Source: Perkinsus chesapeaki ATCC PRA-425 (lineage: Eukaryota > Protista > Perkinsozoa). Taken from it: DNA of 64,000 nt. The notes under the pieces were generated by a model. The model was not told where the DNA came from. It saw only the letters and a program-made list of their open reading frames with translations, and did not search any database. The translations under genes were made by a program, and so were the position numbers. Positions 1 to 64,000 of this stretch are shown one piece after another. Every line of letters starts with the position of its first letter. The first letter of the stretch is position 1. The stretch is taken from positions 2,620-66,619 of the forward strand of contig JAAPAO010000134.1 of the NCBI GenBank assembly GCA_013115145.1, read 5' to 3'.

Positions 1-3000
1 TCTAGATCGCCCAAAACCCTAAGGCACTCCAGACTTTGAACAATAACAGATTGCGGTACGGGTATCCATGCCAATAGCTTCGAAATGAATCGGCTTCCTA
101 AATCGGACACAGGGATGTGCCTTGGCCGATCCACTGAACGAAATCATCGGTAGAACTCATATGAGAAATCATCGAACTCGTATGAGGTGAGTGCTGAAAC
201 TGGACGCAAAAAGTCCATCATCTCTACCAACCGGTTGCGATGTCCCCAGATCCTCTTGGTTATTGATGCATCAACATCGACGTACTCGGAGTTGGTTAAG
301 ACTCTTAACTTTAAAAGAAATGGCTATATTTATACAAACGGCTCATCACTACAAATGATTCACTGATAGTGATTTACTATTTGGTGACCTTGCAACTTCA
401 CGAGCTTATTCTGCTTATCGCTCACTAGGCAGATATGTTGAAAGCTAGTTGACTCATCTAAGCTGAGCCCACGCAATGGAAGAGTCTCACCTGGACAGTG
501 ACGCCGCCTATTATCTGCAAAAGAAACTCATCGTGGCCATCAAATTTAGCAGGAGCTCCGCTGCTTGCACCTACTTTAACTCGATGATATATAAACTGAC
601 TCTAGAAAAGCTTAGTCCGACAATGCGACGTTCTAGGATCTTATCGGGACCCCTTAGGGAGCTTCACTGAAACCCTTTTAAGAGAATATTGAAACCGTTT
701 CAGCTTTCTCTACTGTACGTAAAGTGCGCTGCAGAAATACAAGTTGAGGAAAAACAATCTAGGGATGTCCCGCAATATAAGCGCCATATAGAGGTAATCA
801 TCAGCGTGATTAACATGTAACAATATGTAGAACCAACGGAGGTCTCTTAAACACAAGTAGTTTTCACCGAAGCAATTATGGTATTGGGGACAACTCACTT
901 CCGACGCCCGTGATAAGACTGTGGGAGGGAGATAGCTTGTTGATTACTTGAAGAACCTAACCAAGGCATAACGCCGTGAGAAAGGCTCGCTAATTCACGT
1001 ACAGCAAGACACTTAGGTCCTCTCATGATAGGCATACAAAGAACGCTTCTCGTGCGATACCCAGTCGCTTTATCAACACTCGAGTTAAAACGAGGATCAT
1101 TATATCTAAGAATCAAGATACTCCACGGCGAACAGCAACTCAGCAGTCTCACGCATCAACTATGTTAATCGGTGATCTACTTGTATATGCCGCCCCAACA
1201 AGGCCACCAGAGAGAGGTATCTGAACAAAGGAAAATATTGACAAGTTTTCCATATCTTCATAGTTGGTAGTTTGCAATCAAAATGATTTAGCGGAATCCT
1301 AGAACGGTGGGAATAGCTATCCAAGAAGTAGGTATAGATACAATGGAGGGAAGCTTACCCGTAGTGCCGTTGGTTTACTAGTGTCACCTTCTTCAGTATT
1401 ATCTGAACTGTGTGGTGCATTACCAGTATCTGAAGTAGTTAGTAAAATGAATAATACTATTTCGCTACGCTTCGTCCAAGCAGTCTGCCTTCTCTCGTCT
1501 ATCACCCATATAGCTACACGATCGCAGTTGATGTATCTGGACAAAGCCCTGAGTGATCGGACGTGATCTGGAGGATCCCTACTTGACGCATAGTGAGGAA
1601 ATTGCCGCAAGTGCCTCGCTTGAATCCCTTATGCGAGAAATCTCATCAATGTGCTCGAGCAGATCTCTCAGTGCATTGGATCGTTGATAGAAGAGAGAGA
1701 ACTCCCTGAAGAGAAGGTTTATTTCCGCAGATTCATAGTGGCCAATGGTAACGCTGCGGTGGTAGAGCTCACAACCATGGTGCGCCTGTCGATTCTGTTT
1801 CTGTTTCTGGAGCTAGGCTAAAGTAATAATCTTCTTATCGCTCGATGTATAGTTGAGATTTTACCACCCTAATCCCGAGTATTGATTTAATACGTGGATC
1901 ATACGATAGATAATCCTCCTCCAGTTGCTGCTAAGGTTTGTCACTTGTTAAATGTTGAAGATGGCTCTTGGTTGCCCTTCCTCACTGCTTCCGAGAAGTA
2001 TTGCTAAGTGTTGTATTGATTTAGAATGCTTAGAAGAATCATGAAGCTCGAGGAGCTGCTTGCTTTTGATCTCATCCAGTCACACTAGGGACGGTTACTG
2101 ATCACCGACGAGGTGTTCTTGTAGCTTACGGCTACGCATCAATAATACTTCTATGTTTCTTTATACCACTTTAGTTTCTTAAATCTCCGAGGAGCAAAGT
2201 CCGGACAAATATTTTATCAAACCTCAGCTAAGTGTCAACAAATGAACTCACTTGTCTCTATATACATTTCTAACCGAAAATACAGAAGTTGTTAGCCTAC
2301 CGGCAAAGCACGTCGATGCAGGTTATTCGATCTTCGTCATTGAGAATGGCCTCCTCTAAAAACACATTCGGAAAGTATCCATGTGTCGCGACAATGTAAC
2401 TGTTCATGACCAACATCAATAATCAGGAAACGCTCCGCTTTTCGTACGTTAGAAAATCTATGACGAACTCTGGAGCGTTCTGCACGCACAAGGGCGTCTG
2501 AAGCAAATGCTCGAAAAATAAAGCGCTATGAGCTCATACGTAAGTATCGAAACAGTAGTTGTTTCTCTTCACCGATATTCCACCGGTATCATTTGTAGTA
2601 GTTTCTAAGGAGCCTTCTCGCACGCTGAAATCATATTATCGACCGGAGGATAAGAGAGCAAGCGTACGCTTTGGCGGCTTTCATTCGAGCGTTGAACAGC
2701 TTGCGCTGTTTTTCAGAAAATCTTAACTTCCGACTTTGTTCATGCAGCCTTCCTAAAGCTCACTATTAGCTACTATGCGAAACGGCTGGGCGTACGCGTC
2801 AGCAACTTCACTTGTTTAACGAGATGCTTGTTCCGTGCGGCCAAATCTGACCCTGTTCTCGATGATTCTCTCCCCATGCTAGGAAGTGTCGATTCTCGCG
2901 ATGTTGACATCTCCCTCTCCAGCAACATCTCATTGGCACTTATAATCTTTCCGGATTCTCTCATCGACCTCAGCAAGCCTAGTGAGAACAGTTAGTCAAA

Positions 3001-5110
3001 ACAAGTCAAGATGGAGCTCGAATTTCAGCAAAAATTATGAGCTCACGGCAGAAGCTAGCGGCATGCTGAAATCTTGGCGAAGCGAGCGCAGCACGATTTT
3101 GGAGTTAAAAGTTTCAATACATCGCACTTGAAAGATCGAGATGGACTCCCGATCCAACTTATCGGGTCGGAGTTCATGTCCTACTTCCGGCGTCGACAAG
3201 ATGCACTTAGCACACTTCCTTTAAACGCTCTCCTACGTTCGAGATCCTGCAACTTGCTTCTGGTGTGTAATAACTGTTGCGCCTTATCAGATAGCTCGTG
3301 TTTCATCTGATCATTCCATGAATCTTTAATGGTTAAAGCAGTATCACTGCAAGGCTTTCTTGTCTAAGCGAGTAGAGTTCAGCTTCTAGTCGATTCACCT
3401 CTCTCTCCAGCCTCGACGAAACTGCGCTATGTCTGCTAACTTCCGATCAGTACGATCTTACTAGACTCGTTTTTGGATAGTTTGACAGCGGTATTATGCA
3501 GCGCTCGTGTTGTCCTAACAAGAGCTTTCTCTTGATCCTGCTGTTCCGTCACTCGTGCCTGATTTCACCGTTTTACTTCTACTGGCTATTGGTAAGCTAC
3601 TCCAAGGTCCAAGAGAACCTTCCTGAGCTCGCTTATTGTATTGAATGTAAGCCCGGGTACTTCAGTTGCTTTGTCGCATAATAAATCGAGGGAAGATGTG
3701 ATCTGTTCTAACACCGGTACACTGTAGCAGCAGGGGAGGAATCAACTTACTTCCGACTCGAGAACTTTTCTATATTCATCGCATCGGTTGTGAAGTTTCG
3801 ATACCAGATTCTGAGCATCAAAAAGTGTTGGTTGCATTTGAGTGCATTCAATAATGCAAATGGTGGATTGTTTACCAAGATCAATGATAAATTAGACGTA
3901 GGTATATAGATTATAGAGCATATTACGGGCGATAAGTTCGTGAGATTAAGTGCCCAAAAAGGAAACAGTGAACTATTGACCCTTTTCGATACTTTCACTG
4001 AGATTCAGACTCGACGTAAATTTCTGTCTTTTGAGAAAATTCAAAAGATGTAAATTTTCGTGTATTGCGCGCACAAGTTGCGCGCTTACATCTACCGTAC
4101 CACCGTGAATTTACTAGTCAAACTGCTCAGATAATGTAGTCTAAGAACAGAATTAGTAAACACATAAAATAGCACTATTTTAGGACTTAGAAAAATAGCT
4201 TATTCATTTCTTATTTCAGTTTATTTATTTAGTAGTTTATTTCAGAAGTTTATTTTAATAAAATAGTATATATTGTATCATATTATTGGTAACAGAGCGT
4301 TGGACTAATGCCATTAGTAATGCATGATAGTATATTACTATTATTATAATATATGATAAAACTGATGAGGACCAAGAATGCTAATCATAATGGTAACGAT
4401 AACCTTATCAATAAAAATGAGGACATGGCAGGGAGTTGCTGAGGGACTAACGATAAACAGACTACTAGGTGTAGATTAGAACTAGAGCGAAGAGTACGGT
4501 AGATGGTATGTTCGATGGGCATTGTTCGCTTATAGAGCAAATAGCAAGAAAATATCTCAACAGTGAGGGAAATATGCAATAGATCAATAATGGCCCACCT
4601 CATAAAAATAGGAGTCGGGTACCGCAGCAGTATCATCCTGAGCTATGGTAATAGAAGTGCCATCGAGCGACATGGACTTAAACCTGAAGGAAGAAAATAC
4701 ACACATGAGAAGGAACGATCCGGGTTCGGGGTTTTAAAGGTTCGTCAAGCTGTCATCGGGCTCCCTAAAACTAATATATAAATCTGAATTAGATTTATCT
4801 AATGAGATAGAAAGAATGCCGCTCTGCAACGAGGTACGTGGACATCCGATGCGATAATAGAAGGTATATAAGACAACTCTGCACAGGCGAGTGATTCAAG
4901 CAATAGCGAACAATAGCCCCAGCCAGTGTATTCTAATATAGCAACATCGCACGACCACCACACCACTTACCTCCCCTCAACATCTTTAATAATTTTCTTA
5001 AGTCTTCCACGCAGCTCTTTATTGTCCCATCTCAGACCCTGTACCGCCCTTATCAAGTTGCGACGGTCCTCCTCGGTTTTCTTATCTTCTGCCACTGAAC
5101 TGTGCAACTG
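1..5110 (-). CDS. Multi-exon coiled-coil + GAF-domain protein (cyclic-nucleotide phosphodiesterase-type GAF), 3' end beyond window
   Basis: Spliced GT-AG exons at about 890-1550 give [20 protein letters not shown]...[23 protein letters not shown]|[34 protein letters not shown]|VLQVINK, a classic PDE-type GAF. Upstream exons (2773-2976, ~3200-3310, ~3750-3810, ~4960-5110) are heptad-like and charged. Joining them to the GAF part and the 5' end are inferred. No PDE catalytic domain is visible in the window. Confidence 0.7.
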
Positions 5111-5524
5111 GCACCGGTCGCGTTATGCAAATACATTATTATCGAGCACCTCAAGCGATGACACATCATGGACACTTCTCGAAGAAGGTTCTGAAGGGAA
5201 CCTAGCTTCTCGTCCTGATGCCAAGGTCCCTTTAGGCTCCTCCTTGGTCCTGTCCATTATCAAGAACAATCGTTACCGTGAGAATTCCCACTGAAGAGAG
5301 TTAATGCTCAAGGTGTGACAGAGAGAACCCCTCTTAAAGCAAGAACAAAATGCCGCTACCCGCCAGATCTTAATCAGTAAGCCGCAAACTGGTGAAACTA
5401 GCAATGGAGTAATGTGTTGTTCGAGTTGTATAAGGAGTCTAATAGCCACTACTGGGGTGCTACTAGTATATATAACTCTGTATTAGAGAGCTCCTATTCA
5501 CATTGTCAGTGACGAAAACTATCA

Positions 5525-8500
5525 CAGGGACACTGTCCGGGTAATGGGAGAATGATGAGAACTCGAGAGCCGGTATCCTCTGACTTTCTGACAAGCTGAA
5601 GAGAGCTGGGAAGGGGACTGAAACGGGATTGAATGCACTTGAGCTCCCAGTGTCTCATTGTCCAAACTACGGCTATGGCCTGTTAAAGATTCTGTCATGG
5701 GAAATTCCTAATCGGAAGGTTAATTTACTGCACAATACAAGAATTGAAGAAGTCATAGCAATAGTACACGAAAAATACAACAAAGCAGTTATTCGCTATC
5801 TTCTTCACTCTTCACATTCGTGCCACCAAATTCTCGATCAAAGGACTGCTTCGCTTGCCTCAGCAAATGCTCAAACAGGCCGCTCGGAACAGGAGCCACG
5901 TTCGAGCCGTCGAAAGGCTCCGACCTCGGGGTCAATAGACCAGCCATCGAGGCACTCCGGTTCAATCCAGAGGGACCGCATTTTCCTGCATGCCAGTCCG
6001 ACGCCACCGTGTACAATGTGAAAGGTACAGTAGCGATTGCAGGGCCGAGAATTACACCGCGCGCCCCGAACCAGCTGACGCCAAGGCCAACGGCTACCGC
6101 CGACATCCAGGGGTTGGCGTCGGGAATCTCAGAGTAGATAGCGGGACCGACATACCACCAGACAAGGAAATTGAGTATTGCTGCTACGGTGCCACAGGCT
6201 TGGGCCAGGCCTCGGTCGTAGGCTAGGAATATATAAGGTACTATAAAGAATGATACAAGACATGGGGATACCTGAGGAAGAGGAACCAGTTATGGACATA
6301 CAAGCAAGAGCTTCAAATTCCGGTCGATGCCTTCTGTCAATAAACCAGTTCAAGGGCGCACAAACAATGCTAGGAGGCCGTAGTCGCTCGAGGCAATTTT
6401 TAGGGTGGACTTCAACACCTCCGCCCCGAAGATTCGAGGAGACAGCTTCATGAACTCCACCGAAGAAGGCTGGTAGATATTCCACATGTTTGAGATTGAA
6501 AGCTGTCGGAGGTGCTTACCACTGGTAGAAGGCCTATGATGAACGCTATACAAGCTGGTATATAGGCAACTGGGCAATCGAATATCTGAAGAAGGAGGCA
6601 AATACTGCACGACAGGGACTAAAACCAAAACACACGCAACCTCTAGATCGAATAATCATCTCATCTAAGTTGACCACAGTCTCAACTGGCTCCCAATTTG
6701 GAGTACTGACATCACAGATAGAGGCATTTCAAAATGTAACTACACACCAGCTGGAATTACTAATAGCCCAAGACTACGCCAGAGACATAGTATGATAATG
6801 ATACTACATTCGAACAGAGGGAATACCAGGCACGTTGCGAAATGAGCCAATCTAAGCTGATTACCGTGTTGAGTGGTTGTCAATACAAGATACAGACATT
6901 GCTATGATAATAACAATGTGTGTTACCCAATTTGTCTACCCGTGGTCATCGTGTTCGAGGCCGGGTAGAGTAAAGAGGAAAATTGACAGCATGGGAGCTC
7001 CTTGCATTTCCTCCGGGCTCAACATTGAACGGTTCCTGGTCTAAGTCGATCCCCAGACTTACCGAGAAGACCAACCATGTGTAAATGCCATGAAATATAG
7101 CCATTTTAATTGCACTGTAAAGTATTGCCTTCAAAGCTCTACGAAGAATGTTATATAGATAGAACGACGGGTCTATCACTTGGAGCACCTGCAGAAGGAT
7201 AAATGATATAGTCACAGATACTGGCAATGACGATCTGTACATATATTAAAGGACTATATCCAGTAATTAATATGTTTGTTTTATATATATAAACCCCCTC
7301 ACAAAATGATATGACCTCTACACTTTTGAGCATAAAATACTAACGACAAAGAGTTAGGACTTGATATTTTGCGAGAACAACTTTTTTAGTGAAAAACTAT
7401 CGTAAAAATCTTTACGATACTGGTACAAACTGTCATGTGACAGCTGACAATCTCGCTCGCCCGGAATCAAAAACTGAAACTGTCACAATCTGCATGTGCA
7501 TATATATTTGTATATATGGCACAGTGAAATACATTTCAAGGGACGAGTGGCTTCTGCTGCATCTACCTCCCGGACACCAGCTGTGAAGTCTGTCTACCAA
7601 ATTCCTGTAAAATTGAGAAAGAGAGTTAAGACGTTATTTGAATTAATGACGCTATTGACGCTATTTTCAACTAACAGATTTACGACGTAAATTCTACGTT
7701 TTATGTTTCGGTACTGCTACAGAGGTTTTTGCAGCAAAGCTGAGACCTCAAGAACCGAAGTTGGGCTAGCAAACTTCCATTTTCCTCATATTTCAACAAC
7801 TTACTGTAGCCATGTAATCGTGCAGTCCACCTTGTTCGGATTGCAGGAGGTAATATAAAGCAGTGACGGCGAAGAAGAAGTGGAATAGGCTATCCACCAA
7901 TGTACCAATAATACCGCTAACGACGCTCAATGAGAACTGTATACCAGCCTGCACAGGAACGAATACGCTCATCACAAACAAGGCGTTGAATGAATTCAGT
8001 GAATTGATGTCCTTTCCCTTGTCGAAGTTTCGTAAAGAAAAACGATACAAGATATATATGCAGCACTGTTTGCGTATCAGGCTGAGACTAATAAGTCTAT
8101 AGGATACCGATATACGTCAGTGCCCTGATGCTCTGAGTTGCTTGGCAACCGTAGGCCCAACGCATAAACGATTCAGCGAGGCCCTAGTTCCACATTCCTT
8201 GCCGAGAAAAACGTCAGAAGTGACCTCCGATAGAGGCCCCTACGCTACAGGTGACGATCTTGTGAGATTAAGTGTTCGAAAAAGAGCAACAGAGTTAGAT
8301 ATCGACCCTCTTCGATGGGGCAGCTGTCAAAATGTCCACTTCGCCGAGTGTTCCCCGATCACCGACTCACCAGAGATGCATGCCCAGAGGCCGTCAGAAC
8401 ATCCATAAGAAGTCCTCCAATGATCGCCGCCGCACCACTTGCAGTATGATTGCCAGACGTATCATTCACAGCGTGATCGACAGATTCACCACTGTCATAA

Positions 8501-11500
8501 TACTGCTTAACCTGATCACCAAAGCTCCCTGGGGTGCTGTTTCGGCCAATACTGCCTACTTCCTTATATGCAGATAGCAACAACGATGGTGACGTAGCCA
8601 AAGTCTTCAGATTCCAGTTTTGAAGAAGTCTAGCGACCTCTGTAGTGTTGCCAAAAGCCGCGCCAGAGTAGCCGCTCTTCCCGATAGAGTAGCCATCATT
8701 GAATATATCTTCAACGCCTCGAGCATATGAGCAAGCCGGGAATGTGCCAGCACATTGAAGAAATATACCGTCACCAGTAGGAACCATATCCTGCACCGTT
8801 GCGTTACTGCTGCTGTTACTACCGGAAATAACCTGAAAAAGCTCGGAAAAGCAGCAGCTGAATTTGATCTTGAAAGAATAGTATAATTGATAAGATATTG
8901 AATTGATTATGATATATATAGTTAATAATCCTCGTCAAATTCAATACTCCTGGATTTACACAATTCCTTCCTTCAAAAGAAATGAAGACCCAAGAGGACT
9001 ATATCCCTGCAAGATTCGATCATCCATGGCGAAGGTAAGCAGGTTTCTTACACAATCTCAAATCTTTTCCCTTTTTTCACGTTTCCTCTTTCTACAAGAA
9101 CTAGCACCGAAGGAGAGCCTTTCGCATACAAGACAGCTTCGCGGTATTCTCGCTCCTAGAGGCCATACAAATATCTCACCATTTCGATGTAGTTGTATAA
9201 GTCCTTCGTCTTGGTCGTCACCGCATCCGTCTCGATGAAGTGTGACACTGCATCACTCGCGGCAGAATAAGCCAGTTCAGCGTACTGCTTATAGGGGTGG
9301 AGAGCCTTCATTTCAAGCAAACTTCGCGCGCCACGAAATAGGCTCGCCAGAGCGTCCCAAATATAGGCGAACTCCAGGGAGATGTTGTAGCCTATATAAG
9401 CCGCCAGGACCGTACCAAGCACCGAGAAGGTTATCATAACACTTGTAGTCGAGATAAAATCCGCATTCGACTTGATGAAATTATTGCACACTTTGCCACC
9501 CCAGGAGAATACTTTCATCAGTCCATCATATGAAACCGTAAAAAGCTTCTGGCTGATACGGCCAAGTGGAGACTGCCCGGAAGCCTCCTCATTTGAGGTG
9601 TCATCAATGCTGTCTGGCTCGGACGAGGGGCATTCAGATTCACTGGGGATATCATCCACTCCTATCTAAGAAGGTTCGAATGTATTACTAGGGACGACTC
9701 AGACAAGTTAGAGGGCGAGCATGCGGCCAAGACAGTTTCGATGCATGCTCCTCCTTATTTCTCGTCAAACCGCATCCGAAGTGTCATCGACAAATATGTA
9801 AATACATGAATTATCGCAATTTTCGACGGTTTCACATGATTCACCCAACGAGAGAGATACGCATGGCTGCCATGATCATTGGGATCAAAAAAGGTTAAAG
9901 ACCGTCACATTGAAGGAGTCTCAGAAGATGGCAGACCATATAATTCTGTAAGGTGGGGCTCATTTGATATTCAACGGGGAGATTGTCGTATTAATAATAT
10001 TTTAATTTAATATAGGCTCAGCCTTTTACGACTGACTGAGCCTGCAGCGATACTCCTATAGTGGCTTCTGTCTGCCTGGTGAAAGGCGAAGTGCTGCTGC
10101 CCGAGGAAAACAAACTAATTTAGTATTACTATACTAATGCTATATGATTCTTACTTAATATATTTACTAATAATATATTACTATTATAATTATGATTCAT
10201 ACCAACATTAGTATATACTTATCACGCCGATTGAGTTCCCTAGTGGCATATTGTAAAACGAATAAAGAAGGATCTTGATAACGAACCTATCGAAGTCTAG
10301 TCCAGAAAAAATCATATTTACGCTTTGTTCATTTTTGGCGCCACCATCAACAAATCTGTGACAAGAGGAATAACATCTCAGCAGGCCACCGCCATGCACC
10401 TCTGACCGAACCGCTCACCCGCTACCGTTCAGTTCCAAACTGATCGCTAATCGAACTCTTCAATATATTTCAACACACTTAATCGTTTACAACTATTATC
10501 GCCACTAGATGATATGTATGGTCGACACTTATTTCAAAACACCCTGTATTTAGTTCCTCACTTCATCGTCCCGTTGCTGCTGGCCACCCTCTGTTCCCTC
10601 CTCCTCAATCTTGACTTCACTAACCCGCCTCGACCGACTCCTCCTTCCCGAGCTCATCACAGAACTAATCCGCTTCCTCTTGCTGTTGTTGCTGTGCAAA
10701 TACAGGAAAACTTTCCCAAGGCCACAAAGCCACCGGACCACCAACGACGATGATACAGCCACAACAGTGTACCACAATATAGAGTTGTAAGCTGCGGGAA
10801 AGGCCCAAGCGAACTTCCAAAAATACAGATACAATAATAAAACGCGCCACAGGATTCGGAAGTAAAGACTGCTGCCACCATCATCCCTAGGCAGTAAAAT
10901 ATACACTGCGAAGTGGTACGAAAGCTTCACCACTTGCTTGGCTTGTCGGAGAGACATCTTCAAGATGGCTTCAAATGGGCTTAGTGGCAGATTCAGCGGC
11001 TTCGAGGCGTCGATGCGGTCCACGTTGCCCTAATAAGCAGCACATATCAGTACCAAATTTTACTACTCAAATGAGCCGAGCTGAGGGAGATTAGTACGCG
11101 TGTTGAATCGTATATTTCATTATTGTAAATAATCATTACAAATATACAATATTATTATATTGTACTTTATTGCATATCTATAAAATTGTAAAACAGAATA
11201 GTTAAAGTAACAGACATCTTTCTGGCGCTATCAGCAGCCTCTTCTACTAGACAGTGGAAACTTGCTATCATCTCGCAAGTAGGACTGATACAGCCCTACT
11301 AGCACAACTCTATTATTTCGTGGCGCACCCTCAGGCTCATTTGGGCCCATCTTCGATGATCAAACTCGGGTGAAATATCTCGTGAAGTTACGATCAATTT
11401 CTGTGTATAATATATACAGGTTATTAATTATTCTTCGACGTGAAGATAGAAGAAGCCTTTGAAAAGGCCGACTCAAGCTGGTTTACTGTGGTTGACATTC

Positions 11501-11971
11501 CAACATTCCAATCAACTTGCAGGAGCAACTTACTTCTTCAGTCTTCTCATCACCATCTTGAACGCTGCTGTCCCTCGCTTCATTCCTGTCACTAACCAGC
11601 GCCTTTCTCGGGGACTTCCCGTGGTCGCTCGAGTGTATATTGAATATACTCAGTAGAAGGGCCTTAACGAGCTGCTTGGGAGGGAACAGCAGCAAGTAAG
11701 CCACAATGACCCAGAAGAGTGTTTGCAAAAATGGATACAGCAGGACGTAGTTGAGTCCCAAGAGCGCTGTAACACCGATACAGAGCAGCACGACCAGGTA
11801 AGCTCTCACCCACATAGATGGCTGGGCACTGGCTTTATTAGATTCATACATGATTCGAGTTAAATGGCGCTCAAGTCGCGCTTCGTGGTCATAAAGAGCC
11901 TCGGTGAAGGCGTGGACCAAACGAGCATCATCGTCATTATCAGGATCTTTGGTAGGTTGATTGGATGACAT
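5525..11971 (-). CDS. TMEM245: TMEM245-like (AI-2E/UPF0118-related) multi-pass membrane protein, many exons
   Basis: N-terminal exon contains LLYPFLQTLFWVIVAYLLLFPPK. C-terminal exons contain YSAIKMAIFHGIYTWLVFS and AVAVGLGVSWFGARGVILGP, matching TMEM245 family motifs (KMAxFxGxYTWL, GxxGAIxGP). ORF fragments 10550-11023, 9156-9659, 8359-8796, 7793-8050 and 6946-7242 lie on the same strand. 3' end approximate. Confidence 0.75.
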
Positions 11972-12951
11972 ATAAAAATCATCAGACTACTAAGGTGGCG
12001 AATCTGTCTGCACTAATAATAATAAGCAAGATACCGAGATCTTTTCATTCTTTGTCGGTTTGTTGTTTGATGAGTTATACTACAAATAGTTAGTGTTGGA
12101 CTAACAGATATACATATATTAAAATCCTGACTGTGACTCGTGATCCGCGCTCTCCTTAACAATGGTAGAGGAAGCTCGAAGCAGCATCACGGAACTGCCT
12201 AACAACGAGGACGATTTGATACGACCTGGTAAGATCAAACTGGCGAGATCGTCCTTCGCATTGTGGTTTCCCGTCCTCCATTCATATTTAATAAATACCA
12301 ATTCCTGGATTGATCCCTGAGCTGAGTCGGACGTGAGCACCAAGGCTAGTTTCCAATCTACGCCGACGTACTCATAATTTTGACGAAATATGCTTCCAAA
12401 ACACTTCTTCATTTCACATGAAAGATTGAACCACGTTCACTATAAACGAAGAAAAACGTTTTCATAAGATTTTTTCATCAGAAATTGCGCAAAACTTTTT
12501 CTACGGAATCTTCTTGGAGCGTCACCTTTCAAGATACTTACCCGAATTAATCGACACAACAGTAGACGCCAACCATCAATAGATGATCGGTTCACTGAAT
12601 ACTGAATATTTTCGGTATCAGCCGCGCGGGCAGAACTCTCCTGCGTAGAACTGCCAGAAGGTCCAACTAATAAGCTGCTCTTTATGCGGTCAGCATTAAC
12701 TATTAAGTATCGGTGTTATTAATGTACACCATATACTCTACAGGTAATGACCAGCACCCGTCCCACAGATAGAACTGCCACAAGCTCATTGATAACTGAC
12801 CAAGAACACAACACTTTGTCAACCTCACGGTAAGTATAGGAAATTCTAAACATTCTCATCTTTATAACATTGATAGTAGCAGACATTGAAAAAACAACGG
12901 TGACCAGCAACTATTATAACCAATCTGCTATCATTGTATAATATAAATTAC

Positions 12952-14668
12952 TTATAGCTGACCACCGTGAGCACCATCACCAGGCGCAACGGCAATAGTA
13001 TCGCACTTGATACCGCTGGCCTTCTGGTACTTATCGGCAACCTCTTTACAGAAATCATCAACCTTATCAGCTTCTACAAGATTAATGGTGCAACCACCGA
13101 AACCGCCGCCCATCAAACGAGCTCCCAGGAATCCTGGGCACCCCTGAGCTTGATCGAACATGATATCCAGCTCCTTGCAAGAGTTGCCGAAATCGTCACG
13201 ACTAGAGACATGAGACTCGTTCATGAGCTGGCCGAACTTCTTCATGTCCTTCTTGGCAATGGCATCCATGGCCTCAGCCACACGCGTGTTCTCGCCGACG
13301 ATGTGATTGGCTCTCTTGCGATCGTCCTCGGACAAGCTGGACTTCTTCTCCTCGTAGGTCTTAGCATCGATATCTCTCAAGAAGGGAACACCAAGAGCCT
13401 TGGCGGCATCGAAACAGCACTTCCTGAGCTCGTTGTATTTACCATCTACCAGCTGGTGAGGAGCGTGAGTGTTGCAGAGAACGAAACGAACGTCATCTGA
13501 AGAAAGGAAGAATCTGTGGGATAATAGACGGTAATTGAGATGTTAGTGAGCTTTTACCGACCACCCCTACAACCTATGAGCCAAGTAGCTAAACTTCATA
13601 AGACCACGGTGAACCAGAAAAATTCGATCAAATCGCTGGCTGTTGCTGGAAAGCTGAAAAATGGAGGAGAGAATATACTCACCTTGCAGAGGGACATAAT
13701 CGCAGCTGTTATCACGGCAATCGAGATGAACCAACTGACCACTCTTGCCGAATGCTGAAGTATACTGGTCAAGAATTCCACAACCCATACCAACAAAGTT
13801 ATTCCTAAAATAAAGAAATTGCGAACCACAAGCGGTTAGCTAGCTTACTCGGCACTCTTACAAGCCAAAACGACATCAAGAAGCTTGGCCTTGTAGAGCT
13901 TGCTCTCGGGACCATCCAATTCACGGATGAGATTGGCGGTGGCGAGCTCGATGGCAGCCGAGGAGGAAACACCGGCACCTGAAAAGGCAGACGATAAGAC
14001 TGGCTATGACTCATAGCCTATGAGCCTTCCTAAAGACCGTTCAGTAAGTGCCTTCAAGCGAGTAGCCACAGTAGGCGAAAATTCCAAGTACTACACCGAA
14101 GGTTCGTCTAATATTGCCAGATATCAAAACAGAAGAAATTGAGTTACAATTTCAGCCAGTGAAAGAGCAAAACGAACGGCGCATCAACATTCCAAATTGC
14201 CGAAATATCTCTCCTACTCACCAACAGGGACATTAGAGTGAATGCAAGCCTGGAATGCTGGTACTTCATAACCAGCTTTCCTCAACTCAACAATGACACC
14301 CTTGGAGTAGTTCGCCCAGGAGTTCTCTCCCTCGTATTTAGTATCGTCGTTGAGGTCGAACTCAACTACGTTCTTGAAGGCAGTGCTGTAGAGGCGCACC
14401 TTGTCATCAGGTGACTTAGCGCCGACGACAACGGTGTAACGATCGATGGCAGCCGACAGTACGAAACCCTCATTGTAATCGGTATGATTGCCGAGAATCT
14501 CAATACGGCCTGAGGGACAGAAAATGCCAAGACAGATATGTGAAGATCATTCCTACCTGGAGCGGCACCGAAGGCAGTTGGCTCGGAACCGAACTTCTCA
14601 GTGTAGTCCTTAACAGCAACCTCGATAAGTGAGGCAGCGGGAGTCTTTGGGGTACTGGTCATTCCCAT
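12952..14668 (-). CDS. GALK: Galactokinase (GHMP kinase family)
   Basis: AAPG|RIEILGNHTDYNEGFVL (galactokinase signature after removing a GT-AG intron), MGCGILDQY and GARLMGGGFGGCTINLV; stop at 12952. Confidence 0.96.
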
Positions 14669-15365
14669 AATAATATTAGTTTATAACAACAATAAAATCA
14701 CTAATGGACAATAATAATAATATAACAAATAAGATAATAGTAGTGGGAAGGGGGACAGAGGATTTAATGTGTACGAGAGAACTAAGAGCGGATAATAATG
14801 ATATAACTAAGTACGACTATGCCAACAATGACAAAAGCAGACATACCAAACCACTTTCAACAGTGTTCGCGCTAGTCACTAAGCGCGATAGGGACAGCTA
14901 GCCTACAATTCCGACACAAAATGACGATGAATTCTCGTCGCTCATGCGGAAGTTGAACTGTGTTATTCGATTGCTTCCCCCCCACAAAAGCTGCGACTCT
15001 ACCAACTGCAGCTCCCATTAAGAAAAATTTGAGTATGCGGTACGTTCAGTTATCCGGCTTCACCGAATCAATGCGACAAAACTTCTCTCAAGTCTTCTAC
15101 GTTTATAACACAATGAAAACGGCCTAGTCGCTTTTCGTGGTGCTGATTAAGCTTAAATGCTACGTGCACGCGTACACCTTAGATACCAGACTATGCTAAA
15201 CAGAATAGACACCAATCGAATTCAATTTCCAGAGACCATCTTTCTATTAAATTGCACACAACCGGAGACAACGGAGACATCTTAGGGCTCTTAATCTAGC
15301 TTGCTTAGCGCTGACCTGCCAGAATCTTCTTCACGACGATGGGTGCCTCAAGACACTCTCAACAT

Positions 15366-15437
15366 GGCTGTGTGGTCTAGTGGTATGATTCTCGCTTAGG
15401 GTGCGAGAGGTCCCGAGTTCAATTCACGGCACAGCCC
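15366..15437 (+). tRNA. tRNA-Pro (anticodon AGG)
   Basis: GGCTGTG/CACAGCC acceptor stem, TGGTCTAGTGGTATGA D-arm, TCTCGC-TTAGGGT-GCGAGA anticodon arm, GTTCAATTC T-loop. 72 nt, with one A:A mismatch in the T-stem. Confidence 0.93.
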
Positions 15438-15899
15438 ATTTATACACAACACTTGATAGTGAGAAACGTCCCTCCCTCCATCTTTGCATTAAATTGTCAC
15501 AAATCTGATATCAATAATTCGCTCATACGATCTCCTGTGTCACCAGCAACTAAACAGAGTGTAAATAAACTTCCTTGAACGAGCCTCCTGAATGCCACTA
15601 GGGTGTTATCGCCTACCAAAGCGACCCAAATGCGCTCTAACGAACCCAGTCAGTCGGAAAACCACCAGTCTCTCCCAGCGAAGACGTCACTTTCCCTTCT
15701 AGACGCCACAGCGTCCCTGTCTCTACTCTTCACTTTACAAAACAAGTCGTTTTATTATATTCCCTCCACTATTTTCCTTTATACCCCCCCATCAACACAT
15801 CTAGTTGGTGTTGACAAACAATGCGCAAATGCCTCCAAACCAATGACCAAAATGTTGAACTTGAAAAATATGATGGAGAGCTCAGACAGTATTTTCCGG

Positions 15900-18800
15900 G
15901 AAAATTTCAGAGCCAAGCGAGTTGAGCTTTCCAACTAGCGAAGGCATTCGCACACTGAACGATCTCTCCCTTTTACCCTCGAATGCTCCTGTAACGCATC
16001 ACTCGAGGTATCTGTCCCAAATGGACACAATGCCATCATACCAAACTTCCAATGCTGAATGCCAAATGGTATACCAATAATAGTAATGAAACAGACTAAT
16101 CCCACTGACACAAAAATAACAAATGGTATAGCAAGTGCTTCTATCGCCGACCATTATAAGCACACAAATTCGGGATAATAATCAAGTACACGAAGATAAG
16201 TAATTTTATTAGTTATCAACAACTACTGCAACTACGAGCATCAACCGATTAGTAAGGACATATTTCTACATGTCGCCTACTGCATCGCTCATTCGCTGAT
16301 ACCCGATCACTTTTCATATGAGCACGCAAATCGCCCAATCGTCTCCAGCTCTGCTATTACAGGCAAAATGGTAAATACAGAGCACCAGCCCTAATGGGAA
16401 CCACAGAATATTGGCCACCATTCTTGTAGTGCATTCGCAGGTATCAACTGCATTACGACGCAATACTGTTTTGCCGAATGGTAAAAGTATCTAAAAGTCA
16501 AATTACCGTTGTAATGGTTGTAGTACAATTTCGGCAAATTTCCGGAAACCCACAAATTTCACTTATACTTGTCCGAGCTCCCTAAAGGACTGAGACAGAC
16601 AGAACCGGAAGCCTGCTATTTAATCATCGAACTCGTTAATAAAAGACTCGATCGTTCTTTTGTCCAAGAAAATAACATTTTGAAAAGATCTCCAAGATCA
16701 TTATTACTCCAAACCTTGAGGCGCCCTAAACTCGTAGATTAACTTATCAAATTTCTTGTGATAAGCTATATGCCGAGCACCCATGATAAAGCACTACGCT
16801 GCAAAAGCTGGAATAAGATACGATTGTGAAGGGGATACAATTGACGAAACAAACAGGCAACCTTCACGACTATGTGAAGATTGCTTTGTTGCTCATATGA
16901 ATATGGATGTGTTGTTGTTAATGTATATTACTGAGTTGTATAATAATATTGTGATCCCCCTTTACTACCAGCCACCCCAGTTTAAAGCACTGCAATCCGA
17001 AAGGTATGCCCACAATAGTGATGCAACACACTATTCCGATAACCACCCCTAAAATAATAAATATCATAATTATAGTATTATTAATAATATAAATCTGCAT
17101 CAAAATGCACATAAAAAGTGTTTTGGGTGTTCGGATTCGGCAAATTGGATCCCATGATAAGAGACCTTTCTAAGAAACTAAGTCAAAACTAGTCATACTT
17201 GAGATATGAATCGATTGCCACGAAGCGCGCGGTCTAGATGACGCGTACTGTACTATACAAGAAACTGAAAACCTGCAATAGTTTAGCAATCGAGCAGCAG
17301 CCTTTAATAGTCTCCTAATGAGATTGATATTCATATGCAACTTCGATAATGGACGTACTATTGGCTGTGGTAAATCAAACTATCGCCCTTGGAACTCATA
17401 AGTGTACAAGGTGTATGAGATGGCTCATTGTAGTGACACTTTTTCACCTTTTATACATTATTACGAATCATTTAAATGGTATTATTAATATTCATCACAA
17501 ACTAACAATTATTTCATGATATTACGATGTGAGATTGGTAACGATACGATTGATATATCAATAATATATATATGCTTTGCTTTGTAGTTATACAACCCTA
17601 GCGAGCTCCGCCCCTTCGCACCGAAGACCTAGTAATATATATGACACTAGATAGTTATCACTGTCATGGAAAACGATATAAAACAGCGCCGAATCTATTA
17701 CCAACTAATCCAGTAGTAACTATTAATAGTATTACATATTAAAAAGCTTTCCCAACCAAATAAAACCAGCCACAGGAGATTACAGGACCAATCACCACAC
17801 CCTCTGCCATCCACTATATGATACGTTCGAATGGTCTGAACCTAAAAAACCATCAACATGAATCCTTTATCCCTTCGCATGCCATTCTTATTTTCTTTAA
17901 AGTTCAACTCGCCTCCTCACTATTCACCAAGTTATGACGTTAATACAGAGCAACCGAGAATTACATAATTTTTGAGCAATAACAACATTACACGTATAAT
18001 AGTATGTACCATAAAAAGGTAGTAGATTAGCAAACGTAAGGTATCAGTAATGAAAAGTTCAACTCACCATTTCAACCTACACAGAGATAAGTCAAACGCC
18101 TGTAAGAGGCATTCTGCAATGCAAAATATAACTGATAGAGAAAGACAGAAAAGTGACGTATAGATACAGTTGATAATAAATACCTGTTTTCTACGATAAG
18201 CGAAATAATAAAATTACCCTCCACACACTCGTTTGTCAAAACCGCCCGAGCTCCGCCAACTCCCGGAGAAGGTCCAGTGACTACCACCTTACCCTTGTAA
18301 CAGTATTAGGGACATAGTACGTCAATACTAACAATATTTTGCACTTGATATAATAAGTAGAGAACGCCGAAGAAGTTATGTAATTACTAACAAGATTCTG
18401 TGTCATAACCGCCTTACCCTTGTGACTGTATTGGGAGCATAATATGGATTTCGAGGGGGTGGCGGCGCTTGGACTTGAGGATACATCAAGTAGAACAACA
18501 AAATAGCTCTACACTAGAACCTCGTTAACTGATACAGATGTTCCCAGACTGTTACCAGCCTCCACTTGTTTGGATTGGGACCCTACAATACCACTATACC
18601 AGTTGTATTAAGTTGGCTATCAACGCCCCGACTATATCAGTAATATATTAATTAACCAAAACGAATAGCACCACGATTTGGAGACTCCTAACAGTGTTAG
18701 GAGTTGGTCTGTTAGGCTAAGACCATAGAAACAGACCAAGTCGATCAAACCAGGGCCTTAAATCGCCTCACAAGAACCTGTTGCTTGTTAAGGAAAAATT

Positions 18801-19050
18801 GTTGAAATTTTGCGAGACCAAAAACCAAATATAAATATATTTCCTGCTCTACCACTCCCTCAACAATAATATAAACAAAACGAATATGATAATACAACGA
18901 TAAACATTACACTACAGGAAATAATCGAATCATTCGATATATAACATCTTATATGATAAAATACTTATCGAAATAACAACATTACCACACTACATATCCA
19001 ACATACCCTGTACAGTATGGTGGGCATGTAGTGTTGTATACATACCAGTC
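15900..19050 (-). CDS. YccF-family (inner-membrane-component domain) protein with two tandem YccF repeats and a low-complexity N-terminus
   Basis: Spliced exons 17841-15977 read NLLWLVLFGWESFLI|WVVIGIVCCITIVGIPFGLQCFKLGWL|ILLPFGK...ANILWFPLGLVLCIYHFA|LGLVCFITIIGIPFGIQHWKFGMMALCPFG, i.e. two copies of NxLW...ITIIGIPFG.Q.FK...L.PFG. The N-terminal exons (18000-19050) and the last exon are approximate. Confidence 0.75.
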
Positions 19051-19433
19051 GTATACTACATACTGTATATACATACTGTATATACATACATACATAATAC
19101 AATTCCCACTCAACATGACCAGAATCAAGTCACATGCTGACCGGTCGAAAAAATTAACGAAACAAAGTGAACCCACGAAAGGTGAAGTAAATAAATAATA
19201 CTATCACACTAATATGAATTAAATCTTTTAAATGTATGCCTTTCAAAACTCACTGTTAACCGCTCAACCACGATGTAATAAGTGCGGATGTCAAAAATTC
19301 CTCATCCGTCACACCTCCGTATTACCAACACTTTTCGATCCCCGAAGAACATGTTTCCATTTCCCCATTAATTAATAAACCCAAGCCATTTCCAATCCGC
19401 GAAAATCATCCCATCAACGCTGTTTTTACGTTA

Positions 19434-20971
19434 TTACGCAGCAGCACTATTGCTAGCTGCGTGCATCAACGTGATATTATCACCCTTAAGTAGAATCCTC
19501 CCTACAGGGCGACGAGTCTTCTTTTTAGTGTTCACCTACATCAACAAAAAATTCATATTTTCAATAACTTTTTCGACAAAGTGTTTTTGATCAACCTAGA
19601 CTCGATTGTCCAGTATAACATGAGTCGCATTGAGCCACTGTTTTCCGAACAAACAAAACGAAATCTTACGAATTAATCACTCCAATATAGCTCGTTTGAC
19701 GGATTGCAAATGATTATTAATCTAATAACTTCATATTTCTTCTTTCATTTCCTATAGTGCTCAATATTTACAGGATTACTTTCGATGATCCCCCATATTC
19801 ATAACGAACTGCGAAATATACCGGCCCCATGTATTAATCTAAACTAACACGCTGCTAGCCTTCAGCAGCTATCACCAAGTCACAAGAATGGCGAATCGAA
19901 AGGTATATAACAGTCAAATCTCGAAGGAATTGCTCTTTCGCCAATCCCCAAATAGTTGTGACAGTCCACTGTCGCAACTGAATTGGACGTTGAGAAGTAT
20001 AATCCTTGAATAGTACATACTGTGAAATATAATAAACTAAAATTTATAAATATTATACTTTTGAGTAGCTAGAATTAGTTCATGGTATTATCATTTTTTG
20101 AAAGCATTTCTCCATTTCCCTTATAACCTCCTCAGCATCATCCAACACCACATTCATATACTCATCAAAACCGAGAATGACGCCTTCCATGCGGAGGTCC
20201 TTATGGTCATATCTGAGGGAAATACGGTATGAAAAGACTACCATATGCCGTCATTCCGATGCATTTACCAACAATGCTAATATGAATTAAAGCATATACA
20301 GTATCCTTATACTGCAAATAATACGAGTACGTTGACAAAACAAGCAAGCCATCAACCTCAAATGTGCAAGACAAACGGTGCGATAATTTATATTCAATAT
20401 CAATACTATATAATAAGATTACATCAATAAAAAATATTATGGCATATAATAATAAAATACTAATAGAAAATACTATATTATAATAATTAATAGGAAATAT
20501 CTATATTATAAAATATTAATAGAAAATATCTATATTATAAAATATTAATAGAAAGTATTTATATTATAAAATATTAATAGGAAATACTATATTATAATAA
20601 TTAATACGAAATATCTGTATTATAAAATATTAATAGGAAATACTATATTATAATAATTAATACGAAATATCTGTATTATGAAATATTAATAGGAAATATT
20701 TATATTATAATAATTAATAGGAAATATCTATATTATGAAATATTAATAGGAAATATCTGTATTATAAAATATTAATAGGAAATATCTATATTATAAAGTT
20801 TAGCCAAAAATAGCCTCTCCCTCGTATCATTACAGCCAAACCACAATCCTCGTCTTTTCAGTAAGATACCTAATAAAATCGATCATTATTTTAACAACGG
20901 AAAATGTACTACCTGAAAATAAGATTGATAGGCATGGTCATGATCTTTTGGAGCTTCCTTTTGGACATCAT
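19434..20971 (-). CDS. SNRPE: Small nuclear ribonucleoprotein E (SmE), 4 exons
   Basis: [19 protein letters not shown]|[12 protein letters not shown]|[28 protein letters not shown]|[33 protein letters not shown]; all junctions GT-AG and in frame. Confidence 0.95.
20455..20797. repeat. AT-rich minisatellite, ~28-29 nt unit (aatattaataggaaatatctatattata-like), ~12 copies, in SmE intron 2
   Basis: Directly visible imperfect tandem units with no spacers. Confidence 0.9.
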
Positions 20972-21026
20972 CTTTAATAAGGGGTAATCACAAAAGAAGA
21001 CAACTCTACAACAAAAGTTCGTACCG

Positions 21027-21124
21027 NNNNNNNNNNNNNNNNNNNNNNNNNNNNNNNNNNNNNNNNNNNNNNNNNNNNNNNNNNNNNNNNNNNNNNNNNN
21101 NNNNNNNNNNNNNNNNNNNNNNNN
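21027..21124. other. Assembly gap (98 N)
   Basis: Run of N between the SmE 5' end and a 44-nt tandem repeat; probably a collapsed repeat. Confidence 0.99.
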
Positions 21125-21243
21125 AGCTCCTTTATAAACTAATATTAAAATGCTATAATATCTCATACCGCTCCTTTATAAACTAATATTAAAATGCTAT
21201 AATATCTCATACCGCTCCTTTATAAACTAATATTAAAATGCTA
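21125..21243. repeat. 44-nt tandem repeat (ctcctttataaactaatattaaaatgctataatatctcataccg), ~2.7 visible copies abutting the gap
   Basis: Two exact units plus a partial unit. The sequence before the gap ends in taccg, like the end of the unit. Confidence 0.9.
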
Positions 21244-21864
21244 CACTATGCTATAAAGGTAGACATATTAGTCTCCCTTACAAAAGCTATACGAGACAAT
21301 TATCATAAGCAAAATAATAAATAAAAGGACAATATATAATACTATTGATAAACAACCAAACGACCTGCTCCACAAACGTCAGGACTTCGCCACCAACTAC
21401 TGTTCACATTTACCAAGTATACTGTTTTCGCAACCAAAAATAACTCTTGATCATATTACATTAGCAGTAGTAAACTACTTCATAAAAATATACAATAAAA
21501 AAGTATTTATTATATTATTATGCATTTTCGAATCGTTATCAAATACTACTAAAAATAACAAACCATTCGTGACCAATAAGCAACTAAACATCTTCTGCCG
21601 AAGGTAATCAAATTTGACCCCATGTCGGAGAGAAATACGACACAGCTTCTTAAAGAAATTCAACAGCTGGCAATCGACTCGCCCAGTTCTAAGCATACGT
21701 CGAGAAATCGATACCTCTCCGACGGGTCTATGGGATTTCTGTGAACGAGACAATCGATCATCAGCGCAGGAAAAAAACCGCGCGCCCAAAAATATAAAAA
21801 ACGCAACCAAAACTGAGAGTAATAATGATACGATAATTATTATTGAAATGTGAGAAAGGTGTGA

Positions 21865-24800
21865 TTAGTCATCATCTGGCGTGGTAAGGCTCCACACCTC
21901 CACATCTTGAATGATAAAGTCTTCGCTTGATGCTAGTGGGTCGGAGTTATAAGTTAGGCAGTGACCGGTGGAGCCCTGAGGTCGATAAACAATGTAAAAT
22001 GTCGTAAACTGCTGCGCGTGTTTCAACAATATTTTTTTATTTGTTCGGTATGCAATCTTATTAGAGACCATTCCATTAGAACAACTCGGCTCATCGATTC
22101 TATCAAGATACCTCTCTAATAAAATCGTATCGCTTGTTTGACTGTCATTATAGTCCCACTTAAGTACGAAAATGCACCCCGTGGGTGCGCGGAAATGCAC
22201 ATGGCAAATTTGATAACAGCTCGTAGTTATAAGTATCACTATTACTACTAATAATTTTACATATTATCATTAGTTAACCTAATCATATTTTTATATCTTC
22301 ATGTTTGTTGCATACTAAAAGAGTCTCTTGGCGTGTACTAAAATAACACGTCAGGGAAGGGACGCAGCACCATCACACTAGTGCTTCTGCCCCTGACTAA
22401 AACGTCCCAACGTCGCCCACTACTGTTGAGCAACAACCCAGCACGCGCCCTTTTGAAGACCTTCCGGATTCCACGACAAGACACACTTCCAAGGTACATA
22501 GGAGGATCAAATAAAAGCTCAATTCCGAAATAAACCAACAAGTGCGAGTTACAGTTGCACAAAAATTCATACTTTTAGATTAAACAATAATAGTAATAAT
22601 TTAGCAGGATTAAAATTTGATTTACCAAAGTGTGCATGGATTAATATTACTAAGGGTGTGGTTGATATTAATTGTCCTGATAATGCTATAGGGTCACTTA
22701 ATAATGTTAAATATCTTGGAAGTGAAACTTATACATATCTGGGTATTCCTCAAAATTTGTTACCGAATAAGGATGAGGTATACAATAATGTTAAAAATAT
22801 ACTTTGCAAACGTATTCAATTGATTTTAAAAGTCAAATTATCTGCAGTTGATACAATTGAAGCAATAAATACATGGGCCATACCAGTTGTTTATTATCCA
22901 ATCCAAGCTGGATTGTTGGGGAAGAATAATGTTGTTAATTTCGATTGAAAAGTGGAGGTCGTGGATTAATTAATATTGAGGATATTTGGATAAAATTTAC
23001 GATTAAGATTAGTCAATATATAAAGGATAATAATATTATTAATTATATTCCTCATATTAGAACAACTAATCCGCTAAATAAAACTATTAAAAGAGCGGGG
23101 AAAATTAAATCTAATTTTGGATGGAATGTAAATGAAGCTCCTAATAAAAATGATTTTAAATTTGATGAAAATCGGAAACAGAAACTTTTGGAAATACCGG
23201 CAGCAGGTAGTTGGTTAAAGAAAATCGTATGTTTAGGAACAGAAGGTGTTGATGTTGGTTCTTCGTTGAATTGGTTGTCTAGAGTTAAAATATCTCCTCA
23301 GCATGAATCAGGTATATGTGCGCTCAGAACACTATCAATTCATACAAACGCGTTTCCTGTGGCTAAAGAAAATGTTTGGTGTAGATTGTGTGGCGTTGAA
23401 GTTGAAACATTATATCATATAGCATCTTCTTGTAGGACTCTTGCGAACGCAGAATATTTAGATAGGCATAATAGAATTGCTAGACTAGTATATAGAGCTT
23501 GCTGTGAATTGCTTGGTATTGAGTTTCAGGATAGATGGTGGACGACAAGACCACCATGTGTTTCATCAGACAGAGGTAGTTTATACTGGGACCAGCCGAT
23601 TCATACCATTCACTCTACTGATCATTATAAACCTGATATTTTATGTGTTCTTGATATTAGAAAAATAGTTATTGTTGCTGAGATAGCTGTTTCCAATGAC
23701 TTTGGAGTTATTAGGAAAGAGGAAAATATCAACATACTCTGTTACAAGAGTTAGCATTGTTATATCCGGGGTATTCAATTAAAATAGTACCAATTGTTAT
23801 AGGGGTTACTGGAGTTATTTCCAAATCACTGCCGAATGTGTTGAAAAATGCATTTTTATCGGCTGTTGATTTGCTTACATGTCGACGTGTGGCTAGTACT
23901 AGTACTATCCATATCGTTAGACGTGTATTGGGGGGCCCTCCTGTGGGCATATTATAAATAGATGTTATGGTCATACTGTTTGCTTTTGCCGCAGTATTGA
24001 TCTGATAGTTGGTAGAATCTATTTTTATCAACTATCATACCAGCTTAGGCTGTGCGTCCGATAATAGTAATAATATCTCCAACTATTAGTAATCACAATA
24101 ATAATCACTTGTCTTTTAACAACAATAATAGTAATGCAAACATTCTCATTTCTAACTCGTGAGTGTCGTCACTTGAAATTTTATCATGACAGTCAGGAAT
24201 GTGACGCTAAATCGATCAACCGTTTCATGCCTATCCTGTGAGGCTGTCACGTCGGCTGTCCCCATATATCTTACCCTCAGCCAGGAATCATAAATGCATA
24301 TCGCACTCGAGCCGCCTTTGCCACCACCACCAATAACAAGGCGTCCTTCATCACCATACTAAACAGGCAATAACCAACGTCACGCGCCACGAAATTGCTA
24401 CTTGAAAAAACTCATTCTTGCTGCTCCACGGATAAACTGTTACATTTCCTTTTTCGTATCCATGTTTTCCAAAGGTAAACACCCAGCTTTCGCCTGAAAA
24501 AAGTCACTGCGCCACGAAATTCAATCACACCCTACCGTTGCCGCAAAACTTTCCCGACTTTCTCCACTGGCTCATACACAGCGCGCCGAACACCGTTCCC
24601 TCCGTGTCCTTTATCAGCAAAATTGATGGACAGGGCATACGCTCCATGTGCCTAAAATAGAAAGTAAACCCGCGGACGTTCGAACCATGAGACGGCCAAT
24701 TCTGAAATATTCTGAACACGAATTCAATTGAAATTCGCATCAATTCGAATTTGGACAGAGCGCAAAGGTCGAAAAAATCTTGCTCGCCCTAACTCGGTAA

Positions 24801-27800
24801 CGGTTCGTGATCGATTATGACAGTATACATAAAAGGTTTTGTCATGCTTAGGACTCATCATCTTGGAAGTTTCATGTTCGTAGTCGCTGAAATGATAAAA
24901 TTAGAACATTTTTTCCGTTTTGGACTACCAAAATCAAAAACACTGTATTTCATTCATAAAACGTTTCATTATTCCCAGCTATGCTCCCTTGGTGTGCATT
25001 CGGCATGACATTCGATGACTATGATAAGTCCCCAGGGGTGGGGTTCTGCACGGTTCCCGACTGACGCACTCGAGGCCATATTGGTCTCAAACAACAACAC
25101 AAAAGAACTAACTGTTGGCAAAAGAAATGAACCTTCGCCAAGATAATTTGAGTTAAATACCGTAGTTTGATAATTTGCTTCTAAATTGACAAATTTTTGA
25201 AAATTTCGTATTTCTATGAAATGATTTCTCGAGTCAAAACTGACTTCAGAATCGAACTCAGCGACGCTGGTTCCATAAGGGAGTTCAAACAGCTCACCGT
25301 GGCGACCATTGTTTCCATCTCAGAATCGCCAAAGAATTCCGCCCGTGTGCTAATTTAGTTTCCTAATGATCATTTGGCTATCAAATGCTGATCGTTGCAA
25401 TAATTCCTACTCCTACTATGGCGTAGTAATCGTAGAAGTGACCAAATTTGAATAAGAAACAATCTTAAATGAAAATCATTTTTTTTCGTTAAGAATGACG
25501 GCTCCCCTAATAACTATGAAACTAGTAAAACGAATCTCATATAATATTATCCCTCAATCAGAATGAGTCACTGCGCCACGAAATTACCTGTAGAAGTTAT
25601 CCAGGGAGATACCATGTACCTTCGGCGAGTATGACAGAACCCATTGCTGACAAAAAACTAAATTCGACAAAAGTAATGATATGAGTGAAATGCAAGGAAG
25701 CGAATTGGAGGAGGGATAAGTCGAGCTATTATTTTTTCCAACAGTCTGGTGAAAAAAATTGATATTATTTTGATAATATTTTTCCTTTATTTTCTAAGAT
25801 TGTAACTCACTAACGCCATAAGTCGCTTTTGGCCTCACTGGTTTACAATCGATTGATGGATCGACACCCGATAAAGTCTGACTACGCGTGCAGATACTCA
25901 AATGATGAGCCTGCGTTTGCCCGGGTGAGGGGTGACCACCACGATAGAAGGCAGGAAACGGCGATAGATCTTCCGTAAAGTCTTACCGTAAATCTAAGCA
26001 TGATTGGTAAATGCTCCGACAGAGTGGCCGCCGCCTTCCTAGTTAGCAACCAAGGATCTTTGACCTCCAAGTGACTGACAATATCACAATAAATACCGTC
26101 ATACCTTTTCTTCCACTAACTTCTGAATATACTGCTTTGCGCTCTCGTCATCGATCGGAATTGTCAAAAGAGGTGCTGTGGCTTCATCAACCTCATCTTC
26201 CGACGACCCTTGTAGCTCACTAATAGGGACCACGCTAACCTGGAGAACAATTTCGCGGCGGGCGACTTTCATTCCTACTCTAGATGAGACTGTCGGCATC
26301 CCAGGACGTCCCTTGACGTCTCCCTTATCGCCGCCTTTCTGCTCATTCCCGTTCATACCGCTCTCTTCTACAACAAGCGAGCTTTCCATGATATACCTCT
26401 CTACGACGTACCATCTCCCAAGCCCATTTTTGCCAGTTCATCAACAACCGCGCTGCAACTGAATGGCACTTCTGTGAGGGTGCTTAATTCTGCCGGTCCA
26501 CCGTCAACTGAGAATTCAGTTTCTAAGGGATCGATATCGACCACGACCGTACCTCTCCTGGCCTCGGTAATGTCGTCTATTATATCAATCAAACCATGCG
26601 CCACTTTATAAAGCTTTTCTCGACTCGGAAACTGAGTACGCATAATTACGGGGACATAATACTAAAAATTTTAAATAAAGTATTTAACCACTTTTTCCAG
26701 TTCACCTGTGACACCCCAAAATGCTCAACTCTCAGGCAATCAAGATTCTCAATAAAAAAGCCCTATACCGCAACCATATGACAATGCCACGATGACATCT
26801 TTTGTATCTCTCTATCGGCAACTAGTTCTTCAGTAAAAATGCAAGTTAATATTTTCCCCTCTTCCCGACGTACTTGAAACACCACAACATTATCGTCAGG
26901 TGTCGGTGGGGTTTCCCGCTGCTGCCGCTGTTGTCGAGCCTTCGTCTCGCCTGGACTGCCGGCGTCACTTCGGTCCGAGACGCCTTCTGACGCCACTCGA
27001 TGCTTACGTCGACCATGCAGCGTTGTCAACTAAAGGGAATCAATTAAATGGGGCTTAGAGGGAAAATATGAATTAGTAATACTAACACAAAATTTTCCTG
27101 CAAACCGGGTTTTTTACAAACCCAAACCCGGAAAGAATCCGAATTACTGATTTATAATGATAAATTGGATTAATGGACATATTATTAAAATAATATGGAC
27201 ATATATAGACACGGGAAACTTGAGAAGGGAGTAACAGTAATTCCAATTCTTATCGCTACCATGAAACTATAGCTTGTATAAAGTAATAAAGAGAATAAAG
27301 TATGACAATAAAGTATGAAGTAGCCTTAAAGTTGATTTAAGGTTCACAATTATAAGAGGACAAACAATCCGGATGCGATAAGGGTAACAACCATTATCCC
27401 TTCCCGTCGGGGGGTCCCCGATGAAATTGACTATTTCCTTTACGATGACTATTTTTCATCTACCGTAGCAAATTATGTGCTGCAAATAGGCATATCTAAA
27501 TCGAACAACCGTTTCATGTCATTACACTGCCTCTAGAATCACCGCGCCGGCATCAGGTCCGCCTACCTGAAGCTGCAAGAAATGCGCTGCATACTCATCG
27601 GGGTCAACTTCACCGTAATGACCAAACGCACCTGAGGAAAATTCAGTATGAGCGAAGAGTGAGTTTCGCAGCAGACCCTTTATGGGCCGGAGGATTTGGT
27701 GGAAACCGGAGAAAATGCTATCTTTTCGTTCGCCAGGGAAAATTCGTATTGAACTTCGTAACGCATCAAAATCTAAACGGCGCCGCGAAGCTCTAAAGGC

Positions 27801-29157
27801 GCTGATTGGGAGGCTTATTACTTCTACACGTGCCCAGATGCTAATACGGATTATGCGCTTTAGAATAGATGACATACTTGTTGACAATATAAGGAACGCG
27901 CTAAAGCTGGTTATATACAAATGGGATTTTAAGAGGCGACGATAAAAGAAAATATTTTAAAAACAGTCAAGACGATAAGCCTTGTCCAAGGAAGATTCGT
28001 TCGACAAGTTACCAACAGTATTTTTGACCGGACTGAACTCACATCAGTGTTTATTACTACTACCCACATAATGTGGTTATCCTTCACCCTCTATTTTGAG
28101 ATATCTATGAAAGGGTTAATGCGTCTAATTCAGCCCGTATAAAGCTGGCAGTAGCAGTTCGTAGCTTTTCACTTCATCAAGACGACGTATGTTGTATTCA
28201 GTATATTTAATTTTCGTGTCTTCCATTATACTACCCTTGGGCATCTGATCCGAGTCGAGCTCATCAGTCGGCACGGTAACCGCTCCGCATTCTACTAAAT
28301 CACGCAAATCTATATAAACCTGAAAGCAGGCTTAGCTAGTTCAGCAGGGCAAAGCCTTCACCGTACTTGATAAGCCCCCATGCCTTCCGTCCGCACACGT
28401 TCAAATCGCGGGTCCGGCTCGAAATGCAATGTTGATGCACTCTCTGATATTGTCAATAGACCAGGCGCCTGATAACAAGTATGGCAGATGAGCTTTTAAG
28501 AAACCAACAACGCCAGAAAAATATAGAATTTGTATATATAAAAATAAATAATGGTATAATGTAAGATGCAACTTCCTCATTACAATCGGTTCGTATGGAT
28601 GATCAGCCTATTTTCTTAATTAGCTCAACCCGCAGCCCGATGAAAGTGTATCGAGCGACCGTGCATCGGCGCAAGTCGCTTCATAATATTAGTAACCTTC
28701 AATACCATTAAACCGCATCCTCGCTGATGGAAGGAAGTGACATGAAAATAAATATCGTTATTTTCGACATCACTCTGCTCTCCAGTGAAGGAACGTAATA
28801 CAGCATGTAGTTCGTGATGCTATAAATAAGTTTTATAGGAATGTAATAACATTTTAAGCAGTCAAGAAGTCCTTCGAAAAATACTTTTTTCATATTTTTC
28901 TTTCTTTCTTTCTTTCAAACGAAACTTTGTTTCCAACTCAGCAAATGATTGATTTCCCCATATAGTACTACCTTGACATTTGGTGTACAAAACCAGGCAT
29001 GCTCCCGCAAAAATATACTAGTATGAGCCAGACCAGCCCCCTCATTGAGATTTCCTGAATCACACCAATTAGCGACTTCTGTCTCTTTTTGTGTCGTACC
29101 GCTCTCTTCTATAATTGCCTGTGGAGTCCCCACTTGTACGGCTTCGTCTGTTGCCAT
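21865..29157 (-). CDS. OXR1: OXR1/NCOA7-like TLDc-domain protein (GRAM-like region + C-terminal TLDc), many exons
   Basis: Spliced TLDc: QWVLSYSPKVHGISLDNFYR|HMERMPCPSILLIKDTEGTVFGALCMSQWRKSGKFCGN|GESWVFTF...WSSKNEFFQ|YGDEGRLVIGGGG...YDSWLR|GSTGHCLTYNSDPLASSEDFIIQDVEVW. An upstream exon near 28350-28480 reads GLLTISESASTLHFEPDP, resembling the OXR1 GRAM-like region. That 27.5-29.2 kb belongs to the same gene is inferred. Confidence 0.85.
22598..24120 (+). mobile_element. 5'-truncated, frameshifted R4/Dong-clade non-LTR retrotransposon (RT C-terminus, CCHC, restriction-like endonuclease) in the last intron of the TLDc gene
   Basis: GLKFDLPKCA...TYTYLGI (RT end), KSGGRGL, CRLCGVEVETLYHIASSC (CCHC), EYLDRHNRIA, KPDIL...AEIAV (REL nuclease), IVPIVIGVTG. 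Frameshifts near 22945 and 23755. A 15-nt direct repeat aacaataatagtaat flanks it at 22583-22597 and 24121-24135. Confidence 0.9.
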
Positions 29158-29950
29158 CAGACGTTATTATTAATAAAAAGCAATGAGAAAAAACTAAACG
29201 AAAAAACAGATTTTCCTGTTTAGTGATAAAATTTACGCTTCCGCTCACACTCGTAGGCTTCCTGAAAAATAGGGAAATTTATGGGGAAATATTTTGCTCT
29301 TTGCCGAAAAAACATCTCTACTGAGAGTCCTTAATAACATAGGAACAATCAGAAGTTAACGTCTTAAAACATTACTAAGGTACAGGGCAAAAAAGTCGGT
29401 AAAAAATCCCGCAATAGAAAATGGAATTCATTTCTAACGCAAGGGAAGTACCAACGAGCACTTCAAGTACGCGATTGAAGAGAACACAAGGGAGGGAATA
29501 CTACCCGAGAGGAAAAGTATAACTGAAAGGGAAATGCAATAGAATCCAACTACAAGATACTATTCAGAATGATTAAGTGAGAATCATTTCGACAACAATA
29601 TAACTCCTGATTTCTTCTTTCCCACGCAACTTAGACAGAAATGATTCGTTGACAGAAATATAGATTGTATTCAAGAACGACATACGTGCCATCTTGATAT
29701 AAAGAAATATATGCAATAATTACACTGAAAAATTTGTTATTCCAACTTTTAACACAAGCTTCAAAGATTACAGTCAACCATAAGACCTACAAAAATATGC
29801 TACCACGACTTGTCATTTCGTCACTTGTGAAGTATTATTCCCGCCTTGATGATCACTAGAATGAATATCGCACAAATAGGAAATGGATTTATCCATAGCC
29901 AATCCATCATTCCAGTTAACACAACCACCACATCCTCAAACGCTTTTCCG

Positions 29951-30543
29951 CTATAACATGATCCTTAAGATTCCTCTACACTTCCCCGATCGCCTATCAA
30001 CTCCCTGTATAGAATCCCATACCGTCTCCAGCCCAATCCACAAAGGTTCGGTGTAAGGCCAAGGATCCAGGAGCAACACGCTAGCCGTTTCCGCGTCAAA
30101 AGCAGCAATCGGCGCGAAATGGCCATCCCAGGGAATTTGTCCGGCAAGAGTCATATCATAATTCAGAATAAAAAAACCTTCACGGTGCGTAAAAAGATTC
30201 TTTAATTCCTCCACATTCCGCGGTTGCACAATTTCTGTCTCCCATTTGAACACCGCAAAGCAACACTCACGCAGCTCAGCTAGCGTCAGGCCATGCTTCA
30301 AAAGCGTATCTTTTCGCACTGGGAAGAATTCAGATTCCATAATTTCCGCATCGCTCATCATCTTTCCCTCCACAGACGCTTTTATCATCGCCACTGACGC
30401 CACACCGCAAGTGGCATGCGTTTGCTGTCGTCGAAAGAAGGATATCCCAAAATCTTCACAGTGCGCAAATCGTCGAAGGCCTTCTTCAGAGCGCAATAAA
30501 CATACCGCATTCTCATATCTAGCAAGCGTTCATCCGAACTCAT
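29951..30543 (-). CDS. PCS: Phytochelatin synthase-like papain-fold enzyme, catalytic domain only, no intron in the domain
   Basis: Q-x4-CG (QQTHATCGVAS), FILNY...GHFAPIAAFD, LLLDP and closing RG, giving a complete Cys-His-Asp triad. No in-frame ATG precedes the catalytic Cys. The ATG at 30543 needs +1 nt (plausibly in a TTT run) or an upstream exon. Confidence 0.85.
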
Positions 30544-30932
30544 ACAGATGTTATAAGACCGCCCTCTGGACTAAGAATAGCTTAACTAGATGCTCTTAAC
30601 TGAAGAATGTGCTAAGAATAGAAACCTTTTTCTGAGCAACTTTCTATCGTATCCTACCACCATACTTTAACCTAAACGAATTTAAGCGTAACGACCTTTA
30701 ACAAATTCATTTCGAGCGGATCCCCGTTCTCCGGCTCATTCTTTGTTATGAATCCTACAGCCCGCAATTATCCTGCCGAAAAATGAGGGAGGACATATTC
30801 CTCTTCGTTTCAATGGTAACTGACTAATAATTCTATCTCTCCTAAAGTGAAGCCCTAAGTGGAGCTTCTATCTGTCCTATCAATTCTGTAGAAGTTAAAT
30901 ATTAATTATATAATACGGTATTCATTAATATC

Positions 30933-31040
30933 ATAGATACTGATAATTTAATATTATAGATACTGATGATTTAATATTATAGATACTGATAATTTAATAT
31001 TATAGATACTGATAATTTAATATTATAGATACTGATAATT
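30933..31040. repeat. 23-nt tandem repeat (atagatactgataatttaatatt) x4.7
   Basis: Nearly identical tandem units seen directly. Confidence 0.92.
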
Positions 31041-31684
31041 AATGAAGTCATTGAATAATCAATTTAATAACGAGTGTAATAGTGAGATTAATAATGATGA
31101 AAGGGGTTATTAATGTATGATACATAGTGACTGCACACTATCAACACTCGCCACTTGAACATTTCTAGTGATTCAATAACGGATTTAATAACGATTAACA
31201 TAATAAAATGATTATCTGTTGCATCACCTTCCCGATGTTAATACATACTCACTAAGCACTATCCATACTCACTTTTTAAACACCTTCAATGCTTCCACTC
31301 TCGACAGGTTTTTCCTGCTCACTAATCCCTCGACAGAGTCCCGCCGTTGTCGCTCGCGGAAGGAATCTTCCAGAAGTATTTCGATACCACTGATTTCTCT
31401 CATTAATTTTTAATAGGAAACTGGACGTGCCAATAGCTGGTAAACTGAAGACCTCCACAGTAACAAAACCTGTAGGATCTACAATGTTGAGAGACCGTCC
31501 TTTCTTTAAACTGAACACTTACTAGGACCTTTGAGAAGATCCACTCAGATTGCCTCTTCGCGTAAGTGTTTGTCAAAAGTTGTCCGTCTGCTTGTTATAG
31601 ATTCATAATGCTCTTTCGCGTATCGAACTTCTTAGAAAGTAGTCCAAGTGATTTCAAGACAGAAGAAAATCGGTTTGAAAATGA

Positions 31685-31752
31685 TAACCCAGGTATCGAA
31701 CCCGGGTCACATGTTTAAAAGACACTATGCTCAACGAACTAAGCTACGGAAA
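31685..31752 (-). pseudogene. tRNA-derived pseudogene/SINE head (Lys-TTT-like)
   Basis: Reverse strand: TAGCTTAGTTCGTTGAGC (A-box/D-arm), GTGT-CTTTTAA-ACAT anticodon arm, CCCGGGTTCGATACCTGGG T-arm. The acceptor stem does not pair. Confidence 0.6.
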
Positions 31753-32650
31753 TGATCGCACAAACGCTAAATTATTCTGGCCGTACTGAGAAGACTTTCG
31801 ATGAACTGTGAGGACTCTGGGCCTATAACATAACTTTTATGTCAACCTCACTTGCGTTGGAGGACTGGATGTTCTCGCGGTTCTCGAGAAGGTATGCTTA
31901 AAGTGATACGTTTGTTTAAACGTATCGTCTGAGTTCTGACCCGCACACTCGATCGCGGAATGTGTTAGAGGTGCGGATCCATGAAAAAATGGTTTAAAAG
32001 ATGGCCAAAACCCCACGGTTTCGAAAATAGGAGGCAACGCCGAATAAACCATCGGTAGCACAGATAGAAGGATCAAAGTGATAATGGCAATATTGTGCCT
32101 CAACACGATCGGTGTGAAAGGGGTCTGGGGTTTTACTAACTTGGTCTGGAAATGGTGTAGGCCGATTCGCAGACTCACAACAGTAGTAGCCATTCCTATC
32201 CGTGGGGTGATCTCTGGTGTAGTAGGCAAAGAGCTAAGAGAATTGAGAGGAACAAACGGACTAACTCTGCGGCTTGCTGCCACTGACATATGAACGTGTT
32301 GAATAAATGCGTATATATGGGCTCTGCTAGCCTGGGTCAGGAAGCCAAACAGATATAAGGGCGAATAACAGACGCACCTTACAGGGTAACACAATCAAAA
32401 AGGGCCGACCCGTATCCAACTTAAACGCTCAGATTCAAGGGGGTGTTGCCTCTGCTGTTAAGGGGGGTTTCAGCAAGTCCAGCAAGCGTTGAACTTGTCC
32501 AGTGGATGAGGCCGTGTAAAAGCCCTTTCTCTCGTGCGCTAGGTTTGCTCGTAACGCAATTCATAATCGATAACACAGACATCTTTCACTCAACATGTGA
32601 TTGATAAACAATAATAGGTTAACCTGTCATCACTCATGACAACCTCAAGT

Positions 32651-33481
32651 CTAGAATTTGTGAACAAAATAGGTCGCATCTGAATGAACCGAAGATAAGA
32701 AAAGTAATAAAAACGAAACCCCTACCCTCGTGATCGAAAGTCTCAAAGTATTTTGGAAAACGTTGGAATACTTCAGCCTTCGCCGATCCCCTAGGTGGTG
32801 ACGCATACACGACTTTAACATTGGGCCATCTCTTTGGTATCTATAATATGGATGCCCCCTGCGAGAGGGAGGGTGCCCTACATCTTCTAGTGCCTTTGAT
32901 ACCAACTCTTTCCCGACTTTCACGTCGACTTCCTTCATAAAAAGGTAAATATAAATACCATCTTCATCTTTAAGGTTCAGTTCAGGACTAAGCAATACAA
33001 AACTGCCCAAAAGCAGACCACTCCAGATTCCTTACAAGCGTCTTCGAACTACCATCGGAAGATCAAAGGGAGACAGTGTCACATAACCCAGTTGTTCCTG
33101 AAGAACACCACTCACTTCCTGTGCCAGTAACGTTCCTACTTTCTCGACGTCCCCTTCTTTACGTACAGCAACATAGTAATGGTCTTCCGGATAGTTCTCT
33201 GAAGAGCCGACAATTTCTCCTTCCTTTTTCAGCCTGTATTCAACATTTTGCTCATCTTTCTTGTTAAAACTCATGAACTTCGCCTCGCGCGAGGTCGGTA
33301 CACCAAAAGGGCTACCTCGTTCAACCTAACACCTTGGTTATTGATGCTGATAATAGACGCATACTTTAGGGTTATCTCCGCCCCCTTTGTTTTCACTCGT
33401 GTGGCCAGCCTGTTTGCCTCCTAATGCTTGGTGGGTATTCCACGGGAGGCATGCAAGCACGGTGATGAGAAAGGTTCTCAT
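32651..33481 (-). CDS. Secreted GNAT-fold protein, array copy 1 (most divergent; 6 exons)
   Basis: MRTFLITVLACLPWNTHQALG (signal-like)...NVEYRLKKEGEIV...PEDHYYVAVRKEGDVEK|EQLGYVTLSPFDLPMVVRRRL|PELNLKDEDGIYIYLFMKEVDVKVGKELVSKALED|IPKRWPNVKVVYAS...DHE|DATYFVHKF*. Intron positions and phases match the neighbouring copies. Confidence 0.7.
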
Positions 33482-34528
33482 GAAAGATGGTGGAAACTCT
33501 GATACGATGGCCTTAATCGATCATCGACATTCGACAGTGGACACGTGATGAACATAGATTTCTCCAATCTATCAAACCAGCCAGGTATGGCTGAAACGAC
33601 GATCTCCCTGGTCCTCATGACAACCTACGTGCAACCATGCTACAACCTAGGTGCCCCGGCTACTGCCTAAAGTAGACGAATTCCCGTCAATCCCTAAAAG
33701 GGAGGTGAAGCCCAGACTCCTGAGCAGATTCTCAGAAGGCCGATGGAAGCCTTACTCTCACGATAAGCAATATGACTGGTGAACGGGATAGTATTACAAC
33801 ACAGAGCAAAGGGAAGGAACAGCATCGCACACAAGAACATGTATTCGATAAATATGGAGGATTGGATAATATCTTTTTATCTGGGATTGAATGACAATAA
33901 CATTTAGTAGTGTTATCCAAATGCCGTATAACAAATATCATCAATACTCGTTTTTTAATAAGTTTTACATCATATGAGGAAAGACGCAGAAAAAAGTGAA
34001 ATCGGAAATAAGTACAGTATTAATAATGTGAATTCCTCTGTAGTATCTCATCATTTCTTATTGCCGATGGCAGGATACTTGTAAATGTAAAGCTTGTTCT
34101 TGGGGAAATCTGAGAGGAATTGCCGTAGTACAAACATGCAAGATGTAACACCGATTTTCACAAACAGCAACCACGTCGCGAACCACGTGCCCGCCGAGGT
34201 CGCCTACCAGAGTCCTGTCCAATATATCTAAATAGGCTATCCGGCGCTGACGCATCGTCAATGGGTGGAGCCGGCCCGTGCTCCATCGATACAACCGCGA
34301 ACGTGAGGTCTGGATGGTTGGCCTTGATCTAATACATGGAAATTTTCTCTCAAGGGTGACCGACAATCATACCTGCTGTAATGCCGATAGTATCAACTGC
34401 ATCTCCAGTGTACTGCTGGCGCCTGGTTTGGGCAACACGTTTGCAGATCTTAAGAAAGCGGAGGCTTTCGTTGTCACCATCTTACCGCTGCATACCGAGA
34501 AACCTACATCCTGACAACACCGGCAGGC

Positions 34529-35593
34529 TTACATTTTTTCTTTTGCACGGGGTCGGGCAGAGCCCGGAGCTGTTTGAGGAGGCCTTGTCGAGCCTGATAT
34601 ATCGGGGAGTCGCATAGGAAACTCGAATTGATTCACCTCAGTTGAAGTCACGTCGTCGTGAATTGTACACGTGATATGAACTCCTGGTGTTCTCGGACCG
34701 CAAGAAGCTGGCTTCGGGACCGGTTGATCATTCACAGAGGGTGCTTGATCGGGCTCAGTGGGGTACTCGTAAATGTACCACGGGAAGCCTTTTGCGGAAG
34801 CTAACAAGAGAAAACTAACAATTACCCAACAGATATGCGTTGACAACAGAAGATACTTAGTAGGTAATCTAACAATTACTAGATAATATCTTGTAAATAC
34901 ATACTGTGTTTGGTAACCGAGCTTTGGTTAGCTCACGAATAGAGAGGTTAGCGTTCTGATTCACGAGAGTTTACTCAAGAAATTAAATCCTGCACTTTCA
35001 AAGACTCCTTGTGGTTCTCTCATGTCCTTCATTCCATACACGCGTTTCACTTCTGGCCACTTGGCTCTAATCTGAGATAGCGAGATCGTTTGAGTGTAGT
35101 GGATTGCGATAACTGAATACATCGTCCAATGCTAATGTTAGCACTTTCTCCTCGAGTCCTGTATTCCCGTTCCCTAGAGGGTGGAGAATTCTTGTCTCTA
35201 CGACATCTTCAGTTTGAACTTCTTTCGGACTAAGCGAATACAAAAGATATAATAACTACTCTCCTAAAAGCTATATGCCATTACATCTGCTTTCGTATGA
35301 AGTCATGCACTTGGCCCCTCCACGCTTTTACCGCCACAGGCTGGAAAAACAGGAGTATCGGACTGCAAATCCGCTTTGATCACCTTCTCTCCACTTATCG
35401 GATTTATTGCCCCGAAATAATGAACATCGTCGGGCATTGGTCTTCTGAAACCCGCTTCCTTAGCAGTCAGCGATCTGTATTCGAAGTCTTCAGCATTTAA
35501 CCTTGTTAATGGCTTCGACTGCTGGGATGATTTTATCGATAATTGATAAGAGATGTTGATAAGACAGATAATAAGGAGGAGGGAAGCTCTCAT
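34529..35593 (-). CDS. Secreted GNAT-fold protein, array copy 2 (5 exons, Pro-rich tail)
   Basis: MRASLLLIICLINISYQLS...DFEYRSL...GEK|PVAVKAW...RKQI|PKEVQTEDVVETRILHPLGNGNTGLEEKVLTLALDD|IRAKWPEVKRVYG...FESAGFNFL|TSAKGFPWYIYEYP...; all GT-AG and in frame. Confidence 0.75.
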
Positions 35594-36130
35594 TAATACT
35601 ATTAACTCCTAAGATACATTACAGAGCATGGCCCTCGATGGTCCGTATAATGGAACTTCTAAAATCGACACCGCCCGAGGTTCCCTAGCCGTCTCGTCTC
35701 GTAATTATCGATGGCGTGCGCACACTGGCTTGAGTAATGTGTAATCGGGAGAACGACGCCAAATGATGGTGTAAGTCTTGGAGGATCTAAGAGCAGTTCA
35801 AAAGAGCTTTAATGTTCTGTCTGAGATCAACGGTCTGACCGTCAACCACCATGGAAAACTAAAGAGTTGCTATCGGCAACTTGCAAATGAAAAGTTTGGT
35901 GGTGTGAAAATGCAAGAACTGAGTCTTATTGACAACGGCAAAATGGCAAAATGCTGCTGCAAGAAGAGCCTTACTAGGAGAGTATAACAGCCCGCCAAAT
36001 TGGCGGCGCCAATGTGTAAGCCTGTGCATTAAGCACAACGCGAAGCCTAGATGAAGATAAACACCTCAAATAACATGCAACTGATAAACTTAATGGACAT
36101 TGTCCATTGGACAACATACAAATGGAGGTT

Positions 36131-37160
36131 TCAAGAGTGTACATCGTCCTTGCTACGTCGATTCGGGTACTTGTACAGATAAAGACTATACTCCGCATCA
36201 TCTGACATATAGAAAACATGGGTCAACACAGGAATACAGCTCCTGAATAGCAGAACCGCAATCGTTCATTCGTATGGCATTGCCTGAAACCGGTCACAAT
36301 GCACGAGCACGAGTTGGTGAAGCCACGAAGGAACATATAGAGTCCCCAGCAAGAATGCATTTGCTGTTGGCTTTCCCTCTGTGGACGTATGTCACAGCAC
36401 GAATCCCGTTGTGAGATCTTTGTGAGTCGAAAATGGTGGCAAGTGAATCAGGTCAACTAATTGTTTGATTCAAAGCTAACAAATTCAAAGGCTAGATGGC
36501 TCGCTACTTGGATCCTTTCCAACACATTTAAACCCATTCTTCTCGTATAAGCGTATAGCATATTTGTTCATGTCCTTCACTGATAGATACACGGCCATTA
36601 CCTTCGGCCATTTCTGCCGTATCTTGTGCAAGAACTTAAATTGTCAGTATTATAATGACGTACATCTTCCAATGCCTTGGGGAACATTCTAGATGCTATT
36701 CCTTTATTCCATAAAGCTTCATCTACCTTAACCAACGAGACGAGCACCACAGCATCATCCTTCGTCTTCTCAGCACTGGAGTCAGTATTGCTTCACCCAA
36801 CTTGGTAGATTCAGGGCTTACAGATTATCTAGCACCGGCTGTGGTAAATCGTCTTCACTCAAACGCGAAATCACGATTCCCTTTCCGTTCTGCACCAATG
36901 CAACGCTGGTTTTGCTCATATGATTTGCGCCAATCTACCTTGCTCCCAGGTCCTCTTATACGAGCTGCAAAGTAACGTTCGTCGTGAAGAGGCATCTCTC
37001 GTCTGTGCCGTTTCCGAGGAAGCTCATCATCACGTAACGGTCTGTATTCAAGGTCAGCAGCAGTTAATTCGGCCAGTGGTTTTGATTGCTGGGCGGACCC
37101 CAACGATGTTTGGTGGGTGATATCTATAAGATAGATGATAATAAGGAGACAAGGGTTCAT
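36131..37160 (-). CDS. Secreted GNAT N-acetyltransferase, array copy 3 (intact, canonical motifs)
   Basis: MNPCLLIIIYLIDITHQTSLG...DLEYRPL...GSK|NGKGIVISRL...DNL|AEKTKDDAVVLVSLVKVDEALWNKGIASRMFPKALED|IRQKWPKVMAVYLSVKDMNKYAIRLYEKNGFKCVGKDP|NDAEYSLYLYKYP...*. GNAT motif A (VxVxxxxxNKGIA) and motif B (YLxVxxxNxxAxxLYxKxGF) are present. Confidence 0.85.
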
Positions 37161-37583
37161 TATCAATAAGAAGAGGGTAACTGCTATGATGCATACACGA
37201 GGATACGCAAGTAAAGCCTCACAAGCTGGAGCATGACTATGGAGAGATGTATGCGGTAGGCGTGGGAGACTCTTGATTGGAAAAGCCATCCCTAACAAAC
37301 AGCTTGAAGCTCATCGTAGATGTCTCGTCTCGTACTGATCGATGGCGAGCGCACACTGGTTCTTTCATCCAAATGATTTAGTCATTATGATTAACGATAA
37401 CTCCATGTTCCATAATCAATGGTGTACGCGCCAAACGCATGAAAACGCAACGCAGCTGGCAACAATGGGCATCTACAGTAGAACATGTGAGCGGAACGGA
37501 GCACGCAGCATTTAAGTACCTCAGTCTATCAATAGCGGGAAAGAGCGACAGCACCACTATCATTGCTGCGACAAGCAAACTAA

Positions 37584-38606
37584 TCATAGTAGATACGTTA
37601 GCTGTGAACGGATGGATTGACAGGGCGAATGAGTCATGAGAAAAGACCCAGGATAAATTCCGCTTCCAAAAGATACATTCGACCACTCGGTGATGCGTTC
37701 CTGGTCGCCAGATGAGGGATATTTGTAAAGATAGAGAGCTAGTCCGTCTAAAAACAAACCCGAGTAAACGCCCAGCTTGCACGCTATTAATGGTCGCGAA
37801 GGGGTATGTGCGGATCAGCCCAATTACATCTTTTCCCATCGGGAAGCAAGTCCGACAAACAACAGAGTAAATGCCCCTCCCAAATGTGACATGGGAAGAA
37901 TGCACACGGGAAAAGATGTAGATACAAATGGCGTCTAAGTCTTACCTGGTTCCGTAATTGCGGTGGAGTTGTATTTCCCGTAGAAATGTACTCGAGCTTT
38001 ATAATACTTCGCAGCATCTTCATCACTATTGTCGATTTGCAAGTACACTGCTATAGTGTTCGGACATTTCTGTCGTATCTTACAAATAAACTCATATAAC
38101 GATGTAGTCAATTGCATATATAATAATACATCATTCAGTGCTTGCGGGAACATTCCAGATGATTCTAGATGCTACTCTTTTATTTCGCCAATCAGGACGT
38201 ACCCAAACGTCCCCTATGTAAATGTCGATCTCATCGTCTTTCTTCTCGGGACTATAGATAAGACGCTTTTCCCATGGAATAGATAACCCTTACGTACAGC
38301 GCATCCAAAACGGCCCGCCGAGTACGACTCTCCTTGTACCACATCACATACCCGACCGTATCCTGACATGGATCGCTAATGCCACTACGATGCACTGCTG
38401 GAGATTTTCTTCTTCTCTGTATATCGCTCTTTCCCCTCTACAGCGGTCTCTCGCCCCATGTTCACGCCAAAGCGATGCTCTGTATTCAAGATCATCAGCA
38501 GTTAGATTGGTTGATGGTTTGGGTTGATCGGTTGTTCGGCTGATTTTATCAACAATTGGTAAGTGATGTTGATAAGACAGATAATGAGGACGATAAAAGT
38601 TTTCAT
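37584..38606 (-). pseudogene. Secreted GNAT acetyltransferase, array copy 4, frameshifted
   Basis: MKTFIVLIICLINITYQLL... IYIGDVWVRPDWRNKRVASR, then a 10-nt tandem duplication (catctagaat/catctggaat, ~38150-38175) shifts the frame before MFPQALND|IRQKCPNTIAVYLQIDNSDEDAAKYY; last exon DGLALYLYKYP. Confidence 0.7.
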
Positions 38607-39072
38607 TAATAATAATAGAGTGAGAACTACGGTACTATGTATGTACTATTATAAAGTACTAGTAGTGAATCCCTACTCTCTACCCACCTCACTGGTTCGT
38701 CTGATCAAGAAAGTAAACCACAATCTGAATCTGACATAACATCTGCGATACTCCTCTGTAGGGCTGTCCTCTCAATCACAGTCCTTTCGCTTACAATCAC
38801 CGAGGTGCCATGTCATCTGCAGACTGCGTATCATTCCCCTTGGATAGCACTGGTTAAATGCTCATCTCAGATGGAGAGCTCTCCTAGACGAGGTCCCGCA
38901 ATCAGTTCTTTCAGAACAACCTGCAACTATATGGGGAAATGTGGAGCTAGCAACCTCGGCCCGGAATCACCAATAGTATCCCAGAGCGCAACAAATTCCG
39001 AACAATAACATATTGCACAAGCAGATGAGTGTAGTCCATATCAGAGGACTGAACAGTGTAGAATGGCTGTGA

Positions 39073-39838
39073 CTAGGCAACGTCGGGGCTGGAAAAGCTG
39101 AGAAGATACAGGTTGTATTGGGACGCTCGTGAGGAAGGGACCCAGTAGAAGATCTAGAGGAGAAGGAATACGCTTGAGATTACTCGGGTCGATTCCCACG
39201 ATCCTGAAACCGTTATTCTGATAGAGACGAGCGGCAGCCTCGGCGAACTCATCATTTATAGGGGCCTTCAAGTACACTGCTATTGCTTGCGGCCATTTCT
39301 GTCGTATCTTTCACGAGCAGTTCAATGGCTACATCATGATCACATACAGCTTTTAGTGCTTTTGCAAACATCCTAGATGCTACTCTTTTGTTCCGCCAGC
39401 CGTCATCTACCTCTACCCAAGATATGTACACAACATCCTCACTTCTCGACTGTCCAGGACTGAAAAGGGACGCATACTCTTGCTACATGCAAGTTGCGTA
39501 AAATGCCCTTACAGTTCCCTCAGTATGTCCTCAGGGGCACTTTGGGCCAATTTCGAATATATGATCCCTTTTACATTCTGAAAAGTAAAAACCTCTCAGA
39601 AAGGAAAACACAGGAGCGGTTTTACTTTCGGCACTTTCTCCCAGGCAGCGACAGCAACGAAGCAGAGAGTATCTTTCCATGGACAACGGAATGAACCGTC
39701 CTCCGCACGGAGAATCCGGTATTCAAGGTCCTCGGGATTTCGCTCGGTTAACAGCTTGGATTGCTCCGATGATTTTGTGGATATTTGATAAGTGATACTG
39801 ATAAGACTCACAATGAGATGCAGATGGGATGTCCTCAG
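39073..39838 (-). pseudogene. Secreted GNAT acetyltransferase, array copy 5; start codon is CTG where paralogs have ATG
   Basis: (CTG)RTSHLHLIVSLISITYQIS...DLEYRIL...VPK|NVKGIIYSKL...REL|PGQSRSEDVVYISWVEVDDGWRNKRVASRMFAKALKA|IRQKWPQAIAVYLKAP...AAARLYQNNGFRIVGIDP; otherwise open. Last exon boundary uncertain; could be functional. Confidence 0.65.
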
Positions 39839-40179
39839 TAATAACAAGAGAGTGAAAACTGTTAAGAAGGCGTATTCGGGTTTTGGGAAACCCGAAACCC
39901 TCGATTAAGGTCCATCTCCGGATAAGGTCCGTGTTTTTTGCGCGCTTTGAGGGCTTTAGTAGACTAACTTTCAGGAGATCTATCAGTCTCTAACTACTAG
40001 CTAGGATCCCTTAGCACTAGCTCCACCATTTATCGGTGAACCATAGTATGTTTACCCCTCAGCGACAATCAAAGTATAGGTATCGATCCCTCTCGGAAGT
40101 TGCACAGGGATGGTCTAAGTTAATTTGGGCATCGGACAGTCCAGAGTCCATAGTTCAATTTGGACTATGAACTCACACG

Positions 40180-40244
40180 CACCAGATATCCATAATACAC
40201 CGTGTGTATAAATTATACACACGGTGTATTATGGATATCTGGTG
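40180..40244. repeat. Perfect 32-bp inverted repeat with 1-nt spacer
   Basis: caccagatatccataatacaccgtgtgtataa-a-ttatacacacggtgtattatggatatctggtg; arms are exact reverse complements. Confidence 0.97.
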
Positions 40245-41387
40245 TGTATTGTGGATATTATACAGTATAATGAAGAATATCCTTTGTTTGCCACACATAG
40301 GAGCTCCTCATGGTTGAATTGCCAATGGCAATTTGCCATCTTCTCAATTTCGCAAAGCCACTCGTTCAAATTCGAGGTACCACCGCCTTGCAACTATTCA
40401 TTGACATGGCACCGACTTTATCTACTATTCCCTTCACCTGAGGAGACGGCCTGTGTCAGACGGGGCCAAGTATGCTCGAATTGAATGAATTTCCTAGGCG
40501 GGCGCTTGACTGAAGGCTCGAGCGCGAACGGCATCCTCCTTCTGTTCAAGGTCAGTGTTTGTACTTACATTGACCTACGATACCTGAGTTTTTCCTAAAG
40601 CACCGACAGGCCGAGGAACGTTACTATTCAGCCGCAGAATTGGAAGTAAAATTTATTCGTTGTTATTGTTTCAAAAATGATGAGCATTTTTCGCGATAAG
40701 ACGACAGGTGAAGAGTATTTTCAAAACAGTTGTAGCCCTTCGACGCGTCGGGGAGATCCAGGTCGGCATTCGATCTATGAGACTGTCTTCTTTATTATAA
40801 GAAGTGTTTCTTCATCTTTGACTACTCTCCTTCACGTTTACATATCTTCTACATCCTTGGTGAATGTACTATTGAGATCGCACCAACACGACTACGTGCT
40901 GTAGCCTGCCATTCGGAAACCGTACGTCTTTTGTTATCTTATTATTTACTGCTAATTATCGCTACCAGTTACTTATTATTGAGATTATCGTAACCCGTCC
41001 TATATTGTCAAGTACTTCATATAATTCAAATCTCATCAGCACTAGTTTCAGGCTCTACTGGCAGACTGCCAGTGGCAGTGAAGTATCAATCTCGGCGCTT
41101 GCATAATTATCTCATCAATTTCACACTGGCACTCCTCGGATATCTTGCGCGTCTGCATCTTAACCTTTCGCGTATATCTTACGTTATATTACTGTCCATA
41201 ACTCAATACATGAATCCAACTTTGGAAACCCTTTGATCTTTGACCTCCGACCACTGTAGGTTGACAAATAATACACACAGACTGCACGGGAATGCACTTC
41301 CCTTGACCGACTGCGAGCAGCAGTACTATACAGGACACAGCAAGATCAGCGAAAATAGAAAATAACACTACCAAAATCTATAATAGT

Positions 41388-41452
41388 ACCATCACGAGGA
41401 TTCGAACCCACGACCTCCAGGTTCTCATCCGCGACTACAACTGAACTACCCT
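41388..41452 (-). pseudogene. tRNA-derived pseudogene/SINE head
   Basis: Reverse strand GGTAGTTCAGTTGTAG (A-box-like) and GTGGGTTCGAATCCTC (B-box); stems degenerate. Confidence 0.5.
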
Positions 41453-43179
41453 ATATAGAGGGAATAAAAAACGACTCGCCCTATGAGGGCACATCTTCTA
41501 TTCGGCAGTGAAAGATTTCCAGCAAGCTGTCTCACTTAAGACCAGAAATGACTATAAACAGAAAATAGACTATCTTTAGACGAGCGCAGCTCGCCCTGTG
41601 ACCGACGATCGATGATGAGCTTGTCTTCCCAAACGATATTATCAGTATCGATTGGATAGACCATAAAAAGGGTAACAGTTAGTCCAGTACTGTAATTCAA
41701 ATTACAGAAGGTGACTCTAAGAAGCACAACGAACTTCGCTATCAGCCGATGTACCTAATAAAAGAATAACTGATTTCGAACAAACCGGTTCGACAATTTC
41801 CGGGCGAGTGACGAATCAGTGATAAACATCACTGACAGGAATACTAAGAGCTATAAGATAATTTCGCCAGCCGAATGAGACAAAATATTCCTCCCTGTCC
41901 GGCTCGCTCCCCTTCCAAGGCGGCTGCTGGCGTATGAACTATTCTTATACACGGGAGAACGCGGGATAGGACAACAAGAGGATGTGTTTGTTATAACACA
42001 ATTTTATACAGTCCGGTCAAATTATACGGAAAAACGCATTCTGATAGAATGCTATTTTATTTCCATGTTCGACCGATAGCGCATTTTGATCGTCGCTAGA
42101 CAATGCTACGATATGTAACTACCAGCTACGGCAAAATCCATATATATACCCATGAGTCGTAAACGTATCTTCGACCTTTCTTACTTGCATCACTTTCCCC
42201 CCGCTCTCTAACTATTGTGCTCCTTCTCCCAATGACTCTAGGTACCGCAGTTGATCTCTTAATCATCAGTGCTCGAGCTTCTTCTGGGCACATAACGTAT
42301 GTCTTATGGGACTGCTCAGATACAATTCTGGGAAGAACCGAGTAAAGCTTAGACAGCTGTCTACATAAATCGTCTACGGTTGGAACCTAAACGTATCTTA
42401 CCAGCTTCAACCTAAGATACCTCTTGCACTACCGATTTCATTTTCACGCATTTTACATAGCTCCTAGGGACCACCTTAGACAGCAGTCGAGCAGGATTCA
42501 AATCACAACGGCTGTTCCCGGTTAGTACCTACCAACGCCGTTGAATCGGAAAACAGTGAATAAAACCCATCTCGGAACCATTAGCGATTTACGTTATAGC
42601 TCCTCATTCCACTACCGCCCACTTTCTAGCCTCAACTGTCGTGAGTTTAAGAGCCCTCGATCACTTACCCTGCGATATTAAGGTTAGTTAACAAACACAC
42701 CAATAGTAGCCGGTAGAGATCAAATTCATTGGGAACGAAGTTAGCAGATAAAAATATGATTAATAATAAATGAATAACTTTAGTTGATAATTGACACGGA
42801 AGAAACTACAAATGTAGACAGCCTTCTACTGGAACTTCTCCAAAGTATTTCCACTCGCCTATTCAGCAATAGTCCAGATATCAATAGCGACTATAGTATA
42901 TATGAACAGTATGAAAACATCAATAAATTACTATATAGTAATATGATACAGATAATCAATCTGATATATATATGGTAATCTGGATATCAATCTGGCAGTC
43001 TGATACATAATATATGTATCAATAAATAGTATGAATATAGTGTAACTCATGCCTATAGTTTATTTATTAATTACCGATATTTATTAACTTGTAGTACAAA
43101 CTATATTATTACACAGATAGTGATATTAGGATACTAAAATCAAATATACAATACTTAATAAGTATTGTCTCAAGATTCC

Positions 43180-44174
43180 TCCTAGTCCCAGGTTTGCTCC
43201 CCTCCCCAACAGTCCGGAACAATGTTTGCCATATATATTATTACCAAGCTGACCGTATGCATCTCGTCGCTTTTCCTATGCTTCACGGCCATCTGCACCA
43301 TAGAGCGTGCTTTACTAGCTAATCCTGTAGTACTCTTAACCTCTACTTTAGGATTAGTACCGTCAATCAATGATAATATACCAGGAGACGATCTGAAGGG
43401 AGAATTCAAATAAACCCGTAGATGCTCTTACAGGCCAATCGGCATGTAAGATTGGCCAGAGTGGAAGCAGCGACTAAGTCGGTAGCTCACGAAAATCGCC
43501 TGCGAATCAACCGATAGAAGATAATGCCGTTTCTTGTCGCTGCGTATTAAAACGGGCGTCAACGGTGCGCATATTTCCGATTTTCGCGACGGTCACTGCC
43601 TTTCCCCTGGTACCTTTTAGCACACTTGAAGACCCAAGCTGGATGAGCCGCTGTTACTATATAAATTTTATTGTCCAAACTCATGGCAATAGCTTCACGG
43701 AGGAGCTTTTCGGTGATATCCAAACAGGACCTGGGCGGAAACAAGAGTATTATTGATGGAGATGTAATAGATACTAATAATCATATAAAAGATAACGTAT
43801 AGATTCATAATTAAAAATTAGAAATAAAGAATTCAAGCTGTAATATATCGCGTTGCCTTCCCTTTAGTTTTTTTGCATTTACAGCAAATATATTATTCAG
43901 TTTAATCTATAACATTCCTACTCATTTTCACTGATGAAAACCCTTATTTCTCTCCCTTGTCTATATCCGCCCATTTCTATTACTTCAAAGCTTCCTCGTC
44001 GTAGCCATCAACATTGCGAGTTTGTTCAATAAAGGCACTAGTGGGAAATAAAGTGTCATCCCAATCAAATATAAACAGGGACCGATCACTTCGTATAGGG
44101 GGTTCACTGAGCCCCTCTTCACTAGTGCTTTCATCGCTGCTTGTAGTCGTACGACCGACTTCCGCAGCTGACAT
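43180..44174 (-). CDS. HAD-superfamily hydrolase-like protein (DWDDT motif I)
   Basis: Exon 1 LFIFDWDDTLFPTS; exon 2 SCLDITEKLLREAIAMSLDNKIYIVTAAHPAWVFKCAKR (motif II Thr). Later exons and the 3' end are approximate. Confidence 0.7.
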
Positions 44175-44267
44175 AGTGTAACTAATAGGAGCCTGTCTGG
44201 GGTATCGTGTTTGATTACGACGAGCACTTATTACACCGCTGCAGGTGGAATAAATGCTTCCTAAAAT

Positions 44268-44345
44268 GTCGCTTCTGGGATTCGAACCCGCGTCTTTGCC
44301 ACCAGTGTCATATGCACATGCGTGCTACGACAATTGCGCAGTCGT
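44268..44345 (-). pseudogene. tRNA-derived pseudogene/SINE head just upstream of the HAD gene
   Basis: Reverse strand TGCGCAATTGTCGTAGCA (D-arm-like) and GCGGGTTCGAATCCC (B-box); anticodon and acceptor stems degenerate. Confidence 0.5.
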
Positions 44346-46289
44346 TCGGCTACTGTGGGAAGCGATACTGCTTATTGATGATTTACGATCCTATCGAACC
44401 TCGGGTTGAACGATTATACTGATCAGTGATACGTTCAGATGTATCATCCACGGGAGGGGCAGAAGTTTTGCCGCAAAACGCACTTGCACTCCGCAAAAAC
44501 CACCGCGCTAGGCTACGAACAACTAATGTCAAACGACCGCAACTGTTTTATCGGGCTGGGGTGACAAGTTGCTAAGTGTAGGACTAGGAGCTCAGATGCG
44601 TTATCTCAACCGGAGGGACCGTGAGGAATACTTAGCTTACACTGCAGACAGTAGTGATAACCCAGAATGCACCAATGTCTGGCAATCATGAGCCGCCCGC
44701 ATAGCTATAGGTTTTATACCGCGCATGCATACAGTCGTAGAATCCTACAACAACCGCATGAAACAGGTACACTCTGTGAAAGTAGCTCTATATGGCCGTA
44801 CTGGGACGAACAATACCACAAGACAGGTGGCGCAGAAAGATTACTTTGATAAGAAACTACTCACTTTAGAAATTACTGTTAATTACAGCGCGCCACATTA
44901 AGCAAATAATACAGGAACGAAGCAACTAAAAGTTGTAGTTGTTATGTAACTGATATATCAGTCAATCCCCAAAAATTGCACTCGTGACAGTGTTACCAGT
45001 GAGGAACAGTTGTGCGCCGCGCGCAGTGTACATGGGAAACACAATGCTCCTGAGGCATTGTGACGAGGGGACCTTCACGCACCTGTTCTGTATCAACCGA
45101 AAGAATAATATGACGGCACTAATCGTTGAATGATAATTTGCCTCTATGCAATTTAAGAGTCAGGGCTAAAGGTGTGGTACCGGCCCTGGTCTGTCTACCT
45201 ACACCTTTGCTCATGATCATAGCCAAGGCCCGCGTTATCCGTCCCTTTTAACTTGATGCGAGGAGGGAGCAGTGCTTTTCGCAACTAGTGCCCGTATCAC
45301 AATAGAACCTTCGGAAAAAGAAGTTGCCAATCAACTCCTTTGCCCACTAGAACCGTGGCTAACGACACATCCAGCAATGAGGAAGGGACAGAAGTGCTCC
45401 TCCTCAGGAGTCTGCTCCTATGCTGTCATGTACTGGGACTCCCAGCCTAGGAGCATTTCCACTATGGAATGGGAAGTTCGAGCGCTCTTTCCGACGAACA
45501 ACCTAGTACTTCTACATTGTAGTATCACTCTCACTGGAAAATCCCGTGGTATTATCCGATAATTGGAGTCCGATCCTCCCGACGGTGGCCGCGGATATCA
45601 GGGGCATCTTCAGAATATTTTTCTGTCCCATGAGAGGATTTCGTATCACTCCGGATTGCAAGTCGAAATCCGAAATTCATCGTCTAGCTCAGGTGTTCTG
45701 GCGCGACCGTTGCGTGAGAGATGATTCTTCAAACCTGTGGTGCGCGAGAAAATGAACTTGTGATCGAAGTCGGATGATACAGGTTGAGAAAACAAGGCGG
45801 ACAAGTGAGACAAGCAAACAGCTTCGGATTCGACTTGAAGTCGCTGCTGTAAAGTGTTGACCCTGGTGTGTGAGAGCGTATTGCTTGTCTTCATGGATAA
45901 AAAGGCCTGTCATGTCTGGCTCAAGTACCGAGTCTAGGTTATGAAAACCCATCACCGTTAGTAACTCTTGACTTACGAGACCCGAAAAGGCGGCGGATCA
46001 GTCAGACAGTTGAGCAGAAGCGTGGCTCCGTGACGGAGTCCCCGTCACGTCACGTCACGTCACCAGTGGATTGAAGGTCATGAAGTTTGATAGGAAACTG
46101 TCGACCAGAAAGGAGCCAATAGCTTAACGTAGCCCTGGTGGAGTGAATCACTTCAAGTGATGTAGGGTGATACAGACTCGAAGGCTTCTCGCTACTTCTC
46201 GTACATGTAGCAGGCAGACCGTCCGGTTAGTTGCTCAGAATATGTTTCACAATGATACTTGTCAGTGTAGTTCTTACACCAGTCTTCCA

Positions 46290-46520
46290 ATGATGATCAA
46301 ATATATAATTTTTGCTGCTTACACCGTCTTGACCCTCGGCGAGACCGTGCAGGATGTACCATTCCATTTGAGAGGCCTCGGCGGCTTCGCCTGCCTAAGT
46401 TGTAGAGATACCTGTGAGTGCAGAGATATCCCCCCCATTTCATGCCGTTGCCCGAAGCTTTAAAGCCTAGGGTGTTGCCTGTATAGGCCATCATTTAGAA
46501 CATCTTATCCCGGGAACAGC
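46290..46520 (+). CDS. Small putative secreted Cys-containing hypothetical protein
   Basis: MMIKYIIFAAYTVLTLGETVQDVPFHLRGLGGFACLSCRDT: signal-peptide-like start, then a gtgagt donor. Downstream structure unresolved. Confidence 0.4.
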
Positions 46521-47267
46521 ATCTCTCGGAACTTTAGATAACCGGACTGGTCGAACCGGTCGTATTCGGTTTTTATTTTATTCCGTTTGTTTGTTGCGTT
46601 GTAACTTATAAGGTACTTTACAACTTGTAATGGAGAGAGAAGTAACCTCAAACACTCCTCTAGAAAAGCAGGGATAGATTAAAGAAAGGTTTCCTCCATT
46701 AAGGCTACTCTCGCATTGATGAAGTGATGCATAAAGAACCCACCTGGAGCACGATACGTACTATACGAATAAAACAGTTGCATGCTTGAAAGTTTGTGCG
46801 TCAAAGGGATGAACTAATACACTCCAGTGGAGTGACTCCACACATGCTGCAAGATGATCGGTTCTTATTTCCATCTTCCGGTGAAGTACGCTACATGTGT
46901 GTGAAATTGCGCCATATCACATTGTGGTATACGTGTGGTGTTGAAGCTCAACGGTCGAACCAAGAGTGTCTCGATGTGGAGACACTTACAAGGGCTACGT
47001 AAGTTGAACACGGAGGGGCTGGAGCAGCGGTTGGGGGCCCGACCTCCGAGCCCGAGGCAATAATAGGGCGTCTATAGGCGGTGGCACCGCCGCTTTGCCT
47101 ACAAAGGTTCGTACGAGTCACGGCTAGGTCACTTTATCACCCAGGCTCCTCGCAAAACGAGAAACTCATATTTCCCGAACAAACTCGATACGACAAGAAC
47201 AACGAAACAGGGTAATCATGCAAGTGCACTGGTTCGCTTTGATCGCTTCCTCTCCGACACCTGATGC

Positions 47268-50200
47268 TTACCCGACTGCTAGTGACGAAACGTCAGTTAC
47301 TACATCCAATGTAGTATCGATATCTCTGAGTTCTTGAAATGCTGGTATCAATAACTGAGGGTTTGTTTCGGCTAGTTTGGTGAAGTTCTCCAGTGATATT
47401 TTAGCCCCGGGGGTGAGTTTAATTTCTGTATACAACACCTCAGCCCTGCGTTCCAGCCAGGCTTCCGATACATCACCTACAAGAAGAGCGTATCATCGTA
47501 GACAGCATAGTTCAACTTCATTGTCCTGAGTCATCTTCTTAGTCCCACCTGGGGAATTCGCTCTTAGTATTTTCAATAACTCCGGTTTATCAATAAAACC
47601 ACTATTATCTTCATCGAACATCATGAAAGCGAATCTAAGCTTGTCCTTTGGAGGAGCGTCTGTATATGTTGATAGACCAACTGAGAATAGGCGGAACCAT
47701 GCTCACTGATTCGGTGACACTGAGGGACATTCAACTTTTCGGTGAGCGTTTGAAAAAATGCAAGTAATTTCGGGTAAAGTGCTTACGTTCGCCCTATAAG
47801 AAGACAACGGGGAACTGATCGATGCTGTTCTAGTTAATGTGTCACTTTTGCTAACCACTCCGCAAGTGGCATTTTGCATTTCATCATAGTTCGAATTATT
47901 TTAATACCCAAAATGCACTTTCCTCGAGTAAATCGCCAAACTGAAGTAAATGATTTACTGTAAATCGTCACAATACAGAGTTAGTGACCTTCCTTGGGAA
48001 TTGACACCAGTGCATGGGCTTAAGTTAAGCCCAGATCTGTTAAACAGAGCTTAATCTTCTACCACCCCTGCTTCCTCGCTTTTTTGCTCGAGCGAAGTCG
48101 AATAAAAATTTAGGGACAACTTGTCATCAATGAGAATATCTTAACCCCTATCCCTTAACTTACGAAGATATACTAAAATCTTTAGGGTCCTCTTTGAGCT
48201 GCGTTACAACCACATTAGATTTTTGAGCTACTCATTACCCACGGAACTAACCTATAAACTCCTTAACGTCAATTTCTCCAGAGCCATCCGAATCGAATAG
48301 AGCAAATAGCCTTCTTAACATGGGAGTGTCTTCTTTGAGCAGCACCTGATACCCATGCTGTATGCGCACCGATAAATCGAACATTTAATGCTTAGTGTGT
48401 TCAACCCGTATAGGCTACAGTCGAGCTAATATTCCAGCTATTCTCTAGCTAGTATCACCAAGTTGGTGATCTGCGTTGGTGACACGAACGTTAGCAAGGC
48501 CGCCTTAGTAAGGCGGTCTTAATTCTTCGGAAGAATTTCTTCCGTAATGCGGAAGAAATCCAAGGGAAGTTCGCGGGATCGCATGGATTTCGTGAATCTC
48601 GCGGTGTACATGATGTTCTCTTGGTCAACTCGTTTTCGTAGTGAGAAATTCTTACCAACTTTCCGTGTTGAATTGTTCAATTCTCTCAAGTTTACCTTTC
48701 TGAATTCCTCATAGTCGATCATTCCGGAACCATCCGTATCAATTTCTTGAAACTTATGGAATATCTTTTTTATTTGCGATGGCTTGATACTCGATCCAGC
48801 TTCGGTCTCAGAAAATGCAGTAAGAATCTCACGTCGAGAGTCTCTCGTTAGACCTCCCACAAAACGCGCTGAAGGAAAGAATTATCGAACTGGTTGAATG
48901 ATCCTGCAAACAAACCCATCTCGAGTGGGTCTTGTTTATTCAGGAAAATATTCCAAGTTAACAAAGGTTAATAGATAGTGCGAAATTCAACCCTACCTTC
49001 CTTTATTTTCGTATTCTTATTTTCTATCGCCTTTTCGAACTGCGCTTCATATTCGGGGTCATAGGCGTATCTATGGTGGTTTCGCCGTGGCCCACGGCCC
49101 GTGGCGCTGGAACTCAATTATAGTATTTCCTCCTACGTCGTGTGATAGTCCCATAGGCTCATTTTCTGTTTGGTTCGCTCTTCCAGTTCCACATTACGGA
49201 AAAGCAGCGGTGGGCTCAAGAACAGTTCGGCGAATTCTCTGTAACTGATGTGTTACAGTTGAGATGATATATCTCTCCAACAGATGTAATTTGCATCCCT
49301 TGAAGTGCCAAATCAGTGATCCACATCATTTATTCACACTGTATCGCTTCAGACTCGGCAAAGCATTCGGCAACGGGAAAAACAGGGAAAATCTTACTCC
49401 GAATAGCACTTGATGTTGTTCTTCAAAATAGTTATTTTGACTATAAGATTTATAGAAAAGCATAATTCTAGAATCCATATCTGGCACAAATTAGGTCCCA
49501 CCAAAACCTGCCCTGATTTTCCTCCACGTCGACAGAGGATAGGCTAGCTAGCAGTGCCTACTCGGCACGTGACAAGTCGGAGGAAACGAAAAGTTCAGTG
49601 CATATCGAGTGCAGAGAGGCTCTCTGATGCTCCGAGCACTATGTCAGACTCTAGGATAGCTAAGTTGCTTAGCCTGAGTGGTGCAGACTTACTTGACACA
49701 ACCATTTCCATCATGGTCGACCATTCGTATCATCTCTTTTATTTCTTCATCAGTTGCAGACTCGCCAGATAATGCTAGCACCTGCCGTATCTGAAGGCAT
49801 TCACTTAACACGCAATAGCTGAGGATGTAGTGTGGGTTCACAAACATGTCGTATCCTGAAAATGAATAAGAAAAATAATGTCCAATCACGTCATCAAACA
49901 TGTTGTATAGAGTGGATTACCCACCGGGGACGTGCTCACTAGGCGCAGATCGCGTCACTCAATGCACCTAGTGTGTAGAAGAATAGCCATTGTTATACAG
50001 TGTCAACCATTCAGACAGGTCGAGTTTCGAGAAACTTTTATCGAGCCGACAGTGTCCACTCTAATGAGTAGTAGTCTTGAGAATACTTCTTATTTCTCTA
50101 CTGCAACGCACTTAGCTGCTTACATCAGACTCATCCAAGGAGCCATTCCCATCAGAATCAATACTCTTGAATGCCTCTGCGATCTGACATGATAATACGA

Positions 50201-50721
50201 GTATATTTTGTGCGGCATCATGCCGTCGGCACTCGCAACCTTTGTCGACTGATCATCGGCTTGAACCGGAGATCACAGATGCTCTGCGTCAGAGCTGACT
50301 AGCACGCGATTTGTGTCATTTCTGTGCTTACAGACGAGACTGGAACGTTGGGAGTACTTATACCGTTAAGGACCGTGTAAGAAAGCGCACCTGCTGATTT
50401 GTATAGAGGTCCTCTTGTATTCCCGGTATTAAAAACGCATCCAATTCGGGATGAGCAGAGCTGTCGCTCTAAAAAGTAAACATTGCCGTACTACAGCACA
50501 GTTTCGTACACCACTCTTCTGCCGCTGTGGTATCGGCAGCGTTGGGATTGTTGCATCGTGTTGAGGGGGACCTTACCAACAATGAGAATGACCCCAGATA
50601 GAGAGTATGGATTACTGTGCTTCTGCTTGTTCAATCGAGGTGGTGGGCCCATGTTGTTTATTAGACGAGGCGGTGTCTCCTTTCCTTTCATGGTAGTTAC
50701 GCGGGAAATCAAGGAAGTCAA
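47268..50721 (-). CDS. Multi-EF-hand calcium-binding protein (calmodulin-like pair + calcineurin-B-like C-terminal module)
   Basis: EF loops in spliced exons: IDSDGNGSLDESD, VDHDGNGCVS|YREF, IDTDGSGMIDYEEF, FDSDGSGEIDVKEF, FDEDNSGFIDKPEL, with DKLRFAFMMFD; stop TAA at 47268. 5' end uncertain. Confidence 0.85.
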
Positions 50722-51460
50722 GTTGTCTTGGTATTATCAAGTTGATAATATTAAATTGATATCCAAGTGCAATATCGAACACCAAACTTTATGTGAAGCC
50801 AGCTATAGTGTTCTATGTAGAACTCAGCGCTATGAAAAATCGGGAAGTACTATGCAGAGCAATGGATATTCGTGTACAGCCAAAACACATGTCCTCCGAT
50901 AGGAGAATATCGATGATATATCAGGACGACACGGCTATTATGTACTGAACAAACACAAGAAAGGTACTTAGATGATATAATGTACGGCTCATATGATCAT
51001 ATAGTCCCAGCATCATCAGACCCGGCTCGGACCATTATATTCCACATGGCACATGCTATCGTTTCCGCGGAGCAGCAATATTAACAGATGAGTGAACGGA
51101 TGGATAACTCAAGATACGGAGCGATAATTGAACCTTCTGCCTGCCTTGATACTCTGATAGGATATATCGAACTGAAAATGTAAACTTAACACGAACGAAA
51201 GATTTATTCGTCAGGACACTATTCGGATTTGTTAGTTTAGTAAAAAAGTAGAGTGAGCTCTGTAATCACCAGATCAGAGTAACTCGGATCGATTTCAAGA
51301 GGCAGAGTTGCTTCACGCGAGGTACTTTTCGAGTACGAGAACGGATAGAAACACAGTGTAAATATACTAATACTCGGGAAGCAGAGGGTTTATAGAAGTG
51401 TGTATATATTATTTGATGCTGTAAATATACAAGGAGGGGAGAGTCGTACAGTGCCTACTA

Positions 51461-54400
51461 CTACACCATGACGTTGGTACGAGTACTTACTTTTCCAGGG
51501 GAGCTAGGTGGGGACGCGCGCGACCCGGGGGAGTGGACTCTGATCGCACTAGAGCTCACCGGACTAAAAACTACTGAATTTTCTCTCATAGCCTTCTTAT
51601 CAATCTGAAGCACCAAGCTTGATATTGCAAGGGGCCTCCAACTGACCTCCGGAGAATCTTTGAGTGGATACCGGGCCTCCAGAACGTATTTAAGGTCCTT
51701 GTTCTCCTCTTCGAGTTCCTCTCGTTCAATTCTAGAATGCTCGTGCTTAGCCGATAGGTGATGAATTGCTGAATGATACACGCTGAATTATCGGCTAACT
51801 ATAACTATCAGCAAGATGTTCGCAAAGCAAAAAATATACGACCTTGAGGCTGCCACAGTTATACTCTCCTAGTAGATGCATAACATGTGTCACAAATACA
51901 GTTGTAGGCTTCATGAATGACGTCACAAATCGTGACGCACAGTTTCTGATGCTCGATGAGAACCGAAATAGCAAAATTCAATGCGCATTGTTCTCAAAAT
52001 TAACTACGTTGTACTGCCAGTAATTTGTTTATGAATAGCAGTAATCAAGAGTTCGAATATGAGTCTTTATTTTATCAATAAATGAAATCTCATAATGATT
52101 AATAAGGTATTAATAGCTATTAGATTTATAGTATTAACGACAACTACCGACGGTAGTCTACCGTGTCATCTCGTAGTTATTCATGTTACGTATCGTCACT
52201 CGGCAGCTCACTAGTATGAGTTGCACCCTTACATCGCAATATATCTGGTATCGGCTCAACCATTCTCTCCAAGGCCTTGATCCGCTGATCATCTGCACCA
52301 ACATGTCGTGCTGGAGGCGTCTTCGCTCTATGCCTGCCGAGGGGCAGTCTCGTGCAATTTTTGCAGCTATAAAGTTACTCAGCCTTGTTCGGCATCTCCT
52401 GTTTACTCAGCCTTGCCAGCCGACGCTTACCTCCCTCCAAATCTGATACGTACGCGGAATATTGAATTTTATTAAATGAATTGCCTTTTTCTAACGCCTT
52501 TGTCCGTTCTCGGAGAGTTTCATTCTTATGTTGAAGTACCTGAGGCGGTTGTATTTCAGAATATACCAGAGACGAGGCTCTCGACTAACTTTAAGGTGTT
52601 TTTCTGCCGAACCAAGTCTCTTCTTATATTCTTGCAGAGTCCTTTTCACTTCTTCTTTTTTATCACGCTCAGCCTGAATGATGCATGTTAGCACATCACG
52701 AGCACACCCCTGATGCCAAGTGCATGACGCACTCATTATCGTTTAGCAGTTCTCTGGAGAACTATCTTCTTATTGCTCGTGAAGAAAAGCACGAACCAAT
52801 ATGGCCAGCCCCAGCCATCGTTTAGCCAGTACTGTAGTAGTATAACGACTTCATCAGCCCACAAAGTGCTTCGATTGCTCGAGCTCGATAGAGCCTTGCT
52901 AGCCCCGGAAGGCGCGAGATACGACCTCACCTTAACCTCCTCCAGATATTGCCGTTTGCGCCTGTCGAGTTCCTGTTGATACTTGCCAGCTTGGCTCTTC
53001 AGCTTTTCCTCAAACTCTTCTTTTAGTGCGCTAAACTGTTGCAAGTAGGCGCTCTCTTTCTCCTTTAAACCAACACCTTGAAAACATAAGGATGTACCGT
53101 ATTGTTCACACGCTGTTAACCCGTTCATTTTCGTCCATTCATCCAAAAAACACTTCATTTTATGCAGTGTTCTCACATCTGTCCGAAATTTTCAATGTGA
53201 AAAAAAGCAATTTCTTCCAAAAATGATCAGAAACTTGTGTAGCTGAGCTGAGAAAAAGTTGTAGATATTCCGAAACCTACTATACATGGGCCATGTAACA
53301 TGGCATGCGAAGTTGTAAGTTCAAAGACGTTTGGCAAACGGTTTGGCCTTCAACCGCTGAATAGTAGGATAGTCGACTTGGATCGTAGCCAGCATGCTGG
53401 TCCACTTCAGGTGCTACTCATAGACCTACTCGTCCTCCTGTGAGTTTCTGCATCCCGGAGAAGCGTATCCAATTCTTTCCTCAATCGCGATGCTTCTTCA
53501 GTGTGCTCCCTGAGGGCGTAGCCGTAGTTAGCTTAGTCCCGAATCTCGGAATCCCGGAACACTGTTCCCGGCACAGAATTAGTTCCGGGAACTAATTTCG
53601 GGAACTAGTTTGAATTAGTCGAGGTCTAAATATTTCTCGTGAGCGCGTGAGAAACTGACTGCACCATGAATGATTGCCACATGGCATTCATTTGATCGGC
53701 ATAGCTGCGTTGCGAGTTGAATCACTTCTTCATTGCGGCGATTATGCTTTCTTTCTTATCCAGCTCCTTCTGTAAAGCTCGCATTGCTTCTTCCCCTGCA
53801 AAGAGATACTATGATCCCCTGACATATAATCGTACGGTACGATTCGTACCCTTCTTTTTCTCCTCACGCGCTTCAGATACGGACTTCTGAGCTACTTCAA
53901 TGCGCTTCGTATTCTCCCTGAAAAGCGCAGTGAGAGGGATTCTATGTTAAAACCTATGCCGTAGCCCTCCACAACTTGTGGCAGAAGTCTTGTGACCTTT
54001 GGCAATGCGTAGCCTTGTCGAGTTGCGCTTTTGGTGTTCAAAGCGGTATCAAGATCTAGCGAACACTTGCAACTTACAAGTACGTTATACCAGCGGTATA
54101 GCAAACGACAAGATCTTAATACGATCATCTTATAAGCAATAAGATGGTGTATGGATAAGAACACAGTGCTGAGTTTGTAGATGAACACAGAACGTTTCAA
54201 CACGAGCCGCTCGTGACGAGCGTAATTCTACGCCAATTTCTCATCAAGAGCGATGCCAGCCATCGAAGAACAATTCGCCTCACTCTTTCATCCCGATGAG
54301 TCGCTCCTCCCTATCTTTCAGCTGTTTCTCCAATCTAGAGGTAGCAGCGATACCTGAGCACACTTTTCTATAGGTATTATAAAGGACGAGTCCTCTACAA

Positions 54401-57400
54401 CCAATTAATTTGCCACCATCAGATTTTAGAGGCGATACAGGCTGTATCATACAGCTAAGCTTAAGGGTTCTCGACAGTGCTGATTTCGTTCCTGCCAATG
54501 TTCGATAATCCAACCTAGCCCCGACAAATCCAGGATTGCATAGAGGTTACGGATTTCGCCAAGCGGTGCATTCAAAACATGTCTCTTATTAGATGCGATT
54601 CACACGGGCTAAATAGTCTTCTTTCCTGACAGAAGTCGAAAACACTTCTCCTTGAGTTGCTCCAGTCTAGGAATTGTAGACTGGAAGCCCTGGTTTGAAA
54701 GTTTCAAGTTGAAACGTGCATACTTTTGTCACAGAAATGTTTACTTTCTCGAAGATCCTTCTCCAGTGTATCCGCTTTTTTCGTAACGTCCCTCAGCAAC
54801 TCCTCCTGGGAAATATTCTAGCTGTTATGCAAGAGCAACATCCTGTCACTTGTGCCCTAAACCGTTCCTTCAGCTCTTCCTTCGCTCGCAACCCTTCCTC
54901 GATAGCGGCTTCCTTCTCTTGTTGAAGCTCCTCAATCGATCGTTCGCGGTGCTAAAATGATTAACTGGGACCACGATGTGACCACATATTTCCCAGTCCC
55001 GCCAAAAAGTTCCAGCCTCCCGCACATGCACAGCCTTTTCGAAGCGACTTCCAGTTCTCATCAACCGGGGTTGATTCAACCCCGACCAGTTGAGACTTGG
55101 ACGTCGGATGCTGGCTGGACTTGCGGTAGTATGTGGATACATCTATCCGAGTTTAAACAACCGCGAAGCCCATATAGCCGAGAGTTTTTCAAAAAACGCG
55201 ACACTATATTGCTATTTGGCAGGCTGTAGAGCTCGCCAAATAGTAGTACTGTTATAGTAGTGAGCTCCATGATCAGAACAAGCTTTGCCGAATACAATTG
55301 TTCGCGGTGAACTCTCAACATATGCGGTAATAAATACCGGGTATTTTCAGTACGGGTTATAAGGGATGATGAAGTATCTCCTAGTGGACTACCAACCTCG
55401 TAGCGTAGGAAGATCAGAATACACTTACTTCCCATTTCTCTTTGAACACGCCCCAAAGCCTTTTGGTGTTTGTTTCCTTTTCCTTCAGTGTCTCCTCGAG
55501 CTCTTCTTTCGAGGCAGATGCATCCTCATGAGCCTGACGAGTTCATGCTACACATTACCGAAAACGTGGAAATAGATACCTCTCGAATCTCTCGCAGTTC
55601 CTGGTCTCTACGTCTTAACGCGTTCTCTGTTCTGCCGAGCCGATGCTTCAAATCCTCGCTATCTATTTTCAATGCATCGAAATTCTAATGGAAAAAAAGC
55701 TATCCACGGAAGCGATGTGTTTTTTCATGTGAGACTGTATAGTGTAAAAATGGCTTTGTCGGACACTGTGCTTTCTCACCTTCCGAAGCTCCTCTAACTC
55801 GGACTCTTTTTCCCGGGTGAGCGCAAGGGCTTGATGTAGACTCTCATTCAGTTCGTTTCGCGAAGTCCTCTCCTCCTCAATGGCCTAATTCAAAGGTTTC
55901 TTGCCAAAGCCAGTGAATGAATATCACCACGCTGGATGTACTTGAGCTTACTTGCGTTTGTGCGCTGACTCTGCCCCGAAGCTTCTCGAGTTCCTCGATT
56001 AGATCGCCCTTCGACTTCTCAATCTTCTCTTTGGCAGCTCGTTCCTGCTCTAGAAGTTGCCGGAGCTCTTCATGGCTTTTAGTAGCATGTTCTTGGTGAC
56101 CCCTGGAGAACACAGAGCGCTAGTATCAGTCTGATTGTCAGACTCTGATACTATCAGGGATCCCTCTTAGAGAGTATCGATAGTGAATGTTGACGACGAT
56201 GAGAATTTGGTGTTCAGATATTAGACAAAATTACGAGTAGCAAATAGAAAAAAAACGAAACTCCGAGTCGCAATGAAGAATGCCTTATCATTGAAAGAGA
56301 AGTAATTCTTCTTAACTTGAAAACGAATATCGAAATTTTCGATTCGAAAAACGGTCCCCAATTAGGGGGCACTCACTCCCGCTAGGTTTCGGCCCGAACT
56401 ATTCCGGACGCCCCTGTACTAAAAGGCTTCTATGGCAGCCTACGCCTCAGGCGTAACGCCCGTGTATTGCAAGGCCAACCTACTTGTGCATATCCTCCGT
56501 CTCCTTCAACTGTAGCTCTAATCTCGTGCTCCGTCGTCTAATATGCTGCATCTTCAACTCGCGCCCTTGCAGCGCATCTTCTAGTTTGCCTCTTTCCAAT
56601 TCGGCTATGACAATATTCGCGAAATTGAGAAAAATTCTGAGGGCTACTTTCTTTTAGTTTCTCGGTGAGATTCTCGATTTTGCTCTGTGCTTTCTTTAGA
56701 GCTTCTTCCTAAATGTCAAAGCTGTCTTCGAAATTCATATTACACGCCAACGGCCTAAGTGAAATCAGCCGCACGGTGTGCGACGCACGTTGGATAGTTC
56801 GCCAGGCTCGTTAACGACGATAGGGGGTAACCACGCAACCGATATTGTCGCAGTGGGTGGTTGACGGATTTTTAACTCGGTGTCACCCACTTAGTGTCCC
56901 GGTGTCCCTGTCACCGACTCAGTGTCACCGGGTTGTTGATGCGCCTTGGCATGAACGTTGTTTTGGTGTATAAAGGGCACTGCATTCTCGAAGATCAACA
57001 GACGATGTCGTACACTGCCCCCCATTGATAGATCAACTGCCATTCCGGAAAGCAAAGGCTCTCATATGAAGGCTTGAGTATTTGTGGTCCTGTCCCGTTT
57101 TAGCCAGTCACGAGCGCTTACGGTGGTTACGGACCTTGTTTTTACGACTATTATGCTGATGGTTCGAAGTGATGTCGTACAGAACCACTGATATACAGGG
57201 TACACGAATATTTGGTACAGAACATGTACCTCCGCAGTACTTTCTTAGGCCCAACTACAGCATGACACTGCCCGTACAGTTTGACTGCTACCGAGTCGGG
57301 AGTCCCGACTCGAGTCGAGTCGGTGGCCGTCCCGGCTCGGGACGGTCACGTGACGCAACGCTCACAGCGTAGCGGAAACAGCTACATTATATATTCGACA

Positions 57401-60400
57401 AGCTCTTCCAGCTCCTGAGCAGTTTCAAGTTTCTGAGCTTCTTAACAAGACTGCTAAGGTAACGTCTCACTAAGACGGTCTTAGTGATGACACGGTAGTT
57501 ATAATTAGTTCGATGCACCAATTTTTCTAGTTCAGTTTGCAACGAACCATTCGCTGGACATGACAAGTCTCTACCACCTCCTATATCAATGTCATATCAT
57601 GACTATGGTGTTCGCTGGCAACTTGCGCAACGACCTCGTTCCATCGAGCCCTGTCGTTGGAGTTCTAGCTCATCCTCCCGTCGAACAGGTTGATGAGACC
57701 TTTGTTATGGAGTATGTTGTGGAGTTTCTGGAAAGTGCGGGGATACAGGTTGTCCCTCTACTCTACGACGATCCTTACCTGGAATCTCAACTACAATTGA
57801 TAAGCGGAGTTTATCTCCCTGATGGCAACGTTGACGTTACCCTGGATCACCCCTATGTGAAGGCGGCAAACGCGATCTACAAGTATGCTCTTAAAAGGCA
57901 TTCTGAACAAGACCCTTTCCCACTGCTCGGCATGTGCCAAGGTCATCAAATTCTTGCTGCTCTGGCCGCGGGCACCGCCGACGTTATCGCAAAGAAAGCT
58001 TATACAACTACTGATGTAGCTCTTAGTCTTAACATCAACGGTGATGGAGGCGAAATGCTTGGTTCACTCCCGCCGAACGTGAGACAAATTTTGGAGAACA
58101 AGCCGGTGACGGCTAATCTGCATAGTGACGGAGTGCCGCCCGAGATGTGGGACGACTTAGAAGGCAGTTCGTGATGACAAGTACCAGCGTGGATCCAGTC
58201 AACAATAAGGTCTTTTCAGCTACTATGGAGTCCCAGCCCGGCGTGGCACCCATGTATGGTCTTCAATGGCATCCAGAAATGATTCCGTATCTTTGGAGCC
58301 GTTCATATGAGAGTGCTCTTGCCAAAACTATGGACTCTCTCCGAGTTAGTAATTGGTTTAGCTTATTTGTTGCCGGTGTGTTTCATGGAAAGCTTAATAG
58401 ATTCAAAGACCAAGAAGTGCTAGATGCAGCGCTCATCCGCAACTATGTTCGCCGCTGCGAGGATTTCTACTGCAGTATTTCGCAAGGAACCTGCTACTAT
58501 AAGGTTTCATCTAGTTCATTGCTTCATTAGAGCATACCATCCTTCGTATGACAGGCTATCACTGAAAGCTCAGGCTGAGCTACTCAGCGCAATAGCTCCT
58601 CACAGTGTTGCTGTGCGCGGGTTATCGTCATTATCACTTAAGAAGATAGTGTTGGGTTACTATGAGATCGACCAGGAGCAACAACACCGCTGGTTGCGAG
58701 AACTACCATCATGGTACTACCAGAACTACCATCATAATAGGCCGCTGAACATACAATCATTTCATTATGGTATTTGATACAGCATTTTTCGTATAAACAA
58801 AAGTGCCAAAGTCACGTTTTTGAGTTCAGCGGAAGGTTCAAAGGTTTCATATTCAGCTATAAATGATGGTACATTAGCTCTGCGCAGTCGCATATACATG
58901 TAATTTCAATGTCTATTAGATGTTACTAAGTTAAAGTTCCATGGGTAAGATTGCAAGGTTAATCAGATCTCGAAAAATGCCCTTGGTGACTGCGCGTCAA
59001 CGAGGTAGACCTAGTATCCCTATAATATACCCTTATTATAAGGATACCTTTCGAGTGTGGCATAGATTTAATCTATTGGATTATATGTCCCGATCGCTGA
59101 CTTACTTTCTCTTCCACTTGCTCATTGGCATCCTCTAGTTGAGATTCCAATTGCTTGTTATCCTTTTTCAACGAACTAGCCTTATTCTTCTCAACCTAGA
59201 CAAGAAAGAGCCCAACTTCACACATTTTCACAGATATGCATGAGGACGTGGAAAAATTGTACTGTGCCTGCCCCTAACCCTAAGATTGGATCGTCAATAT
59301 TACCCTTAATATACAAACGTAAGGTCACAAAAAGAACGAGGATCATATGATACGATGGAGATAATCTATGGCAGGGATTCTCTGCTTCCCTTGAGGAGCT
59401 CCGATGGAAATTCTGTTAGAAACTAGACCCCAAAGGGCCATAGAAGTATAACGAGTCATGAAGTACGATGCTTACCCTTAGTTCCTCGTGCATTCGGTCA
59501 CACTCCGACTTAAGCTCGTCGAAGTGGACTTGAAGATATGATTCTGATGAGAGTACATCGCTCGCGCGAAACTTACTACGAATTCCCCGTCCTTACTGCT
59601 TTGATATTCCCGCCTGAGCTGCTCAATCTCCTGCATCGCTCCCTCGTGCTCTCGAACCTGGCAGCAACGATGTGTTGAACTGTTTGTTCTCAAGTGAAGT
59701 CCAGTCACGTACTTTCAGCTTTAGTAGCTCCTCTTTCATTTTCGCTTCCTTAAGCGCTTCCTCTCGGTTCCGCAACAGCTCCTCAAGCTTTCGCTCTCGC
59801 TCCTGAGAGATTTCCTGGCGAACAGCGTATTCGGGAACAAAATGGTTATGAGGAAAAGACTAGCATTGTATTAATAAAAGTACAGTCCTAGCGATTATGT
59901 AATAATACTGAAGACTTTAGAGCTGCATGCCGGGTGCGCACCGCACCCGAAAGACTAATGCTCGAGCACACAATTCCACCACAGCGCACAATGACGCTAG
60001 TGTGAAGCGGCACCCGATAGCATAGTAGTGTGCTACGCCGCCATTGGTTAACCAATTTTTTTTCTTTCCTGTGATAGGGAGGTGTTGGCAGCCGGTACTG
60101 AGTATGTTTCCCCACGAGCTGAAGATGATTTGAGTTCCTTACTAGTTAACGGGACCGGGTATTAGTATGCTGCAGCACACATCATGAAACACTTATAACA
60201 ACATACTACTGGAACCATGAGATGTTTCTGTCAGAAATGCGGCTCTATTCAGAAATGCGCGTTGGTCCTAATTCCTAAGAAGTACGCAAGCCTAGGAACC
60301 TGCCGATCGTAAAATGTTTGATCTTCCTGGAGCACAGAGCATCAACTGCTATACATAGATATCTATCATGGACAACAGTTCTTCAAGTGCCCGTTCTCCT

Positions 60401-61933
60401 CAAAGGTGACGTAGACGCGCTCATCTGGACACAGGCTCACTTGTATATCTCCAGCATGGCGCTCCTCTAGCTTCCTCCGTTCAACACTAGACTGATGCAG
60501 TTCCTTTTCCAACTGTCTTCTTCCTTCCATCTCGTGCTGTTCAAAGCGTTCATTATGATATCTACGTTAACAGTAACATACGGCACGTCTAGGTCAGGGA
60601 ATGAGTTGTCTCATATTTACACAACATCCAGTGGATCATCCACTGTGGATGCCATCCACCTTACAACCTTCGAGTATTAAGTAATATTTCGTGTTTGCTA
60701 TGAAAAAAAACGGACATCCGTTTCCATTCCTAATAGGAAATAGTGTAAGAAATAGAAATTTCCTATAATATGGGATCGATATAGTATGAACAGCTTTTCG
60801 AGGGATATGGAGATACTACTGCCGCCAACTTACTCATTGAGTTTCTCTGTGAGCGCTACTTGTTCTTGAAGCTCCACGATTTGTCTTTTTAACTTATCTA
60901 TCTCTTTCTCCTTTTCAGTGTGGACATTCCTCAGGAGCTGTAGCTCTTCAAAGCCTGAAACCGATGCATTCTCCTTGCATGATTAACCGTATAACTTACA
61001 CAGCTCGCTTTTGCTTTTCAACCCGTCCACGTGCCTCATCGCTTTCTCTCTCTCGCATCGCTGCAACACCGTAATGAAATACCAATGTGGAATGCAAACT
61101 TGCCTCGGTCTCTAGCTGATCCAGCAAGCTTTGATTCTCCTGTTTGTAGTGCTCCATTTCGGCTCTGCTCTCCCGTTCTAGATTAATGTTCGCCCTTTTC
61201 AGTGCCTTGAGCATACGGAAATTTTCATTGACCGCCAGGCTGACAGCTACCTCGATTTTTTCTTCCAGAAACTTGGTTTGAATGAAAGATTCATGCATTG
61301 CTTTCTCCAGCTGTTCAGAATGTTTATTTGACGCGGATCTCTGAAATCAGGAATACCACGATTCTGGGCCTCGCCTCGACATCAGACTCTGATGATCAGA
61401 GGCTCTGGTTCAGAGACAAAATTATTGCAATCGATAATACATGCCCTAAAATCGTCCCGAAAACTAAATATTTACTGATCTCTTCCAAAAAGATAAACTC
61501 AGCAAGTTTGACTTACCAACTCTGATTCATATTTTTCTGTCACCGCAATATATTCCTCGTTCTTCTGCGACAGTGAGGCAGTAAGGTGAACTTCAGCTCG
61601 ACGTCGCTCTCTCATCACAGCTTCCATGGCGGCTCGCTCGGTCTCTACTATTTCAATATTTGGCTCGCGTCACAGCAAAGGCCACTTACCGTCTTTAAGT
61701 TCCTCGTATGCTTTAGCTAGTTGTGCGCGTTCTTTCCGGATCAAGGTGAGCTTCTGGACAATATCTCTGAAATTGAAGTGCCGTAACATATTTGGCAAGC
61801 ATTTACTAACCGGTATTTATCGGCGCTGACGTATTTAGCTCGGTATTCCTTGTTGAGTATTTGGTCCTCCATCACGAGGTCAGGTATCTGGAAGTCGCGT
61901 GTTTATCCGGAATCCGGATACCTCTCGGTTCAT
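51461..61933 (-). CDS. Large multi-exon coiled-coil protein of unknown function
   Basis: More than 20 short GT-AG exons rich in E/K/R/L/Q heptads (e.g. ERERKLEELLRNREEALKEAKMKEELLKLK; EEALKKAQSKIENLTEKLKE). Probable start MNRE|IPDLVMEDQ at 61933. 3' end approximate. Confidence 0.75.
57560..58530 (+). CDS. GGH: Gamma-glutamyl hydrolase (peptidase C26), intronless, with a single -1 frameshift near 58150; nested antisense in an intron
   Basis: Signal-like N-terminus, PVVGVL, FPLLGMCQGHQ (catalytic Cys), TANLH, MYGLQWHPE (His/Glu), C-terminal ALIRNY. ORFs 57560-58174 and 58147-58530 are colinear; one extra G in the GGG at ~58148 restores the frame. Confidence 0.85.
60096..60166 (+). repeat. 71-nt dispersed repeat, copy 1 (intron of coiled-coil gene)
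   Basis: 67/71 identical to the reverse complement of 63928-63998. Confidence 0.9.
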
Positions 61934-62604
61934 CAACAGTCAATATCCCCTTGAAGAGGCAATAGAAGATGAGTGACGCATGATGAGTCTCGGAAAAGCA
62001 TTAGATGCTCCCAGAAGGGATGCATTTGATAATATCAAATTGATACAGCACTAACCATTGACAACGCGTGACTGCGTTGCTCATTTTCCAATAACCATCG
62101 AGACGGATACGAACTAATTCATTCATGAGTGATTGATTTAGTGGGTGATTCGTGAAACACTTCTCAGAAATAAATCGTTTTAAACCTCCATTAGCAGCAT
62201 GCCATCAAAGTAAATACCTGCTCAAAGCATGCCCTTGGTAAGGAGCCTGGTTGATTCGCGAAGCTCGCACACGTTCTGTAACATATCTGATATTCGTCGA
62301 TATTTGTTAATAGTGAATCTTTGTGCCGCATATCTCCCAAATAGCGCTCTATGGAATAACCGACCCGATGCTGCCTTTCTTTCTTTTTGAAGATGAATCT
62401 TTCGAAATGAGCTACAAGTGATGATCACTCAGTGATCCTCAGGAATTTGCCCAGGAAGTTTTGGGAACCTCAGGACCGATTTTCCCTGTAATTGATTTAC
62501 CCTGGAGTTGGTATCAGTATCGGTAGTTGCTTCGCCTGCAGAATCCGAGTTGAAGAAAGGAAGAGCAGATGGTGCTGAGTCCTGCTCTGTGCTATCGTTC
62601 ATCG

Positions 62605-63580
62605 TCACGGCAGAAATACAAAATCATAGCATAAGGTGGACTGATAAACACAGGAGTCGCAAGGGACCTCCTTCAGGGGCACATCAGGTGTTCCGCGAGG
62701 GAATTCACTTAATGACATCAAGTGAAACATCACATTGATGTTTCCTTTTCGTCTAGGCGCGTATCTTTTGTAAAAGTTAGTGTATCTCCCATAAAACTTA
62801 TCTCCGTGGAACATTTCTGTGAGGCAAATGTCTCCTAAGATGTGCGGGAGGATACCATCGCACATCAAAGGTTTGATGTGAGTCACATCAACGGATACTG
62901 GACACGACCTCCCAGTGAAGTCGAGAAAACACTATTGAGAACGAAATGCCTGGAGTAAGGACACAAGACATCTTCGAGCTCGACATCATGATTCATCCAA
63001 AGTAACACTAGGCGGCACACCGACGATAAATGGAGTAAGGAAAGAAAAACACAGGAGACACAGAAAGCAGGTCGGCCGGCGATTTCTCGTTGCACAAGCT
63101 GGACTGACCTGCTTGACAGCTTCTGATTCACGAGCCTCAGAGTTTAGAAGCTGTCGATCACATGCTGTCGAAATGAGTCCCATACTCCTCCGGGGTTGTT
63201 ATTGAATAGCCAGTGGCCTGCATTACCGACCTGCGAACCAGATAAAAGTTGGTTACTTTCACTTGACTGAAAATGCTGTTTAACCCGATAAGCGTATAAA
63301 AGTATCTTTATCCGGAGCATGCTATGACCAACTTCGCCCGATTTCATTTTCCCTACCCCGTGCTTCTGTCGACTCTCACGGCCCGAAATGCTCGGCCTCA
63401 GAGCCTGATTTAGCATCACAGAACAGGCGCCGCTCTGACAATCGGTCTCCCTTCACTGATTCTGGGGGGAATATAATAAGCGGTATACAAGAGCCTAAGT
63501 CTACTTCTTATTGCCGGAGGATTCGCCGCTGTAGCTAGCCCAGAGAGCGTCAGTACAGACAGAAGAATTAATAGGTTCAT
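62605..63580 (-). CDS. Hypothetical secreted multi-exon protein
   Basis: MNLLILLSVLTLSGLATAANPPAIR| is a clear signal-peptide-like start followed by GT-AG exons; the last exon probably ends STLCYDFVFLP*. No recognisable family. Confidence 0.5.
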
Positions 63581-63927
63581 TGATCAAGTGGGCTAATCAA
63601 CTGACTCAGATAATCAGAGAAGCTGCAGGAGCAGCTAGTTACAGAAGACTTTCTAATATTGCCACTTTGCCAAGAAGGAATGGATTGGGCATTCCGCAGG
63701 TCCGTATGAAACATTTCGAATATCTCTAATCTTGCTCTGCACTGGAACTGTGTTCAGTAATCTGATGGTAAACCAAACTTGGTCACCCAACCACCAGAGT
63801 TTCATAGAATCGTACAAGTTTTTATTCGTCTTTGTCACAACTTAAGCTTCATAATCGATTCCCAGATTAGCTCATATGCCCGCTCCTCGCCTCTCTCGCT
63901 CCTCAACAATAACTCCTTGCTACTTAA

Positions 63928-63998
63928 ACTAATACCCGATCCCGTTAACTAGTAGGTAACTCAAATCATCTTCAGCTCGTGGGAAAACATACTCAGTA
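63928..63998 (-). repeat. 71-nt dispersed repeat, copy 2 (inverted)
   Basis: Reverse complement matches 60096-60166 at 67/71; may extend beyond the window edge. Confidence 0.9.
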
Positions 63999-64000
63999 GC

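Follow-up and report, generated by a model that had tools for sequence, protein, structure and literature searches.

A tandem array of leader-bearing GNAT-family genes in Perkinsus chesapeaki, with a predicted role in secretory-pathway acetylation

Introduction

What might a row of neighbouring, intron-rich genes in the clam parasite Perkinsus chesapeaki contribute to the cell, if their products carry both an acetyltransferase-like domain and a leader of the secretory type? N-terminal acetylation is an almost wholly cytosolic process, and Perkinsus is a sister lineage to the apicomplexan parasites. An earlier note on this locus took as its premise that GNATs are normally cytosolic and proposed that secreted, tandemly expanded copies suggest host-directed or secretory-pathway acetylation. 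This premise is dated, as GNATs of the endoplasmic reticulum (ER) occur in apicomplexans (PMC10038149) and GNATs with signal peptides occur in nematodes (PMC4828791). Apicomplexans are also described as acetylating the N-termini of their secretory and exported proteins once these have entered the ER, through an enzyme that is still unidentified; the best Plasmodium candidate has been ruled out, and none of the candidate N-terminal acetyltransferases (NATs) of P. falciparum carries a signal sequence (PMC10038149).

Organization of the array

Five homologous neighbouring genes, all on the minus strand, lie within positions 32651-39838 of the window (the whole stretch of 64,000 nucleotides that was analysed). 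Matches between exon 1 sequences of paralogs have E values of 1e-9 to 1e-17, and homology between the copies is therefore far above chance. No additional copies were found elsewhere in the 64-kb window. The tandem family of five paralogs described in the earlier note is indeed present, with the copies arranged side by side, but only three of the five (C, D and E) are intact, while A and B are damaged.

Gene structures were obtained from a DNA alignment of all five copies and splicing by coordinates. Once spliced in this way, copies A, C, D and E each have an open frame, every intron is canonical GT-AG, and four common introns occupy matching positions with phases 0, 2, 0 and 1, as had been proposed. 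The sequence features listed in the earlier note were likewise recovered, including a hydrophobic N-terminal leader and a (D/E)-Y-R motif, both common to the array copies, as well as the VY motif, the AL(E/D/K)x|I..(W/C)P junction and the last aromatic strand (LYLYKYP, WYIYEYP or YFVHKF). Motifs rebuilt at spliced junctions recur in P. chesapeaki and P. olseni proteins whose annotation was independent, and the predicted junctions are grounded in sequence logic and in public gene models of unstated basis. The public annotation fuses copy C, the tail of D and copy E into one 528-amino-acid chimera (P0001); with three genes merged, the family is under-counted in databases.

Copy C (36131-37160; exons 37160-36939, 36889-36822, 36775-36664, 36622-36508 and 36201-36131) is intact and encodes 195 amino acids, with introns of 49, 46, 41 and 306 nt. 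Its exons 1-3 agree with P0001. Copy D (34529-35593; exons 35593-35384, 35340-35285, 35229-35121, 35071-34975 and 34800-34529) is also intact, with introns of 43, 55, 49 and 174 nt, and its 247-amino-acid product ends in a Pro-rich tail of about 80 residues. Copy E (32651-33481; exons 33481-33365, 33325-33140, 33097-33036, 32987-32882, 32840-32726 and 32679-32651) is intact but highly diverged. Its 204-amino-acid product is identical to residues 325-528 of P0001, and its introns measure 39, 42, 48, 41 and 46 nt. The extra fifth intron (33364-33326) separates the leader from the EYR motif, and an internal ATG at 33274 provides an alternative start whose product would be leaderless.

Copy A (39073-39838; exons 39838-39626, 39577-39513, 39459-39348, 39307-39184 and 39125-39073) retains its frame of 188 codons and all splice sites, with introns of 48, 53, 40 and 58 nt. 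However, it reads CTG at 39838-39836, where the other copies read ATG. An in-frame stop lies 22 codons upstream with no ATG between, and the first in-frame Met is in exon 3. Having lost its start and lacking a usable upstream ATG, copy A is, by its sequence, disabled.

Copy B (37584-38606) was examined in the five-copy alignment and against its closest intact paralog, L003b on contig C908. Exon 1 contains a frame-disrupting insertion of 8 nt at about 38521-38528, exon 3 contains a frame-disrupting 10-nt tandem duplication (38156-38165), and a compensating pair of deletions of 11 nt and 1 nt lies near 38449 and 38436. The donor of intron 1 is lost, reading GA at 38409-38408. Copy B, which carries two frameshifting insertions that nothing compensates and has lost a splice donor, is a pseudogene. 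Alignment to the paralog also shows that intron 1 has its full length of 47 nt.

Between D and E sits an orphan terminal exon of the family type (34051-34109, minus strand, phase 1), which reads ...LYIYKYP... followed by a stop and has a good acceptor in front. It may have been left behind by a lost copy or may serve D as an alternative 3′ exon; outside it, nothing in the D-E spacer resembles the five units. A conserved 38-nt block upstream of copy C (37322-37359) was found by blastn to be 92% identical to a non-coding block upstream of D (35691-35728), and a genome search returned just these two copies.

Relationship to GNAT enzymes

That these are GNAT-family genes was upheld by a search with the Pfam Acetyltransf_1 profile (PF00583; curated cut-off 20.7 bits), which covered copies C and E as spliced in P0001 and copy D as single exons. 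Copy C, taken as the public spliced protein (P0001, residues 1-170), scores 23.7 bits, and 25.8 bits inside full-length P0001. It is the best-preserved GNAT of the array, and single exons also match GNAT profiles. Two paralogs encoded in uninterrupted genomic frames score 23-25 bits, above the cut-off, relatives from P. olseni reach 32.7-48.9 bits, and paralog P0002 falls slightly under the cut-off at 19.3 bits. Judged by these scores and by the fold of a full-length paralog (see below), copy C and the family belong to the GNAT superfamily. To speak of five acetyltransferases, as the earlier note did, is too strong, because neither D (searched by exons) nor E gave a Pfam or GNAT profile match and the structural model of E resembles GNATs weakly.

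The acetyl-CoA pyrophosphate-binding motif (Q/R-x-x-G-x-G/A) is W-N-K-G-I-A in copy C, where the Gly and Ala are kept and the first residue is Trp. The corresponding sequence is R-N-K-R-V-A in copy A and R/Q-N-K-G-V-A in several paralogs. No recognisable motif is present in D, where it is degenerate, or in E, and its canonical form is lost from both predicted products. In a profile alignment to Naa50, A, P0002 and several paralogs retain the catalytic Tyr of strand beta4, whose place is taken by Leu in C. At the position of the catalytic His (beta5), family members have Lys, Thr, Ser, Glu or Arg, and the Tyr/His pair of Naa50 and Naa60 was not encountered.

An AlphaFold2 model of full-length P0002 (pLDDT 78, pTM 0.72) has 233 matches in the PDB at E<=0.001; nearly all of the 50 listed have a GNAT fold. 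The top Foldseek matches are Naa60 (E 5e-7). The best structural alignment (VIA-align) is with human Naa60, with a Z score of 15.7 and an rmsd of 2.9 Å over 146 residues, followed by Ard1, RimI and Naa10. Naa50, archaeal Ard1 and bacterial RimI align with Z scores of 13-14.5, and their motif A and motif B regions can be aligned with those of the family. Copy E is a different matter, as its model (pLDDT 71) gives a weak best PDB match (E 8e-3), with most top matches being GNAT-fold proteins. The GNAT fold, a mixed beta sheet with the CoA site at beta4-alpha3 and motif B at beta5-alpha4, was recovered for the paralog.

A family profile searched against PDB sequences finds Naa50, Ard1 and Naa60 at E of about 2e-4 (Arabidopsis Naa50 1.8e-4, Sulfolobus Ard1 2.2e-4, Naa60 4e-4). 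Single exons have no match among PDB sequences, and P0002 alone has just a chance match to a sulfotransferase. RimI gives the best, weak NCBIfam match, with every NCBIfam score far under its cut-off. The model and profile comparisons suggest that the family consists of NAT-type GNATs structurally closest to Naa60, Ard1 and Naa50.

Distribution and evolution

The genome-wide count called for by the earlier note gives about 15-30 copies in P. chesapeaki, and exon 1 of copy D alone retrieves 13 family exons. The family is present in P. olseni, leader included, and was not found outside Perkinsus, to which it appears restricted. Although a literature search found no paper on it, the family is not wholly undescribed, since members sit in public databases as hypothetical proteins and one P. 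olseni member in UniRef is already named ‘N-alpha-acetyltransferase 60’. A word-indexed protein search with the open frame around exon 1 of copy C returned no match.

The copies had been called fast-diverging, which the substitution data do not show. Among the array copies, pN (0.36-0.52) is lower than pS (0.68-0.82), and pS is saturated, making dN/dS ratios among them untrustworthy. Saturation together with pN < pS indicates that the copies are old duplicates under purifying selection and are not demonstrably fast-evolving. Copy B and its nearest paralog have a dN/dS of 0.31, and the exons of this pair are conserved no better than the introns.

This last observation would be expected if the array were a graveyard of a decaying family in which C, D and E are intact only for the time being, as would the disabled state of A and B, the absence of GNAT profile matches for D and E, and the orphan exon. 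We nevertheless consider this explanation very improbable, because the frames of C, D and E are still open and none of their splice sites is lost although synonymous divergence has reached saturation, pN is below pS, and the family and its leader are conserved in two Perkinsus species.

The N-terminal leader and its possible destinations

Every copy has the signal-peptide-like N-terminus that had been claimed, as judged by a heuristic check of C, D, E, P0002 and P0005. The short leader stands immediately in front of the GNAT domain. Its n-region is Met-Arg, its apolar core of 8-10 residues falls within the 7-15 usual for an h-region, and it offers sites obeying the (-3,-1) rule at residues 20-23. 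Its 19-residue hydropathy (0.9-1.6) is too low, or the core too short, for a membrane span, with copy D peaking at 1.64. The leader is conserved among paralogs and in the P. olseni protein P0005. These features make secretory-pathway targeting of the leader-bearing copies plausible.

Our favoured explanation, which we hold to be somewhat more probable than its negation, is that the array is a tandem set of Perkinsus-restricted, NAT-type GNATs whose leader directs them to the ER, where they are predicted to acetylate secretory proteins. The leader would act as a cleavable signal peptide through which the intact products enter the ER. In the ER or later in the secretory pathway, at least copy C may use acetyl-CoA to modify secretory proteins at amino groups, with the N-termini as the likeliest targets, by analogy with the related apicomplexans. 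Enzymes of altered specificity or pseudoenzymes are possible identities for copies D and E. A genome match to the acetyl-CoA transporter family Acatn (66.7 bits) could account for the supply of acetyl-CoA to such a pathway. Several features argue against this explanation: the family has not conserved the His base, copy C lacks the Tyr and the alpha1-alpha2 segment is short; basic residues follow the leader core, no retention signal is present, and cysteines and sequons are few; and two of the five copies are dead while two more lack the CoA motif.

Parallels by description are mammalian NAT8/NAT8B, Toxoplasma TgNAT8 and Plasmodium Pf3D7_1437000, which have GNAT domains in the secretory pathway. 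ER-resident GNATs, including those of close Perkinsus relatives, have been linked to acetylation of secretory proteins (PMC10038149). The NAT8-type enzymes are anchored by transmembrane segments, whereas the Perkinsus family has a leader of the cleavable type.

A different outcome is expected if the N-terminal segment stays uncleaved and anchors the protein to an organelle such as the ER or Golgi, leaving the GNAT domain on the cytosolic side. Such a tethered NAT would have normal access to acetyl-CoA and act on membrane- or organelle-bound proteins, doing the Golgi job of Naa60 with an N-terminal anchor. Naa60 (NatF; human 5icv, Arabidopsis 6tgx/6th0), itself an organelle-associated NAT, provides the nearest structures. 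A Lys/Arg cluster directly behind the hydrophobic core (for example K21, K24 and K27, or R-T-A-R-R in P0005) is more in keeping with an anchor whose attached domain is cytosolic than with a signal peptide. Moreover, family proteins have few cysteines, hardly any glycosylation sequons and no KDEL/HDEL-type retention signal, and so lack features typical of lumenal or secreted proteins; the hydropathy peak of copy D points the same way. However, the unbroken apolar core of most copies is short for a bilayer, and the polar N, T, Y, Q and S residues after it form a typical ending of a signal-peptide h-region.

The resemblance to Naa60 also has limits. Identity is only about 17%, the family does not conserve the His general base, and strands 1 and 2 of the P0002 model are joined by an alpha1-alpha2 segment far shorter than that of NATs. 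Naa60 starts without a leader and is attached to the Golgi, on its cytosolic face, through C-terminal helices, whereas the Perkinsus proteins have a leader and end 10-25 residues past the last strand (D in its Pro-rich tail). Amphipathic, membrane-binding C-terminal helices of the Naa60 type were not encountered, and the P0002 model has one 7-residue helix at low pLDDT in this region. Naa50, Ard1 and RimI differ from the family in being cytosolic and leaderless. On balance, tethering seems fairly unlikely.

We regard as decidedly improbable the proposal that the proteins are host-directed effectors, secreted to acetylate targets in clam haemocytes with host acetyl-CoA. A signal-peptide-like leader without a retention signal, and a tandem expansion that is specific to one parasite lineage and accompanied by gene death, are consistent with this role. 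The literature search yielded no proteomic or localisation data for Perkinsus that would show export or secretion, the old copies are under purifying selection with no arms-race signature, cysteines are few, and an extracellular enzyme would lack acetyl-CoA unless delivered into the host cytosol. We know of no delivery motif in Perkinsus. Outside the secretome literature, our search found no Perkinsus paper tying acetyltransferases to signal peptides or secretion. A precedent exists in Hg-GLAND1-type candidate effectors of plant-parasitic cyst nematodes, which combine a signal peptide with a GNAT domain and are proposed to act in the host (PMC4828791). Those genes are of bacterial origin by horizontal transfer, whereas the Perkinsus genes have four or five spliceosomal introns and their nearest relatives are eukaryotic and archaeal NATs. 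The four conserved introns and NAT-type neighbours make bacterial transfer unlikely for the Perkinsus family.

Targeting to a relict plastid, with a bipartite presequence to which the leader contributes the signal peptide, and with acetylation taking place inside a plastid-like organelle, is scarcely probable: plant plastid GNATs do acetylate proteins within the plastid, myzozoan plastid proteins enter via the ER with a signal peptide and then a transit peptide, and the Ser/Lys-rich stretch behind the leader and the 45-residue Gly/Ser/Lys-rich spacer of copy E would suit this route, but in most copies the ~15 residues from the leader to the first GNAT strand are too short for a transit peptide.

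Implications

To our knowledge, a soluble lumenal NAT of the secretory pathway has been inferred but never identified in the Myzozoa. That the leader-bearing, NAT-like proteins of Perkinsus are soluble lumenal N-terminal acetyltransferases of this pathway is, in our estimate, distinctly unlikely; if it is true, Perkinsus would for the first time allow such an enzyme to be named and assayed. Culture and transfection of Perkinsus are feasible (PMC8062965). Should even one member prove lumenal and active, it would provide a concrete enzyme with which to test for secretory-pathway acetylation, and should the leader instead be a membrane anchor, the family would represent a lineage-specific analogue of Naa60.

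Gene structure and public annotation of the array

The array lies at window positions 32651-39838, and all five copies (A, 39838-39073; B, 38606-37584; C, 37160-36131; D, 35593-34529; E, 33481-32651) are on the minus strand. Gene models were built by aligning the DNA of the five units, reading the minus strand, listing GT and AG sites and splicing by coordinate. Four of the five copies yield complete open frames with GT-AG introns exclusively: A (188 codons; introns of 48, 53, 40 and 58 nt), C (195 aa; 49, 46, 41 and 306 nt), D (247 aa; 43, 55, 49 and 174 nt) and E (204 aa; 39, 42, 48, 41 and 46 nt). The earlier note had described four introns at matching positions with phases 0, 2, 0 and 1, and splicing places them at homologous positions in those same phases. 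The hydrophobic N-terminus, the EYR and VY motifs and the final aromatic strand that it had listed each recur in the paralog comparison. The spliced junctions rebuild family motifs, for example ...ALED|IR.KWP..., and the independently annotated proteins P0002 (a full-length P. chesapeaki paralog), P0005 and P0006 (both from P. olseni) contain these motifs too. Because exon 1 matches paralogs in the genome with E values of 1e-9 to 1e-17, the homology of the array is not due to chance.

An exon-1 profile searched against 1.84 billion representative proteins recovered two family proteins and one unrelated repeat protein, P0003, whose match was confined to a short LEYR stretch. One public protein, P0001 (528 aa), maps across the array to 32654-37160 on the minus strand, where it joins exons 1-4 of C, the last exon of D, three exons placed in the D-E spacer (34596-34507, 34447-34370 and 34328-34209, minus strand) and all of E. 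Judged from this exon map, P0001 is a chimeric gene model that invents the spacer exons and skips the first four exons of D. Its junctions equal ours for exons 1-3 of C and for the whole of E. Copies A, B and D appear to have no protein annotation. P0002 is identical letter-for-letter to the NCBI entry 'hypothetical protein FOL47_005876 [Perkinsus chesapeaki]' and is encoded elsewhere in the same assembly.

That assembly comprises 3544 contigs totaling 41.7 Mb, with the window at C376:2620-66619. The window is eukaryotic sequence with introns and ~44% GC, and its G+C content falls to 0.29 at 20001-22000, compared to ~0.44 in the remainder. Two open frames near the array are unrelated to it: 29954-30496 (minus strand) matches phytochelatin synthase with 65.6 bits, and 57560-58171 (plus strand) matches Peptidase_C26, a class-I glutamine amidotransferase, with 26.1 bits.

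Damaged copies and structural variants

The earlier claim of five paralogs stands as regards homology, yet it counted B among the genes and missed that this copy is, by its accumulated lesions, a pseudogene. These lesions were read against the four other copies and against the closest relative of B, an intact-looking copy on contig C908 (L003:2120-2813) with ~80% nucleotide identity. Past the leader and ahead of the EYR motif, an insertion of 8 nt shifts the frame, as does a tandem duplication of 10 nt within the motif-A exon; in addition, B carries paired deletions of 11 nt and 1 nt, and its intron-1 donor has changed from GT to GA. Exons are no better conserved than introns between B and the C908 paralog. 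When the in-frame pieces of B are concatenated, the overall dN/dS for this pair is 0.31 at a dS of 0.67, and the bulk of the divergence of B is therefore older than its inactivation.

Copy A keeps its open frame and every splice site, with CTG at the position where the others have ATG. The nearest upstream stop is 22 codons away with no ATG between, and there is no in-frame Met ahead of exon 3. Copy E has an extra 39-nt intron following the leader exon, and an internal ATG in this copy would yield a leaderless protein.

Between D and E, at 34051-34109 on the minus strand, lies an orphan terminal exon of family type (phase 1, ...LYIYKYP..., stop) preceded by a polypyrimidine-AG acceptor. No second family exon was found near it, and it is either what remains of a sixth copy, since lost, or a 3′ exon that D can use alternatively. 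At 35691-35728 and 37322-37359, 100-200 nt ahead of the D and C start codons respectively, lies a block of 38 nt with 92% identity between the two sites. This block occurs at D and C with no further occurrence genome-wide, and may be a promoter or 5′-UTR element retained since duplication.

Intron 3 is stop-free and a multiple of three in length in the B-type subfamily and in one other paralog (window 38051-38101, L003:2286-2333 and L002:1203-1244), and exons 3 and 4 therefore form one open frame. Were this intron retained, the protein could gain ~14-17 internal residues.

Size and age of the family

An exon-4 profile gave 33 matches in the genome at E≤0.01, spread over ~20 contigs and including all five array copies, while exon 1 gave 13 matches. 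Further arrays are present on C908, C2461 and C1566; that on C908 holds about six family copies at ~28300-50800 (L016-L018) on the minus strand. The arrays may derive, at least partly, from a common block duplication, because B is closer to its C908 counterpart than any two copies in the window's array are to each other.

Amino acid identity among the array copies is 25-48%. The copies had been called fast-diverging, a description that finds no support: with synonymous sites saturated (pS 0.68-0.82) and pN at 0.36-0.52, the substitution pattern indicates that they are old duplicates under constraint. Outside P. chesapeaki, protein searches found family members in P. olseni only; there was no match in P. 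marinus, which does not by itself prove absence.

Membership in the GNAT superfamily

Profile searches and structure predictions used single exons or public proteins. Searched one exon at a time, B and C match GNAT profiles weakly but consistently. Copy C in its public spliced form (P0001:1-170, without the last exon of C itself) scores above the Pfam curated cut-off for Acetyltransf_1 and just short of those for Acetyltransf_7 and Acetyltransf_10. The P. olseni relatives, at 33-49 bits, are clearly over the Pfam cut-off, and two paralogs with an open in-frame intron 3 exceed it from unbroken genomic sequence.

A structure was predicted for P0002, a paralog sharing 48% identity with C, using an alignment of referenced proteins and exons. 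The model (pLDDT 78, pTM 0.72) is confident for a core at residues 30-170 and disordered in the leader. Foldseek places human and Arabidopsis Naa60 at the top (E of 5e-7). VIA-align superimposes 146 residues on Naa60 (Z 15.7, rmsd 2.9 Å), followed by Ard1, RimI, Naa10, Naa30 and Naa50 with Z of 13-14.5. Among solved proteins, the nearest by sequence profile are Naa50, ElaA, Ard1 and Naa60 (E ~2e-4), and the look-alikes in the ESM Atlas are GNATs without exception. Because the structural and profile neighbors are Naa60, Naa50, Ard1, RimI and their kin, the family belongs to the GNATs of the N-terminal acetyltransferase (NAT) type. However, it cannot be demonstrated to be any named NAT because the family does not conserve the His general base of Naa50 and Naa60, C lacks the Tyr, the α1-α2 segment is short compared to NATs, and there is no counterpart to the membrane helices at the C-terminus of Naa60.

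A recognizable CoA loop is present in C alone among the intact copies, and also in the damaged copies A and B; none is recognizable in D and E. The model of E (pLDDT 71) gives weak matches to GNAT structures.

Leader and proposed function

Across paralogs, the N-terminus begins with Met-Arg and continues with an apolar core of 8-10 residues, and a polar stretch containing sites that fit the (-3,-1) rule near residues 20-23; ~15 further residues then lead up to the first GNAT strand. The same layout is seen in a P. olseni member. The main rival to a role inside the secretory pathway is a membrane-tethered enzyme facing the cytosol, analogous to Naa60. In a 19-residue window, leader hydropathy reaches 0.9-1.6, which suits the h-region of a signal peptide better than a membrane span, yet basic residues directly after the apolar core, the lack of a retention signal, few cysteines and few sequons count against a simple secreted protein. 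The case for a host-directed effector is circumstantial, its closest precedent being nematode GNATs with a signal peptide (PMC4828791).

Two exons at C431:7194-7614 (L014 and L015) match the Acatn acetyl-CoA transporter family (PF13000) with 66.7 and 35.2 bits. They represent a candidate ER acetyl-CoA importer of uncertain specificity, as E. coli, one of the controls, is matched by the same model as well.

Apicomplexans are known to acetylate the N-termini of their secretory proteins in the ER, with an enzyme that is still sought; the best Plasmodium candidate has been ruled out, and no Plasmodium NAT carries a signal sequence (PMC10038149). For the Perkinsus family, the best-supported reading is that the leader would direct the product into the secretory pathway, where it would carry out acetyl-CoA-dependent acetylation.
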